Below are positions 1 through 64,000 of a stretch of DNA of 64,000 nucleotides, piece by piece. The notes below the pieces were generated by a model. That model saw only the letters and a program-made list of their open reading frames with translations, ran no database searches and was not told the DNA's origin. The number at the start of each line of letters is the position of its first letter. The first letter of the stretch is position 1. The stretch spans positions 1-64,000 of the forward strand of contig CAVTDB010000009.1 of NCBI GenBank assembly GCA_963733375.1, given 5' to 3'. Made by a program: the position numbers and the translations under genes. This DNA comes from Nitrospirota bacterium (lineage in GTDB: Bacteria > Nitrospirota > JACRHJ01).

Positions 1-1003
1 CGCTTTCAGTTCTTCCAGCTTGACAGCCACGAAATCCACCAGCCTGTCCACGCCTTCGTGCGTCGCGGACGAAATCGCGAAGAACGGATATTTTTTCTTC
101 TTGCAATAATCCTGCAGACGTTTAACCCGCTCCTCGTCCTCGCACGCGTCCATCTTCGTCGCCACCGCCACCAGGAACCGCTCCATCAGCTCCGGGTTAT
201 GTTTCCGAAGTTCGTCGTTTATGGTCTCGAAATTCTTTACCGGCTCCCCTTCGGCCAGCGGGGAGACGTCCACCAGGTGCAGGAGGATCTTGGTGCGCTC
301 GACATGCCGCAGGAACTGCGCCCCAAGGCCCGCGCCTTTATGCGCCCCCTCGATAAGCCCCGGTATGTCCGCGACCACGAAACTTTTATGGTGCACAGGC
401 TTCACCACGCCCAGGTTCGGCACGAGCGTCGTGAACGGGTAATCGGCGATTTTCGGACGGGCCGACGATATGACGGAGATGAGGGTGGATTTCCCGGCGT
501 TCGGAAGCCCTATAAGACCCGCGTCCGCGAGCAGCTTCAGCTCCAGGAGCACCGTACGCGCAAGGCCCGGTTCCCCCGGCTGGGAGAAACGCGGGGCCTG
601 GTGAGTGGAGGACTTAAAGAACGTGTTCCCCTTGCCGCCCCGCCCGCCGTATGCGGCTATTACCTCCTGCCCGTCCTCGGCCAGGTCCGCAATGACTTCG
701 CCCGTCTCTTCGTCCTTCACCACGGTCCCGGTCGGCACCTTTACGATGATGTCCGGGCTGTCCGCGCCGGTCATCTGTTTGCCCCGGCCGTCGCCGCCGT
801 CCTTGCAGGTGTAGTGCTGCTGGTACTTGTGGTCGAGCAGGGTGTTCAGCTGGCTTGTCGCTTTGACTATGACGTTGCCGCCTTTTCCGCCGTCGCCGCC
901 GTCAGGGCCGCCTTTCGGGACGTACTTCTCCCTCCGGAAGCTTACGCAGCCTTTCCCGCCGTCGCCGGACTTTGATGTATATTTTTGCTAAATCTACGAA
1001 CAT
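1..1003 (-). CDS. obgE: GTPase Obg/CgtA, runs off the window's left edge; apparent 1-nt indel near codon 11
   Basis: Manual minus-strand translation gives MFVDLAKIYIK / SGDGGKGCVSFRREKYVPKGGPDGGDGG...GLPNAGKSTL...DYPFTT...DIPGLIEGA. Lies downstream of rplU-rpmA. Not in the ORF track. Confidence 0.95.
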
Positions 1004-1110
1004 TACGAATTGTTTCCTGGGTTTACTTGAAAATTATCCTAAAATTTTACCGTACAATCAAACAAAAAACCCGTCCGGCAAATAAAAAACCGCCACCGGC
1101 ACCGCGGGCC

Positions 1111-1142
1111 AAAAAAAAAGCCCCGCCGGAAGGCGGGGCTTT
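1111..1142 (-). terminator. Intrinsic terminator after rpmA
   Basis: Stem AAAGCCCCGCC-ggaa-GGCGGGGCTTT followed by a U-run on the minus strand. Confidence 0.8.
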
Positions 1143-1159
1143 CGATATCCTTTCGGCGA

Positions 1160-1429
1160 TTACGCCTCTCCCTGCGGGACGGCGTACACGCTCACCTTTT
1201 TCCGGTCTTTCCTGTACCGCTCGAATTTGACGATGCCCGGTATCCTGGCATAGAGCGTATCGTCCGAGCCAAGGCCCACGTTCGTGCCCGGATGGATTTT
1301 GGTGCCCCTCTGCCTGACGATTATGCTCCCGCCGGTGACGAACTCGCCTTCGTAGCGCTTGACTCCCAGCCTCTGTGAATTGGAGTCGCGGCCATTCCTG
1401 GAACTGCCGACGCCTTTTTTATGTGCCAT
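1160..1429 (-). CDS. rpmA: 50S ribosomal protein L27
   Basis: [24 protein letters not shown] signature. Confidence 0.99.
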
Positions 1430-1468
1430 TTTATAACTCCTAAATTATGTATTCTGAAAAGAAAATTC

Positions 1469-1572
1469 GTTACTTTTCTTTCACGGTGAAAGAAAAGTAA
1501 CCAAAAGAAAAGCCGGACTAATTAAGTTCGCTGTTCTTTGGCGTTACTTTTCTTTACCCGAAAGAAAGTAAC
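1469..1572. repeat. Double-hairpin REP/REPIN-like element, copy A
   Basis: GTTACTTTTCTTTCA-cgg-TGAAAGAAAAGTAAC, then CAAAAGAAAAGC, a linker and an inverted second hairpin. Homologous to copies at 26136, 54128 and 56896. Confidence 0.85.
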
Positions 1573-1577
1573 AGGTT

Positions 1578-1889
1578 TTAAGCCGTAATTTCTTTGATCT
1601 TAAGCTCGGTAAAGTCCTGCCTGTGGCCGCGCATCTTGCGGTAGCCCTTGCGCCTCTTGTGCTTGAATACGAGGACCTTTTTCGCCCTGCCCTCGCGCAC
1701 GACTTCGGCTGTCACCTTGGCCCCCGAGACAAGCGGGCTGCCCACCTTCACGTCGCCCGCGTTCTCAAAAAGGAGCACATCGGCGATCTCCACCGTCTCC
1801 CCTGCCTGAACACCCAGGAACTCCACCTTTAAGACATCGCCCGGCGCGACTTTATACTGTTTTCCGCCGGTCTTTATTATTGCGTACAT
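1578..1889 (-). CDS. rplU: 50S ribosomal protein L21
   Basis: MYAIIKTGGKQYKV...GHRQDFT; GGAGG RBS upstream. Confidence 0.99.
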   Translation of the reverse strand: MYAIIKTGGKQYKVAPGDVLKVEFLGVQAGETVEIADVLLFENAGDVKVGSPLVSGAKVTAEVVREGRAKKVLVFKHKRRKGYRKMRGHRQDFTELKIKEITA

Positions 1890-1922
1890 TATGAACACCT
1901 CCGGTCAAAAATCGAAGGGATA

Positions 1923-1951
1923 TTTATATCGTACAATGAGGCGGTTGTCAA
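1923..1951 (-). promoter_or_regulatory. sigma70-type promoter of rplU-rpmA
   Basis: TTGACA-N17-TATAAA on the minus strand. Confidence 0.65.
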
Positions 1952-1988
1952 GACAAATTTAATTGACCAATAAGAGTATACCGCAAAA

Positions 1989-4195
1989 TTACCGTCTTTT
2001 CCCCCTGGCCCTGTACTTCGTCCAGACCGGCTCCCGCCGGGTGGCCTTTGGGATTCGGACATCCCGGCCACGGAGAACTCCATCTGCCGCCGTTCAAGGT
2101 CGATACGCTCAAGTATTACTTCCACCTTGTCCCCAAGCCGGTACGTCCGCCCGGTATGCTCGCCCGTCAAGGCGTGTTCCTGCTCGATATAGCTGTAATA
2201 GTCGTCATGGAGCGCGGTCAGGCGCACAAGCCCTTCCACGAAATATTCCTCCAGCTCCACGAAAAACCCGAACGCGGTCACGCCGGTAATATACCCCGTG
2301 AACTCTCCGCCGACCTTGTCCGTCATGAACTGGAGCTTCTTTATCGCCACCACCTCGCGCTCCGCTTCTTCGGACTCCCGCTCCATGAACGAGCAGTGCT
2401 GGCCAAGCGACCCAAGGCCGGAGGCGATTTCGGATTTGCGCTCCGCCGGGATGGATTTCTTCCTGATCAGCTCCTTTAACGCCCTGTGGACGCTTAAGTC
2501 CGGGTATCTCCTGATGGGCGAGGTGAAGTGGCAATAGCACCGGGCGGCGAGCCCGAAGTGGCCGACGTTTTCCGGGGTATATTTAGCGAGCTTCATCGAA
2601 CGCAGTATCACCGTGTTCAGGAAGCGCTCCTCCGGACGTCCCGCCAGTTTCTCTAAAAGATGGGCCAGATGTTTGGGGCGGATATTCCCTCCCGTGGGCC
2701 ACGGCAGTCCAAAACCTTTCACCAGGGAGCCCAGGACCTCTATCTTCTCCTCGTCCGGCTCTTCGTGCACGCGGTAGAGAAACGGCACGCCGTGCGCCTC
2801 CAGATGCGACGCCACGGTCTCGTTCGCGGCAAGCATGAACTCCTCTATAAGCTTATGGGCCATATTGCGCTCGGCCTTCACTATCGCGGTCGTCTTCCCG
2901 GTCAGGTCCAGTATCACTTCCGGCTCCGGCAGGTCGAAATCTATGCTGCCGCGCTTCCTGCGCATCTTGTTCAGCCGCTCCATCAGCTCGCGCATCTGCA
3001 TGAAGCCGTCCACCAGTTCCGCGTATTTCTCCTTTGTTTTCGGGTCGTCCTGCTCGATAATCAAGGCGACGTCCGTATAGGTCATACGCGCCCTGCTCTT
3101 TATAACGCTCTCGTAAACTTCGTAAGAGACGCGGTTCCCGTCTTTGTCGAATACCATCTCAGCCGTCAGGGTCAGGCGCTCCACGTCCGGGTTCAGGCTG
3201 CATATCCCGTTACTAAGCTCCTCCGGGAGCATCGGCAGGACGCGGTCCGGGAAATATACGCTGGTGGCCCTGTCCCTTGCGTCGCCGTCCAGGGCCGAGC
3301 CGGTCTTCACATAATTCGCCACGTCCGCGATGGAAACGAAAAGCCTTATAAGCCCGTCGCCCGCGGGCTCCACGGATACCGCGTCGTCGAAATCACGCGC
3401 GCGTTCTCCGTCTATCGTCACGGTCGGCTTTGTCCGCAGGTCAACCCGGCCTTTTCGCATCGCGGGCGTTACGTTTTGCGGAGAGGCCTTGGCCTCGTCG
3501 ATAGCCGCTCCTGAGAATTCAGTCGCAAGACCGTGCTCTTCGATTATCATGTCCGTCTCTATACCCGGCTCCCCCGGAAGACCTAAGACCTTCACCACCT
3601 CCGCCTCCGGCGCCTTGTGCGGTTCCGGGTAATGCTTTATCTGGGCGACCACCATCTGGCCGTCTTTCGCGCCGCCCCTCTCTTTCGGCGGGATGTAGAA
3701 GTCGTGCGTGATGCGCGGGTTTGTGGATACGACCACGCCGAAGCCGCGCCCGGACTCGTATTTTCCGACCACCCTCTCCGTCGCGCGTTCCAGTATCCTT
3801 ATTATGCGGCCTTCCCGTTTCCCCTCGCCTTTTTCGCGCTCGACCCTCGCCACGACCCTGTCCCCGTGCATCGCGCCCATCATCTCTATCGCCCGGACAT
3901 ATACGTCCTCCCCGCGGCCAGTCGTCCGGCCGTCTTCGGTATCCGGCATCACGAAGCCGTATCCGTCCGGGTGCACCGAGAGCTTGCCGACGACCAGGTT
4001 CATCTTTGAGGGAAGGCCGTAGCGGTTGCCGCGGATCTTGATTATCTCGCCTTCCCTTATCAGTTCGCGGATGGCGTGCTTCACGTCCTGCCGGGCCTCC
4101 TTCGGCGCGCCCAAGTTCCGCATCAGCTCCTTCATCAGGAGCGGGCGGTAGGTCTTCTCGCGCATGAGGGCCATGATTTTACTTTTTTGTTCCAT
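1989..4195 (-). CDS. rnr: Ribonuclease R; true stop probably ~1989, with an indel extending the ORF to 1889
   Basis: Cold-shock domains, RNB motifs TIDGERARDFDDAV and HFTSPIRRYPD, C-terminal S1 domain. Confidence 0.96.
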
Positions 4196-4210
4196 ATTTT
4201 TAATTTTACC

Positions 4211-4539
4211 TTATGAATGCACCAGCACGAAAACGCGGTAGCAGAACCATATTACGGGCAGGACGAAGACGGCCAGGAACCAGCGGTTTCTATGGAACAG
4301 TCCCCAGAAAAAGAAACCAAGCGCCGGAATAGAAGACGCCGTTGGCGGCCGTTGCGAGCGCTACGAAGCCGAACTTCACGTCCGTGGACTTGGCAGGGTC
4401 GGCAAGTAAAAGAAAGCCCGGCCAGAAAAATACGACAAACCAGGAACCGAAATCAAGCTGCCACGAAATGCCAGACGAACTCGAAGAAGAAGGGGACCAG
4501 AAGGCCGATAAGGCCGAATATAATCAGATATTTCCTCAA
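4211..4539 (-). CDS. Small hydrophobic membrane protein (~108 aa, two apparent indels)
   Basis: Manual translation: MRKYLIIFGLIGLLVPFFF...WFVVFFWPGFLLLAD...WFLAVFVLPVIWFCYRVFVLVHS*. Fills the gap between co-oriented genes. Confidence 0.55.
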
Positions 4540-4554
4540 ATGGAAATTCCCTTT

Positions 4555-4959
4555 TTAGTGTCCCTTTATCTTTACCAATAGCCCCTCGGCCTCCGCTACC
4601 ACCGTCCCGTCCTCTTTAACCGCGTCAGCCACCGCCTCGACAGTCCGCCCGGACTCCTTTAGGATTCGCCCGGTAACCACTACCTTCTCGCCTATTAGCA
4701 GCGGCTTTTTAAACCGCACCGTGAGCTTCCCCGTGACCGCGTTCATCCCCAGGGAATACGCAAGCTTCGTCATCGCCTCGTCCAGTATGGTGGAGATTAT
4801 CCCGCCGTGCACCATGCCCTTATAGCCCTGCCAGGTCTTCACGGGCGTAAAATCCGCCGAAAGCGACCTGTCGTCTCTGTCCAGGTGGAACTTAAGCTGA
4901 AGCCCCCCCTGGTTATGAAGACCGCATACGAAGCACATCTGGTCGTCGTCCAGTTCCAC
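4555..4959 (-). CDS. PaaI-family hotdog thioesterase
   Basis: CFVCG..N..GL, QGY.G.VHGGIISTILDE motifs; GTG start after GGAGG. Confidence 0.9.
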   Translation of the reverse strand: MELDDDQMCFVCGLHNQGGLQLKFHLDRDDRSLSADFTPVKTWQGYKGMVHGGIISTILDEAMTKLAYSLGMNAVTGKLTVRFKKPLLIGEKVVVTGRILKESGRTVEAVADAVKEDGTVVAEAEGLLVKIKGH

Positions 4960-5136
4960 TTTTCCTCCGGCTGACGGTCCGCCCCAGTTTGTTGTAATCT
5001 TTCCGCGCGGGCTTCCGTCTAAGGTTTGCAGTATGATAGCTTTTTCGGGAAGGCTGTTCAAGCTATATTTGTCATGTAAGTGATATACTAAACATAGGCA
5101 AAATAGTCTCAATTAGAAACCGGCATGGAGGAATAG

Positions 5137-6918
5137 ATGAAAAACCCGTCCCGTCCCGTAATATCCCTTTTGGGAGCCGTCCTTTCAATATTTCTTTTTT
5201 CCTTTGGAATTCAAGCGTTTGCCGATGAGCCCGCAGGGACGCCCGCAGGCCCGGCGGCGGGCCTTGGGATGGCGCGGGTTACCATGATGCAGGGGGATAC
5301 GTCTTTCAACAGCGAAGATACCGATGAATGGGCCGCGCTCTCGGTCAATTTCTCGCTCCGTGACGGGGACAGGCTATGGGCCGGAGACGACTCGAAGATA
5401 GAGGTCCAGTTCATGGGCGGGCACATGGCCTGGATAAACTATCAGACCGAACTCGACATCAACAAGATGGAAAGCGACAAGGGACGCGCCTTTCAGGTTG
5501 CAGTCGCTTCCGGCGAGGCATCCTTCGCCACCCGCCGGATGGGGCCTGACGACGTATTCCAGGTGGATACCCCGAACGCCAGCGTCCGGGCTTACGACAA
5601 GGCGCGCTTCCGTATTACCGTCCTCCAGGACGGGACTACCCAGGTTGGGGTATCGTCGGGCAGGGTCGAACTTGAGACGCAGGACGGCATCTCGGACGTA
5701 AGCGCTGGCGATATGGCGGAAATAACCCAGGACGGACAGGTATATACCAGCGCCCTTCCCGCGCGCGACGACTGGGACGACTGGGTGGACTCGCGCTGGG
5801 ACCGCTACAGGAAGCCGTCCGGGAGCGCGCGCTACCTGCCGCCGGATATGGCCGGCTACGGCTACGAGTTCGACGAAGGCGGCCGCTGGGTCGCCTATCC
5901 GGAGTACGGAGAGGTATGGGTGCCCGCGGTCGATCCGGCCTGGTCGCCGTACTCCAACGGCAGATGGGTATGGGTGGCGGGCGATTACGTATGGCTCCCG
6001 TACGACCAGTGGTACGCGCCCTTCCATTACGGCAGGTGGTCGTGGGCGGTTTCGACGGGCTGGTTCTGGCTGCCCCCGGCGGTCAGCGTAGGGGCGTGGT
6101 GGTCGCCGGGCTACGTCGGCTGGTCCTGGGGCCCGGGCGCGGTATCATGGGTGCCGCTCGGCCCGCGCGAGATATATTACGGCTACGGCTACTACGGTCC
6201 CGGGAGCGTCAACGTGAACGTGACCAGCGTCACCGTCGTTAAAAATGTCTACGTCAACAGCAGGGTGAATAACGGCGTCGTCGCCGTAGACAGGAATAAC
6301 TTCTTAAGGGGCGATACGAAGCGCATGCGCATAGCCCAAGGTCAGGACCCGTTCAGGCATCCGGGAGCGATGGGACAGCGGGTCATGCCAAGGCCGCCCG
6401 CGAGGGATATAAAACCGATAAAAGAGACGAGGCTCCCGAGGCCCGGTGTGAGGCCGAAGGCCCTGCCGCAGAGGCAGATGGAGAAGGCGCTCCCGATACT
6501 GAAGCAAAGGGCGATAGCGCGGACGCAGGGAAGGTCCGCATTCGCGCCGGGCAAGACGCCGCCGAAAGTGCCGCTAAAGCAGTTGGGTAAAAAGGTCCCG
6601 TTCGCGAGACCCGGGGCGGCTACCGCTCCCGGACTCAAACCCGGGAAGCCGGGCGGCCCGGGCGGCATGGAGCGGCAGCGGCCAGAAAGGCCTGGCGGGA
6701 TCAATGCTCCGGTCGGAAAGCCGGAAACCGAGGCCGGTGAGACCGGGAGCCCCGGCAAGGCCGGAAGGTCCTGGCCCGCATGGAAGCGTGCACCGCGCGA
6801 GGGCCAGCCTGAAGCGGGCAGGCCTGCGCAGAAAAAGCTGCCTCCCGCGGAGAAGCGCCAGGTAAAGCCAAAGGAAGAAAAGCAGAAAGAGCGGCAGAAG
6901 AAAGAAGAAGAGCGGTAA
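5137..6918 (+). CDS. Secreted FecR-like + DUF6600-type protein with a Pro/Lys/Arg-rich tail
   Basis: Signal peptide, FecR-like beta region, G.W..YPEYG.VW.P / WSPYSNGRW / PFHYGRW repeats. Confidence 0.8.
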   Translation: MKNPSRPVISLLGAVLSIFLFSFGIQAFADEPAGTPAGPAAGLGMARVTMMQGDTSFNSEDTDEWAALSVNFSLRDGDRLWAGDDSKIEVQFMGGHMAWINYQTELDINKMESDKGRAFQVAVASGEASFATRRMGPDDVFQVDTPNASVRAYDKARFRITVLQDGTTQVGVSSGRVELETQDGISDVSAGDMAEITQDGQVYTSALPARDDWDDWVDSRWDRYRKPSGSARYLPPDMAGYGYEFDEGGRWVAYPEYGEVWVPAVDPAWSPYSNGRWVWVAGDYVWLPYDQWYAPFHYGRWSWAVSTGWFWLPPAVSVGAWWSPGYVGWSWGPGAVSWVPLGPREIYYGYGYYGPGSVNVNVTSVTVVKNVYVNSRVNNGVVAVDRNNFLRGDTKRMRIAQGQDPFRHPGAMGQRVMPRPPARDIKPIKETRLPRPGVRPKALPQRQMEKALPILKQRAIARTQGRSAFAPGKTPPKVPLKQLGKKVPFARPGAATAPGLKPGKPGGPGGMERQRPERPGGINAPVGKPETEAGETGSPGKAGRSWPAWKRAPREGQPEAGRPAQKKLPPAEKRQVKPKEEKQKERQKKEEER

Positions 6919-6919
6919 A

Positions 6920-7751
6920 CTAAAAGCGGGTGAACTTGGCCCCGATGAAACTGGTTTTGGAAAGATAATCCAGAAGCGAAACCTTTTTGACGAAGCCTCC
7001 GCCGCAATGTGTGGCGGAGGTTTTAGTCCCGCTGGCGTTAATAAGGCAAGGCGCCGGCGTGCCGGACCCGGGCTTTGCTTCCATTTTTATTATGCCCAGG
7101 TGTCCGACTATCTCGCCGACCGCGCGCTTTGCCGGGTCTTTTATAAAATATATAATGTCTCCGTCCTTCAGGCGCGAGTAGTATTTCTCTTCCATAAGCT
7201 CCGCCTTCGGGACGTACTCCACCTTTTTATAACCTCTTGAACCCGGGACTTCCGCGGGAGGGGCTATTTCCGCTGTTATGTCTTTCCCCCATTTGCCGGA
7301 GGCTATCATGTCCTCGGCATAATCGAACCGCTCGCCGTAGTTTATGACTTCTCCGTCCTTGCCCAGCTTCCCCTTCGTCTTGAACCGCAGGTCTAATGCC
7401 TTATCGACGGCGCCTTCAGGCGTCCTGGAAAGCGCGAGTTCCACGGAGCGGAACACGAGGTACATGCAGTCCATCTCCTGGTCGCACACTATTTTCTTTG
7501 TCCGCACGTATTTGCCCAGCGGGTCCGTGTCGTACGGCACATTTCCGAACTGCTCCGCCCAGTAGGCTATCCGGGAGCCAACGGGCATGCCCGCGACAAG
7601 CGCCTGGCGCTCCTGGATTTCCTTGGCGCTGTATGGCTTGGAGCGGCATCCGTCCGCAAGTGCAGAGGGCGGGCGTGGGATGGCGGGGACGGCGCGGGAC
7701 GGCAAGAAGGACTAAAAGGGCCGCGGCCCCGGCCAAAAATAAGTTTTTCAT
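6920..7751 (-). CDS. Secreted NlpC/P60-like (DUF1460 amidase-like) protein, indel near the 5' end
   Basis: Signal peptide MKNLFLAGAAALL in another frame; PY...DC(M)YLV, HLGI and INAS motifs. Confidence 0.6.
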
Positions 7752-8107
7752 TAGTCGTCCCCTTCCATCCCCTCGATGTCCAGGTGGAACTTATGCATGA
7801 AGCGGCGATAGGCCGGGGAGAACAGGACCGCGACGAATGTCAGGAAGGCGACGCCGGAGAACAGGGCATAAAAAGACGAGAACAGCTTTCCCGCGTCCGA
7901 TTCCATGTGGTCCACGGGCCCCATCCCGGTGAGTATCATGGATGCGTTAAGGAAGGAGTCCACCCACGGGAGATGGCCGAAGTAGTGGTATCCCGCCATG
8001 CCGATGCCGATGGAGAACGCAAGGATCAAGAGGGAGAAAAGGGCGTAGCGCGCCTGGCGTCTCGCGAACTGTTGTCGGGTAAGCAGCGGCTTGTGGTGGT
8101 GCGACAT
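7751..8107 (-). CDS. Small two-TM membrane protein with a channel-pore-like segment
   Basis: TM-GYHYF..LPWVDSFLNASMILTGMGP-GKLF-TM layout. Confidence 0.7.
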   Translation of the reverse strand: MSHHHKPLLTRQQFARRQARYALFSLLILAFSIGIGMAGYHYFGHLPWVDSFLNASMILTGMGPVDHMESDAGKLFSSFYALFSGVAFLTFVAVLFSPAYRRFMHKFHLDIEGMEGDD

Positions 8108-8122
8108 GTATTTATTATATAG

Positions 8123-8154
8123 AAAAGGCGTTCCATATGGAACGCCTTTTTTTT
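8123..8154 (-). terminator. Terminator after tRNA-Leu (bidirectional-type)
   Basis: AAAAGGCGTTCCA-TA-TGGAACGCCTTTT. Confidence 0.75.
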
Positions 8155-8156
8155 AA

Positions 8157-8240
8157 TGGTGCCGGAGACGAGACTCGAACTCGTATGGGTCGCCCCACAC
8201 GCCCCTCAAACGTGCGTGTCTACCATTCCACCACTCCGGC
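8157..8240 (-). tRNA. tRNA-Leu (anticodon GAG)
   Basis: GCCGGAGTGGTGGAATGGTAGACACGCACGTTTGAGGGGCGTG...GTTCGAGTC...CTCCGGCACCA; long variable arm, encoded CCA. Confidence 0.97.
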
Positions 8241-8285
8241 AAACTTAATTATACTTTCCTAATATTGTTCTCCAACTGATTTCTT

Positions 8286-8323
8286 CCCCCTCGCCCCCTA
8301 CGGGAGAGGGGCGGGGGAGAGGG
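8286..8323. repeat. C/G-rich REP-like palindrome (CCCTCTCCC...GGGAGAGGG type)
   Basis: ccccctcgccccctacgggagaggggcgggggagaggg directly after the ilvE stop. Confidence 0.5.
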
Positions 8324-8332
8324 TTCTTTTTA

Positions 8333-9247
8333 TTATATCTTTGTAAGCCAGTCCTTGTGCTTCTTGGACTTGCCCTTGACTATCTCAAAAAACACCTTCT
8401 GAAGCGCCTGCGTGACCGGGCCGGGCTTTCCGTCGGCTATCGAGCGGCCGTCCACCTCGCGTATCGGCGTGACCTCCGCCGCGGTGCCGGTAAAGAACGC
8501 CTCGTCCGATATGTAAACCTCGTCCCTGGTAAACCGCTCTTCCCGGACCTCGTAACCAATCTCCGCCGCAAGCTCTATTATGGAGTCCCGCGTGATGCCT
8601 TCCAGGATGGAGGTAAGGGGCGTCGTCTTTATGATGCCCTTCCTTACGATGAAGATGTTCTCCCCGCTCCCCTCGGCCACGTAACCTTCAGGGTCCAGAA
8701 GCATCGCCTCGTCGCAGCCCGCCGCCCTCGCCTCGTGCTTGGCGAGCTGGGAATTTATGTACGACCCGGTGGACTTGGCGCGGGTCATGGTGATGTTCAC
8801 GTGGTGCCTCGTAAACGAGCTTGTCTTCACCTTGATGCCGTTCTTCAGGGCTTCGTCGCCGAGATAGGCGCCCCAGGGCCAGCACGATATCACAACGTTA
8901 ATCGGGCCTGAAACGGAAAGCCCCATTGCGCCGTAGCCGATATAGATGAGCGGACGGATGTAGCACTCGTCCAGCTTGTTCGCCTTTATCGTCTGGACGA
9001 CGGCCTTTTTCATCTCCGCCTTGGTAAACGGCACGTCCATCTGGAATATGTGCGCGGAGTCGAAGAGCCGGTCGATATGCTCGTCCAGCCGGAAGACATA
9101 CGAGCCGCCCTTGCCTTTGTAGCAGCGGATGCCCTCGAATACGGCCAGCCCGTAATGCAGGCTGTGCACCATGACGTGCACCTTCGCGTCGGCCCACGGG
9201 ACAAGCTTGCCATCCATCCAGATCTTTTCGGTCTCTTTCAAACTCAA
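8333..9247 (-). CDS. ilvE: Branched-chain amino acid aminotransferase
   Basis: [39 protein letters not shown]. Confidence 0.97.
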
Positions 9248-9311
9248 AACTCCTTAGGTTTTAGGAAGGTTCAAATAATAGCAGAGCGAGAACCTTAAAG
9301 TCAAACCTTTT

Positions 9312-10168
9312 TCAAAACCCGTCCTGACCTTCTTTATCAAGCTCTTCGAGTATCTCCTCCGGCGTATCCCCGGCATCCGGGACACACGGGTTCTCCGTCC
9401 ATCCCGGCTCCGCGTCCCGGACCTTTCCGAGGGCTCTCCGGCTCCGCGTCGCCCGAGACCTCTTCCTTGAACTCGGCCAGCTCCGCCTCGGCCTGCGCGG
9501 CCAGGGACGCCTCTTCCGCTTCGATATCCGCGCGCCGCTTCTCGCGGTACTCCTCGGCCATCCGTTCCATCTCCGGCCCGTCCAGGCCGGGAAGCTCCGG
9601 CTCCAGGTTGCCGAGTATCGTATTCTCCTCCATCCCAAGCTCGCGTTCCAGTTCCCGAAGCGAAGGGAGCGACGAGAGGTCCTTGAGTCCGAAATACTGG
9701 AGGAAGTCCGCCGTGGTCGCGTACATTATAGGTTTGCCCGGGACGTCCTGGCGTCCGGCAATCCTTATCAGCCGCCGCTCCAGCAGGGTCTTCAAGACGC
9801 CGTCCGCGTTCACGCCGCGTATAGCCTCGATCTCGGCGCGTATAAGGGGCTGGCGGTATGCTATTATCGCCAGCGTCTCCAAAGCCGGGGCGGAAAGCCT
9901 CGGCGGTTTTATCTTCTGCAGCCGCTTGATATACGGCCGCGTACTCCGGCCTGGTAATTATCTGGTAGCCGCCCGCAAGCTCGGCGATGCGCACGCCCCG
10001 GCCATCGGAATTGAAATCCTCCTGCAGAGACGTCAGCGCGTTTTGTATTTCTTCCGGCTCGACGCCCGAGTCCTCGCCGAAGGCCTCTTTTATCTTCCGC
10101 AGGCTAAGAGGCGTGTCTGAAACATATAGTAGTGCCTCTACAGACGCCTTAATCTGTTGAAGGGCCAT
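9312..10168 (-). CDS. scpB: SMC-Scp complex subunit ScpB (indels; acidic C-terminal tail)
   Basis: [22 protein letters not shown], then [21 protein letters not shown]...[18 protein letters not shown] across frames. Confidence 0.93.
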
Positions 10169-10892
10169 CTTCGGACACCGCTTTCATTATACGAATTACG
10201 CCGAATTCCTCGGCCTGGAATATCTTCACCGCCCGGATCCTCGCAAGCTCGAGTAGCGCCAGGAAAGTCACCACCACCTGGGCCCTGGTTAGACCCCCGT
10301 CGAAAAGCCCGTCGAAAGTAAGGCTCTTTTCCCCTGACAGTTTTTCCAGTATCTGGTTAATCCTGTCGGTGATGCTGATGCCCTCGCCGCCGACGTCGTG
10401 GAATTTTCCGGCGGGCACGTTCGTGAGCACGCGCTTGAACGCGTCTAAAAGGTCCATTAGGCCGAAGTTAAAAAGGGCTTCTTCCTTCGGCTCTTCGGAG
10501 TCCTCCCATGCGCCCTTCGCGGAACGGACGAACACGTCTCGCCAGAGGTTCTCCCGCGCGCCCAAATCTTCGGCTGCCTCCTTGAATTTCTTGTACTCGA
10601 GGAGCCTCTCGACAAGCTGCATCCTGGGGTCCACGCCCTCTTCCTCGCCCTCGCCTTCAGCCGGCGGAAGGAGCATCCGGGACTTTATCTGGGCGAGCGT
10701 CGCCGCCATCACCAGGAACTCGCCCGCGACCTCCAGGTTCAGCTCCGTCATCAGGTCGATATATTCGAGGTACTGCTCCGCGATCCGCGCGACTGGGATG
10801 TCGTATATGTCCACCTCGTCCTTGCGGATAAGGTGGAGCAGCAAATCCAGCGGCCCTTCGAATAACGGAATTTTTATGCTATAGTCAGACAT
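10149..10892 (-). CDS. scpA: Segregation/condensation protein ScpA
   Basis: FEGPLDLLLHLI, AGEFLVMAATL.IKSR.LLP, VVTFLALLEL. Confidence 0.97.
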   Translation of the reverse strand: MSDYSIKIPLFEGPLDLLLHLIRKDEVDIYDIPVARIAEQYLEYIDLMTELNLEVAGEFLVMAATLAQIKSRMLLPPAEGEGEEEGVDPRMQLVERLLEYKKFKEAAEDLGARENLWRDVFVRSAKGAWEDSEEPKEEALFNFGLMDLLDAFKRVLTNVPAGKFHDVGGEGISITDRINQILEKLSGEKSLTFDGLFDGGLTRAQVVVTFLALLELARIRAVKIFQAEEFGVIRIMKAVSEDGPSTD

Positions 10893-10902
10893 ATATTTTT
10901 TA

Positions 10903-11886
10903 TTAGATTCCTATCGCGTCCCGGACTTCCGCCATCGTCTGCCCGGCGATTTCTTTCGCCCTTTCGTCGCCTGCGCCAAGCACCGACTCCAGGTAATCCG
11001 GCCTCGCCAGGAGTTCCTGCCGCTTTTTGTATATAGGCTCAAGCTGGGCCAGCATGTACTCGCCGAGGCGCTTCTTGCAGTCCACGCAGCCGATCGCGGC
11101 CTCACGGCAGGCGTCGGCTATCTCCGGCCTCTCGGCCTCAGGCGTATAGATGCTGTGAAAGACGAACGCGGTGCAGATTTCCGGGTTGCCGGGGTCGGTG
11201 CGTTTCACGCGCGCCGGGTCCGTCACCATCATCTTTATTTTCCCCCGCATCTCGTCCGGGCCGTCGGATATGTATATCGCGTTCCCGTAGCTTTTGGACA
11301 TCTTCCGGCCGTCCAGGCCCGGCACCTTCGGGGCCTCGGTCAGCAGCGCCTGCGGCTCCGGGAATACCGGCTTGTAGATGTTATTGAACCGCCGTGCGAT
11401 CTCGCGCGTAAGCTCTAAGTGCGGGAGCTGGTCGATACCCACCGGCACGACGTCCGCCTTGTATATCAGGATGTCCGCCGCCATCAGCACCGGATAGCCG
11501 AGGAAGCCGAAGTTGGTAAGGTCCTTGTCCGTGATGTTCTCCATCTGCTCTTTGTAGGTCGGGTTCCGCTCCAGCCAGGGGAGCGGGGTAATCATCGAGA
11601 GATAGAGGAACAGCTCGGCATGTTCCAGGATGGACGACTGGGTAAATATGGTGCATTTCTCCGGGTCCAGCCCGGCGGCAAGGAGGTCCACCAGCAGGTC
11701 GCGCTTCGCCGCCCGGAGGTCTTTAGTGTCCTCGTAGTTCGTGGTGAGGGCGTGCCAGTCCGCGATGAAGAAGAACGACTCGTATTTTTCCTGGAGGGAC
11801 TTCCAGTTCTCTACCGCGCCAAGTAGGTTGCCAAGCTGCATCTTGCCCGTGGGGCGCATACCGGAAAGAACTCTTTTTACGGACAT
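10903..11886 (-). CDS. trpS: Tryptophan--tRNA ligase
   Basis: SGMRPTG, YPVLMAADIL, VPVGIDQ, KMSKS. Confidence 0.98.
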   Translation of the reverse strand: MSVKRVLSGMRPTGKMQLGNLLGAVENWKSLQEKYESFFFIADWHALTTNYEDTKDLRAAKRDLLVDLLAAGLDPEKCTIFTQSSILEHAELFLYLSMITPLPWLERNPTYKEQMENITDKDLTNFGFLGYPVLMAADILIYKADVVPVGIDQLPHLELTREIARRFNNIYKPVFPEPQALLTEAPKVPGLDGRKMSKSYGNAIYISDGPDEMRGKIKMMVTDPARVKRTDPGNPEICTAFVFHSIYTPEAERPEIADACREAAIGCVDCKKRLGEYMLAQLEPIYKKRQELLARPDYLESVLGAGDERAKEIAGQTMAEVRDAIGI

Positions 11887-11918
11887 CTTAAATAAAATAC
11901 CTTTCTTCAAAAGAACGC

Positions 11919-12635
11919 TCAGTATGCCGCGATCATCAGGAATATATTTATAAACACGTTCACTATCACAGAGAAGAACATCTGCGTCTGCGGTATGACG
12001 AAGACAAGCAGGACTATGACCAGAAGCCCGAACGGTTCAATCTTGCTGTAGGTATACGCCGCGCGCACAGGCAGAAGCCCCACCAGCACCCTGCCGCCGT
12101 CCAGCGGCGGCACCGGTATCATGTTCAGCACCATAAGGACTGAGTTGATGAGTATAGACGCCTTCAGCATCAGGACGATGGGTACCAGAAACGACATGCT
12201 CATCCCGTATGTCCGGAGCACGTCCGGCGCCAGGTCCCTGCCCGCAAGCCCTATCGCCTCCGGCTGAGACATTATAATGAGCCTCAGGATGAGCGCGCTT
12301 ATCACCGCCAGGACGAAGTTGGTCGCCGGGCCGGAAAGGGCGACCCATACCATGTCCCGCTTCGGGTTCCGAAGGGCGGCGAAATTTACAGGGACGGGTT
12401 TCGCCCAGCCGAAGAGGAAGCGGGAACCCATGATTATCAGGGCGAGAGGCAGGATTACCGTCCCGATGGGGTCGATATGTTTGAGGGGGTTCAGGGTCAG
12501 CCGGCCGGCCTTGCGGGCGGTGGAATCGCCGAATTTCTCCGCGACCCAGCCATGCATGACCTCGTGCAGTATAATCGCGATGAGGACCGGCATCGCGTAA
12601 ATCGAAATACCCCTGGCAATCCCGCCTATATCCAA
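11919..12635 (-). CDS. Site-2 (M50) intramembrane metalloprotease
   Basis: HEVMH, WAKPVPVN, GPATN, NMIPVPPLDG. Confidence 0.95.
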   Translation of the reverse strand: MDIGGIARGISIYAMPVLIAIILHEVMHGWVAEKFGDSTARKAGRLTLNPLKHIDPIGTVILPLALIIMGSRFLFGWAKPVPVNFAALRNPKRDMVWVALSGPATNFVLAVISALILRLIIMSQPEAIGLAGRDLAPDVLRTYGMSMSFLVPIVLMLKASILINSVLMVLNMIPVPPLDGGRVLVGLLPVRAAYTYSKIEPFGLLVIVLLVFVIPQTQMFFSVIVNVFINIFLMIAAY

Positions 12636-12852
12636 TCGTTAAGTCCCCCCTCTTGCCCCTTGCCAAGAATAAAATTTACTATAAAAATCGAAATGTTGAT
12701 GATAGTGGAAGGGGCATGGAAAGTCAAGGAATTTCCCCTTGCAAATAGGCCGGTTGTAAACTATGCTAAATGTTATGGAAAGGGCGTGACGACCCCTTTG
12801 CCATCTTAAGACTGACGGGGGATTTCGGGAGTTATGGAAATATCTTAAACGC

Positions 12853-12883
12853 ATTACCTGTCCAGAGCGGAGCGAAGACAGAA
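12853..12883. repeat. Short repeat, copy 1 (copy 2 lies inside the NFACT gene)
   Basis: ATTACCTGTCCAGAGCGGAGCGAAGACAGAA, near-identical to 31271-31302. Confidence 0.75.
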
Positions 12884-13787
12884 TGGAAAAAACCGTTCTA
12901 AAATATCTCGATTATTTAGCCGTCGAGAAAGGGCTGTCCAAAAACACCCTCGAATCCTATGGCCGGGACTTGGGTAAGTATGCAGGTTTCCTTGAAAATA
13001 AAGGGGTCGCCAGCTTCTCCGCGGCGGGCCGCACGGAGATGCGTGAGCTGGTCGAGAGCCTTATACGCTCCGGCCTCTCAAGCGCTTCGGTGGCCAGGAC
13101 GCTGGCGGCGGTAAAGGGCCTGCACAGGTTCCTTCTGCTGGAAGGCCTGTCGAAGACAGACCCGACGGAGGCGCTGGAGACGCCGAAACGGGGTCTACAG
13201 CTCCCCAAGGCCCTGACAGGCGCGGAGGTGGAAGCCATCCTTGCCGCACCGGCCGGTGACGGGCCTGAGACCCCCGCGGGCTGGAAGCCATCCGCGACAG
13301 GGCCATGCTGGAGACGATGTATGCGGCGGGCCTCCGGGTGAGCGAGCTTGTAGGGCTTCCATCCGACGGGGTAAACTTTGAAGTCGGGTTCCTGAAGGTT
13401 ACCGGGAAAGGCTCCAAGGACAGGCTCATCCCCCTGGGGCAGGCGGCGCTTGTCAGCATCCGCCAATACCTGGAAGCTTCCCGCCCGCTGTTACTGAAGC
13501 AAAGGGAATGCGCCGCCCTGTTCGTCACCCGCAGGGGCCATGGGATGACAAGGCAGGGCTTCTGGAAGATAGTCGGGAAGTACGCCAGAAAGGCCGGGAT
13601 AAAGAAGGACATATCCCCGCACATGCTGCGGCACTCTTTCGCGACGCACCTCCTGGAACACGGGGCGGACCTCCGGAGCGTGCAGATGATGCTTGGGCAT
13701 GCGGATATATCCACGACGCAGATTTATACCAAGGTGGAAGTGTCGCGTCTTAAAAAGATGCACGAAGAGATGCACCCCAGGGGATAA
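12883..13787 (+). CDS. xerD: Tyrosine recombinase XerD (one apparent indel ~13285)
   Basis: [74 protein letters not shown]. Confidence 0.94.
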
Positions 13788-13830
13788 GAGCTAGCAGCAA
13801 GTCCGGCCATTCAGATTGGAGTGGCAGATA

Positions 13831-16537
13831 ATGGATAAGAATTTATCTATGGACGTAATCACCTGCCACTTAAACGCGGATTTCGACGCCGTCGCATCGA
13901 TGATGGCGGCGAAGAAGCTGTATCCGGACGCCCACCTGGTATTCCCCGGCGCGCAGGAGAGGAGCATCCGCGAGTTCTTCCTGAGCAGCACGCTCTACGC
14001 CTTGAAGTTCGACCGGATAAAGAACATCGATTTAAATAAAATCGACCGGCTCATACTGGTGGACACCAAGAGCCGCGAGCGCATCGGCAGGTTTGCGGAA
14101 ATAATCGACAAGCCCGGGCTGAAAATCCATATATACGACCACCACCCGTTCACGGACGACGACATACGCGGGGAATTCGAGATGGTGGAGCAGCTTGGCG
14201 CCTGCACGACGATTTTCGTGGAGCTTTTCCAGAAGAAAGAAATCGAGATAACCTCGTTAGAGGCGACGGTAATGGCGCTGGGTCTTTACGAAGAGACCGG
14301 CTCGATGGCCTTCGCCTCCACCACGCCCAGGGACATTACCGCCGCCGCATGGGTCCTGTCAAAAGGCGCGAACTTGAATATCGTCTCGGACTTCATAACG
14401 CGCGAGCTGGACGCGGAGCAGATAAGCCTTTTAAACGACCTGCTGAAATCCATGACCGCCTATAACATTGGCGGGATAAAAGTTGTAATCGCCCAGGCCT
14501 CCACGCCGCGCTACATCCAGGACCTGGCGATAATAACGCACAAGATAAGGGACATAGAGAACCTGGACGCGCTGTTCTGCGTGGTGCGGATGGAGGACCG
14601 CGTCCACCTGGTCGCAAGGAGCCGTGTAAGTGAAGTAGACGCGGGCCGCGTAGCATCCGGGCTTGGCGGGGGCGGGCATCCGACCGCCGCGTCCGCTACG
14701 ATACGCGACACGAACCTTGAGAATGTCGTGGAGCGTCTCCTGGACGTGCTGAAGAAGAGCGTGCACCCCGTGAAGATGGCCCAGGACATAATGACGAAGC
14801 CCGTGATAACCGTCCGGGACAGCGCTACCATTACCGAGGCGGGGGAGGACATGACGCGCTACAGCGTGAACGTCCTTCCGGTGCTGAGAGCGGGGAAGCT
14901 GGTCGGGCTGGTGACGCGCGAGGTCGTGCAGAAATCAATCTTCCACGGGCTGGGAGACAGGCTTGTCAGCGAGCTGATGTCCACGGATTTCAAGACCATA
15001 TCGGAGGACACGTCTTTCAAGACCATCGAAGACATAATGATCCGGCACACCCAGCGTTTCCTGCCGGTCGTGGAAAAGGGAAAGGTAATCGGTGCGATAA
15101 CGCGGACGGACCTTTTGCGCACCCTCCAGGACGGGCTTATGGAACGCGAAAGGGTGGGGCCGAAATACAAGGGGGACGAGGGTTACGGGAAGAATATCGC
15201 GAGCCTCGTCCGGGAGCGCCTGCCGGCTTATACCCTGGAGCTTCTCCACGATATAGGCAAGACGGCGGATGAAATGGGCATTTCGGCCTTTGCGGTCGGG
15301 GGGTTCGTGCGGGACCTCCTGATAAACGTGGAGAACTTCGACCTGGACGTGGTCGTGGAAGGGGACGGCATCCACTTCGCGTATGAAGTCGCGAAGAAAT
15401 ACGGCGCGCGCGTCCGGCCGCACCATAAGTTCGGCACCGCCGTCGTCGTCCTCCCCGGCGGCCAGAAGTTCGACGTCGCCACCGCCCGCACGGAATACTA
15501 CGAGTATCCCGCGGCGCTCCCGACGGTGGAGCTGGGTTCCATAAAGAAGGACCTATACCGGCGCGATTTCACCGTCAACGCCCTTGCCATCAGGATAAAC
15601 GAGAAGGGTTTCGGCGAACTGATGGACTTCTTCGGCGGACAGCGCGACCTGAAAGACAAGGCCATACGCGTGCTCCATAACCTGAGCCTGATAGAGGACC
15701 CGACAAGGGCGTTTCGCGCGATAAGGTTCGAGGTGCGGATGGGGTTCACCATCTCGAAACATACGCAGGAACTGATAAAGAGCGCGGTGAAGATGGACCT
15801 TTTCCACCGCCTCGCCGGGGGCAGGGTATATTCCGAACTGCGGCTGATATTCAAGGAGACCGCGCCGCTCTCGGCTATGAAGCGGATGGAGGATTTCGGG
15901 CTTTTAAGGTTCATCCATCCGAAGTTCAAGGTCACGCGGGAGATGGAGTCGATTTTTTCATCGATTTCGGAAACGCTCGCGTGGTTCAAGCTTCTGTTCC
16001 TGGACATGGAAGCGGACTCGTGGCTGGTATATTTCATGGGGCTGTTCGACCCTCTGACGGAGAAAGAGGCGGCCGAGCTTGCGGCCAGCCTCACGGTTCC
16101 GGAGAGGCACGTCAAAAAACTGCGTACGGCCAAGCGCGAAGGAAAGCGGGTCCTCGGGGAGTTTTACCGCCAGCCCGATATTACGCCGTACCAGGTCTAT
16201 CTCCTTCTCTCTCCGCTGCCCGTGGAGGCGCTCCTTTACATGATGGCGAAGACGAAGACGGCAAGCTCGAAAAAACATGTATCGATGTACCTCACGCAGT
16301 ACAGGGACGTCCAGACGGACTTGACCGGCGACGACCTGATGGAGATGGGGCTTCAGCCAGGCCCGCATTTCAAGAAACTGCTGGCCGAGCCTGCTGGAGG
16401 CGAAGATGGACGGGAAGCTCACGAACCGCGCGGAAGAGGAGAGGTTTATAAAGGAGCGCATCAGAGAACAGCCTGAGCTTCTGAAGGCGGGGCTGGTTGC
16501 CAAGATCCGGAAAAGTCCCGGCGGGGGGGCGGCTTGA
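13831..16537 (+). CDS. DHH-DHHA1-CBS-CBS-tRNA nucleotidyltransferase (CCA/A-adding type); indel near the 3' end
   Basis: H.NADFD, DHH, GGGGH, CBS pair, VGGFVRD..DLDVV, DL.RRDFTVNA, EDPTRAFRA. Confidence 0.93.
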
Positions 16538-17370
16538 AGCGGCTTATAGTAAATGCGGACGATTTCGGGATGGCCGAGTCCGTCAACGACGGCATTATCA
16601 AGGGCCATCAACATGGCATAATAACCTCGGCCTCTTTCATGGCCGGGGCGAAGGCGGCAGAACACGCCGCAATACTCGCAAGGGACAACCCGTCCCTCGG
16701 GGTCGGCGTCCACCTCTGCCTGACATTGGTAAGGCCGGTCGCGGACCCGGCGAAAATCCCCAGCCTCGCGCCTCGCGGCCTGCTTCCGGGCGGCCCGTTC
16801 CCGCTTATGTCCCGCCTGCTATTCGGCTCCATAAAGATCGACGAGGTCGAGATTGAACTGCGCGCCCAGATAGAACGGACACTCGCGCTGGGGATAAAAC
16901 CGGACCATATCGACGGCCATCAGCACGTGCACATGATGAAGCGGGTATTCGATGTCGTGATGAAGCTGGCGGAGGAATACGCCATCCCCGCCATGCGCTA
17001 CCCGGTCGGGCCGGACGCCGGACAAGACCCGCGAGTCGCGCCCGTCCGTCGGCTTGAGAAATCAGATATTTGAGGGCATCGCAAAGAAAAACAGGCGCGC
17101 AATCGAAAACGCCGGGATAAAGGTCCCGGACTATTTCTTCGGATTTGCCGAGACGGGAAATCTTGATACGGAAAAACTGCTGAACATCCTGAAAAATCTC
17201 CCGGACGGGACGAGCGAGCTGATGTGCCACCCCGGGCTTCCGAGCGAAAACTATGCGGAAGATAACTGGGGCAAAGGCTGGGGAACGGAGCTTGAGGCGG
17301 TGACGGACGAACGATAAAAGCAGGTAAAGGAAGATGATATAGAGCTAATAAAATTCAGTTCTTTAATCAA
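16534..17370 (+). CDS. ChbG/HpnK/YdjC-family deacetylase (indels; 3' end approximate)
   Basis: LIVNADDFG, GVHL, HIDGHQHVH, ELMCHPG. Confidence 0.88.
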
Positions 17371-17392
17371 GAAGCATCATAGTTCCTTTAAC

Positions 17393-18133
17393 TTAACTGA
17401 TATCCCCCAACTCGTATTGAATAATACGTCAGCGCCGCGATACCCGCCGTCTCCGTCCTTAATATCCGGGGGCCAAGGCCCGCCGTGACGAAACCTGCCG
17501 CCTCCGCTTCCAATACCTCGTCATCCGTAAACCCGCCCTCCGGGCCGACCAGCAAGGCGACGCTTTTAACATCGCCGCAACCATGCAGGAGCTCGCGCAG
17601 GCCGCGCGTCTTCTCGCCTTCATAAAAAATAATCTTCAGGTCGAAGCACCGGGCGCGCTCTACGAACATGGGCAGGTCCATGAAGCAGGAAATCTCCGGC
17701 ACGCGATACCCTGCCGGACTGCCTGCGCCGCTTCCACCGCGACCTTCCTGAGCCGCGCCAGCTTTTTCTCCGCATCATGTATATCCGGCCTCTTTATGGA
17801 ACGCTCCATGAGCACCGGCAGGATTTCCGTCACGCCGAGTTCCACCGCCTTCTGCACGACGTACTCCATCTTCTCGGACTTCGGCACGCCCTGCCCAAGC
17901 AGGGTCTGGAGGCGAGATTCGCTCTCTCTTTTCAGAGTCCCGGTTATGGTGACTTCAGCGGATTTCTGGTTCAGGGATTTTATTACCGCGCTGTACTCGC
18001 GGGTGCCGTCAAAGAGGGTGAGATGGTCGCCCGGCTTCATCCGCAGGACGCGGAACAATTTTTTCGCGTCGTCTTCTGGCAGCGTCGCCGAATCTTTTTT
18101 TATGCTTTCCGGTTTTACGAATATCCTGGGCAA
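17393..18133 (-). CDS. rsmE: 16S rRNA m3U1498 methyltransferase (indels)
   Basis: RVLRM..GD, QKAVELGV, EAA.Q, VGPEGGF, LGPRILRTETA. Confidence 0.94.
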
Positions 18134-18174
18134 TGTGCATTTTATTCCAAATTACCCTCGGTGGGGGGGGTGCC

Positions 18175-19308
18175 CTATTCGGACGCCGTGCCGATTAAGT
18201 CCTTGACCTTTTCCCAGAACCCCTTGCCGATGGGGTTGTTATTATCTTTTTTGGAGATGGACTCAAACTCCTTCAGAAGCTCTACCTGCCGGGCGGTCAG
18301 GTTCGACGGCGTCTCCACGACTACGCGCACGTTCTCGTCGCCGACGCCGTAGCCCCGCACGTTCGGGATTCCTTTACCCTTCAAGCGAAAGACTTTGCCC
18401 GTCTGAGTACCGGCGGGGATTTTAAGCTTCATCTTCTCGCGCAGGGTAGGCGCCTCTATCTCTCCGCCGAGCGCGGCGGTCGTAATGCTGATGGGGACCT
18501 CGCACCAGACGTCGTCTTCGTCCCTGACGAATATCGGATGCTCGTTGACCTTTATCACGATGAAGAGGTCGCCGTGCGGCCCGCCATGCATTCCCGGCTC
18601 GCCCTCTCCGGAGAGCCTGAGCCTGCTCCCGGTTTCCACGCCTGGCGGTATCTTCACCTTCATCGTCTTCTCGTGCTCGACGGTCTTATGGCCCTTGCAC
18701 TGCGGGCACGGGTTGGTGATGACTTGCCCTTCGCCCCTGCACGCCGGGCAGGTCCTGGCGATTGTAAAGAATCCCTGCTGTACCCTCTGCTGGCCGGTGC
18801 CGCGGCAGGCGGAACAGGTCTTCGGGTGCGTGCCGGGCTTGCAGCCGGTCCCGCCGCAGGTGGGGCAGTTCTCCGTCTTCGGTATCCGTATCTCGGTCTC
18901 CTTGCCGAAGGCCGCGTCCTCAAACGAGATGGTCATGCTGTAGCGCAGGTCCGCGCCCCTCGCGCGCGTGAGCGGCCATGGCCCGCCGCGCGCTCCGAAC
19001 ATGTCCCCGAATATGTCGCCGAATATGTCGCCGAAATCGCCCCGGCCTCCGAAGCCGCCGCCACCGCCGCCGCCCATCCCCTCGACGCCGGCAAACCCGT
19101 ACTGGTCGTATGCCGCGCGCTTCTGCGGGTCGGAGAGCACCTCGTAGGCCTGCGTCGCCTCCTTGAACTTATCTCCCGACTCCTGGTGGTTTTCGGGGTT
19201 CTTGTCCGGGTGGTGCTTCATCGCAAGGCGGCGGTACGCCTTCTTTATCTCCGTATCGCTTGCGTTTTGATGTACGCCTAAAATTTCGTAGTAATCTCGC
19301 TTAGCCAA
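18175..19308 (-). CDS. dnaJ: Chaperone DnaJ
   Basis: J domain with HPD, G/F-rich region, four CxxCxGxG motifs. Confidence 0.98.
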
Positions 19309-19344
19309 CTAACATTCTCCGGTTAAAACAGATTTAGCAAACCA

Positions 19345-19375
19345 TAAGCCCAGCCCATTTTCAGGGCCGGGCTTA
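19345..19375 (-). terminator. Hairpin between dnaK and dnaJ
   Basis: TAAGCCCAGCCC-attttca-GGGCCGGGCTTA. Confidence 0.5.
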
Positions 19376-19410
19376 GATATTATCTCACAGTATGGAGGCT
19401 AATTCAACTC

Positions 19411-22063
<2,653 letters not shown>

Positions 22064-22099
22064 CTCAAAGGCTTGAAAAAATTATCTACAATTATAGCA

Positions 22100-23134
22100 C
22101 TATCTCTCGCTTAGTAACCTGCCCAGCACCCTGGCCGTGCAGTCCACCAGCGGGATAACGGTATTGTACGGCATCCGGGACGGGCCGATGACGCCCAGCG
22201 TCCCGACAATATTGCCTTCGCTCCTGTAGCTGGCGATGACCAGGCTCACGCCCTGCATCTCGAAACATTTATTCTCGGAGCCGATGAATACCTGCACCCC
22301 GTCCGCGTCTATGGCCATATCGAGTAGCTTCAACAGCCTGTGTTTTTCCTCGAATGCTACAAAGAGTTCCTTCATCCTGTCGTAGTCCTTGAAGTCCGGG
22401 ATGTTGAACATCTCCGACAGCCCGCCGACAAAAAGCTCGCCTTCCGTCTCCGTCTCGCCTTCCTGGGGCGCATCCTGCCAGACCTTCATCAGGTTCATCA
22501 GCAGGCGGGTATATTTATTTTTATCGTCCTCCATCAGCTTGAGGACTCTCGCGCGCATTTCCCGAAGGGTCTTCCCGGCCATCTCCTGGTTCAGGAATGC
22601 CGATACCTGCTCCAGGTCCCTTTGCGTCAGGTCTTCTTCCAGCTGGATCATCCTGTTATGGATGATGCCCGCGTTCGATACGAATATGGCCAGGACGCGC
22701 TTGCCCGTCAGGCGTATGAACTCGACCTGCTTATAGACCGTTTCCGCGGGCTTCGGAGCCATCACGATGCCGGTATAATGAGACAGGCCGGAAAGCAGTT
22801 TCGTGGTCTCCTGCATCAACTGGTGGAAGTCCTCCCTGTGGAGCGGATAATTCAGGATCTCCTCCTCCTGCGGGCGCGGGAGGCTCCTTACCTCAAGCAG
22901 GGTATCGATATAAAAACGGTACGCCTTGTCGGTCGGTATCCTGCCCGCCGACGTATGCGGCTGGGCAAGGAAACCAAGCTCCTCCAGGTCCGACATGATA
23001 TTCCTGACGGTGGCGGGGGAGATGCCCAGGTTATACCGCTTTGTGACGGTCCTGGAGCCTACCGGCTCAGCCGTGGAAATATAGCTCTGGATGATGGCTT
23101 TCAGGATTTCCCTGCTTCTCTCGTTTAAGTCCAT
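22100..23134 (-). CDS. hrcA: Heat-inducible transcription repressor HrcA
   Basis: EPVGSR, SPATVRN.MSDLEE.G.L.QPHTSAGRIPT, GTLGVIGP.RM.Y. Confidence 0.98.
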   Translation of the reverse strand: MDLNERSREILKAIIQSYISTAEPVGSRTVTKRYNLGISPATVRNIMSDLEELGFLAQPHTSAGRIPTDKAYRFYIDTLLEVRSLPRPQEEEILNYPLHREDFHQLMQETTKLLSGLSHYTGIVMAPKPAETVYKQVEFIRLTGKRVLAIFVSNAGIIHNRMIQLEEDLTQRDLEQVSAFLNQEMAGKTLREMRARVLKLMEDDKNKYTRLLMNLMKVWQDAPQEGETETEGELFVGGLSEMFNIPDFKDYDRMKELFVAFEEKHRLLKLLDMAIDADGVQVFIGSENKCFEMQGVSLVIASYRSEGNIVGTLGVIGPSRMPYNTVIPLVDCTARVLGRLLSER

Positions 23135-23194
23135 GGCCCTTGTCTCCCCCTCCTTTCCGAATTAATCTAACGACTTATTGATTGCCCGGCCTCT

Positions 23195-23221
23195 TTAGCA
23201 CTCAGCTATATAGAGTGCTAA
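23195..23221. promoter_or_regulatory. CIRCE operator (HrcA site)
   Basis: Perfect TTAGCACTC-N9-GAGTGCTAA upstream of hrcA, just downstream of a TTGACT...TAAATT promoter. Confidence 0.97.
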
Positions 23222-23339
23222 TAAAATTTACCAGATTTAGGACGTATTAGTCAAGAAATTTTTAAATAGATAGCCGGAGGATGAAAAAGAAAAAGCGGCC
23301 AATGAATGGCCGCCGATGGAATTTTTCAAGGAGAGCGCT

Positions 23340-23807
23340 TTACCGGCCCATACCGCCGCCCATTCCCCGCCGTCCGGCCCACATGGGGGTGCCGCTGTCG
23401 TCCCGAAGCATCAGCACTAAGCCGCCCTTGCTGAGTTCCTGGGCGATGATAACGGGGCTTCCCTGGAAGGTAACCCTGGAGCCCTTGACTTCCACCTTGT
23501 CTCCAACCTGTATGGCCGGTTTCTGTTTATCGATGTACCATGCGGGGCCAAGATGCACGGAGATATCCCCTTTGTCCGTCTTCAGCGTCAGGTGAATACC
23601 GTAGCTCATGCCCTTCATCGGCATTATTTTATCTACCTTCATCACCTCGCCGGACACCGTCTCAACCGTCTTGGGGTTGAACATCCTGCCGTACTGGCTA
23701 TTCATACCCCAGCCGCCGCCGCGCATTCCCGGCGCGGCATATGAGGTGCCCGCCAGAGACATAGATAAAATGGCAAGCAGTACCAGCCATGGACTGAGTT
23801 TTTTCAT
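23340..23807 (-). CDS. Secreted OB-fold protein (MamS/MamX-like domain)
   Basis: Signal peptide; F.PKTVETVSGEV, VHLGP.WY, GDKVEVKGS, LRD..G.P.W. Confidence 0.7.
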   Translation of the reverse strand: MKKLSPWLVLLAILSMSLAGTSYAAPGMRGGGWGMNSQYGRMFNPKTVETVSGEVMKVDKIMPMKGMSYGIHLTLKTDKGDISVHLGPAWYIDKQKPAIQVGDKVEVKGSRVTFQGSPVIIAQELSKGGLVLMLRDDSGTPMWAGRRGMGGGMGR

Positions 23808-23946
23808 ATTCGCCTCCATTTTTTGAGAGTTGGTCGAAACTGCCGTCCGATGCAGGAAACCTAAAATTAAAATTATAGCTTTCATTATGGACATTGGTTC
23901 AAAATTTGTCAAGGAAGGCGGGTTGGGTATAGATAATCGGACGGCA

Positions 23947-23979
23947 CAAAAAAAACGGCCAGGGAAAATCCCCGGCCGT
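23947..23979 (-). terminator. Terminator after the DUF2892 gene
   Basis: ACGGCC-GGG stem followed by an 8-U run on the minus strand. Confidence 0.6.
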
Positions 23980-23991
23980 AATCTGACAACA

Positions 23992-24214
23992 TTATCTTTT
24001 GCGCGGCCTTTGGCGCCGTGCCCTGCTTGGGCTTGCGGCAGGTGGACAGGCCAAAAATTGCATAGGGCGGGCACCAGCCGATCAGGCCGGTCAAAAGTGG
24101 GACCGCGCCCAGGAAGGCCCAGGGGGATTTCGGCCCGACGAAGCTAAGCGAAATTATGCCTAAGCCAATGAGTACCCTGAAAATTCTCTCGACGCCGCCG
24201 ATGTTTTTGTTCAT
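23992..24214 (-). CDS. DUF2892 (YgaP-like) membrane protein; stop probably shifted by an indel
   Basis: KNIG.VER.FR..IG, LLTGLIGWCP.YAIFGLSTC. Confidence 0.88.
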
Positions 24215-24272
24215 GCTGAAACCTCCATAATGTATTATGCGGCGTATTTTACAGGGCTTATCAAAGGGCGTC

Positions 24273-24288
24273 TGTGATATAAGTCACA
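24273..24288. promoter_or_regulatory. CRP-type binding box
   Basis: TGTGA-tataag-TCACA between the Crp/Fnr gene and the DUF2892 start. Confidence 0.8.
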
Positions 24289-24294
24289 AAAATA

Positions 24295-24924
24295 TCAATC
24301 AATCAGTCTTATCAGGTTCCTGGACAGCGCGACCCGCCCTTTTCTCTCCAGGTCCTTCAGCAGGCGGCTTATGACCTCTCTCGAGGTGCCCAGGTCGGCG
24401 GCAATCTTCTGGTGCGTGGCGGAGAGTCTTCCGGATTCGGATTTATCCTCCAGGTATTCGATAAGCCTCTCGTCCATATGCTTGAACGCGACCTCTTCCA
24501 CCAGCGCCATCACGTTCGAGAGGTTCTGGCCCAGGACCTTGAAGATATATTCCCTCAACTCCTCGTGCTCTCTGGTCAGCCTCCGGAACTCCGGCGCGGG
24601 CAAAAGAAGGGCGTCGCATTCGCCCAGGGTTATTGCAAAGGCAGGCGTCGGGATGCCGGAGAGGATGCAGGACGCGTTGATGATGCATGTGTCTCCCGCG
24701 CCCAGCTCGTAGAGCGTTATCTCCCGCCCGCTCTCCGTCATCTTGAATACCCGGACTTCGCCGGAGATGAGGAAAATGAACATCTGGCAGAAGTCGCCTT
24801 CGGAATAAACGTAATGACCCGGCGGGACGGTCATGCGGCGCGCGGCAGAGAGGATTTCCTCCACCACGCGCTCCGGCATTTTTTGAAAGTCGGGGAATAC
24901 TTCCAGGAATTCCTGTAACTTCAA
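24295..24924 (-). CDS. Crp/Fnr-family transcriptional regulator
   Basis: cNMP-like beta-roll (SGREITLY...GDTC); HTH THQKIAADLGTSREVISRLLK. Confidence 0.95.
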   Translation of the reverse strand: MKLQEFLEVFPDFQKMPERVVEEILSAARRMTVPPGHYVYSEGDFCQMFIFLISGEVRVFKMTESGREITLYELGAGDTCIINASCILSGIPTPAFAITLGECDALLLPAPEFRRLTREHEELREYIFKVLGQNLSNVMALVEEVAFKHMDERLIEYLEDKSESGRLSATHQKIAADLGTSREVISRLLKDLERKGRVALSRNLIRLID

Positions 24925-26120
24925 CTTCTATACCCTGCGTTTATCTTGACGTACTCGTAGCTCAAATCCGTCGTGAATACGCGCGCGGTCGCATCCCCCA
25001 CGCCGAGCTTCACGGTTATTTTAAATTCCTTCTTTTTCAGCACCTGCGAGGCCTTTTCTTCCGCTTTCGGCCCCAGGCCCACGCCGCCCTTCACCATGCA
25101 GACTTTATCGAACCATATCTCAAGCTTTTCGGCGTCCATCTTCGCGCCGGAATATCCCGCCGCGCAGGCGATGCGGCCCCAGTTCGCGTCCTCGGCGAAT
25201 AACGCGGTCTTCACCAGCGGGGAGTTGGAAACGGCCTTGGCGGCTTTTTTGGCGTCGGCAGGATTTGCCGCGCCTGTGATTACCACCTCCACCAGCTTCG
25301 TGGCCCCCTCGCCGTCTTTGGCCACCATCTTCGAAAGCGCAAGCAATACCGCGCCCAGCGTTTCTTTAAACTGTCCGTATTCCGCGCTTTTTTGGGTTAT
25401 CGTCTCGTTTCCCGCCATGCCGTTTGCGAGGATGATGACCGTATCGTTGGTCGAGGTGTCTCCGTCCACGGTGACGCAGTTGAAGGAGTCGTCCACGCCT
25501 TCCTTAAGCGCCGCAGAGAGGGCGCGCTTCTCCACCGCCGCGTCCGTTATTATGAACGAGAGCATCGTGGCCATGTCCGGGTTTATCATCCCGGAGCCTT
25601 TGGCTATACCCGCAATCCGTATTTCCTTCCCGCCGATTTTCTCCGAGACGCCGTAAATTTTGGGGAAGGTATCGGTCGTTAGAATGGCCTTCGCCGCGTC
25701 CAGGAGACCGTCTTCTTTCAGGGAGGCGGGCAGGAGTTTTACGCCGGCGGCCATCCTGTCCATCGGGAGGTTGGCCCCTATGACGCCCGTGGAGGCGACG
25801 AATACGTCCGAGGTATTAACTCCCAGGGCCTCGCCCGTCAGGTGCGCGGTTTTCAGCGCGTCGTTCATCCCCTTCAGGCCGTTGCAGGCGTTTGCGTTTC
25901 CGCTGTTTGCGACAATCGCCCGGACGGTGCGGCCCTTCAGCACCTCCATATCCAGGAGTACCGGGGCGGCCTTCACCTTGTTTTTCGTGAACACCGCCGC
26001 GGGGGTGGCCGGGACTTCCGAATAAATAAGCGACAGGTCGAGGCGGCCCGGCTTCTTTATCGCGGCCTCTACCGCGCCGAACCTGAAACCGGGGACGGTA
26101 TAAATTTTAAGTTCTTTCAA
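24921..26120 (-). CDS. argJ: Bifunctional ornithine acetyltransferase ArgJ
   Basis: NSGNANAC, STGVIG, KGSGMI.PDMATML, DGDTSTNDT, DGEGATK, ANWGR. Confidence 0.98.
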   Translation of the reverse strand: MKELKIYTVPGFRFGAVEAAIKKPGRLDLSLIYSEVPATPAAVFTKNKVKAAPVLLDMEVLKGRTVRAIVANSGNANACNGLKGMNDALKTAHLTGEALGVNTSDVFVASTGVIGANLPMDRMAAGVKLLPASLKEDGLLDAAKAILTTDTFPKIYGVSEKIGGKEIRIAGIAKGSGMINPDMATMLSFIITDAAVEKRALSAALKEGVDDSFNCVTVDGDTSTNDTVIILANGMAGNETITQKSAEYGQFKETLGAVLLALSKMVAKDGEGATKLVEVVITGAANPADAKKAAKAVSNSPLVKTALFAEDANWGRIACAAGYSGAKMDAEKLEIWFDKVCMVKGGVGLGPKAEEKASQVLKKKEFKITVKLGVGDATARVFTTDLSYEYVKINAGYRS

Positions 26121-26135
26121 AATACCCCCAAGATC

Positions 26136-26235
26136 GTAACTTTTCTTTCAGGGAAAAGAAAGTAACACCAAAAGAAAAGCGGAACTGTTTTAACTCAAAA
26201 GTTTTTGGCGTATACCTTTTTTACAAAAAGGTAAC
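26136..26235. repeat. Double-hairpin element, copy B (between argC and argJ)
   Basis: GTAACTTTTCTTTC..GAAAAGAAAGTAACACCAAAAGAAAAGCGGAAC...TTTTTGGCGTATACCTTTTT..AAAAAGGTAAC. Confidence 0.85.
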
Positions 26236-26239
26236 GGTT

Positions 26240-27280
26240 TTAAGGAAACATCCCCAAATTTTTCAGTCCCAGCGTCTCGTCCCATCCCATCATGATATTC
26301 ATATTCTGCACGGCCTGGCCCGCCGCGCCCTTCACGAGGTTATCGATCGCGGAGACGATTACCGCCCTGCCCGTGCGCGGGTCGGAATAAACCCCGATGT
26401 CGCAGAAGTTGGAGCCTTTCACGGCGTTCACGTTCGGATACGCGCCCGGCCCCAGCACGCGTACAAAAAATTCCTTCTTGTAGAACTTGGCATACAGCAC
26501 CGCCAGTTGCTCGGAAGACGCCCATTTTGCAAGTTTAGCGTAGGCAGTCGTGAGTATCCCGCGGTTCATGGGAGCTAAGTGCGGGGTGAACGAAACATTA
26601 AACTCTTTCCCGGCCAGCGCGGAGAGTTCCTGCTCTATCTCCGGGGTGTGCCTGTGCACGCCCACCTTGTACGCGGTAAGGCCCTCGTTCGCCTCCGGGA
26701 AGTGGTAAGCCTGCGCCGGAGTTCGACCCGCGCCGGATACGCCGGAGTGCGAGTCCACGATGATGCTGTCCAGTTCCACAAGGCCCGCCTTCACGAGCGG
26801 CGCAAGCGCAAGTATCGCGCTGGTGGGGTAGCAGCCGGGGTTGCCGACGATGCGCGCCCTTTTGATTTCCTCGCGGTGCAGTTCCGGCAGTCCGTAAACG
26901 GACATGAACGCGAGGCCCGGCTGTTGGTGCTCCTCGCCGTACCATTTCTGATAGACGCTAATGTCTTTGAAACGGTAGTCCGCGGAGAGGTCTATGACGC
27001 GCTTCCCGATGCCGATAAATTTCGCCGCCGCGTCCATCGCCGTCATGTGCGGGACGGCAAGGAAGATGATGTCCGCCTTGGATGCGATAACGGACGGATC
27101 AAGCTTCTCCAGCGTCAGGTTCGTCAGCCTGGCCAGGTGCGGGAACAGGGCGAGCACGCTCTGCCCCTCCGATTTCTCCGACGTCACCGCCGTAACTTCC
27201 ACTTCCGGATGCCCCAGGAGTATGCGTAAAAGCTCTCCCCCCGCGTATCCGCTCGAACCTACTACTGCGACTTTTAGCAT
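26240..27280 (-). CDS. argC: N-acetyl-gamma-glutamyl-phosphate reductase
   Basis: GSSGYAGGEL, DLSADYR, YGLPE, NPGCYPT, SGVSGAG, DNLVKGAAGQAVQNMN. Confidence 0.98.
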   Translation of the reverse strand: MLKVAVVGSSGYAGGELLRILLGHPEVEVTAVTSEKSEGQSVLALFPHLARLTNLTLEKLDPSVIASKADIIFLAVPHMTAMDAAAKFIGIGKRVIDLSADYRFKDISVYQKWYGEEHQQPGLAFMSVYGLPELHREEIKRARIVGNPGCYPTSAILALAPLVKAGLVELDSIIVDSHSGVSGAGRTPAQAYHFPEANEGLTAYKVGVHRHTPEIEQELSALAGKEFNVSFTPHLAPMNRGILTTAYAKLAKWASSEQLAVLYAKFYKKEFFVRVLGPGAYPNVNAVKGSNFCDIGVYSDPRTGRAVIVSAIDNLVKGAAGQAVQNMNIMMGWDETLGLKNLGMFP

Positions 27281-27589
27281 GATTCTTTAATTATGTAGTT
27301 GTTGAATTTAGCCTCTAAAATGCCTTTTTCAAGCATATCCAAATTGAATAAATAATCTATATGATTAAAAGCTTCTCTTGGCCTTTGTGTCACTTGCCAT
27401 CCAAGCCATCTGTTATCCATGTTTCCGTGCCCTATCGATTGCTTCATAGATAATCGATTCACAATTCATGCACATAACATCCGGGATGTCATCATCATCA
27501 GCTATGAACCCATCAAATTCTTTTTTTATTTTCCCGTACATTAGGCCAAGACATCGTTAATCCTCTATTAGCATTTTTTTGCAAATTTG

Positions 27590-28250
27590 TTCCATAAATA
27601 CTCGTAATTTTATACTTCCCTTTATTATCAATAAACTCCAGAAATTATTATCACGCAGAATTTGAGCTGTGCCTTATCTTTGCTTTTATATTTTTATTAT
27701 TCGGATGTAAGTGCCTCAGATATTCCTAAAGAATATATCTCTTCAAGTTCAAAATCCGGCTTTCCGATTTCATGAATGCAGTACATTATATCGTTAACAT
27801 CTCCTCGATTCTATCCTAACATTTTTTAAAAAGCTTTCAATTCCACCCGATTGCTCGGACCTTTCCGGCTTTAAAATCTTCCCATCCTCGATGATTATTA
27901 TTTTGCCTTCATCGGCAATATTTTGATAAACGGATGTTGCAACCTACCCAACCGTGCCTTCTTGCAATTTCGAAAGCGGCTTTCTCTTCTCGAAAATCGA
28001 ATTTGAAAGGATTCGTGATTCAAGTTCTGTGCGTAATAATTTGTTGTCGTGAAATGGAGGAACAAAAAATTCGGCAATTTATAGCTTCATTACTGTTATC
28101 AAGACATTCGCCGCCGTTTTCCTCCCCCAATGATTGACTGGATTTTGTTGCTCATTACATTCAGGACAATGAATTCGGCAACCTTTATTATTATTTGGAA
28201 AGTTCTAATATTTCAGATGACAAGCGAGACAATATCATCTGTCCCCCCAC
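27590..28250 (-). pseudogene. DpnI/Dam-replacing-family methylation-dependent restriction endonuclease, heavily frameshifted
   Basis: Fragments across frames: PNNN.VA.F.CPECNEQ; LPNFLFLHF; KPLS..ARRHGWVGCNI; NIADEGKIIIIEDGKI; DIMYCIHEIGKPDFELEEIYS; LHPNNKNIKAKIR.QL..LRDN...EFIDNKGKY. Confidence 0.8.
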
Positions 28251-28257
28251 ATTCCTA

Positions 28258-28475
28258 TCATATGATATTTACATCTTCGCCTATTTGCGCATATGACTTC
28301 GCCGCCCTAATATCCTCCGCAGTAATAGATGCGTATCTTTTCAAAATTTCATCTTCAGCTTCCATCCCCAAACTTAAATACCGAGTATTTCGGCTACCAT
28401 TATCGTCGTGCCCTTAAAGAAGGCCTTCCCGTGACATCCATGGGGGGCGAGGGAAATTCTCTCTTTCCAGTCCAT
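28258..28475 (-). CDS. DUF433-domain protein (antitoxin-like), one indel
   Basis: MDWKERISLAPHGCHGKAFFKGTTIMVAEIL / YLSLGMEAEDEILKRYASITAEDIRAAKSYA. Confidence 0.8.
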
Positions 28476-29032
28476 AGAGGGCCTCAAATTTTTTGCGGGT
28501 ACAAATTAAATTTATGCTAACACAACTCACAATCAAAATTTGCAGTCAATCAATTTTTGGGCATCCGAGTTACTGCAACTCCCGCTCTTAATAACCCCTC
28601 CTGCTTAATCGGGCTAAGCCGTCGCCGGTTCATAATTATTCAGAAATGAATGAAAAAATCAACGAATCCCGTCCGGGTATCATATACACGGTTTTTTCAG
28701 GGCAAAAACACCCATTTTCGGGGGTCAAGGGACGGGTTTACGATACACCGATTTTTAAGGGTATTTAAGCGATTTTCCCCTTGTTTTAAATAGAGTTACG
28801 CTCACTTTTGCGAACGATTCCTGCCTCACGTTTTTGATTTTCCAAGTATTTGAAAATTAAGGATATTTTTTGCCCCTAAAAACCGGATTTTCAGCAAAAT
28901 GCGGATTTTTCGCATCCCAAAATGAAACTCGGCTCGCCTCTGGAAAACCTGAAAATTGGAAATAAAAAAGGGGGCCGCTTATCACAGCCCCCTCTGGTTC
29001 GCATAAAACGGGCGAATCCTGATGTTCCCGGA

Positions 29033-29426
29033 TTACCTCTTGGAGAACTGGAATTTCTTCCTCGCGCCCGGCTGGCCGTACTTCTTGCGCTCGACCACTC
29101 TCGGGTCGCGCGGTAAGAAGGCCCGCCTTCTTCAGCGCGCTCCGAAGCTCGCCGTCAACCTCAAGCAAAGCCTTGGAAATTCCGTGCCTTAACGCGCCCG
29201 CCTGACCGGATGTGCCGCCGCCGGATACCAGTGCGTTCACGTTGAACTTGCCAATCATATTGACCAGCTCAAGCGGCTGGTTGATTATCATGCGAAGCAC
29301 CTCGCGGCCGAAGTAGTCTTCCATCGTCCTGCCGTTTATGCTGAACTTGCCCTCGCCCATCGAAAGCCATACCCGGGCAATGGAGTTCTTCCTCTTGCCG
29401 GTGGCGTAAAATTTCGTCTCTGCCAT
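29033..29426 (-). CDS. rpsI: 30S ribosomal protein S9 (indel near the 3' end)
   Basis: [25 protein letters not shown], then [24 protein letters not shown] in a shifted frame. Confidence 0.97.
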
Positions 29427-29881
29427 TAGTCGGTTCTCCCTTTACAGCCTTCTATTTTCATGGGTTCGGGCCTCTGAGCTTCATGCGGATGCTCCGAGCC
29501 GGAATATACTTTCATCTTCAATATCAGGTCCCGGCCAAGCGGGTTATGCGGAAGCATGCCTTTCACGGCGGCCTTGATGACCTCTTCCGGCCTGCTCTTC
29601 AGTAGCTTGCCCGCCGTGATGGACTTCAGCCCGCCCGGATACCCGGAGTGATGATAGTACTGCTTGTCATCGAGCTTATTGCCGGTGAGCTTGATCTTCT
29701 CCGCATTTATAACGACAACAAAATCGCCAGCATCAACGTGCGGCGTGAATATCGTTTTATGCTTTCCCCTGAGGACGGAGGCAACCTTCGTGGCAAGCCT
29801 TCCGAGAACCACGCCGGAGGCGTCCACCACGAACCATTTCCTGTCCACTTCGTTCTTTTTTGCCGATACCGTGCTCATCAT
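29426..29881 (-). CDS. rplM: 50S ribosomal protein L13
   Basis: W.VVDA...LGRLA, LRGKHK..FTPHVD.GD, HSGYPGG, HPH.AQ.P. Confidence 0.98.
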
Positions 29882-29935
29882 TATCCTCTTTTGGCCCGCC
29901 TTGAATTTTATAATGACCATCCCCGCGAAAGTGGA

Positions 29936-29964
29936 ACTATATGTAAATTATGACTGTTTGTCAA
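29936..29964 (-). promoter_or_regulatory. sigma70-type promoter of rplM-rpsI
   Basis: TTGACA-N17-TATAGT. Confidence 0.65.
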
Positions 29965-29974
29965 GAGAAAAAAT

Positions 29975-31687
29975 ATGCTAAGATACGCGCTCATGGACAT
30001 ATCCGTATTTAAAGCCGTCATATCCGAGCTTGCCCGGTGCCTGCCGGGCAAAAGACTCGCGGAAATAGCCGAAGGGCAATCGGGGGAGTTCTATCTCCTT
30101 TTCAAGGGCGAGGGAGGGAAAATAACCCTGCTCATCTCCCCCCGGCCGCAGTCCCCACGGATACACCTGCTATCGGGAAAGCCGAAAGATTTGCGGGAGT
30201 TGACTCCCTTCGGCCAGAGCCTCGCGAACCTTTTGCTTGGCTCCAGACTCCTGTCCATCGAACAGGAGGGCCTGGAGCGTGTGGCGTTGTTTAATTTTAG
30301 CAGAAAAACCGGCAAAGATGAAGCGGCGGTAACTCTTATATTCGAGATGGCCGGGAAAAAGCCGGAGCTTATCGTCCTGGACGCGGAGGGAAAAATACTG
30401 CTCGCGCAGTCTTATGTCGCCTTGGAGGAGGGGTCAAGGGTCATCTTGCCTGGGCTTTTTTATGAACCTCCGCCGGTGCCGGACAAGCAGGACCCATATA
30501 ATATAACTGCCGGCGATATAAGGGATATAATCCGGGAAAACCCGGAAATGCCGCCGGATAAGGCGCTGTTTAATAAAATCGGCGGCTTGAGCCCCCTGCT
30601 TGCCCGCGAGGTAGCGGCGGCGGGAAATTCGGACCCGGAGAAGCTGGCGGAGGCGCTTAAAAATCTGATCCATGAACTCGTTGCGGAAAAGTTCGCGCCG
30701 CGGATTTACGAGACGGAGAAGGGGCCGGTCCTGGCCGCGGGTCCGCTTTCGCAGTTCGGGGATGCGCCGTTTCTGGAGTTTTCCTCCGTGAACGAGGCGG
30801 CGGAGGCTTTTTATAGCGCGGCCGAGACGCGCCGGGCGTTCCAGTCGGCGAAAGCGGGGCTTCTGCGGAAGCTTAAGGCGGAGCTATCGAGCGCTCGTAA
30901 GAAGGCGCAGGCTATAGAGTCGGACCTGGCAAGGGCGGAGAAGGCGGAGCAGTACCAGCTGTTCGCCCAGACGCTGATGGCGTCTTTGAACCAGGTCCCT
31001 GCAAGGGCGGAACAGGTTTCGTTAACCGACTATGTAACCGGCAATACGGTTGAAATCCTCCTGGACCCGAAGCTTGGCGCCGTGGAGAACGCGCAGGAAT
31101 ATTTTAAAAAGGCAAAGAAGGCGCGGGCGGCTTTGAAGCTTCTCCGGGAGCGGCATACGGCGGCGAGGGCGGAGCTGGAGACGCTCGAAGCGCGGCTGGA
31201 ACAGCTGGAAACGGCGGCGGAAATGGAGGGCCTCAGGCCATATCTCCCGGAGCCGAAGCGCGGGAAAAGAATTACCTGTCCAGAGCGACAGCGAAGACAG
31301 AAAATCAAAGCCGCTAAAAATGCGCTTCCGGAATTCCCGTCGTTTACGACGTCGGACGGGTACCTGGTGCTTATCGGGAAGAATTCGAAGATGAACGACC
31401 TGCTTACGTTCAAGGCGGCTCAGTCCATGGACCTCTGGCTCCACGCCCAGGGATACCGGGGCTCGCACGTTATCGTCCGGAACCCGGCCCGCCGCCCGGA
31501 CATACCGCTTTCTACAATCCTTCAGGCGGCGGAGGCGGCGGCGTATTACTCCGAGGCAAAAAAGGAAAGCTCCGCGCCGGTGGATTATACCTTCGTGAAA
31601 TACGTCCGGAAAATGAAGGACGGCGCGCCCGGCGCGGTGATTTTTACGGGTAACAAGACGGTATTCGTGGAGCCGAAGAAAAAATAA
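29975..31687 (+). CDS. NFACT/RqcH (FbpA-family) ribosome quality-control protein
   Basis: Q..LERV, ENAQ.YFKKAKK, IGKNS..ND.LT, DLWLHA..RGSHV, AA..AAYYS, VDYT..KYVRK..PG.V. Confidence 0.92.
   Translation: MLRYALMDISVFKAVISELARCLPGKRLAEIAEGQSGEFYLLFKGEGGKITLLISPRPQSPRIHLLSGKPKDLRELTPFGQSLANLLLGSRLLSIEQEGLERVALFNFSRKTGKDEAAVTLIFEMAGKKPELIVLDAEGKILLAQSYVALEEGSRVILPGLFYEPPPVPDKQDPYNITAGDIRDIIRENPEMPPDKALFNKIGGLSPLLAREVAAAGNSDPEKLAEALKNLIHELVAEKFAPRIYETEKGPVLAAGPLSQFGDAPFLEFSSVNEAAEAFYSAAETRRAFQSAKAGLLRKLKAELSSARKKAQAIESDLARAEKAEQYQLFAQTLMASLNQVPARAEQVSLTDYVTGNTVEILLDPKLGAVENAQEYFKKAKKARAALKLLRERHTAARAELETLEARLEQLETAAEMEGLRPYLPEPKRGKRITCPERQRRQKIKAAKNALPEFPSFTTSDGYLVLIGKNSKMNDLLTFKAAQSMDLWLHAQGYRGSHVIVRNPARRPDIPLSTILQAAEAAAYYSEAKKESSAPVDYTFVKYVRKMKDGAPGAVIFTGNKTVFVEPKKK
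31271..31302. repeat. Short repeat, copy 2, in-frame inside NFACT
   Basis: ATTACCTGTCCAGAGCGACAGCGAAGACAGAA, translated as ITCPERQRRQK. Confidence 0.75.
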
Positions 31688-31690
31688 ACC

Positions 31691-32002
31691 TTACCACTGG
31701 CTGATGCCGCCGGAGAGGTTCTTCACGCGGTCGTACCCGAGGCTTTTTAATTTCCGGCAGGCGAACAAGCTCCGCATCCCGCTCGCGCAGTAAACCACCA
31801 CCTCTTTATTTTTCGGGACCTCTTTCGCCCGCGCATCCAGCTCGTTTAAGGGGATCAGCTTCGCGCCGTCGATCTTGCGGCTCTTATACTCGCCGGGGGT
31901 GCGCACGTCCAATAAAAAGAAATCCTCTTTCCTGCCCCGCTTTGCCTTGAGTTCCTGAGAGTTTATATCCTTGCAGCCCATCACCCATGAAAGAAGTCCC
32001 AT
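31691..32002 (-). CDS. Single-domain rhodanese
   Basis: LLDVRTPGEY, YCASGMRS, NLSGGI..W. Confidence 0.93.
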   Translation of the reverse strand: MGLLSWVMGCKDINSQELKAKRGRKEDFFLLDVRTPGEYKSRKIDGAKLIPLNELDARAKEVPKNKEVVVYCASGMRSLFACRKLKSLGYDRVKNLSGGISQW

Positions 32003-32062
32003 TGCATCTCCTTGAAATTATTGTTGATAGGATATTATAGCAGGAACGAGCGGCGGATTAAA

Positions 32063-32906
32063 TCATTTTTTGGCGAAATCGCCGCCGGAGACGATTTTCT
32101 GGCGGACGGCCTCGTAGAGGATTACGGAGGCCGCGGAGGCCACGTTCAGGGAGTCTATCATCGTGGACATCGGGATGGTTACCTTCTGGTCAGTGAGCAT
32201 TATGGCCTCGAGAGGAAGGCCGGCCCCTTCCTGTCCTAAAAGCAGGACGGTCGGTTTCGTGTAGTCCACGTCAAAATACCTTATCCTCGCGGAGACCGTT
32301 CCCGCGACTACCTGATAGCCTTTTGATTTCATATTCTTGATAAAGTCTTCCAGGGAGGGTGCCCGAAAGGTCGGGAGCCGGAAAATGCTGCCCATAGTCG
32401 CCCGGAGCGCCTTCGGGTTGTAGAAATCGACTGTCCCCGGCGTCGTGACGACCCCGCCCGCGCCCGCCGCGTCCGCCACCCTTACGATGGTGCCCAGGTT
32501 CCCCGGGTCCTGGAGGAGATGGGCCACTACGACCATCGGGATAAGTCCCTTCCCAAGGTCTTCTTCCGAAAAAGTCTCCGGCTCAACTAACGCCATCACC
32601 CCCTGGCTCGTCTTTGTCTCCGAGAGGTAATCCACTACCCGGTCCGCCACCCATAACACTTCGACCCCCTGCTCCACCGCGGACTCAACTAACATCGCCG
32701 CCCTTTCGTTCTGCGCGGCATGGGGGGTGATTATGAGTTTCCGGACGCAGCATCTGACGCTCAAGTATTTCTTCGGTTATCCTGATGCCTTCGATCAGGA
32801 ACCTGCCTTCCTTCAGGCGGTTCCTGGCAAGAGAGAGGGATTTCAGGTATTTTATGGTCTTGTTGCTGCGGCTTATGATTATCTCACGGGCCTGATCCAT
32901 CATCAT
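32063..32906 (-). CDS. TrmH/SpoU-family RNA methyltransferase (indel)
   Basis: FLIEG; QDPGNLGTIVR.ADAAG, KALRATMGS, G.EG.GL, DSLNVA.AA.VILYE. Confidence 0.92.
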
Positions 32907-33353
32907 CGGGCGGCCCTTCCGGGTACGCTGAAAGTGAAGGTCCCTTCGGCGGCAAGCTCACCGTCTATCTCCGCCCTGCCCTTAAACCTTGCCAGGCCCA
33001 TGGCGGCGGCCTCGAATTCGACGGAATATTTTATCTCGTCGCCTGTCACTGGCCGTTTATGGAATCTGGCGTCCGTTACGGCGGCCAGGAAACCGGATTC
33101 CGGCTTTGATCCGGCGATTATCAGATACGGCAGATGCGGCAGGCGCGGCGGCGACGGCGGCAAGTTGTGCCATGCCTTCGATAAGGAACACCTGCGGATA
33201 TAGCGGCGAGGCGGGATTAAAAGACGAGCCTGCGGTTACTTTTTTGATGGCTGAAGCGAATTTTCCGGGGATTAGCTCAACGACCCTGTCGAGCATCACG
33301 AAGGGGAACGAATGCGGGATGGATGTCCCTATGTCTGCCGCGTCTCTTCTCAT
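32903..33353 (-). CDS. FabZ/FabA-like hotdog dehydratase (indel)
   Basis: IPH..PFVMLDRV, LIEGMAQ, ARFHK.V..GD, GE.AAEG. Confidence 0.8.
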
Positions 33354-33466
33354 TTGTGCATTTTTGCCGGGGGTAAGGATGACTGCGGACTAAAACTAAG
33401 CCATGATAACTTCTAAAACTCAAATAATCAAGCCCTTTTATTTACATAGTTATCCCTAAATTTCAG

Positions 33467-34212
33467 TTATATAGTTATCCCTCCGTCCACGGCAATGGTC
33501 TGGCCGGTTATGTAAGCGGCGTCCTCCGAGGCCAGAAATAGCGCGGCATCCGCAATATTTTCCGGGTTGCCGAACTTTGAGAGAGGGATATGAGATAGAA
33601 GCTCCTGTCTGACTCTCTCCGGCAGGGTTTCGGTCATCTCCGTATTTATCACTCCAGGCGCTACGGCGTTTACGGTTATCCCGAAAGGGGCAAGCTCCCT
33701 CGCCAGCGACTTTAGTCATGGAGATTACCCCGCCCTTCGAAGCGGAATAGTTCGTCTGCCCGGCCCGGCCGGTAATCGCGGAGGGCGAGGCCATGTTTAT
33801 TATCCTGCCGTATTTCGCCCCTATCATCCCCCGGCAGGCGGCCTTGGAGCAGTTAAACGTGCCCTTCAGGTTCACCGCGATAACCCTGTCCCAGTCCTCC
33901 TCCCGCATCAGCATCAGGAAGCCGTCTTTTATCACGCCCGCGCAGTTCACGAGCAGAAGAGGCACTCCCAGCTCCGCCTTTATCCTGTCGAATGCCTGGG
34001 CGACCTGGGCCGAATCGGACACGTCCGCTTTTATGGTTATGGATTTTCCGATTGCCTGGGCTTTGGAGAGGAAATCTTCGGCGGATTTATCGTCGCCGTG
34101 ATAGACGGCGGCGACCGCGGCTCCTTCCCGAAGGAAAGCGAGAGATATGGCGCGCCCGATGCCTTTCGTGCCGCCGGTCACTATGGCGGCCCTGCCGGTC
34201 AAGAAGGCCCAT
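33467..34212 (-). CDS. 3-oxoacyl-ACP reductase (FabG-like SDR; indels)
   Basis: TGGTKGIG, NCAG..KD, GQTNYSASKGG, PG.INTEM, YITGQTI.VDGG. Confidence 0.92.
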
Positions 34213-35129
34213 TACACCCTCGCCAGCAGGATGTCCTCGGCAGGCGTCGCCTTGACGGTCCTGTTAACCCACTTCACCATCCTGGTCAGCGCGCTGCCGG
34301 GGCCCACTTCGATGAAGTTATCAGACCCTTCGCTTATCAGCTTTTGTACCGAGTCCTTCCAGGGGACCTTCGAGTGCAGGTGCCTTCCGAGGACGTCGGC
34401 GATTTTTGCGGGGCTGTCGATGAACTGCGCGTCGATGTATGACAGAAGCGGGATGCGCGGGGGCAGGAAATTAATTTCTCCGACGTCCGCCCGGAAAGCC
34501 TTCGAGGCGTCTTCCATCAGGGGGGAATGATACGGCGCGCCCATCGGGATGACGTACGCATGAAGCGCCCCCTTTAAAAGCGATATCCGGACGGCCTCAT
34601 TTACCGCACCCGCAAGCCCTGAAACCAGTATCTGTCTCGCCGCGTTGACATTGGATATCCAGACGCCACCGAACTCCTCGGCGGCTTCTTTGCAGATACT
34701 CTCCATCTCCGCCTCGGACAGGCCGATTACGGCGGCCATCGTGCCGGGATTTTTTTTGCTTTGTCTCAGGGCGTGCGTGCCTGCGGCCATTACAAGCCTT
34801 AAGCCGTCCTCGAAAGAGACGGCGCCGCAGGCAACGAGCGCGGAATAAAAACCCAGACTGTATCCGGTGACCGCTTCCGGCGCGAAGCCCTCATTGGTGA
34901 CCCACAGCCTCCATGCCTCGTTGCAGACGTACACACAGAGCTGGGCGGGGAGGTCGTTATTCAGTTCCTCCAGAGGCCCTTCAAACGACAGTTTTTTTAA
35001 ATCTAGCCCGGACAGCGCGGACGCGCTATCGTAAGGCCCGCGCACCTGCGGAAAACTATTATATAATTCCCGGCCCATGCCTGGAAACTGCGAGCCCTGC
35101 CCCGGGAAGATGAATACGGTCTTGCCCAA
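34212..35129 (-). CDS. ACP S-malonyltransferase-like (FabD-like)
   Basis: FPGQGSQ, GYSLG nucleophile motif, YHS.LM, EVGPG..L. Confidence 0.9.
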   Translation of the reverse strand: MGKTVFIFPGQGSQFPGMGRELYNSFPQVRGPYDSASALSGLDLKKLSFEGPLEELNNDLPAQLCVYVCNEAWRLWVTNEGFAPEAVTGYSLGFYSALVACGAVSFEDGLRLVMAAGTHALRQSKKNPGTMAAVIGLSEAEMESICKEAAEEFGGVWISNVNAARQILVSGLAGAVNEAVRISLLKGALHAYVIPMGAPYHSPLMEDASKAFRADVGEINFLPPRIPLLSYIDAQFIDSPAKIADVLGRHLHSKVPWKDSVQKLISEGSDNFIEVGPGSALTRMVKWVNRTVKATPAEDILLARV

Positions 35130-35139
35130 AATCTCTCCC

Positions 35140-36516
35140 TTAAGCTCTCAGATATTCCCATAAAGGCCCGGTGAAGCCGTAAGACCTGAGCCTCGTCCGT
35201 ATCTTGTCCGTCATCCTTAAGTGTATGCCCGGCATGATGAAGTTGGTGTGCTCGCGCCCGAACCTTGCAAGGGACTGGGACACGGCGTCCATGTCGAGCA
35301 TCGGCGAGAAATAAAACACGGGCTTAAGCCCCGGCCCGCCCTCTTTGATGACCCCTTCCTCCTTCGCGCGCCGCTCAAGACCCGTACCCGGAAAGACCCT
35401 GATGCCCAGCATCGCGATCACCGCGTTCGGCCTTAAAGACCTCCATCAGCGAAAGGCTCTGCTCCACCGTCCGGGCCGTCTCCCCGGCGCGCCGAGCAGC
35501 AGGCTGTGGCAGAAAGAAAGCCCGGCGTCCGCGCAGAGTTTTGAAGCTTTGACGATGTCCTGCACCCTGAACCCTTTGCCTAAGTTTGCAAGTATTTCAT
35601 CCACGCCGGAATCGGTCCCGAACTCCACTCCCTTGCAGCCCGCCTTCAGCATTAAATCCACCAGCTCTTCGTCCATGTGCGCGGGGTTCAGATAACAGCT
35701 CCAGGCCGGATTAATATCGCGGGAGATTAATTCCCTGCAGAATTCCTTTGCGTGGTCTATCGGGAAATTAAATACGTTGTCTACTATGAAAATGTGCTTC
35801 AGGCCGTATATTTTAAAAGCCCGCTCAAACTCGTCCGCCGAAAGCGAGGCGGACCGAAGGCGCACCTTGTGCCCCTCGACGATTGGATAAGTGCAGTAAG
35901 CGCAGCCGAAGGCGCAGCCGCGTTTCGTCTGGAGGTTGCCGGCCCCTCCTTCTTCCATGTACAGGGCGTTGTCGATTAAGTCCCTGTCCGGCCCGGGCGA
36001 GGCGTTTAAATCCGAAATCTTCCTGGGCGGGTTTATTCTTATTTCGCCGTTGTAACGGAAGACCAGGCCGGGGAGGTCGTTTATCGGAAGTCCTTCTCCT
36101 ATCCGCCGCAACAGCTCAGGGAAGGCTTCCTCGCCCTCCCCGATAAGTCCCAGGTTCAGCCCCAGCGCGTCCAGTATCTCGCGGGGCATCAGCGTAAACG
36201 CCGAGCCGCCCGCCACGACGAGCTTTGCGCCGATAGCTTTAAGAGTCTTTACGACTTGCAGGATGTCCGGGAGATAAGACTGGCTGTGCGGGAACGCGAC
36301 GTTGTCTATGTTCCTGATGGAGAGCCCTATGACATGCGGCTTGAACGCGCGCACGGTGTCTTTTATGGCCACCGGCACGTCCACCGCGAACTGGAGGTCA
36401 AGGAGCCTGACCTCGTGGCCCGCCTCCCGTACCGCCGCGGCCACGTATGCGGCCCCCAGCGGCGCGACAGGGTCCGGGAGGTTCTCCCGGTTACTCGAAA
36501 TGATCAGTACCTTCAC
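35140..36516 (-). CDS. B12-binding radical SAM protein, lipid-biosynthesis type (indel ~35450)
   Basis: N-terminal cobalamin-binding domain (PLGAAYVAA, GLSIRNIDN, GEGE); QTKRGCAFGCAYC CxxxCxxC motif. Confidence 0.88.
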
Positions 36517-36738
36517 GCGGCCTCCTCGAGTCCCTCGTAAAGCTCGCTTAAGGATTGAACATTTTTACCCGAAAGCCCCCGGTTTTACTGGATAATTCCG
36601 GGGATTGCGCCGGGATAAGGAAAAAAACATATAAGTCCAGGACTTTTATATCATAAAAGGATTATCCAAGGCAAGATAATAAAAAAAACAAGGAGTTTCC
36701 CGAAGCCGGAAGGCCCGTCCAGGAGGCGTCCGCCGTGG

Positions 36739-37503
36739 CTATTTGAAGTTCCGCCTCTGGAATACCAGCACGGAAACCGCCAGGATAGCCATGACGTACA
36801 TGAGGCCGTAGGTTATGGCCGACAGGACGAACCCGGCCGTGACGGGAATATTGTGCACCGTCTCGGACTTCACGTTGAAGTCCTGGAGGTTCGGCAGGAA
36901 ATAATAAAAGAAGTTCAGCAAAGCCGACGCCCCGGCCGAGCCCGCCTTTGCCGCAAGCCCGCGAAGGTCGCCTGTCATGTTTCCTATCACGTAAATGGCC
37001 AGCGCATAACTCGCGGAGAGCGTGGGGGTCGAGAACGTGGAGAATAAAATCGCGGAGGCCGTCACGACCAGAAGCTCGACGTATATCAGGAGCACCGCAA
37101 TCAGCGTCTGCCAGGGGAGGGTATTGGTGTATGCCAAAAGTACCAGCATATAACAGACGGTCATTACCGCGACATAAGACAATAGCGTGAGGGCGAGCCC
37201 GAGGTACTTGCCCAGGAGGAACTGCCACCTCTTGATGGGCTTGGAGATGATGGTATAGATCGTCTTTTTCTCAAGCTCTTTATTCACAAGGCCGATGCCC
37301 ACGAAGATGGCGATTATGACCCCGAATATCTCTATGCCCGAAAGGGACAGGTCCTCGATTATCTTGGACTGCTCCCCCACCGTAAGCGTGGAGAGGAGCA
37401 CGGACGCGCCCAGAAGGAGAATGGCGAAGAAGACAAGGGAATAAAATATCTTGTCCCTGATGACCTCTTTAAAGGTGTTTATGGCGATGGCGTAAACTTT
37501 CAT
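36739..37503 (-). CDS. ABC permease, PilI-like
   Basis: IAINTFKE.IRDK, KE.EKKTIY...SKP..R..F.LGK; six TM segments; next to pilins. Confidence 0.85.
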   Translation of the reverse strand: MKVYAIAINTFKEVIRDKIFYSLVFFAILLLGASVLLSTLTVGEQSKIIEDLSLSGIEIFGVIIAIFVGIGLVNKELEKKTIYTIISKPIKRWQFLLGKYLGLALTLLSYVAVMTVCYMLVLLAYTNTLPWQTLIAVLLIYVELLVVTASAILFSTFSTPTLSASYALAIYVIGNMTGDLRGLAAKAGSAGASALLNFFYYFLPNLQDFNVKSETVHNIPVTAGFVLSAITYGLMYVMAILAVSVLVFQRRNFK

Positions 37504-38430
37504 TTGCCTCTCCCCTTCCCGACCTCTTCCATGAACAAGTCCTCAAGCGAGCCTTTGTGCGGTATGAGCGATATTATCTCGCCGCCGGAATCGAACACCA
37601 GTCTCTTGGCTTTGCTTGCGGCCTCCGGATCGTTAAAAATGGCTGTGGCCAAGCGATCGTGCACCACCATCGCCGATTGCCATGCCTTCCACCTTGGAGA
37701 GGTTCGCGCCGCTTACGCCTTCAAAGGTCATCTCGACCGATTTCACGCGCATGCCGGACAGAAGCTCGCCTACCGTCCCCATGGCCCTGAGCTCGCCCTT
37801 GACCAGTATCCCCACCCGGTCGCATATCACCTCGACATCGGGAAGGATGTGCGTGCTGAAGAAAATAGTTTTACCCTTTTCCTTAAGCCCCAGGATGATG
37901 TCCCTGACCTGCTTTCTGCCAATAGGGTCCAGCCCGCTCATCGGCTCGTCGAGCACGACAAGCTCCGGGTCGTTGATAAGCGCCTGCGCTATGCCTATCC
38001 TCTGCTGCATCCCTTTGGAAAACTTCCGAAGCTGAAGGTCCCTGGCGCCGGAAAGTCCGACCATGTCAAGCAGTTCGTCGGCCCTGGCCATCCTTTCCTT
38101 TTTCCGGATGCCGAATAGCCTCCCGTAGAAGTCCATGAACTCCGCCGCCGTCAGGTAATCGTAGAAGTACGGCTGCTCGGGCAAAAATCCTATATTCCTC
38201 TTCACCGCCACGTCGCCAAGGGGGCGGCCCATCAGCCACGCGGCTCCGCCGGTGGGATAAACGAGGCCCATCAGTATCTTGATAGTCGTCGTTTTCCCGG
38301 CGCCGTTCGGGCCCAAAAAACCGAACACCTCGCCCTTTTTTACCTCCATCGTCAGGCCCTTCAGCGCCAGTACGCGCTTTCGCATGAACCCGACCCTGAA
38401 CTCCATCTGTAAGCCTTCCGTCCGGATCAT
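37500..38430 (-). CDS. ABC ATP-binding protein, PilH-like (indels in the C-terminus)
   Basis: GPNGAGKTT, FSKGMQQR, LDEP.SGLDP, C-terminal SLEDLF. Confidence 0.92.
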
Positions 38431-39309
38431 CTCTTCTTCCTTTTGGGGTATATCCTGAGCCTCCGGGGCATCATCGTGTTAGACGCCTCTCCGGTTTCGG
38501 GGTTTATGATATACCTGCCGCCAAGTTCGTCTTTCGGTTCGCCTCTTATCAGCCCCGCGGCCTTCAGCTCATCAACGGAAGCCGGGTACCTGCCGTATTT
38601 ATCTTTGAAATCCTTCGATGCGTTTTCGAGCGTGTCGAGGTTGATCTCGACCTGGAGCTCCTTCATCCTCTGCCGGAGCGCATCCTTCACCTTCTCGTCC
38701 GTCGTGTTTTTATAAATTGTGTAGGTCAAGTCAAGGCCGAAGCGCGGGTCGCCGGACTGCGCGTAAAGGCGAGAGGCAAGCAGGGGGACGAAGGCAGGCC
38801 TGCCTGGAAGCTCGGCGGCCCTTCCCATGAAATAAGCTGCCAGCTTATAGTCCCGCAAATACAGGAAATAGTTTGCGCTCAGATAAAAAGGCAGCCGCCA
38901 GTACCCGGGGTTGTTATCGAATCCTTTTTTTAAAAGCTTTACGCTTAAATCATAATTGCCGCTGACTGCGCTTAAGAATATGCCCCCGGCTTCGTACATG
39001 TACGAGAACTTCGGGTCTAAGTCCGTCGCCGCGTCCAGGGCGTGGTATATCCACTCGGCCTGTTGCGGCGGGACTTTCTTCTCCCCCATCACCTGAATCG
39101 CCCGAAGCCAGATGAGGTCCGCCACCAGGGAGTTATGCCCAAGGGATATTTTTTTAAGGTACTCGCCCTTCGGGTATCCGGGCAAGTCCCTGGATTACCG
39201 TGCGGCTGGCCGTTTGCCTTTCTATTTGTTTTTGAAAATTGTATATGAGGGCGCCGTCCAGTATCAAAAACAATATGAGGAATATGCTCGCTGATCTCAT
39301 CCGGCTCAT
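38427..39309 (-). CDS. PilG-like membrane-anchored TPR-like protein (indel)
   Basis: N-terminal TM; ADLIWLRAIQ, TDLDP.F...Y, LLKKG, P.DELGG.Y; lies between pilin and ABC genes as in deltaproteobacterial pil loci. Confidence 0.7.
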
Positions 39310-39426
39310 CCTCAGGGTTCTCCGATGCAGGTATAACACAGTGCTTCCTGAAAAAATTTTGAAAAATATTTATACCATTTTTAAAGGGGTTTTTACAGAA
39401 AAAATGAAATAAAACCGATGGATGGG

Positions 39427-39462
39427 AAAAAAATCGGGGGTGATTGCTCACCCCCAGATTTT
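39427..39462 (-). terminator. Terminator after the major pilin
   Basis: AAAATC-GGGGGTGA...TCACCCCC-GATTTT stem with a U-run. Confidence 0.7.
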
Positions 39463-39493
39463 AAAACTGAATTTCTGGCCGTAAGGCTAAATG

Positions 39494-39978
39494 CTAATAA
39501 CCTGGTTTGGTGTTATCAAGAACCCTGAGATTGGTATAGGTCCACTCGTCGTGCACGGCGTTCTTGCCGATAGTCGCCGGTTGCGGTCGCCGCGTAGAAA
39601 GTCGCGTTAGCAAAAGACGTACTGACTTCCGCGGTCTGTGCCGCCTTTGCCCTGAGTATGAGCGTAATACAGCGGCCCATCATAGTAATAGTCATAACGG
39701 GCAGTACCCGTGACACTCACCAGCCCAAGGGGTTAGTGCTGGGTAGCAGTGGTGTCCCGCGGTCGCCGGCGGGTGTTATAGGTGTCCTTCTCCGCATGAT
39801 AGGCCTCGGCGCTGGTGCCGAGGGAGCCGAGGTTCATCTTCGCCTCGGACTGCTTGGATTTGGCCTGGTACTTCAGGAAGTTCGGGATGGCGATGGCGGC
39901 CAGGATGCCGATGATGGCCACGACTATCATAAGTTCGATGAGTGTGAAACCTTTTTTCGCGTGCAGGAACTTAAACAT
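39494..39978 (-). CDS. pilA: Type IVa major pilin (variable C-terminal half heavily frameshifted)
   Basis: [39 protein letters not shown]; downstream fragments [23 protein letters not shown]...NTKPGY*. Confidence 0.9.
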
Positions 39979-40106
39979 TTTTTTTCCCTTTCTCTGGTTT
40001 TCTTACCGCTGTTTTTCCGCTGTTCTTATTTGTCGCTCTTGCCCTTCCCCTTTTATCCCCCCTTTCCCGGGCGGTCTGATGTTTTTTTCTCTATGCTCGT
40101 TAATAT

Positions 40107-40122
40107 AGCAATCTGCGTGCCA
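40107..40122 (-). promoter_or_regulatory. sigma54 (-24/-12) promoter of pilA
   Basis: TGGCAC-GCAGA-TTGCT, consensus match; pilS/pilR are adjacent. Confidence 0.92.
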
Positions 40123-40195
40123 GAAATTTGAATTATCAACCTCCTAAAAAATAAGATAATTTCATAACAGTGATAAAAGGATTTAACACCATAAG

Positions 40196-40230
40196 TGATG
40201 TAAATCATCACGGATTGATGATTTACATCA
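40196..40230. promoter_or_regulatory. Perfect 15-bp inverted repeat (candidate PilR enhancer or hairpin)
   Basis: TGATGTAAATCATCA-cggat-TGATGATTTACATCA, ~75-110 bp upstream of the sigma54 site. Confidence 0.55.
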
Positions 40231-40730
40231 GTGCAGGACATCGTCGTAGTCGTTGATTCAATTCGCCATTTTGGTTTATGGACCAGACATCGTAAGCGGG
40301 GTCTTTATCCATGTTGCCGGCCGCGATGCAGGTGAATGCAGATGCGGAAGCGCCTGGGGGCGTGTTAAAATTCATAATCGTACCTGTCGGGGGGGCCGTG
40401 CTCCCGGGGTGCCGTGTTGGCCTATCCAGGAAGTCGCGTCCCGAATGCCGTCGGGTGCGGTAATCGTATAGTCGTAATATTTCGCGCCTCCCGCCAGCCC
40501 GAAGCCAATGTCGGTGAAGCTGTCTGAATATGTATCGTATTCCGCAAAGTACGCCTGCTCGTTAGTGAAAACTCCCCCCAGAGTTCGCCTTCGCCTCGGC
40601 CTGCTTTGTCTTGGCCAGGTAGCTCATCAAGTTAGGGATGGCTATCGCCGACAAAATACCGATGATTGTCAATGACGAGCATCAGCTCTATCAGCGTAAA
40701 ACCGCCCCGATCTTTTAATTTGCTGTTCAT
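40228..40730 (-). CDS. Second type IV pilin (about four indels; not in the ORF track)
   Basis: [17 protein letters not shown]...IIGILSAIAIPNLMSYLAKTKQAEAKAN.LGGVFTNEQAYFAEYDTY...AFTCIAAGNMDKDPAYDVWSINQNGE...DYDDVLH*. Confidence 0.88.
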
Positions 40731-40795
40731 TAAGTTTTCCGCGGTTAGGTTTGGACCATATTACACTATTTCTAAAGTAAAAGCAATAATCATGC

Positions 40796-42161
40796 CTATT
40801 CCAGCCCATGCTTTTTCAGCCGGTGCCGGAGCGAGGGGAACGTGAGCCCCAGGAGCCTGGAGGCCTCCGTCTTGGAGCCGCCCGTCTTGTTCAGGGCCTT
40901 AACCAGGTAATTCTTCTCCATCTCGTCCAGCAGGCTCTCCAGCTCTATCCCGCTGTCCGGTATCTCGTCCGGAAACTGCCCCCCGCGCCTCCTGCGCTCG
41001 CCCCTCAGTTCGGCGGGGATGTGGTCGATGGTAATGAATACGCCTTCGCTCAAGGTGCACGCGCGCTCCATCACGTTCTCCAGTTCCCGCACGTTCCCTC
41101 TCCAGTTATATTCCGTAAGAAGCGCCATAGCCTCGGGCGCAATCCTCATGGAATCAGCGTCCTTGCAGAATTTCCTTAAGAAATGCTCCGCCAGCGCCGG
41201 GATGTCTTCTTTACGGTCCCTGAAGCGGGGGCATGTGGAGCGGGATGACGTTCAGCCTGTAGAACAGGTCTTCGCGGAAATTTCCCTTGGCTATCTCGTC
41301 TTTTAAGTCCCGGTTCGTGGCGGCGATTATCCGGACGTCAACTTTTATGTCGGCGGTCCCGCCTACCCGCTTGAACTCCCTCTCCTGGAGCACGTGCAGG
41401 AGTTTCACCTGAAATGTCAGGGTGGTCTCCGCTACCTCGTCCAAGAAGACCGTCCCGCCCTGGGCCACCTCGAAAAGGCCCGCCTTGTTCTCCACCGCGC
41501 CCGTAAAAGAGCCCCTGACGTGCCCGAACAGCTCCGACTCTAAAAGATGCTCCGGCAGCGCGCCGCAATGGATGTACATGAACGGCTTGTCGCGCCTCCC
41601 GCTCAGGTTGTGCACGGCCCTCGCCGCAAGCTCTTTTCCGGTGCCGGACTCGCCGGTGATAATCACGGTGCTGGCCTTGTCCGCCACCTTGGAAATAAGC
41701 TCGAACACCCTCTCCATCGCCGGCGAATGGCCGATGAAATTCTGGAAACCTTTCTCCGCCTCCAGTTCGCGCCGGAGCAGGACGTTCTCTTCGCGGAGCT
41801 GGCGCTTCTCGAGGGCGTTCTTCACGACCAGCTTTATCTCTTCCACCTTAAAGGGCTTCATTATATAGTCGTACGCGCCGGCCCTCATCGCCTCAACCGC
41901 GCTCTCGGCCGTCGCGTATGCCGTTATCATAACCACCACCGTCTCCGGCGAGTGTTCTTTCACGACCTTGAGGAGGTCCGCCCCGCCCATCTTGGGCATC
42001 CGGACGTCCGTTATCACAAGGTCGAATATATCCTCTTTCAGGAGCTTCGCCGCCTTCTGGCCGTTCTCCGCCGTGACCGGGACATGGCCCTCCTTCTTCA
42101 GCATGATGGAGAGGAAGTCCCGCATTGATTTCTCATCGTCTACGACAAGTATCCTGCCCAT
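40796..42161 (-). CDS. pilR: sigma54-dependent response regulator PilR (indel)
   Basis: Receiver domain, [41 protein letters not shown], Fis-type HTH. Confidence 0.9.
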
Positions 42162-43817
42162 CAATCCGCCCTCCCGGCGGGTATGTTCACCGTGAATTTA
42201 GTACCTTTGCCCGGCGTGCTTTCCACTTTTATCCTCCCGCCGTGGTCCTCGATTATCCTGTACACAATGGCCAGCCCAAGCCCGGAGCCGCCTTCTTTCG
42301 TGGAGTAGAAGGGGTAGAATATCTTGTCCAGGTCTTCTCCGGGAATCCCTTCGCCCTCGTCCTCCACGGAGATAACGGCCTCTCCCCAGAAGGACCCCGC
42401 CATTACCTTCACCGTGCCCGGACCGGATAAGGACTGTACCGCGTTCAGCGTCAGGTTTAAAAGCACCTGCCTCATCTGGCCGTGGTCCGCCTTTATCAAA
42501 ACCTGGCTTTCCGGCAGGTCCACCGAGAACCTCACGCCTTCGGCGTACTCTCCTCCGCCCTTGACCAGGTTTACCGTATCCCTTACTATTTCTACGATAT
42601 CGCACTGCTCCTTCACGGGCGGCTTCGGCCTGGCGTAGATCAGGAACTCGGTCACTATGCGGTTCAGGCGGTCCATCTCGTTTAAGGCGATGTCCATCAG
42701 GTTTCTGTTGTCGTCGGACAGTAATAGCTCGCTTTTTAATATCTGGAGCGACCCGGACAAAGAGGCCAGCGGGTTTCTTATCTCGTGCGCCATGCCCGCG
42801 GAGAGCTCGCCGATGGCGGCTAACCTGTCCTTCTTCTTTATCTCCGCCTCCATCTCCTTTATCAGCGTTATGTCCTGGAATATGCAGAGCAGGCCGCCCG
42901 CATCGCCTTTTTCATTCTTCAGCAAAGACACCGTCAGCCCCAGCGTAAGTCCCTTCCCGCCCTTCTGGAATGACACTTCGCAGCGGCAAGGCGACTTCTC
43001 AAGGGACCTTATATCTCCAAGTTTATCGACCGAAATCCGGAATCCTGAAAACCTGGTCGAGCGTGCGCCCCTGGACCTCTTCGAACTTAAGCCCCGTTAT
43101 CTCGTGGGCGGCATTATTTAAAGCGCCGATCCTGCCGTCCAGGTCCATCGTGACCATGCCGTCCGCCATGCTCCGGACGATGTTCTCGTTTAACGCCTGG
43201 AGTTCCCTCAGGTCGAAGGCCTTCTCCTCCAGCTCCTTCCTCGCCGCCTTCAGCCTTTCGGACAGGCTGCTGGAGAGGAAGGCCACGGTATAGAATGCGA
43301 CGAAATTCAAAAAAATGTTATAGAATATTTCGCTTTGGGTGTACAGGCGGTCGGGAGAGGGCATGATGACGCCGTAATACTGCAAATCCACTAAAGCCCC
43401 GTATACTATCCCGGCCACCGACGCGATCAGGAAAGCGCCCCGCCTGAAGAGCATTATACCGGCGGCGATTATGGAGAAGAAAAAGGTGAACGAGAACGCG
43501 CTGTCCACGCCCCCCGTAGCGAAGACGATGCTCGCCTCCAGCCCCAGGTCAACCAGTATCTGCGCGTAGGTGAGCGGGGCAAGGTTCCCGATACTGTTAA
43601 AGAGGATAGAATAGAAGATGGTGAGGAAATAGGTCGCGATGATGATGAAGTAGATCGAACTCGGCACCGTGCGGGACTGGTATATCTGCAGGATGGCCAA
43701 TGACCCGAGCAGGAGGGTGACGACCGTCACCCTCAGTATCATCAGCCATTTTACCTTGGGCCTGAGCTCCCGGTCGTTGAAACCGGCTTCGCCTTGGCCT
43801 GAACCCTTAAGAGCCAT
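42161..43817 (-). CDS. pilS: Sensor kinase PilS (indel ~43000)
   Basis: Six TM segments, [30 protein letters not shown]. Confidence 0.88.
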
Positions 43818-45043
43818 TAACCTACTACGTCTGCCAGGTGGAATATCGGCAGGTACATCGCGATGATTATAAAGCCGACGGAGATGCCGAGGAACACCAT
43901 CAGCGCGGGCTCCAGCGCAGCCGTCATCGCCTCGACCGCCGAGTCCACTTCATCGTCGTAGAAATCGGCGATCTTCGAGAGCATGGAGTCCAAAGCGCCT
44001 GTAGTCTCGCCGACCGAGATCATCTGCGTTACCATCGGCGGGAAGACCTTCGAGCGCTGAAGGGGTTCCGAGAGCGTCTTGCCCTCGCTGATGCTGGCGC
44101 GGGTCTCGAGGACCGTGTTCTCGACGACTTTGTTCCCGGCCGTCTTCGCGACTATCTCAAGCCCGTCCATGATGGGAACGCCCGCCCCCATGAGCGTGCC
44201 CAGGGTGCGTGTGAACTTCGAGACGGCGATTTTCTGGATCAACGGTCCTACGATAGGGGCCTTCAGGAGCATCCTGTCCATGACAAGCCTTCCGGATTTG
44301 GTTGAATAATATTTCCTGACGGCGAGGATTACGGCGACAATAATGCCTAAGACAGGCAAGATTTTCGTTGGGGTGGTCATGAATTTGCTTATGCCTATGA
44401 CGACCAGCGTGGGGCCGGGAAGCTGCCCGCCCATGTCAGCGAACATCTTCGAGAACATCGGGATGACGAAGATCATCAGGATTGCAATGACGCCGACGGC
44501 GACCGTCATGACTATCGAGGGATAAACCATCGCCGACTTTATCTGCTTCTTCATCTTCATGTTCTTTTCTATGTAAGACGTGAGCCTCCCCAGGATGGTG
44601 TCGAGGATGCCGCCCGCCTCGCCCGCCGCGACCAGGTTCACATACAGGGCGTTGAATATCTTGGGGTGTTTGCCCAAAGCGTCCGCATATGTGGAGCCGG
44701 CCTCCACGTCAAGCCGCACCTGGCCGATGGCCTTCGCCAGGACCTTGTTGTCGGTCTGGCGCTCCAGTATCTCCAGACACTGGACCAGGGGCAGGCCCGC
44801 GTCGATCATGGTGGCGAACTGCCTGGTAAAGATTACGATGTCCTTGTCGGAGACGCCGCTCCCGAACGCCGGGAGCTTTATGTCCATCTTCATCCCGGAC
44901 TTGGCGTTTATGGAGGTGACGACGACTCCCTGCCTCCGGAGCTGTGAGATCACCTCGTCTTTGTTGTTCGCCGACGTTTCGCCTTTGGTAGCCTTCCCGT
45001 CCCTGCCCTTGCCGGACCAGGTAAAAGTAAGTGCAGAGGCCAT
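43817..45043 (-). CDS. pilC: Type IV pilus platform protein PilC
   Basis: FTRQFATMIDAGLPL, AGEAGG.LD, K.AMVYP, GE.TG.LD.ML, AMYLPIF. Confidence 0.97.
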   Translation of the reverse strand: MASALTFTWSGKGRDGKATKGETSANNKDEVISQLRRQGVVVTSINAKSGMKMDIKLPAFGSGVSDKDIVIFTRQFATMIDAGLPLVQCLEILERQTDNKVLAKAIGQVRLDVEAGSTYADALGKHPKIFNALYVNLVAAGEAGGILDTILGRLTSYIEKNMKMKKQIKSAMVYPSIVMTVAVGVIAILMIFVIPMFSKMFADMGGQLPGPTLVVIGISKFMTTPTKILPVLGIIVAVILAVRKYYSTKSGRLVMDRMLLKAPIVGPLIQKIAVSKFTRTLGTLMGAGVPIMDGLEIVAKTAGNKVVENTVLETRASISEGKTLSEPLQRSKVFPPMVTQMISVGETTGALDSMLSKIADFYDDEVDSAVEAMTAALEPALMVFLGISVGFIIIAMYLPIFHLADVVG

Positions 45044-45064
45044 GTTTAACCCTCCTTTTAGATG

Positions 45065-46162
45065 CTATCTCTTCAGCACAGGTTTGCCATGGGAATCCCG
45101 CGACTTGGAAAGCATCCCCAGGAATTCCTCCGGAACCGGACTTCTTCCCAGGGCCTCGTCGTAGGATATTATCCGCTTTGTAAAGAGGTCGAAGAGGGCC
45201 TGGTTCATCGTCTGCATACCGAACCTCGACTGGCCCGTCTGCATGGACGAGTAAAGCTGGTGCACCTTGTCCTCCCGGATGAGGTTCCTTATCGCGGGAG
45301 ACGGGATCAGTATCTCGGCGGCGAGCGCGCGCCCCTGCCCGCTCATCTTAGGGACAAGCTGCTGGGCGATAATGCCCTCCAGCACGAAAGAGAGCTGTGC
45401 GCGGATCTGCGGCTGCTGGTACGGCGGGAACACGTCGATAATCCTGTTTATGGTCTGGACGGCGGAGTTGGTATGGAGTGTGGCCAGCGCAAGATGGCCG
45501 GTCTCCGACACGGTCATGGCGGCCTCCATGGTCTCCAGGTCCCTCATTTCGCCGATCAGCACCACGTCCGGGTCCTGCCTGAGGACGTACTTGAGGGCCT
45601 GCTTGAAGCTCTTTGTGTCCGCGCCGACTTCCCGCTGGTTCACGACCCCCTTCTTGTGCTGGTGCAGGAACTCTATGGGGTCCTCCACCGTGATGATATG
45701 CTCGTGCCGCTCGGAGTTTATCTTGTCCAGCATGGAGGCCAGGGTCGTGGACTTGCCTGAGCCGGTCGGGCCGGTGACGAGTATCAGCCCACGTGTCTTC
45801 TTCACCAGTTCGTCCACGATGGGCGGGAGGTTCAGTTCCTCGAACGAGAGTATCTTGAACGGTATCGTCCTTACCGCCGCGGCGACGGCGCCTCTCTGCA
45901 TGAAGACATTCGCCCTGAAGCGGGAGAGCCCTTTTATGCCGAAGGAGAGGTCAAGCTCGTCGTTCTCCTCGAACTTGTGCTTCTGCACATCCGTCAGGAT
46001 GCTGTAGCATATCTGCTTCGTCTCCGCGGCCGAGAGCGGAGGGAGGTTCATCGGGACCAGCTGGCCGTCGATCCTCAACTGGGGCGGAGAGCCCGTGGTG
46101 ATGTGCAGGTCGGAGGCCCCCTTGTCGATCATCGTCTGTAGAAGCTGGTGCAGGTTTGCCAT
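45065..46162 (-). CDS. pilT: Retraction ATPase PilT
   Basis: ASDLH, GPTGSGKSTT, EDPIE, LRQDPD, TGHL..TLHT, AIRNLIRE, GMQT. Confidence 0.98.
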   Translation of the reverse strand: MANLHQLLQTMIDKGASDLHITTGSPPQLRIDGQLVPMNLPPLSAAETKQICYSILTDVQKHKFEENDELDLSFGIKGLSRFRANVFMQRGAVAAAVRTIPFKILSFEELNLPPIVDELVKKTRGLILVTGPTGSGKSTTLASMLDKINSERHEHIITVEDPIEFLHQHKKGVVNQREVGADTKSFKQALKYVLRQDPDVVLIGEMRDLETMEAAMTVSETGHLALATLHTNSAVQTINRIIDVFPPYQQPQIRAQLSFVLEGIIAQQLVPKMSGQGRALAAEILIPSPAIRNLIREDKVHQLYSSMQTGQSRFGMQTMNQALFDLFTKRIISYDEALGRSPVPEEFLGMLSKSRDSHGKPVLKR

Positions 46163-46168
46163 AGTACT

Positions 46169-47869
46169 CTAATCTCCGAAGGTTACCCTGAGCACCTCTT
46201 CTATTGAAGAGACGCCCTGCGCTATCTTGGTGAGGCCGCTCTTCCGGAGCGATTTGCAGCCGTCGTTCAACATGCATTTTTTTATCTCCGTCGCCGTCGC
46301 GCCCTCAAGTATAAGTTCCTTTATACCCGCCGATATCGGCATGACCTCGTAGAGGGCCACCCTGCCCTTGTAGCCCGTGCCGCCGCATAGGTCGCAGCCG
46401 CGGCCTTTGTACGGCACCACCTCTTTCGCCTCCTCCTCGGTAAACCCCACGTCGATAAGGGCCTGAAGAGGCACCTTCTCCGGCTCTTTGCAGTGCTGGC
46501 ATACCCTCCTGCAGAGCCTCTGCGCCAGGATAAGTATAGTGGAGGAAGCCACCAGGAACGGCTCGATGCCCATATTCAGGAGACGGTTGATCGTGGAGGG
46601 AGCGTCGTTGGTGTGGAGGGTGGAAAGCACCAGGTGGCCGGTGAGGGCGGCCTTGACCGCTATCTCGGCCGTCTCGTAGTCCCTTATCTCGCCGACCATT
46701 ATTACATCCGGGTCCTGCCGGAGGAAAGAACGGAGCGTCGCGGCGAAATTAAGGCCTATCTCGTCTTTCATCTGGACCTGGTTTATCCCCATCAGGTTAT
46801 ACTCGACAGGGTCTTCGGCGGTCATAATATTCACGTCCACCTTGTTGACGTTCGAGAGGGCGGAATAGAGCGTGGTGGACTTGCCGGAGCCGGTCGGGCC
46901 GGTGACCAGCACCATCCCGTACGGGCTGTTTATGGCCTTGAAGAAGTCCACCCCGGCCTTTTCCTCGAAACCGAGCTTGGCCAAGTCGAGCTGGAGGTTC
47001 CCCTTGTCCAGGATACGCATGACTATCTTCTCGCCGAAGAGCGTCGGCAGGGAGGAGACGCGGAGGTCCACCTCCTTGCCCTTCATCTTGAGTTTTATGC
47101 GCCCGTCCTGCGGGAGCCTGCGCTCGGATATGTCCAGCTCGGACATGATCTTCAGACGGCTTGTCAGGGCCGCCCGGAGCCTCATCGGCGGCTGCATCGT
47201 CTCGTAGAGCACCCCGTCCACCCTGTAGCGCACGCGGAAGGATTTTTCATAGGGCTCTATATGGATATCGCTTGCGCCCTTGGATATGGCGTCGGTCAGG
47301 ATGAGGTTCACGAGCTTTACGACGGGCGCGTCCTCGACCGCCTGCTTCAGGTCGCCCAGGTTGACGTCTTCCTCTTCATCCGTGATGAGGTCGACGTTCT
47401 CATCGCCCTCCTTGAGGGTCGCCATGACGTCGTGGAGGGCTTCGGCGGTGTCGTAATATTTGTTTACGGCGGCCTTTATCGCGGCCTCGGACGCGACGAC
47501 CGGCTCGACGTTATAGCCGGTCATGAACTTGACGTCGTCCAGCGCGAAGACGTTCGACGGGTCCACCATCGCTATGGTGATGGTCGCCCCGGTGCGGTTG
47601 ATGGGCATTATCTGGTATTTCTGGACTACGTCTGAGGGAATGAGCTTGCAGAGGCTTTGGTCTATGTCCAGTTCCTGGAGGTTTACCGCCGGGATGCCGT
47701 ACTGCTTGCTGAGGAAGGAAATCAGTCTATCTTCGCCGATAAAACCGAGTTTTACCAGGTTTGAGCCTAAACGTCCCCCGTCCTTCTGCTGGACGGAGAG
47801 CGCCCTTTTAAGCTGGTCGTCCGTTATCATCTCCGCGGACACCAGCAACTGTCCAAGCCTGCCTGCCAT
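46169..47869 (-). CDS. pilB: Assembly ATPase PilB
   Basis: MshEN-like RLGQLL N-terminus, ASDIHIEP, GPTGSGKST, LRQDPD, CxxC...CxxC. Confidence 0.98.
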   Translation of the reverse strand: MAGRLGQLLVSAEMITDDQLKRALSVQQKDGGRLGSNLVKLGFIGEDRLISFLSKQYGIPAVNLQELDIDQSLCKLIPSDVVQKYQIMPINRTGATITIAMVDPSNVFALDDVKFMTGYNVEPVVASEAAIKAAVNKYYDTAEALHDVMATLKEGDENVDLITDEEEDVNLGDLKQAVEDAPVVKLVNLILTDAISKGASDIHIEPYEKSFRVRYRVDGVLYETMQPPMRLRAALTSRLKIMSELDISERRLPQDGRIKLKMKGKEVDLRVSSLPTLFGEKIVMRILDKGNLQLDLAKLGFEEKAGVDFFKAINSPYGMVLVTGPTGSGKSTTLYSALSNVNKVDVNIMTAEDPVEYNLMGINQVQMKDEIGLNFAATLRSFLRQDPDVIMVGEIRDYETAEIAVKAALTGHLVLSTLHTNDAPSTINRLLNMGIEPFLVASSTILILAQRLCRRVCQHCKEPEKVPLQALIDVGFTEEEAKEVVPYKGRGCDLCGGTGYKGRVALYEVMPISAGIKELILEGATATEIKKCMLNDGCKSLRKSGLTKIAQGVSSIEEVLRVTFGD

Positions 47870-47910
47870 TTAGCTCTCCTGGAACGCGTAAGGCTCGAAA
47901 TTAAAGGTAA

Positions 47911-47939
47911 ATTTTACGTTACCGGGCCTTTGGTGTCAA
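47911..47939 (-). promoter_or_regulatory. sigma70-type promoter of the pilB operon
   Basis: TTGACA-N17-TAAAAT. Confidence 0.65.
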
Positions 47940-47971
47940 GGACAATCAGCTTTTGACCGGGGCAGGGCAGG

Positions 47972-48830
47972 TTAAATCTTTTTAACCTTGAGTCCTTTCT
48001 CCAGCGCCTCCCTCATCACCTCCACGGGCGGGAGCACGCCCAGCCAGTGCTCGAATGCGATTACCCCCTGGTAAAGCAGCATCCCCAGGCCGTTTGAGAT
48101 TCTGGCCCCAGCCTTTTCCGCGGCGGTCATCACCGCAGTTTTCGGGGGGTTGTAAACGATGTCGTAGAAGAACTGGCCCTTGCCGAACGCGCCCGCGGGT
48201 ATGGGCAGCGGGTCGCCCTCGCGCATCCCGAGCGGCGTGGCGTTTACTATCAGTTCGCATGAGCGGATGAAGTCCTGGTCCAAGGGCATGGTCCGCGCCG
48301 CGTCCTTTTCCAAGCGCGGTATTTAAATCCAGCACCAGTTTGTCCCGTTTAGGCCCGTCCACGTCGTACAGGAAAATCGGGCCCGCGCCCGCTTTGAGCA
48401 GGGCGAACGCTATACCCCTGGCCGCCCCGCCCGCGCCGCAGATAAAGACCTTTTTCTCCTCAGGGTCAAACTTCGCGTCGTCCTTGAGGGACTTCACAAA
48501 CCCCCGCCCGTCGGTGTTGTAGCCTTTCAGCACGCCGTCACGGTTTACGATTGTGTTGACGGCGCCTAAAAGCTCTCGCCTCATCGTCCACCTCGTCAAG
48601 AAATTCGATGACCCGCTCCTTGTGCGGCACGGTGATGTTGGCGCCCGCGAAACCCATCGCCCGAAGCCCAGGACAGCGTCTTTAAGTCCGTTCGGCCGGA
48701 CATGAAAGGGCACATAGACGCAGTCCATGCCGAGCGCGGCGAAGGCGGCGTTGTGCATGGCGGGAGACAGCGTATGCTCTATCGGGTCGCCGAATATGGC
48801 GATAACTTTCGTGTGTCCGGAAATTTTCAT
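47972..48830 (-). CDS. aroE: Shikimate dehydrogenase (indels)
   Basis: GDPI.HTLSP.MHN, NITVPHK, GAVNT, GYNTDG.G, GAGGAAR, NATPLGM, YD.VY.P, GL.ML.YQG. Confidence 0.93.
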
Positions 48831-50157
48831 AAAGCCTCCAGTAATCCCCGCGCCGTCGGCTCGATCATTATAATTTTCAGCCCCGTCTCGCGCTCCACGT
48901 CCTCCGGCGTCAGGTCGTCTAAGAACACGCCCGCCCCGTCGCGCATGGTGACGGACGGAATAATCGCCGCATCGGCTTTTTTGCCTTTCAGGGCGGCTAT
49001 TATATCATTGCCGGACAGAAGCCCGGTAACGGTTACTTTTTCGCCAAAGAGATTGTTCTTCACCGGCAGGACGCGAAGTTTCAGGTTTTCGACTTTAGCC
49101 TCAATCTCTTTCGCTATTTCTTTCAGTATCGGCTCAAATGATTTCCCCGTTATCAGTATAAGGTTTTCAGCCCCGTTTCTCTTTGCTACTTTCTCTTTCC
49201 GCAAAGAGAAAGTAGAGGTTTTCATAGCCTTTTTGAACTCGTCCAGGAAATCCCGCACCAGCCCCACGCCGTTGTCGATCTGCGGATAGCCGTCATATTC
49301 TTTAACCGGCGGAAAGTCGCGCCCGGCCTTTAGATAAAACTCATCCGACGGATACACGAAACTGACGCCGAACTTGCGCCGGTATTTTTTCCGGAGAGGC
49401 TCCAGCCCGTCGAGGAGCTTCAGGCTCTCATTTTTTGTGAATAGCCCGGAGCGGGTACAGTTTTTCCCGGTGCTTCGTAAGCCCCACCGGGACGACGGCA
49501 AGGGACTGCACCTTCGGATAAAATGCCGCCAGGTCCTCCGTCGTCTTTATAAGCGCCGCGCCGTCGTTTATTCCCGGCGCGACCACCGCCTGGGTATGGA
49601 GCACGATGCCGCTGTCCGTAAGTTTTTTTATGCCCTCCAAAATCGAAGGCGCCTTGCAGTTGCCCAGAAGAAACCGGCGAAGGCTGTCGTCGGTTGCAGT
49701 GGACGGAGACATATAAAGGCGAGAGGCGTTCCCGGATTATCCGGGCAAAATCCTCGTCCTTCATCGTGGTCATCGTAACGTAGTTGCCGTACAGGAAGCT
49801 GTGGCGGTAGTCCTCGTCCTTCACGTACAGGCTGCGCCTAAGCCCGGCGGGCATCTGCTCCACGAAGCAGAACACGCAGTGGTTGTTGCAGGCGCGCACC
49901 CTCATCGGCGGCGCGATTATTCCAAGGTCGTCATCCTCGTCCTTTTCTATCTCTATCTCGGCTATGCCGCCGGATTTTTTCTTAACCAGAAGGGTGACTT
50001 CTTCGGAGGCGATAAGGTAGCGGTACGCCAGGTAGTCCGGTACGGGAGAGGAGTTGACGGAGATTATCTCGTCGCCTACTTCCATGCCGACCTCGGAGGC
50101 TATGCCGCCCGGCTCAATGCCCGCGATTTTAAGACCTTTTAACGATATATTTTTCAT
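48827..50157 (-). CDS. DUF512 PDZ/radical-SAM-like Fe-S protein (indels)
   Basis: CNNHCVFCFVEQMP, KDEDYR.SFL.GN..T, VVPVGLTK, DEFY, YPQIDNGVG, VTVTGLL.G.D. Confidence 0.92.
49172..49219. repeat. Single unit of the hairpin repeat family, in-frame in the DUF512 gene
   Basis: Minus strand CTACTTTCTCTTT-gcgg-AAAGAGAAAGTAG followed by CAAAGAGAAACGG; translated as TSTFSLRKEKVAKRNG. Confidence 0.75.
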
Positions 50158-51233
50158 GGTTTATCCGTATAGAATTCCGATTCCCTGTAACTCTTTATGA
50201 ATCCCGCCACGAACACTTTGATTACCGCCGCGATGGGCACGGCAAGGAGTATTCCCGCGAAGCCGAAGAGCTTCCCCAGCACCAGGAGCGACAGGATGAT
50301 TATTACCGGGTGGAGGCCGAGCTTGTGCCCGATTACTTTCGGAGTGATAATATAGCCTTCAACCGTCTGGACAAACACTATTATGCCGACAACAATAAGC
50401 GGGTGGACGGCGTCGTGGTACTTCAGGAGCACCAGGACTATGGCCGTCAGGCCTGCGACGGTCGTGCCCAGATACGGCACGAGGTTCAGCAGCCCGCCGC
50501 CCATGCCGACCAGTATGGGCATGTCCACGCCGACGAAATAAAAGCCGATGCAGTACATCACGCCCATTATAAGGGCCACCAGGAGCTGGCCCTTCGCGAA
50601 GTCTTTAAGGACCGCCTCTATCTCTTTAAGCTTCGCAACGATATATTGCCGGTATCCGTCCGGCATCAGTTCCAGGGCGGATTTCTTCATGTTCTCCCAG
50701 GACATGAGGAGATATATCATGAACATGGGGATAAGGAAAACGGTCAGGACCACGATAAAGAAATTCAGCGTGCCGGCCACGAAGCCCAGGACGCGCCCGA
50801 ACGCCGACGTAAAAGACTCCGGAGAGAGGTTGGATATCTGGCTCTTCAGGTTATCTATCAGCGAGTTGAAATCCAATCCCGGCCCGAGGCCAAGGGTGCG
50901 GCTGATGTACGGAAAATAGTCGTTTTTGAAGGTATCTATATAAGAAGGGATGTTATTCACGAGCTGGGGTATCTCCAGCATGAGGATGTATATCACCCCG
51001 AACAGAAGCCCCGCCAGCATGGCAAAAAGGAGCAAAGAGAAAAACGCCGCCCCGACGCCCCTGGGTATCTTCCGTCTCTCCAGGAAACAGACCGCCGGGT
51101 TCAGTATATATGCGAAAAGGAGCGCCAGGACAAACGGGGTTATGGTTTCCCCAAGCGTCCATGTCAGCAAGAATAAGACGGCCAGTAAGAGGAAGACCGC
51201 GAGGTCAACCTGCCAGATTATTTTTTTTATCAT
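50154..51233 (-). CDS. AI-2E family transporter
   Basis: AYILNP.V, GQ, VPYLG, ITPKVIG..LGLHP, G.LLAVP.AA. Confidence 0.93.
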   Translation of the reverse strand: MIKKIIWQVDLAVFLLLAVLFLLTWTLGETITPFVLALLFAYILNPAVCFLERRKIPRGVGAAFFSLLLFAMLAGLLFGVIYILMLEIPQLVNNIPSYIDTFKNDYFPYISRTLGLGPGLDFNSLIDNLKSQISNLSPESFTSAFGRVLGFVAGTLNFFIVVLTVFLIPMFMIYLLMSWENMKKSALELMPDGYRQYIVAKLKEIEAVLKDFAKGQLLVALIMGVMYCIGFYFVGVDMPILVGMGGGLLNLVPYLGTTVAGLTAIVLVLLKYHDAVHPLIVVGIIVFVQTVEGYIITPKVIGHKLGLHPVIIILSLLVLGKLFGFAGILLAVPIAAVIKVFVAGFIKSYRESEFYTDKP

Positions 51234-51754
51234 GCATTATCCTGAACCCCCGGAAAAGGTATTGGATGCCGGAGGTTATTAAAAGCGCGGCTGTGATCCA
51301 GACGAGATATTCCGTCAGGTCGAATTCCCGGTTCAGATATACCCCCACCAGGGCGACCACGAGCAGGGTAATCAACATGAACGTGGTCACCTTTCCCAGC
51401 AGGACGGGCTTGATCTTCTTTTTAAAACCCCGCTTGTAGAGGTAGAGGCTCCCGGCGACGATAACCACGTCCCTGACGATTACCGTCCCCGCGAGCCAGA
51501 GCGGGAGCTTGTCCATCAAGGCCAGGGCGATGAAGGCCGTAAGCACGAGGAATTTATCGGCAAGGGGGTCTAAGAACATGCCCAGTTCGGTCTTCTGGTT
51601 CATCATCCGGGCGATAGCGCCGTCAATCGCGTCCGTCATCCCCGCCACGATGAACACGCCCAGCGCCGGGCCGTATTTATCATAAATAAGCAACAGGAGG
51701 AATACCGGGACGAGGGCTATCCGAAGGCAGAGTGATGATGTTGGGTAGGTTCAT
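51205..51754 (-). CDS. CDP-alcohol phosphatidyltransferase (indel near the start)
   Basis: MNLPNIIT / RIALVP, TD..DG.IAR...Q.T.LG.FLDP.ADK. Confidence 0.93.
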
Positions 51755-52725
51755 TTGTCCGTGCCGCCGCCTTTGTAGAACTGCCGCTCGTACAGCCTGT
51801 GCCAGGCCGTGAACTTTCCTTCCTGGACGTCTTTATCCGCGAATTCCGCCAGTCCCTGGAGCTTCGCGTCAAGGTTGTCCGCGTAGTGCAGTATGAAGGC
51901 CTCCATGCACTTGGGCCGCTTCGGAGAGCCATACTCGTACTCGCCGTGGTGAGATATGACCATGTGCATCAGGAGGTCCGCCTTCTCCGGGTCCTTCTCC
52001 GGAATCCCGTCCAGCTTCTCCTTCAGGGCCATCAGCCCCAGGGTCACGTGGCCCAGAAGCTTTCCCCTGAACGTATAGTCGAACCCCGCGCCGGAGGAGA
52101 GTTCCTCGACTTTTCCTATATCGTGCAGGAACGCCCCCGCTACCAAGAGGTCCCTGTCCACCATCAAGGCGACCAGGGGGTCGGAGACCCGGTACTCATC
52201 GTAAATCAGCGTCGCCAGTCTCACTACCTTTAGCGTATGTTGCAGGAGCCCCCCGGCGAAGACGTGGTGCATCCCCTTCGCGGCCGGGGCCGTCCTGAAT
52301 TTCTCCACGAAAACCGGGTCGTCCAGAAAGCCGAGCAGGAGTCCCTTAATCCAGTCCGTCCTGACGCCCTGGGCCGCCGTCCTTAGCTCCATGAGCATCG
52401 CATCGACGTCTTTTTCGGTCGTCGGCAGTATGCGCTCCAAGTAATCCTCCGGCGCCTGCACTTTTTTCAGGTCGCGCACGGATAGCTGAAGGCTGCCGTT
52501 ATATGAGCCCACCTCGGCCCGGACTGCCACGATATCGCCCTTCTCGAACTTAAGCGAAAGGCTTTCGGCGTTGTCCCAGGCCACGGCCTCCACGCTGCCG
52601 GTCTTGTCCGCCAGCCTGAGCGAGAGGAACGGCTTTCCCTGCCTGGTCTTCTTCAGCTGTTTTTCCGTCGCGGCAAATACGGATTCTACTTTCTCGCCGT
52701 CTGAAAGCTCGTTTACGAACTTCAA
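51751..52725 (-). CDS. YhaM-like OB-HD 3'-5' exoribonuclease
   Basis: L.DKTG, APAA..MHH...GGL..H, LHDIGK, GH, SHHG..E.GSP. Confidence 0.9.
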   Translation of the reverse strand: MKFVNELSDGEKVESVFAATEKQLKKTRQGKPFLSLRLADKTGSVEAVAWDNAESLSLKFEKGDIVAVRAEVGSYNGSLQLSVRDLKKVQAPEDYLERILPTTEKDVDAMLMELRTAAQGVRTDWIKGLLLGFLDDPVFVEKFRTAPAAKGMHHVFAGGLLQHTLKVVRLATLIYDEYRVSDPLVALMVDRDLLVAGAFLHDIGKVEELSSGAGFDYTFRGKLLGHVTLGLMALKEKLDGIPEKDPEKADLLMHMVISHHGEYEYGSPKRPKCMEAFILHYADNLDAKLQGLAEFADKDVQEGKFTAWHRLYERQFYKGGGTDK

Positions 52726-52787
52726 TTTATCTCCTCCCCTTACGGGGCCGAGTATATTTGCAATCTTATTGTCCTGTCAAGGTAATT

Positions 52788-53306
52788 TCATTTTGCCTTG
52801 CCCCTGAAGATGCCCTTTATCCCGGCAAAGGTCCTAAGCCCGAACATCGCCCGGTCGATCAGGTGGATGAAACCCTCCAGCTTCTCCAGGCGGCTGGCAA
52901 GGAACTTAAGCTCCGGATCGTTTTCCTCGTCGTGTTTATATTCCACGAATGCCCGCTGGTCGCAAATCTCCTGGAGCGCGCTCCCCATTTCCTTCTCGCG
53001 CCGCTCCTTGAGCACGGTCTGGAGTATCTGGAAGAAATCCGATTCCGCCTCAAAACACAACTCTTGCCCGTCCTTCGGCGGGGCCTCCTTTACAGCGCCC
53101 AGTCTTTTCAAGAGCTTAAGCTTGCCCTCCACCGCGGGGGCCTCGGATTTCAGCTCCGCCGCCAGTTCCGCAAGACACAACGGGTCCTGAGAGAGGAACA
53201 GAAGCCCCCATATCCGGGCCTCCAGGAGGTCTATTCCCCAGAACCCTATCGCGGCGGCCAAGGCCTCGATGGCCTTATCCCGCGCCTCTTTTACGTCTTT
53301 GTCCAT
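52788..53306 (-). CDS. GbsR/MarR-like transcriptional regulator
   Basis: FWG....ARIWGLLFLS..PL...ELA..L wHTH pattern; F.AE.DF. Confidence 0.75.
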   Translation of the reverse strand: MDKDVKEARDKAIEALAAAIGFWGIDLLEARIWGLLFLSQDPLCLAELAAELKSEAPAVEGKLKLLKRLGAVKEAPPKDGQELCFEAESDFFQILQTVLKERREKEMGSALQEICDQRAFVEYKHDEENDPELKFLASRLEKLEGFIHLIDRAMFGLRTFAGIKGIFRGKAK

Positions 53307-53327
53307 TATTAAAATATAACATAAACA

Positions 53328-53356
53328 AAAAAGGCAGCCGATAGGCTGCCTTTTTT
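53328..53356. terminator. Terminator after the glutamate synthase operon
   Basis: AAAAAAGGCAGCC-gata-GGCTGCCTTTTTT. Confidence 0.85.
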
Positions 53357-53374
53357 GTCCATTTGAAACTTTAA

Positions 53375-54109
53375 TTAATACGCGTACAGTCTACCGTACG
53401 GCCTGGAGGACTTCGGGTAGATCTTTATGAACTTCTCTTTCATTATCTCGGCGTAGTCGTGGCCGGTGTCTTCGCAGTACTCTTTTACGTACTTCGAAAG
53501 CTCGGCCATCTCTTCCTCGTTCGGCTCCAGTATGCCTATCTCCGCGCCGCAGTCCCTGGGGTCAACCTCGCCCCGGAGATACATCACGCCGCCGTGCATC
53601 CCGGTGCCGAGGTAGCCGCCCGGCGATGGGCTCGCCTTCTTTTCTGCCGATACCGAGCAGCACCAGCAGGCCGCCCGCCATGTACTCGCCGAAGAAGTCT
53701 CCGGCGGTCCCGCCCGCGATAATGACCGGTATCTGCGACTTGAAGCCCTTCATGTGGATGCCGACGCGGTAGCCGACGTCGCCCTTTATGTAGAGCTTGC
53801 CGCCGCGCATCCCGTAGCCCAGCACGTCTCCGGCGTTGCCGTTTATGACGATCTTGCCGTCGTTCATCGTGTTGGCGACGCCGTCCTGCGCGTTGCCGTT
53901 GACGATAAGCGTCGGGCCGTCCATGAAGGCGGCCAAGTCGTTGCCCGGCACGCCGTTAATGGTGATGGTGGCCTTGGCCCTGAGGCCGTCGGCGATGTAG
54001 CGCTGGCCGTTCACGTTATCCAGCACGACCTCTTGGCGCCCTTGTCTATCGCCTCGCGCACCCGTTCGTTAAGCTGCCGGTAGTATATGCCTTTTGCGTC
54101 GATAGTCAT
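53375..54109 (-). CDS. Split glutamate synthase GXGXG beta-helix subunit (GltB domain 3; indels)
   Basis: MTIDAKGIYYRQLN, NVNGQRYI, GVPGNDL, GNAQDGVANTM, GYRVGIHMK, GEYMAGG, GTGMHGG, RPYGRLYAY. Confidence 0.9.
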
Positions 54110-54127
54110 CTTTAGAACTCCAAAACC

Positions 54128-54216
54128 GTTCTTTTCTTTCGCGAGAAAGAAAAGAACCAAAAGAAAGCGGGACAGTTTAAAAGTTTCTTGGGCCGCCTTC
54201 TTTTCAAAGAAGGCGG
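54128..54216. repeat. Double-hairpin element, copy C (between gltB2 and gltB3)
   Basis: GTTCTTTTCTTTC-gcga-GAAAGAAAAGAAC CAAAAGAAAGCGGGACAGTTTAAAAGTTTCTTGG CCGCCTTCTTT-tc-AAAGAAGGCGG. Confidence 0.85.
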
Positions 54217-54221
54217 GATCT

Positions 54222-55721
54222 TTACTTTCCTGCGGGTTTTACTCCCAGTATTTCCAGCGTCTGCGCGTCCAGGCCCACGCCGCGGAGCCTCTCGCGGCTT
54301 CCGCGCAGGCTCTCCACGGAGTTCACGCCGAGCGCGCCCAGGAACTCCATTATCTCGTGGCCCCACGCGCGGAGCAGGTTATTGAGCCTCATCGCGCCCC
54401 ACTCCGGGTCAAGCCGGCGGGTCAGCTCCGGCTTCTGGGTGCAGATGCCCCAGGCGCAGTTGCCGGTGTAGCATTTCTGGCAGAGCGAGCAGCCCAGCGC
54501 GAGAAGCGCCGCCGTGCCTATCGCGCAGGCGTCCGCGCCGAGCGCAATGGCCTTGACCGCGTCCGCGGAGGAGCGTATGCCGCCCGCGGCGACGATCGAG
54601 GCCTGGTTCCGGATGCCTTCCTGCCGAAGCCTGTCGTCCACCGCCGCGAGCGCAAGCTCGATCGGTATGCCGACATGGTCGCTTATCTGGGTCGGGGCGG
54701 CGCCCGTGCCGCCCTTGAAGCCGTCCAGGTAGACTATGTCCGCGCCCGCCCGCACGATGCCGGTCGCGATGGCCGCGACGTTATGCACGCAGGCGATCTT
54801 CACGGAGACGGGCTTATACCCCGTCGCCTCCTTTATCGCGTAGATGAGCTGGCGGAGGTCTTCGATGGAGTAGATGTCGTGGTGCGGCGCGGGCGAGAGC
54901 GCGTCCGTGCCTAGCGGTATCATCCTGGTCTGGGAGATTTCCGCGCCTATCTTCTCGCCGGGCAGGTGCCCGCCGATGCCGGGCTTTGCGCCCTGGCCTA
55001 TCTTTATCTCCACCGCTACCCCGGCGTTCAGGTACTCGCTGTGCACGCCGAAACGCCCGGACGCGCACTGGACAATCGTCCACGGGCCGTATTCGTACAG
55101 CTCTTCATGCAGCCCGCCTTCGCCGGTGCCGTAAACAGTGCCGGATTCCTTCGCGGCCATCGCCAGCGACTTGTGGGCGTTCAGCGAAATTGCGCCAAAG
55201 GACATCGGCGCGAATATTATGGGTATCTCAAGCTTGATGTTCGGCGGGAGCTTTTCCTTCAAGCGGGGCTTGCCGTCCACCATCTCCATTTCCAGCTTGT
55301 CCGGCTTGCGGCCAAGGAACGTGCGCAGCTCCATCGGCTCGCGCAGCGGGTCGATGGAGGGGTTCGTCACCTGGCAGGCGTCCACGACCAGGTGGTCGAA
55401 GATTATCGGGTACGGCTTGTCGTTGCCCATCCCGGTAAGCAGCACGCCGCCCGTCTCCGCCTGCTTCCAGATGTTCTTCCTTATCTGGAGCGACCAGTTC
55501 GGGTGCTCCTTGTAGACGTTGGGGTTTTCGTTAATGGTGATGGCGTCTTCCGGGCACATCGCCGCGCAACGGTTGCAGGCGACGCATTTATTGCTGTCCG
55601 GGACTACCCGGTCCGAAAAGCTGTACACGCCGAAACTGCAGCTCTGGAGGCAGCGCTTGCACTTCCTGCATTTTTCCTGGTCGATTTTAACCCGGAACTC
55701 CGGGGGCATTGTCCTGTTCAC
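54222..55721 (-). CDS. Split glutamate synthase FMN subunit with an N-terminal 2x[4Fe-4S] ferredoxin domain (GltB domain 2)
   Basis: CxxCxxCxxxC twice; QVTNPSIDPLRE, MSFGAIS, GEGG, Q.ASGRFGV, EIKIGQGAKPG.GGHLPG.K, SPAPHHDIYSIEDL, Cx2Cx2Cx4C. Confidence 0.96.
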   Translation of the reverse strand: MNRTMPPEFRVKIDQEKCRKCKRCLQSCSFGVYSFSDRVVPDSNKCVACNRCAAMCPEDAITINENPNVYKEHPNWSLQIRKNIWKQAETGGVLLTGMGNDKPYPIIFDHLVVDACQVTNPSIDPLREPMELRTFLGRKPDKLEMEMVDGKPRLKEKLPPNIKLEIPIIFAPMSFGAISLNAHKSLAMAAKESGTVYGTGEGGLHEELYEYGPWTIVQCASGRFGVHSEYLNAGVAVEIKIGQGAKPGIGGHLPGEKIGAEISQTRMIPLGTDALSPAPHHDIYSIEDLRQLIYAIKEATGYKPVSVKIACVHNVAAIATGIVRAGADIVYLDGFKGGTGAAPTQISDHVGIPIELALAAVDDRLRQEGIRNQASIVAAGGIRSSADAVKAIALGADACAIGTAALLALGCSLCQKCYTGNCAWGICTQKPELTRRLDPEWGAMRLNNLLRAWGHEIMEFLGALGVNSVESLRGSRERLRGVGLDAQTLEILGVKPAGK

Positions 55722-55737
55722 CCGAACTTCCTCCAAC

Positions 55738-56867
55738 TTATATCTTTACTGAATGCCCTTGCTCCAGTCACTCGACGACTACCGGTTGTCCGGCCCTGGG
55801 AGCCCAGACTTTCTCGGGGTCGGGGCATATCTCGCGTATCGCCGATTCCTCGCTCGACATATAAACCGTCTTGCCCTTGGTGGCCGCGATGAACGGCCTG
55901 AGTTTGATCCTGTCGTTCATGCCTATAAGACCCTTGGCGTGCCCGAAGAGTATCGCGAACGGGCCGTTTAAAAGCGCCGGAGCCGTAAACCATCCTGAGC
56001 CCCTCGCAGGCCTCCCGCTCGCTCTCTTCCATCCTGTCTATGTCCTTCCAGAACGGCGCGGCCACCGCCAGGCATGCGGCGGATATCGGCAGGCCCTGGC
56101 GCCTTACCAGCAGGTCGAATATATACGTCACCACCTCGGTGTCGGTCAGGAGCGCCAGCTTGTAACCGAACATCTCGAGGTATCTTTTATTTATCCCGTA
56201 GGAAGATATCTCGCCGTTATGGACGATGGACCAGTCGAGCAGCGTGAACGGGTGCGCCCCGCCCCACCAGCCCTGGGTATTGGTCGGGAAGCGGTTGTGC
56301 GCCGTCCAGGTGTGGCCCTCGTAGTCCTCCAGCATGAAGAAGTCCGCGATGTCCTCCGGGTATCCGGCGCCTTTGAACGCGCCCATATTTTTACCGGATG
56401 AGAATACGAACGCGTTGTCTATCTTGTCGTTTATGTGCATGACGATTTTTACGATAAAATCGTCTTCCGTCATCTGCGTCCCCTTGAGGCTCTCCGGCTT
56501 TACTTTCACGAAATAACGCCGAAGCAGCGGGTGGGACGGGACTTTCTCGGTCAACTTGACCGGGATATCCTCGGTAAGGTCCACCGCGAGCGACTTTTCC
56601 AGGTAAGTCTCGGTCTCCTTCATCGCCTCTTCAAAATCCCTGGTGGGCTTGCCAGGCTCCTCGGTAAACATTATGTGCAGGGCGTAATGGTCCTTGTGCT
56701 TCGGGGTATATCCCGTACGCCGCGAACCCGCCGCCCTGGCCGTTGCCCCGGTCGTGCTGGAGCGCGATGGACTTCCTTATCGCCGCACCGGAGATGCGCT
56801 TTCCGTCCCAGTTGATTATGCCGGACAGGCCGCATCCGGAGATGTCTTTCTGCCACCAATGGTCCAT
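55738..56867 (-). CDS. Split glutamate synthase class II amidotransferase subunit (GltB domain 1; indels)
   Basis: SGCGLSG (Ntn Cys after a short propeptide), [67 protein letters not shown]. Confidence 0.93.
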
Positions 56868-56895
56868 TGTCTGTTAAACCTCCAAGAGCTAAACC

Positions 56896-56986
56896 GTTAC
56901 TTTCTTTTCGCGAGAAAAGAAAGTAACACAAAGAAAAGCGGAACAGTTTAAAAGTTTTTGGCGTTACCTTTTTCCAAAAAGGTAAC
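56896..56986. repeat. Double-hairpin element, copy D (between hdrBC and gltB1)
   Basis: GTTACTTTCTTTTC-gc-GAGAAAAGAAAGTAAC ACAAAGAAAAGCGGAACAGTTTAAAAGTTTTTGGC GTTACCTTTTT-cc-AAAAAGGTAAC. Confidence 0.85.
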
Positions 56987-56990
56987 AGGT

Positions 56991-58307
56991 TTACTTCTTT
57001 ATAAGTTTCTTCCAGTCCTCGGTCCCGGTCTTGGGCGCGTCTTTCAGGCCCAGCTTCTTCCTCTGGGCCTTGGAGGGCTCGCCTAAGCGTCCGGTCTGGT
57101 TGAACATCTCTATCGCCTTCGCGGTCGTCGGCTGTACATAGCCCTTCTGGATGGCCATCTGCTTCAACTGGTGGAACACCTTCTCCATCCCGTAGCACTG
57201 CGGGCACAGCTCAAGGCAGGTATGGCACTCGACGCACCGCCAGATGTCCGGCGACTTCAGGAGTTCGTCCAGGTCTTCCGTGAGGACTCTCTTCATCATG
57301 GAATGGAGGTTCACCCCTTCCACGGACAGCGTCACCGGGCAGTCGTTCGTGCAGGCCGCGCAGTTAACGCAGCGCTCTATGGACGCGACGTCGAAAATCG
57401 CTTTCGTCTTCGTATGCTCGCCGATATTCTTCTCCCATTTCTGTACGAACGCGGCGGTATCGATCTTGTGCATGTCGATGCCGATTTCCGCGGGAGAGAA
57501 GCCCATGGCCAGGGCTAAAAGCTCCTGGTAGGAGATTACGGGGAGGTTGTATTTTTCGCCGGAGCGGGCGAGCATGAACTGCTGCGTGTCGTACTGCGAA
57601 TAGCAGGACGGGCATACGGTGGTGATGGCGTCGGCTTCAAGGCTTTTAAGCTCCTGGAGCTTCCTTCTTAAAAGGTCCTGGCCCTCGGAGACGTTCCCCA
57701 CGTTGCTTAAACCCCCGCCGCAGCAGAGCATCTTGGTGGTATAGTTCATGCTCTTCGCGCCGATTGCGTTCACCAGCGCGTCGAACTTCACCGGCTGGAT
57801 CGGGTCGTCGAAGTTCAAGACCTTCGCCGGGCGCATCATATGGCAGCCGTAATGCACCCCTATCTTCATCCCCTTCAGGGGCTTCTTCACGTATGTCGCG
57901 ATTTTCGCCGGGGAGATGACGTCGTGGAACAGCTCCAGCATGTGGAGCACCTTGACCTTCCCCTCGTACTTCATGCCGATGGCGGCCAGCTCTTTGTTGA
58001 CCATCGCCATCAGCTTCGGAGACTTGTGGAGTTCGGCTTTTGCGCCTTTTAACGTGCCGTAACAGCCGTTGCAGGGGGTAACGAGCGGCAGGCCGGTCTT
58101 TTCCGCAAGGGCCAGGTTTCTGGCGGCGGTAATCAGCCAGAGGTCGTCCCCCATGCTCTTTACCAGCTCCTTTTCGGGGCAGCAGGTAAAGCCGTCAAGG
58201 TCCACTATATCTATTTCCATCCGCTCGGCCACCAGCCTTGCCGCCTTTTCCTGGAAGGCGAAGCGGGCGGGGATGGTGCAACCCCAGAAGAACACGTAGC
58301 TTTTCAT
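56991..58307 (-). CDS. Heterodisulfide-reductase-like HdrB-HdrC fusion
   Basis: Two CCG domains (F.GC...TCCP...PCNGCY; HYGCH...CCG...CPSC..QYD), then CVNCAACTNDCP and IWRCVECHTCLELCP. Confidence 0.9.
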   Translation of the reverse strand: MKSYVFFWGCTIPARFAFQEKAARLVAERMEIDIVDLDGFTCCPEKELVKSMGDDLWLITAARNLALAEKTGLPLVTPCNGCYGTLKGAKAELHKSPKLMAMVNKELAAIGMKYEGKVKVLHMLELFHDVISPAKIATYVKKPLKGMKIGVHYGCHMMRPAKVLNFDDPIQPVKFDALVNAIGAKSMNYTTKMLCCGGGLSNVGNVSEGQDLLRRKLQELKSLEADAITTVCPSCYSQYDTQQFMLARSGEKYNLPVISYQELLALAMGFSPAEIGIDMHKIDTAAFVQKWEKNIGEHTKTKAIFDVASIERCVNCAACTNDCPVTLSVEGVNLHSMMKRVLTEDLDELLKSPDIWRCVECHTCLELCPQCYGMEKVFHQLKQMAIQKGYVQPTTAKAIEMFNQTGRLGEPSKAQRKKLGLKDAPKTGTEDWKKLIKK

Positions 58308-58528
58308 TAAAAAATCTCCGTCAGCCTGAAACGGGCCTAAAATGCCTCCCTTAGAGGCGGATATTGATGCTATAAAAACAGCCACTTAATGTCAAGATTT
58401 TTTTCCTGGAAAAGCGGCAGAAGTTACTTTTTAGGAATTATAACTGGTATCGAACTCCAAGTCCAGCAAAAATTGTATAACCTCGGCTATTTAAAAATCA
58501 CCATAAAAAGGCTATAATATTAAAGGCT

Positions 58529-58996
58529 ATGGGTACTAAATCTGTTTTGCATAAGATGCTCGGAATATCGACCGCCGTTTTTGCCATTTTACTGGCGGAT
58601 GCGGGAAGCGCGTGGGCCGTCCAGCCGCATACGGGGCCGGAAGGTTATTACGCGCATCAGGCGGCCCATCTGCTCTTCATATGTTCGATGGTCTACCTGA
58701 TAGTCCTGCTGGGTAAGCCTGCCTTAAGGCGCCTTTCGGGTTGGCAGTATATACGCCTGGCCTCGTTTTTCTTCCTGCTTTGGAACGTGGACGCTTTTAT
58801 CGCGCATATTATGGAATGGCTTATGGTGCCGAGGGAAAAATTTATCAGCGGCTCCTGGCTGCTCGTGGAGGACCTGAAGTCGGAGGTCTATTACGTAACC
58901 CGCCTGATAGAGTACTTCTTCCTTGTGCCGGCATTTCTATTCATGGCCCTTGGGGTGAGGCGTCTCAAGGGACAGATTGAACGGGAGAAGGAATGA
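58529..58996 (+). CDS. Conserved His-containing membrane protein, translationally coupled to the sensor
   Basis: Signal peptide, Q.H.GPEG.YAHQ.AH motif, three TM segments; ATGA overlap with the next gene. Confidence 0.7.
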   Translation: MGTKSVLHKMLGISTAVFAILLADAGSAWAVQPHTGPEGYYAHQAAHLLFICSMVYLIVLLGKPALRRLSGWQYIRLASFFFLLWNVDAFIAHIMEWLMVPREKFISGSWLLVEDLKSEVYYVTRLIEYFFLVPAFLFMALGVRRLKGQIEREKE

Positions 58997-60082
58997 CAAG
59001 CCTTCGGCCGATCTGGACAATAGATATAATTTCAAACTCCGTGCTGTTGGCCATATCGATCTACCTGCTGGTGGAAACGAAAAGGATAAGGGCCATGCGT
59101 CCCCATGTCCTTTTGTGGATGTACCTGTACTGGCAGGCCGTCGCCTTGACGATATTCGTATTTTCTCACTCGGTGGCGCACATCGTCCAGCGCGTGATGG
59201 TATTAATGGGGTATCGGCCATACCTGGGAAGAAATCGCGCCTGTTACCGGCGGGATAAACACGCTCACGTTCGTGGTGGTGGCGATACTGACATTCCTCT
59301 ACCGGGACCTGGAATCGGCGAGCGAGCGGTACGGGACTCTCTCCGAGACGAAGAAGGAACTGGAGCAGTCCATGATAATGCTGCAGGAGTCCTCGGAGAA
59401 GATTGAACGGGATGCGGAGGAGATATTCCAGAAGAACCGTGAACTTTCGGCCCTTAACAGGATCGCGACAGAGATCGGCAAGTCCCTAGAACTGGACAAG
59501 GTCATGTCGGCGACGATCAGGGAGGTAAAGGACCTGGTCAAGGCGGATTTCCTGGCGGTATACCTGGTGAAAGGCGACAAGATAGTCCTGCAGGTGAGCG
59601 AAGGTCTGACCGGAAACCTCCTCGATAAGGCAGCCGTGCGGAGCGCCGATGAGCCCTGGGTCAAGAGGGAAATCCTGCAAGGCAGGGCGTTCTTCGTGCA
59701 GGAAAGCCTTTCCGAAAAAACCGGCAAGATAGATGAAGACTTCAAAAAAGGGGGCCTTCAGGCCTGGACCGCGGTACCTATAATGGCCAAGGGCAAGGTG
59801 GTCGGAGTCCTCTCGGTCGGCTCGACCAGTTTTGACGGCATCGACCAGCGGCAGATAAATACCCTCACGACTATAGGCAGTTACGTAGGCATAGTCATAG
59901 AGAACTCCATGCTCTACGAGGAGCTGAAGCAGAAAGTTGACGACCTGGAGCGGTTCAGCAGGTTCTCCGTCGGCCGGGAGATGAGGATATTGGAGATGAA
60001 GGAGAAGCTAAGCCGCCTGACGGCAAACCGCCAGGATGTTTCTTCAAAACCCGAAAAAGACGAGGCGCAGGAGCTTCCATGA
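58993..60082 (+). CDS. Membrane GAF-domain sensor-like protein with no output domain (indel ~59240)
   Basis: TM region, coiled coil, ELSALNRIA..SLEL, VPI..KGKVVGVL, IENS.LYE, ends VGREMRILEMK. Confidence 0.8.
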
Positions 60083-60375
60083 TTATTAAAAACGAGGATA
60101 TAGATTCCGTACTTCTTGCCGTCCCGGAAGGGCACAGGCACCTGCGGCTCGCGCTGACGACGAAGGACGGGAAGAAAGTAGTCCTGCAGGAGGCGGCGGT
60201 GGCGGCAATCGTGCGGGCGTATGTTACCGTGAAGACACACCCGCAGATGAGGGCGATAAAATTAATCTCCGCGAAACCGGAGCATCTGAAGGAAGGCTAT
60301 GCGGCCGACCAGCTTATCGAGTCCGAGGCGGACGAGGCGGTGATAGAGCAGATGACGCGGCTGTTGGCCGGTTAA
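60079..60375 (+). CDS. Conserved hypothetical protein
   Basis: ATGA-coupled 98-aa ORF with PEGH.HLR, LQEA.VAAIVRAYV..KTHP. Confidence 0.7.
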   Translation: MIIKNEDIDSVLLAVPEGHRHLRLALTTKDGKKVVLQEAAVAAIVRAYVTVKTHPQMRAIKLISAKPEHLKEGYAADQLIESEADEAVIEQMTRLLAG

Positions 60376-60489
60376 ATTACCCGCCTGGCCGGGCGCGACG
60401 CCCCGATGCGCCGAAATTCCTGGATTCTGTCTTCGCAATCGCTCTGGACAGATAAATCTTGCCCGCCTGCGCGAGAATCGACGTACCCG

Positions 60490-61085
60490 TTAAATTTCCC
60501 GCATAAATTCCAGCAGCGCGTCGTGGAACATCTCCGGGTTGTCCAGGTAAGCCGGGTGCTTCCCTTCCGGGGATGACAAGCAGTTTCGAGCCTGTTAATC
60601 TCCCGGTTTAAAAATTCCGCATTCGATATCGGCGCTATATGGTCTTTCTCTCCCCAGACGATGAGAGTCGGCACCCGGATCGTCTTTATACGCTCCCGGT
60701 TCTCGTCCACGCCTACCGACCCGACCAGCACCAGCCCCCCGACCATCTCCTGATGTTCCAGGGCAAAGTTTATGCAGATGCGCCCACCCATCGACGGCCC
60801 GACCATCACGGGTTTTTTTAAACTGTCCGCTTCAAAGAGCTTCAGCAGGACTTCATCCGGCCCCGTCCCGCATTTCTTGGAGAGGCCGAAGCCAGGCATA
60901 TCCACGGCGGTAACGTCATAGCCCGCCATCCCCAGGACTTCAAGCGTCCCCAAATCCGCCCAGGTCTGCGCCTGAAAGCTCATCCCGTGAAGTAACAGGA
61001 TGTCTTTCCCCTTCGCGCTCCCGGCTTTAAGGCAGTTCAACTCGCACGGACCGGCTTTTATAGTTTTCTGGATTATTCCGGACAT
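60490..61085 (-). CDS. Alpha/beta hydrolase (ABHD14-like; indel near the 3' end)
   Basis: LLHG, DMPGFG.S, GPSMGG, VWGEKD, then HPAYLDNP..F in a shifted frame. Confidence 0.9.
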
Positions 61086-61122
61086 GGAATTAAGTATATC
61101 AAAGAAGAGGGGCGGGTAGAGG

Positions 61123-62271
61123 CTATCTATACACCGGCAAATACACCGTAAACGTCGTCCCTTTGCCCGGCTCGCTGTCCACTTTTATCGTCCCGCCGTG
61201 CTCCTCGATTACCTTCAGCGAGAGCGCGAGTCCCAGGCCAAGCCCCCCGCCCTTGGTGGAGTAAAACGGGTTGAATATGTCCTTCAGCGCGTCCGGCTCA
61301 ATGCCGCTCCCGCTATCGGAGATGGTGACCGCGAGCATGGTCTTCTTGCCCTTTTCGGTCTTTATCGAGGAGTACAGGAAATCGGAAGGTATGCCCGTCC
61401 CGAGCGTCAGCACGCCGCCGTGGGACATGGACTCCACCGCGTTCTTGATAAGGTTTAAGAAAACACCCTGGAGGCTGGACTCGTCGCCTTCCAGTTCCGG
61501 GACGGATGGGTCGTACTCGCGCTTCACCTTCAGTTTAAGCCGCTTAATCTCAGGGGCCATCAGGGTAAGGGACTCGTCCAGGACGCTGTGCAGGTTCAGC
61601 GGGGCCGTCCTCGGAAGCCCCGGCCGGGACAGGCCCCGGAGGGATTCCAGTATCCCCGTCAGCCGGTCCACCTGCTTTACGATCACGCCCAGGTATTCGG
61701 ACAGGGATTCCTCGGCCGGGAGCCCTTTTATTTCCTCAAGGAGCAGCTGCGAGGCCCCTTTTATCCCGCCCAAGGGATTTCTTAGCTCATGCGCGACGGA
61801 GGCCGCCATCGTGCCCAGGTATGCCAGGCGCTCCGACTTCTTGATCGCTTCCTCCAATTCCCGCAGCCGGGAAGCCTCCCGAAGCGAGAGCGCGACTCCC
61901 AGCGTCTGGCCGTCCGGCCCCTCGATTGGCGAGGCCGAGGCCTCGACCGGGACCATCGTCGCATCCGGCCTTATAAGCTCGGTGGTAAACCCGGTATGGG
62001 GCCTGCCGGACGATAACGTACGCGATATCAGCCCGGTCAGCCCCTGGTTGCCCTTGAAGAATGTCTCCTTTGCCGTCTTGCCCATGGCGTCAGCGGAGAG
62101 CATGGCAAGCTCATGGGCGGCGCGGTTTGCGCTTTGAAGCTTTAAGGCGCCGTCGAAAACCATTATCCCTTCCGGAATAGAGTACAGGACCTCTTCATAG
62201 TACTCCGGGGTTCCCGTCTTCGGGAGGGCGGGGGCGGCGTCCTGCGTTTTTGGGGAGGTTTTTTTGGGCAT
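61123..62271 (-). CDS. Soluble PAS histidine kinase, NtrB/GlnL-like
   Basis: PAS; AHELRNPLGGIKGASQLL; REYDPS.P; NLIKNA; D.G.G; F.PF.STK..GLGL. Confidence 0.88.
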   Translation of the reverse strand: MPKKTSPKTQDAAPALPKTGTPEYYEEVLYSIPEGIMVFDGALKLQSANRAAHELAMLSADAMGKTAKETFFKGNQGLTGLISRTLSSGRPHTGFTTELIRPDATMVPVEASASPIEGPDGQTLGVALSLREASRLRELEEAIKKSERLAYLGTMAASVAHELRNPLGGIKGASQLLLEEIKGLPAEESLSEYLGVIVKQVDRLTGILESLRGLSRPGLPRTAPLNLHSVLDESLTLMAPEIKRLKLKVKREYDPSVPELEGDESSLQGVFLNLIKNAVESMSHGGVLTLGTGIPSDFLYSSIKTEKGKKTMLAVTISDSGSGIEPDALKDIFNPFYSTKGGGLGLGLALSLKVIEEHGGTIKVDSEPGKGTTFTVYLPVYR

Positions 62272-62955
62272 TTAGAGGAGGAGTTTTTCCAGGCTGCCGA
62301 AGTGCTCGACGGTTATAATATGCTCCGAGGGCGGGAGCTCTGTATGCTCGTGCTGCCAGGTCATGGAAAAAGGTATAAAGACGGAGCGCACCCCGTTTTG
62401 AACTGCAGGGAGGATGTCCGAGCGGGGCGAATCCCCTATCATCCAGGTCTCGTCAGGCAGGAGTCCCAGCTCTTCCAGCATCCCCCGGAAAATCTGCTTA
62501 TCCTTCTCCGGCACTACCTTGACATGGTGAAAATATTTTCTCAAGGGGGATTTCTCGATTTTACCGAGTTGCTCTTCCGGATTGCCTTTCGTGTACATTA
62601 TCATCCTGTACCGGCTGGCGAGTTTGGGCACCGTCTCCTCCACCCCACGCAGGAGACTCACTGGGTGGTAAAAGACTTCCTCCCCTATCTTTTCTATTTT
62701 TTCAAGCACTTCCGGGTCCGGCGCCGGCGAAAGCCAGCGGTACACGTCCGCCATCGACATCGCCTGGCTCTTAGCCCCGTAGCCGTAGCGGGAGACGTTC
62801 TCCATCTCCAGGCTGAGGAGCAGGCTGTCGGCCTGCTCCCGCGGATGGCCCAGGGCCTCCATGAGCGAGACGAATTTCTTATGCGCCTCTATGAAATAGC
62901 GGTTATTTTCCCAGAGCGTGTCGTCGCAGTCGATTATAAGGTTCCGTGGAAGCAT
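62272..62955 (-). CDS. HAD-family hydrolase
   Basis: DCDDTLW.N, TKG...Q..K, MIGDS.RSDI.PA. Confidence 0.92.
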   Translation of the reverse strand: MLPRNLIIDCDDTLWENNRYFIEAHKKFVSLMEALGHPREQADSLLLSLEMENVSRYGYGAKSQAMSMADVYRWLSPAPDPEVLEKIEKIGEEVFYHPVSLLRGVEETVPKLASRYRMIMYTKGNPEEQLGKIEKSPLRKYFHHVKVVPEKDKQIFRGMLEELGLLPDETWMIGDSPRSDILPAVQNGVRSVFIPFSMTWQHEHTELPPSEHIITVEHFGSLEKLLL

Positions 62956-63193
62956 TCAGGAATTTTAGCAAAGACCCCCGGTCAATTCAAGTTAATTAGG
63001 AATTTCCGGCATTTCCCTAAGTAGGTCTTTCTTGTTAATTCCCTGGTTTATGATACTAGCCTACGCATGAAAAATTCATAACTAAAGTTTTAACTTGATC
63101 TTTGGTGATAATGAATATATTATAAGAATCTGCATATTTAACTAAAATACTTATGTTTGCCTACTTTGCCAAATTTCAATCTGGAGGAAAACA

Positions 63194-64000
63194 ATGAGAT
63201 ACTTGTCCACTAGATGGGGGGGGGGGGTATGTTTAGTCTGCTCCTACTCATTTTACAGCCGTCGTTGCAACCGGAGAAGGCCTGATCCGCTTTTGCCGCG
63301 ACCATAGGCTGCGGTCAGTGCCACGGGATTGATAAATACCTCTTCAGTCCGGTATCACATATCAGGGGTAAGTCCTACGAGGACATAATACTCCGCAGAC
63401 CGACAACCTGTCGATTCCGGCTGTGGTTTTACCGGCATACACATGGACTACTCTTCCGTGAGTTTCGGGATGATGGTTCAAAGGGGCAACTGCAACTACT
63501 GCCACAACCAAATGTCCATGAACCGGCTTCGTACGTTTTCCGGTACTTCGCCGCGAGCGGCAAAACCAGTTCAGTCGGGTTGAAGGCAACGTCTCGGGTA
63601 CGGGGATCGGTTCAAACGGCATAGACATCCTCTCTGGTGGGACGGCGACCTGCCGAAGGCCTGCCACAAAGGTACGTCCGCCGTCACACCGCCCCGTGGG
63701 GAAACTACACGTCGGCTTCCGTAAGCTCACCTGCACAGCTGCCATGCGGACGTTAACGGCGCTACCGGCCAGACCTGCCTGTCCGGGACCACGCGGGGCA
63801 TCTGGGTGACGGTGTCATCGTACCGGGCCGCATCAGATGACTCGGCAAACGACGCCGGATGCGCGACTGCCACCCGACACACGGGCCAGGGCAGGCGTCC
63901 ATAGATACCGGCACCGTGAAGGCTTATCCGCCTCGTCGGACGGCCTAACGTAGTGCCTGATAACGTCACACTTCAAGGCAATATCTCCAACCCGGTAAAA
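63194..64000 (+). CDS. Secreted multiheme c-type cytochrome (Geobacter CxxxxCH...CxxCH type), heavily frameshifted, runs off the window
   Basis: GGAGG RBS + ATG; intact CGQCH (63310) and CNYCH (63491); indel-broken TC..ACH, PWG...KLTC.SCH and GC.DCH. Not in the ORF track. Confidence 0.75.

Follow-up and report, generated by a model that had tools for sequence, protein, structure and literature searches.

How does a glutamate synthase obtain its electrons when its subunit genes are preceded by a heterodisulfide reductase-like gene and no GltD gene lies among them? Such a locus is present in the window, the whole stretch of 64,000 nucleotides of Nitrospirota DNA that was analysed. An earlier note had proposed that a fusion of HdrB and HdrC draws electrons from a thiol carrier and passes them to the synthase. 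We put the probability that this protein feeds electrons to the split glutamate synthase at roughly 60%, and treat the nature of the donor as a separate question.

The four-gene locus and its products

The open reading frames and Pfam place four genes in the same orientation on the minus strand, from 58307 to 53375. These are the HdrB-HdrC fusion (56991..58307, 438 aa, intact by Pfam and alignment), GltB1, a class-II (Ntn) glutamine amidotransferase subunit (55768..56867, Pfam GATase_2 on a fragment), GltB2 (54222..55721, 499 aa, intact, with a GTG start at 55721) and GltB3, the GXGXG subunit (53375..54109, Pfam GXGXG on a fragment, 104 bits). A terminator-like hairpin of 19 pairs, 7 of them G-C, followed by a T-run (inverted repeat I1, 53321..53362, minus strand), starts 13 bases past the GltB3 stop. 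In the divergent intergenic region before the fusion gene lie two sigma-70-like promoter matches on the minus strand (58465-58437 and 58395-58367, 10/12 each, by consensus match only) and, on the plus strand, a promoter-like consensus match for the divergent gene (58490-58518). Within the four-gene cluster, Pfam and neighbourhood annotation revealed no GltD, HdrA, MvhD or F420-type gene. The earlier note had described the same gene set with hdrBC first, the absence of these subunits, a divergent promoter region and a strong terminator near 53328, all of which stood; it overlooked two frameshifts in GltB1 and two in GltB3. A repeat search also placed one copy of a dispersed palindromic repeat between HdrBC and GltB1 (56891..56973), absent from two relatives (L002 and L005) in which both genes abut, and a second copy in the GltB2-GltB3 gap (54122..54202).

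The fusion contains two CCG domains (PF02754, 92 bits, residues 1-265) followed by a 4Fe-4S dicluster domain (residues 336-396), which agrees with the domain order given previously, the reverse of that in HdrD. Its CCG motifs are CX31CCX35CX2C and CX39CCX35CX2C, and its C-terminal half has two CX2CX2CX3CP motifs and then a conserved basic tail. Across 20 diverse homologues (45-82% identity), none of the 10 CCG and 8 ferredoxin cysteines varies. A family profile hits the HdrB chains 8rvu_b, 5odc_B and 7bkb_B at E values of 1e-86 to 4e-93 and HdrC chains at 5e-16 to 2e-21, and the AF2 model (pLDDT 86) aligns in Foldseek with HdrB chains at TM scores of 0.90-0.92 (rmsd ~2.1 Å). The protein falls under the NCBIfam equivalog cut-offs for both HdrB (286 vs 345 bits) and HdrC (63 vs 160 bits).

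The remaining subunits have the parts expected of a glutamate synthase, with partial matches to NF008730 in an NCBIfam profile search. The catalytic cysteine of GltB1, residue 12, is present in 66/66 H-type and 4/4 N-type sequences, where H-type denotes GltB proteins travelling with HdrBC and N-type those travelling with an NAD(P)H module. GltB2 (Pfam Fer4 twice and Glu_synthase PF01645, 454 bits) consists of an N-terminal 2x[4Fe-4S] ferredoxin domain, an FMN/2-oxoglutarate domain and a C-terminal CX2CX2CX4C cluster motif, with 13 cysteines invariant in the alignment of homologues.

Conserved linkage and replacement of the redox genes

Sampling one genome per species gave 374 candidate stretches, 345 of which encode a relative of the fusion. 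Of the best 80 among these 345, 75 have GltB1, 67 have GltB2 and 64 have GltB3; all four genes lie on one strand in 63, and the other 17 loci end at a contig edge on the side where sister loci have the missing genes. Fusion homologues usually lying away from gltB, one of the findings named in the earlier note as refuting its proposal, is not what the neighbourhoods show, and no fusion without GltB genes was seen among the 80 loci where flanking sequence was available. Gene order varies, and the four genes always share one strand. The distance from the HdrBC stop to the start of the GltB1 ORF has a median of -11 bases and is 150 or less in 59/67 cases, values that are approximate as longest-ORF starts were used. 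The hosts include Nitrospirota, Bacillota, Thermodesulfobacteriota, Nitrospinota, Chloroflexota, Armatimonadota, Actinomycetota and Methanosarcinales, among others. HdrBC is very probably a functional partner of the glutamate synthase.

The Nitrospirota themselves offer a comparison, as 27 genomes in a sample of 201 encode a split GltB2 at ≥60% identity. The fusion is present in 10/12 of these genomes in the window's family and in 1/1 in a second family (f21), and in 0/5 and 0/9 in two others (f2 and f8). In five loci fetched from f2 and f8 (L117-L120 and L122), GltB2 is directly followed by ORFs of 149-190 aa and 420-432 aa, identified by Pfam at two of the loci as Fer4_11 and as Pyr_redox_2 with Rubredoxin_C, respectively; these ferredoxin-like and NAD(P)H flavoprotein genes lie between GltB2 and GltB1, and HdrBC is lacking. 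In a quick GltB2 tree, 63 fusion-linked sequences from all phyla split from five N-type sequences of the same phylum (SH-aLRT 99). This exchange of HdrBC for a ferredoxin-like protein and an NAD(P)H flavoprotein in sister families fits an electron-input role for the fusion, and the variable genes of the split enzyme look like swappable electron-input modules.

Proposed electron path and possible donors

Beyond the observed gene content, cofactor motifs, conserved linkage and module replacement in sister lineages, we infer one physical complex, a split archaeal-type glutamate synthase with the fusion as fourth subunit, filling the role taken elsewhere by GltD, an NAD(P)H flavoprotein or an FrhB-like protein. 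The HdrB-like half, at its two non-cubane [4Fe-4S] clusters, would oxidize a dithiol to a disulfide; the most likely dithiol is protein-bound dihydrolipoate, while DsrC or some other thiol might serve in this sulfate reducer. Electrons would then travel along both [4Fe-4S] clusters of the HdrC-like half, on to the two N-terminal [4Fe-4S] clusters of GltB2, and from there to its C-terminal cluster and FMN. The latter would reduce 2-iminoglutarate, formed from 2-oxoglutarate and the ammonia freed from glutamine by GltB1, with GltB3 as the structural GXGXG part.

That the donor is a thiol we consider an even bet, for which the main evidence comes from other loci. Dihydrolipoyl dehydrogenase (TIGR01350, 570 bits vs a cut-off of 409) adjoins the fusion in 11 Firmicute loci and occurs in 12/80 loci overall; immediately upstream of the fusion, 10/80 loci encode a lipoyl domain, nine times as a stand-alone protein of ~75 aa and once fused to LipA (L013); LipA occurs in four loci and a LipB/LplA-type gene in two. 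In six ANME-2/Methanosarcinales loci an HdrA-MvhD-type gene adjoins the unit; in one of these (L062) the adjoining hdrC and hdrB exceed the equivalog cut-offs, giving a canonical hdrCBA set, and another (L049) has ORFs of matching size. Both the Firmicute lipoyl genes and the ANME-2 hdrCBA genes are consistent with a thiol/disulfide donor recycled by the products of adjacent genes. These accessory genes point to two different disulfides, lipoyl and CoM-S-S-CoB, whereas the ~50% identity between bacterial and archaeal fusions argues rather for one common substrate. Thiol donors appear energetically feasible, since dihydrolipoamide (about -290 mV) has almost the reducing power of NAD(P)H, CoM-SH/CoB-SH has a potential near -140 mV, and glutamine-driven reductive amination with NADPH is strongly exergonic.

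Accessory thiol genes are limited to the 11 Firmicute-type loci with dihydrolipoyl dehydrogenase, L013 and the six ANME-2-type loci; no thiol-carrier or disulfide-reductase gene was found beside the cluster in the 64-kb window, in other Nitrospirota, in Methanoperedens or in most of the remaining loci among the 80. Neither a stand-alone lipoyl carrier nor GcvH was found in the window's genome, which is 81% complete, and a lipoyl donor in this organism can be put forward only tentatively. For the DsrC-like donor suggested earlier, the sole evidence is that the genome has dsrC. Because the window has no accessory thiol genes, lipoyl-E2, DsrC or another thiol are all left as candidates. Elsewhere in the genome are two GltD-family genes, one after dsrAB-like genes (DsrL-like) and one after an NfnA-like gene (NfnB-like), as well as HdrA/MvhD-like genes in other contexts.

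The strongest alternative, though we consider it unlikely, is that HdrBC performs no thiol chemistry and acts as an iron-sulfur adaptor through which reduced ferredoxin or another low-potential protein reaches GltB2, the non-cubane clusters being extra redox centres or a docking site. Linkage and module exchange fit it equally well, as does the lack of a thiol-related gene near most loci, the window included. Profile matches also include the CCG families SdhE, LdhH/LutA, GlcF and GlpC; LutA, GlcF/GlpC and SdhE-type proteins have no known thiol substrate, so the earlier premise that CCG domains mean thiol/disulfide chemistry was too strong. Moreover, in solved Hdr complexes HdrC faces a ferredoxin-like domain of HdrA, and the N-terminal ferredoxin domain of GltB2 weakly matches this same region of HdrA profiles (E 2e-7 to 6e-6). 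However, GltB2 owns a 2x[4Fe-4S] entry domain, which makes four extra clusters needless merely to accept electrons from ferredoxin. Both HdrB-type catalytic clusters keep every one of their ten cysteines across phyla, HdrB forms the end of the wire and not its middle in solved enzymes, and an adaptor would leave unexplained why dihydrolipoyl dehydrogenase, a lipoyl carrier, LipA/LipB or hdrCBA stand beside the fusion in 18 loci.

It is considerably less probable that the cluster is a decaying set of pseudogenes in a genome that assimilates ammonium in another way. The genome's only assembly has GltB1 and GltB3 out of frame, the former through +1 insertions near 56705 and 55981, the latter through a -1 (near 54032) and a +1 (near 53618) shift; only the fusion and GltB2 are open. 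Frameshifts are common in this assembly, however: 4/12 genes shared with an Illumina-assembled relative (L002) are affected, by seven shifts in ~12 kb, and a dihydrolipoyl dehydrogenase-like gene on another contig (C13) is in at least five pieces. Both GltB1 (371-377 aa) and GltB3 (244-278 aa) are unbroken in six relatives (L001, L002, L003, L005, L007 and L009), with 371-aa GltB1 orthologues in L001, L002 and L005 and 244-aa GltB3 orthologues in L001, L002, L003 and L005. Apart from the indels, the broken genes retain 90-100% protein identity to intact relatives. Over three of the four indel sites, contigs assembled from short reads of related populations span one base less than the window, in X1, X2 and X4 at 56705 and in X1 at 53618. 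Only for 55981, in X1, is the indel listed at precisely that position, and one X4 contig covering 55981 is not listed as missing the extra base. GltB2 also has the only Glu_synthase domain above the cut-off in the 81%-complete genome. Given the frameshifted neighbouring genes and the six intact relatives, the four frameshifts are most likely assembly errors.

Slightly less probable again is a redox switch or repair module, sensing or resetting the thiol/disulfide state of the cell or of an enzyme cysteine while the catalytic electrons come from ferredoxin via GltB2. Conserved linkage alone cannot separate catalysis from regulation, and one GltB3 cysteine (residue 212 in the L002 protein) occurs in 92% of the 63 HdrBC-linked sequences and in 0/4 from NAD(P)H-module loci. 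Yet the same alignments contain no HdrBC-specific cysteine pair in GltB1, GltB2 or GltB3, 438 aa with four clusters would make a costly sensor, and the NAD(P)H reductase and ferredoxin-like pair that replaces HdrBC in sister lineages suggests electron supply. Least probable of all is an independent disulfide reductase without contact to GltB2, co-regulated with nitrogen assimilation and recycling, for example, a disulfide formed elsewhere: other genes separate the fusion from GltB1-3 in some loci (L010, L011 and L017), but HdrBC without HdrA, HdrE or another donor subunit lacks an intrinsic source of electrons, the fusion is found only beside GltB genes in the 80 loci, and the four genes keep to one strand even as their order varies.

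Comparison with known systems

A full-text literature search found no description of an Hdr-type partner of glutamate synthase. The closest relatives of the proposed electron-input arrangement are the split synthases of f2 and f8, which have orthologous GltB1-3 (60-67% identity in GltB2, whose 13 conserved cysteines are shared) and extra redox genes inside the cluster. There, however, these are the Fer4_11 and Pyr_redox_2/Rubredoxin_C genes and the GltB2 type is separate in the tree, whereas the window has the HdrB-HdrC fusion before GltB1, without a flavin or nucleotide site.

For methanogens, F420-dependent glutamate synthases FGltS(I) and (II) with an FrhB/Fsr-N-like subunit (MTH193 'subunit 4') have been proposed (PMC3448663), although this activity 'remains to be proven' (PMC3087415), and a third FrhB group in ANME was later added (PMC9012536); the accessible parts of these three papers make no mention of an Hdr-type partner. 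FGltS likewise combines an archaeal-type glutamate synthase with a non-GltD input subunit inferred from gene context. That subunit is an F420H2 dehydrogenase of the FrhB family, unlike the HdrB/HdrC-type protein described here, which has no F420 or flavin site.

With HdrB and HdrC of HdrABC (PDB 5ODC, 7BKB and 8RVU), the fusion shares complete CCG and ferredoxin motifs (E 4e-93, TM 0.90-0.92). It differs in joining B to C, in having no HdrA partner in the cluster, in scoring below the equivalog cut-offs, and in the proposed flow from thiol to wire, the reverse of methanogenic Hdr; its bacterial host should also lack CoM and CoB. The sHdr system contains HdrA and separate HdrB1/B2/C1/C2 and serves sulfur oxidation. 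Available portions of two studies describe this Hdr-like complex as genetically tied to a dedicated small lipoate-binding protein, LbpA, and to lipoate-assembly genes (PMC6067878, PMC11094781). A tie to lipoate genes of this kind is also seen in the Firmicute forms of the present cluster, but here HdrA is absent, the partner is glutamate synthase, and the window has no lipoyl-carrier gene.

Compared with the NADPH-dependent GltB-GltD and ferredoxin-dependent glutamate synthases, the chemistry and the amidotransferase, FMN and GXGXG modules would be the same, while the large subunit is split into three genes with an extra 2x[4Fe-4S] domain, and no GltD adjoins the cluster, the two GltD-family genes of the genome standing in their DsrL-like and NfnB-like contexts. 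Conserved across many bacterial and archaeal lineages, the four-gene unit suggests an undescribed, probably thiol-driven electron feed into ammonium assimilation.

The four-gene cluster and its reading frames

The earlier note described a four-gene unit in which an HdrB-HdrC fusion leads a split glutamate synthase, and all four genes are indeed present on the minus strand of the window, with matching Pfam domains, in a host genome of 2.39 Mb (26 contigs, 81% complete). The fusion gene (58307-56991, 438 aa) encodes two CCG domains and then a 4Fe-4S dicluster. It is followed by GltB1 (56867-55768), with a GATase_2 class-II (Ntn) amidotransferase domain (PF00310, E 3e-8 on the window fragment) whose catalytic Cys12 is found in 70/70 aligned sequences, by GltB2 (55721-54222), which has a GTG start shared with its relatives, two Fer4 motifs, an invariant iron-sulfur cluster motif (Cys411/414/417/422) and a Glu_synthase FMN/2-oxoglutarate domain (PF01645, 454 bits vs. 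a cut-off of 20.4), and by GltB3 (54109-53375), a GXGXG-domain protein (PF01493, 103.6 bits vs. a cut-off of 32.5). A sequence scan places a terminator-like hairpin of 19 pairs with a T-run 13 bases past the GltB3 stop on the minus strand, and consensus matches to sigma-70-like promoters precede the fusion gene in the divergent intergenic stretch. Neither redox nor nitrogen metabolism is represented among the flanking genes, which encode HD-domain, CDP-alcohol transferase, AI-2E transporter, radical-SAM, GAF-domain, hydrolase and histidine-kinase proteins. In predicted gene and domain content, the cluster matches a split archaeal-type glutamate synthase (GltB1/GltB2/GltB3).

What the note missed is that GltB1 and GltB3 contain two frame changes each. 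Compared with the 96%-identical locus L001, a close relative, the coding regions of these two genes differ by only four single-base indels: +1 near 56705 and +1 near 55981 in GltB1, and -1 near 54032 and +1 near 53618 in GltB3, with short homopolymers at at least two of the four sites. Both genes are intact in six relatives (GltB1, 371-377 aa; GltB3, 244-278 aa). Frameshifts are common in this assembly: 4 of the 12 genes shared with the Illumina-assembled relative L002 are frameshifted, with 7 shifts in ~12 kb. Finally, short-read contigs from related populations fall one base short of the window across the 56705 and 53618 sites; at 55981 the extra base is missing in X1, but X4 is not listed as missing it. 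On these grounds, the four breaks are very probably assembly errors. Frameshifts aside, the observation of the unit is real.

Frameshifted stretches also occur elsewhere in the assembly, for example at window positions 49286-50157 and 58993-60079 and at G000:C13:45848-47139. The dihydrolipoyl dehydrogenase (Lpd)-like gene of the genome, on contig C13, is fragmented, its profile match falling below the cut-off and being spread over at least five pieces that differ in frame; this, too, speaks for assembly errors. Such frequent single-base shifts lead to fragmented gene calls, and 'pseudogenes' of this genome therefore need to be checked against relatives. The long-read relative L001 has a single-base difference of its own at the 3' end of GltB2 (L001:12108 region), resulting in a 513-aa product with a tail that differs from those of L002, L003, L005, L007 and the window; this is probably an error in the L001 record.

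A palindromic element of ~80 nt occupies both gaps of the operon (54122-54202 and 56891-56973), with a partial copy at 58409-58426. We rejected it as an operator or RNA element because the gap sequences recur genome-wide on many contigs (93 and 156 blastn-short matches for the two queries) and are thus dispersed and not operon-specific. L002 and L005 have no copy between the fusion and GltB1, which abut there. The element resembles dispersed repeats of the REP/MITE kind, inserting into the spacers between genes.

The fusion as a candidate electron-input module

At E <= 0.001, at least 1521 of the 8000 candidates scored are relatives of the fusion; the CCG family was detected in all of the best 120, which are nearly all 436-484 aa long (one has 379 aa). 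Across 20 diverse homologues that share 45-82% identity with the window fusion, both HdrB-type motifs (CX31CCX35CX2C and CX39CCX35CX2C) are invariant, including all ten CCG cysteines (C10, C42, C43, C79, C82, C155, C195, C196, C232 and C235), as are both CX2CX2CX3CP ferredoxin motifs (C313, C316, C319, C323, C358, C361, C364 and C368). The family profile spans whole solved HdrB chains (8RVU, 5ODC and 7BKB; E 1e-86 to 4e-93) and covers most of HdrC (E 5e-16 to 2e-21), and an AlphaFold model of the fusion (pLDDT 86, pTM 0.80) superposes on HdrB with a TM score of 0.90-0.92 and an rmsd of ~2.1 A. By NCBIfam, the fusion is not a bona fide HdrB/HdrC, its scores falling under the cut-offs (TIGR03288, 286 vs. 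345 bits; TIGR03290, 63 vs. 160 bits); at the ANME-2 locus L062, the canonical HdrB and HdrC, encoded by separate genes, clear these equivalog cut-offs with 454 and 201 bits. Complex predictions for GltB2 (alignment A2) with the fusion (A1) scored 0.12 and 0.01, the mark being 0.32, and weigh neither for nor against a complex. Among 24 sequencing runs listed, none is an RNA run that contains the locus.

The earlier note named, as a finding that would refute its reading, homologues of the fusion that usually lie away from gltB; among the loci compared they do not. When prokaryotes were scanned at one genome per species, 374 candidate stretches came up, 345 of which encode a fusion relative, and linkage was counted in the best 80 of these 345 loci, with flanks of up to 8 kb, using tblastn and clustering of all ORFs. 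GltB1 was found in 75, GltB2 in 67 and GltB3 in 64 of the 80 loci. In 63 loci the four genes share a strand; in each of the other 17 the contig breaks off in the direction in which the missing genes are found in sister loci. Where flanking sequence exists, none of the 80 loci has the fusion without GltB genes; L013 might seem an exception but is none, as only 1.3 kb of its contig remains on the upstream side, which is where GltB1-3 lie in sister loci. The order of the genes varies (the fusion followed by GltB1, GltB2 and GltB3 in most loci; GltB3, Lpd, fusion, GltB1, GltB2 in Peptococcaceae; GltB1-3 with the fusion further downstream in other Firmicutes), while the four stay together in hosts that span at least eight bacterial phyla and the Methanosarcinales (Methanoperedens, ANME-2). 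A Nitrospinae MAG carries an extra 530-aa gene between GltB2 and GltB3 of its HdrBC-type cluster (L018:9496-11088), a paralogue with a partial Glu_synthase FMN domain (65 bits).

Within the Nitrospirota, 27 of 201 sampled genomes encode a split GltB2 at >=60% identity, while most others have a classical large subunit of ~1500 aa. In the family of the window (f1), 10 of the 12 genomes with a split GltB2 also encode the fusion, the two misses being 65% and 75% complete, as does the single such genome of family f21; the fusion is found in none of the 5 genomes of family f2 and none of the 9 of family f8. When both genes are on one contig (nine genomes, the window's own included) the fusion lies at most ~2.5 kb from GltB2, and in two further genomes they are on different small contigs. 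In the five f2/f8 loci examined, GltB2 is directly followed by two ORFs, the first with 149-190 aa and the second with 420-432 aa, after which GltB1 and GltB3 come next in the four complete loci. Pfam searches of two of these loci identified a Fer4_11 iron-sulfur protein and a Pyr_redox_2 plus Rubredoxin_C flavoprotein, the latter a predicted NAD(P)H-type reductase.

The f2/f8 loci and the fusion loci thus differ in their redox genes, which argues for one core enzyme with interchangeable redox modules. A third kind of module, FrhB-like F420H2 dehydrogenase subunits, is proposed for methanogens in the literature (PMC3448663, PMC3087415, PMC9012536). A quick, unrooted maximum-likelihood tree built from 68 GltB2 sequences has a branch with SH-aLRT 99 that parts the 5 sequences linked to the NAD(P)H module, from the window's phylum, from all 63 fusion-linked sequences, archaea included. 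The interchange of modules between sister Nitrospirota families is the strongest argument for the proposal that HdrBC is the electron-input part of this glutamate synthase, a reading that comparative genomics supports well and to which we assign a probability of roughly 0.7.

Possible electron donors

GltB2 of the cluster is the only FMN glutamate synthase domain above the cut-off in the 81%-complete host genome. As the earlier note held, no GltD accompanies it: both GltD-type (Fer4_20) genes of the genome are on contig C26, one after two NIR_SIR (DsrAB-like) genes and the other after an NfnA-like gene, contexts in which they resemble DsrL and NfnB, respectively. Likewise, neither the cluster nor its flanks hold an HdrA (or HdrE) partner; HdrA-like and MvhD-like matches occur together on contig C17, in genes that we take to be Qmo-like. 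The only other CCG protein of the genome is DsrK-like and adjoins a DsrM-like gene. The dissimilatory sulfite reductase region (G000:C26:176000-190000, locus L081) comprises the two NIR_SIR genes, a DsrL-like gene whose GltD-like product ends in a ferredoxin domain, a rubrerythrin gene and the NfnA-like/NfnB-like pair; two DsrC genes are close by, at C26:169204 and C26:186073. This organism probably reduces sulfate or sulfite, or else disproportionates sulfur. Its candidate thiols are the two DsrC proteins and two E2 lipoyl proteins of the 2-oxoacid dehydrogenase type, and it encodes LipA and one LplA/LipB-type protein; no GcvH or stand-alone lipoyl carrier was found in the 81% of the genome recovered.

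Hdr enzymes of known structure reduce a disulfide at the HdrB cluster pair, which forms the catalytic end of their wire; the HdrB-like pair of the fusion would run in reverse. Genes near the fusion in other organisms suggest two kinds of disulfide. In 11 Firmicute-type loci, a dihydrolipoyl dehydrogenase gene adjoins the fusion (TIGR01350, 570 bits vs. a cut-off of 409), and in a twelfth (L040) it lies 6 kb off on the opposite strand. A lipoyl domain is encoded directly upstream of the fusion in 10 of the 80 loci (lipoyl-domain profile search), nine times as a stand-alone frame of 76-99 residues with the lysine motif TSKA/TNKA and once fused to LipA; lipoyl synthase (LipA) is present in 4 of the 80 and a LipB/LplA-type gene in 2 (Firmicute-type). 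The Firmicute chain would be NAD(P)H -> Lpd -> lipoyl carrier -> HdrBC -> GltB2. In six ANME-2/Methanosarcinales loci, an HdrA-MvhD-type gene adjoins the unit upstream or downstream; L062 has adjoining hdrC and hdrB that exceed equivalog cut-offs, and L049 has ORFs of matching size. These hdrCBA-type neighbours would fit regeneration of CoM-SH and CoB-SH. The lipoyl and HdrA-type sets point to different disulfides, and most of the 80 loci, the window included, hold neither.

Two broader genomic markers failed. LipA is not a universal companion, being present in 3/3 Methanoperedens genomes but 0/2 ANME-2-type genomes, and LplA/LipB-type domains do not discriminate, occurring in 5/5 genomes but also in 13/14 controls. 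Two Methanoperedens genomes encode lipoyl synthase at G201:C5:86300-87163 and G202:C51:80716-81594, which may be within ~10 kb of the HdrBC-glutamate synthase unit, assuming that these contigs are the L050 and L041 records. Several Methanoperedens loci have the same ORF families upstream of the fusion (Toprim-domain, TrmB-type regulator); these seem unrelated. Within GltB1-3 we found no HdrBC-specific cysteine pair that could be an internal disulfide substrate. A single such cysteine, in GltB3 (residue 212 of the L002 protein; window ~53470), is shared by 92% of 63 HdrBC-linked sequences and 0/4 NAD(P)H-module-linked ones, and may mark a contact or a redox-active site.

We consider the odds that a thiol is the donor to glutamate synthase to be about even. 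A little less probable is the fuller proposal of a fourth donor class, a dithiol:2-oxoglutarate/glutamine enzyme in which an HdrB-type non-cubane pair works oxidatively, fed by a dihydrolipoyl-protein or, in methane-oxidising archaea, by CoM-SH and CoB-SH. The Firmicute clusters hold all proposed parts in one operon (Lpd, lipoyl carrier, HdrBC and GltB1-3) and this is therefore directly testable by heterologous expression.

Implications and relation to known systems

Glutamate synthase is the main gate of ammonium into biomass, and its textbook reductants are NADPH, NADH and ferredoxin, with F420 proposed but not proven. The split archaeal-type enzyme is widespread among anaerobes, and to our knowledge no electron donor has been established for it. 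Full-text literature searches turned up no account of glutamate synthase with an Hdr-type partner, although gene tables of ANME, Methanoperedens or Peptococcaceae genome papers may list the adjacency. With a conserved HdrBC-type subunit, the missing input module would be named for a large group of sulfate reducers, acetogen-like Firmicutes and archaea that oxidise methane, Hdr-type non-cubane cluster chemistry would reach beyond energy metabolism into biosynthesis, and nitrogen assimilation would be linked to the pool of thiols and disulfides (or lipoate). If the dithiol-dependent class is real, glutamate synthesis in ANME and Methanoperedens would yield heterodisulfide for reverse methanogenesis as a by-product, and bacterial lipoate would gain a new role as a diffusible protein-bound reductant beyond 2-oxoacid and glycine metabolism.

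The fusion resembles HdrB/HdrC of the CoB-CoM heterodisulfide reductase in that its two CCG motifs are complete, with 10 Cys, and are accompanied by two CX2CX2CX3CP motifs, but differs in scoring under the equivalog cut-offs and in having no HdrA/HdrE beside the cluster; the bacterial host, we infer, has neither CoM nor CoB. In NADPH-glutamate synthase (GltB-GltD), GltD is encoded with the large subunit and acts with it, whereas the window cluster has no GltD. One study ties sHdr complexes to LbpA proteins, a parallel to the Firmicute lipoyl-carrier loci (PMC6067878). The sHdr-LbpA-type systems have a dedicated lipoate-binding protein and lipoate-assembly genes beside Hdr-like genes; the window does not, but similar genes do occur in its related loci (lipoyl domain, 10/80; Lpd, 12/80; LipA, 4/80).
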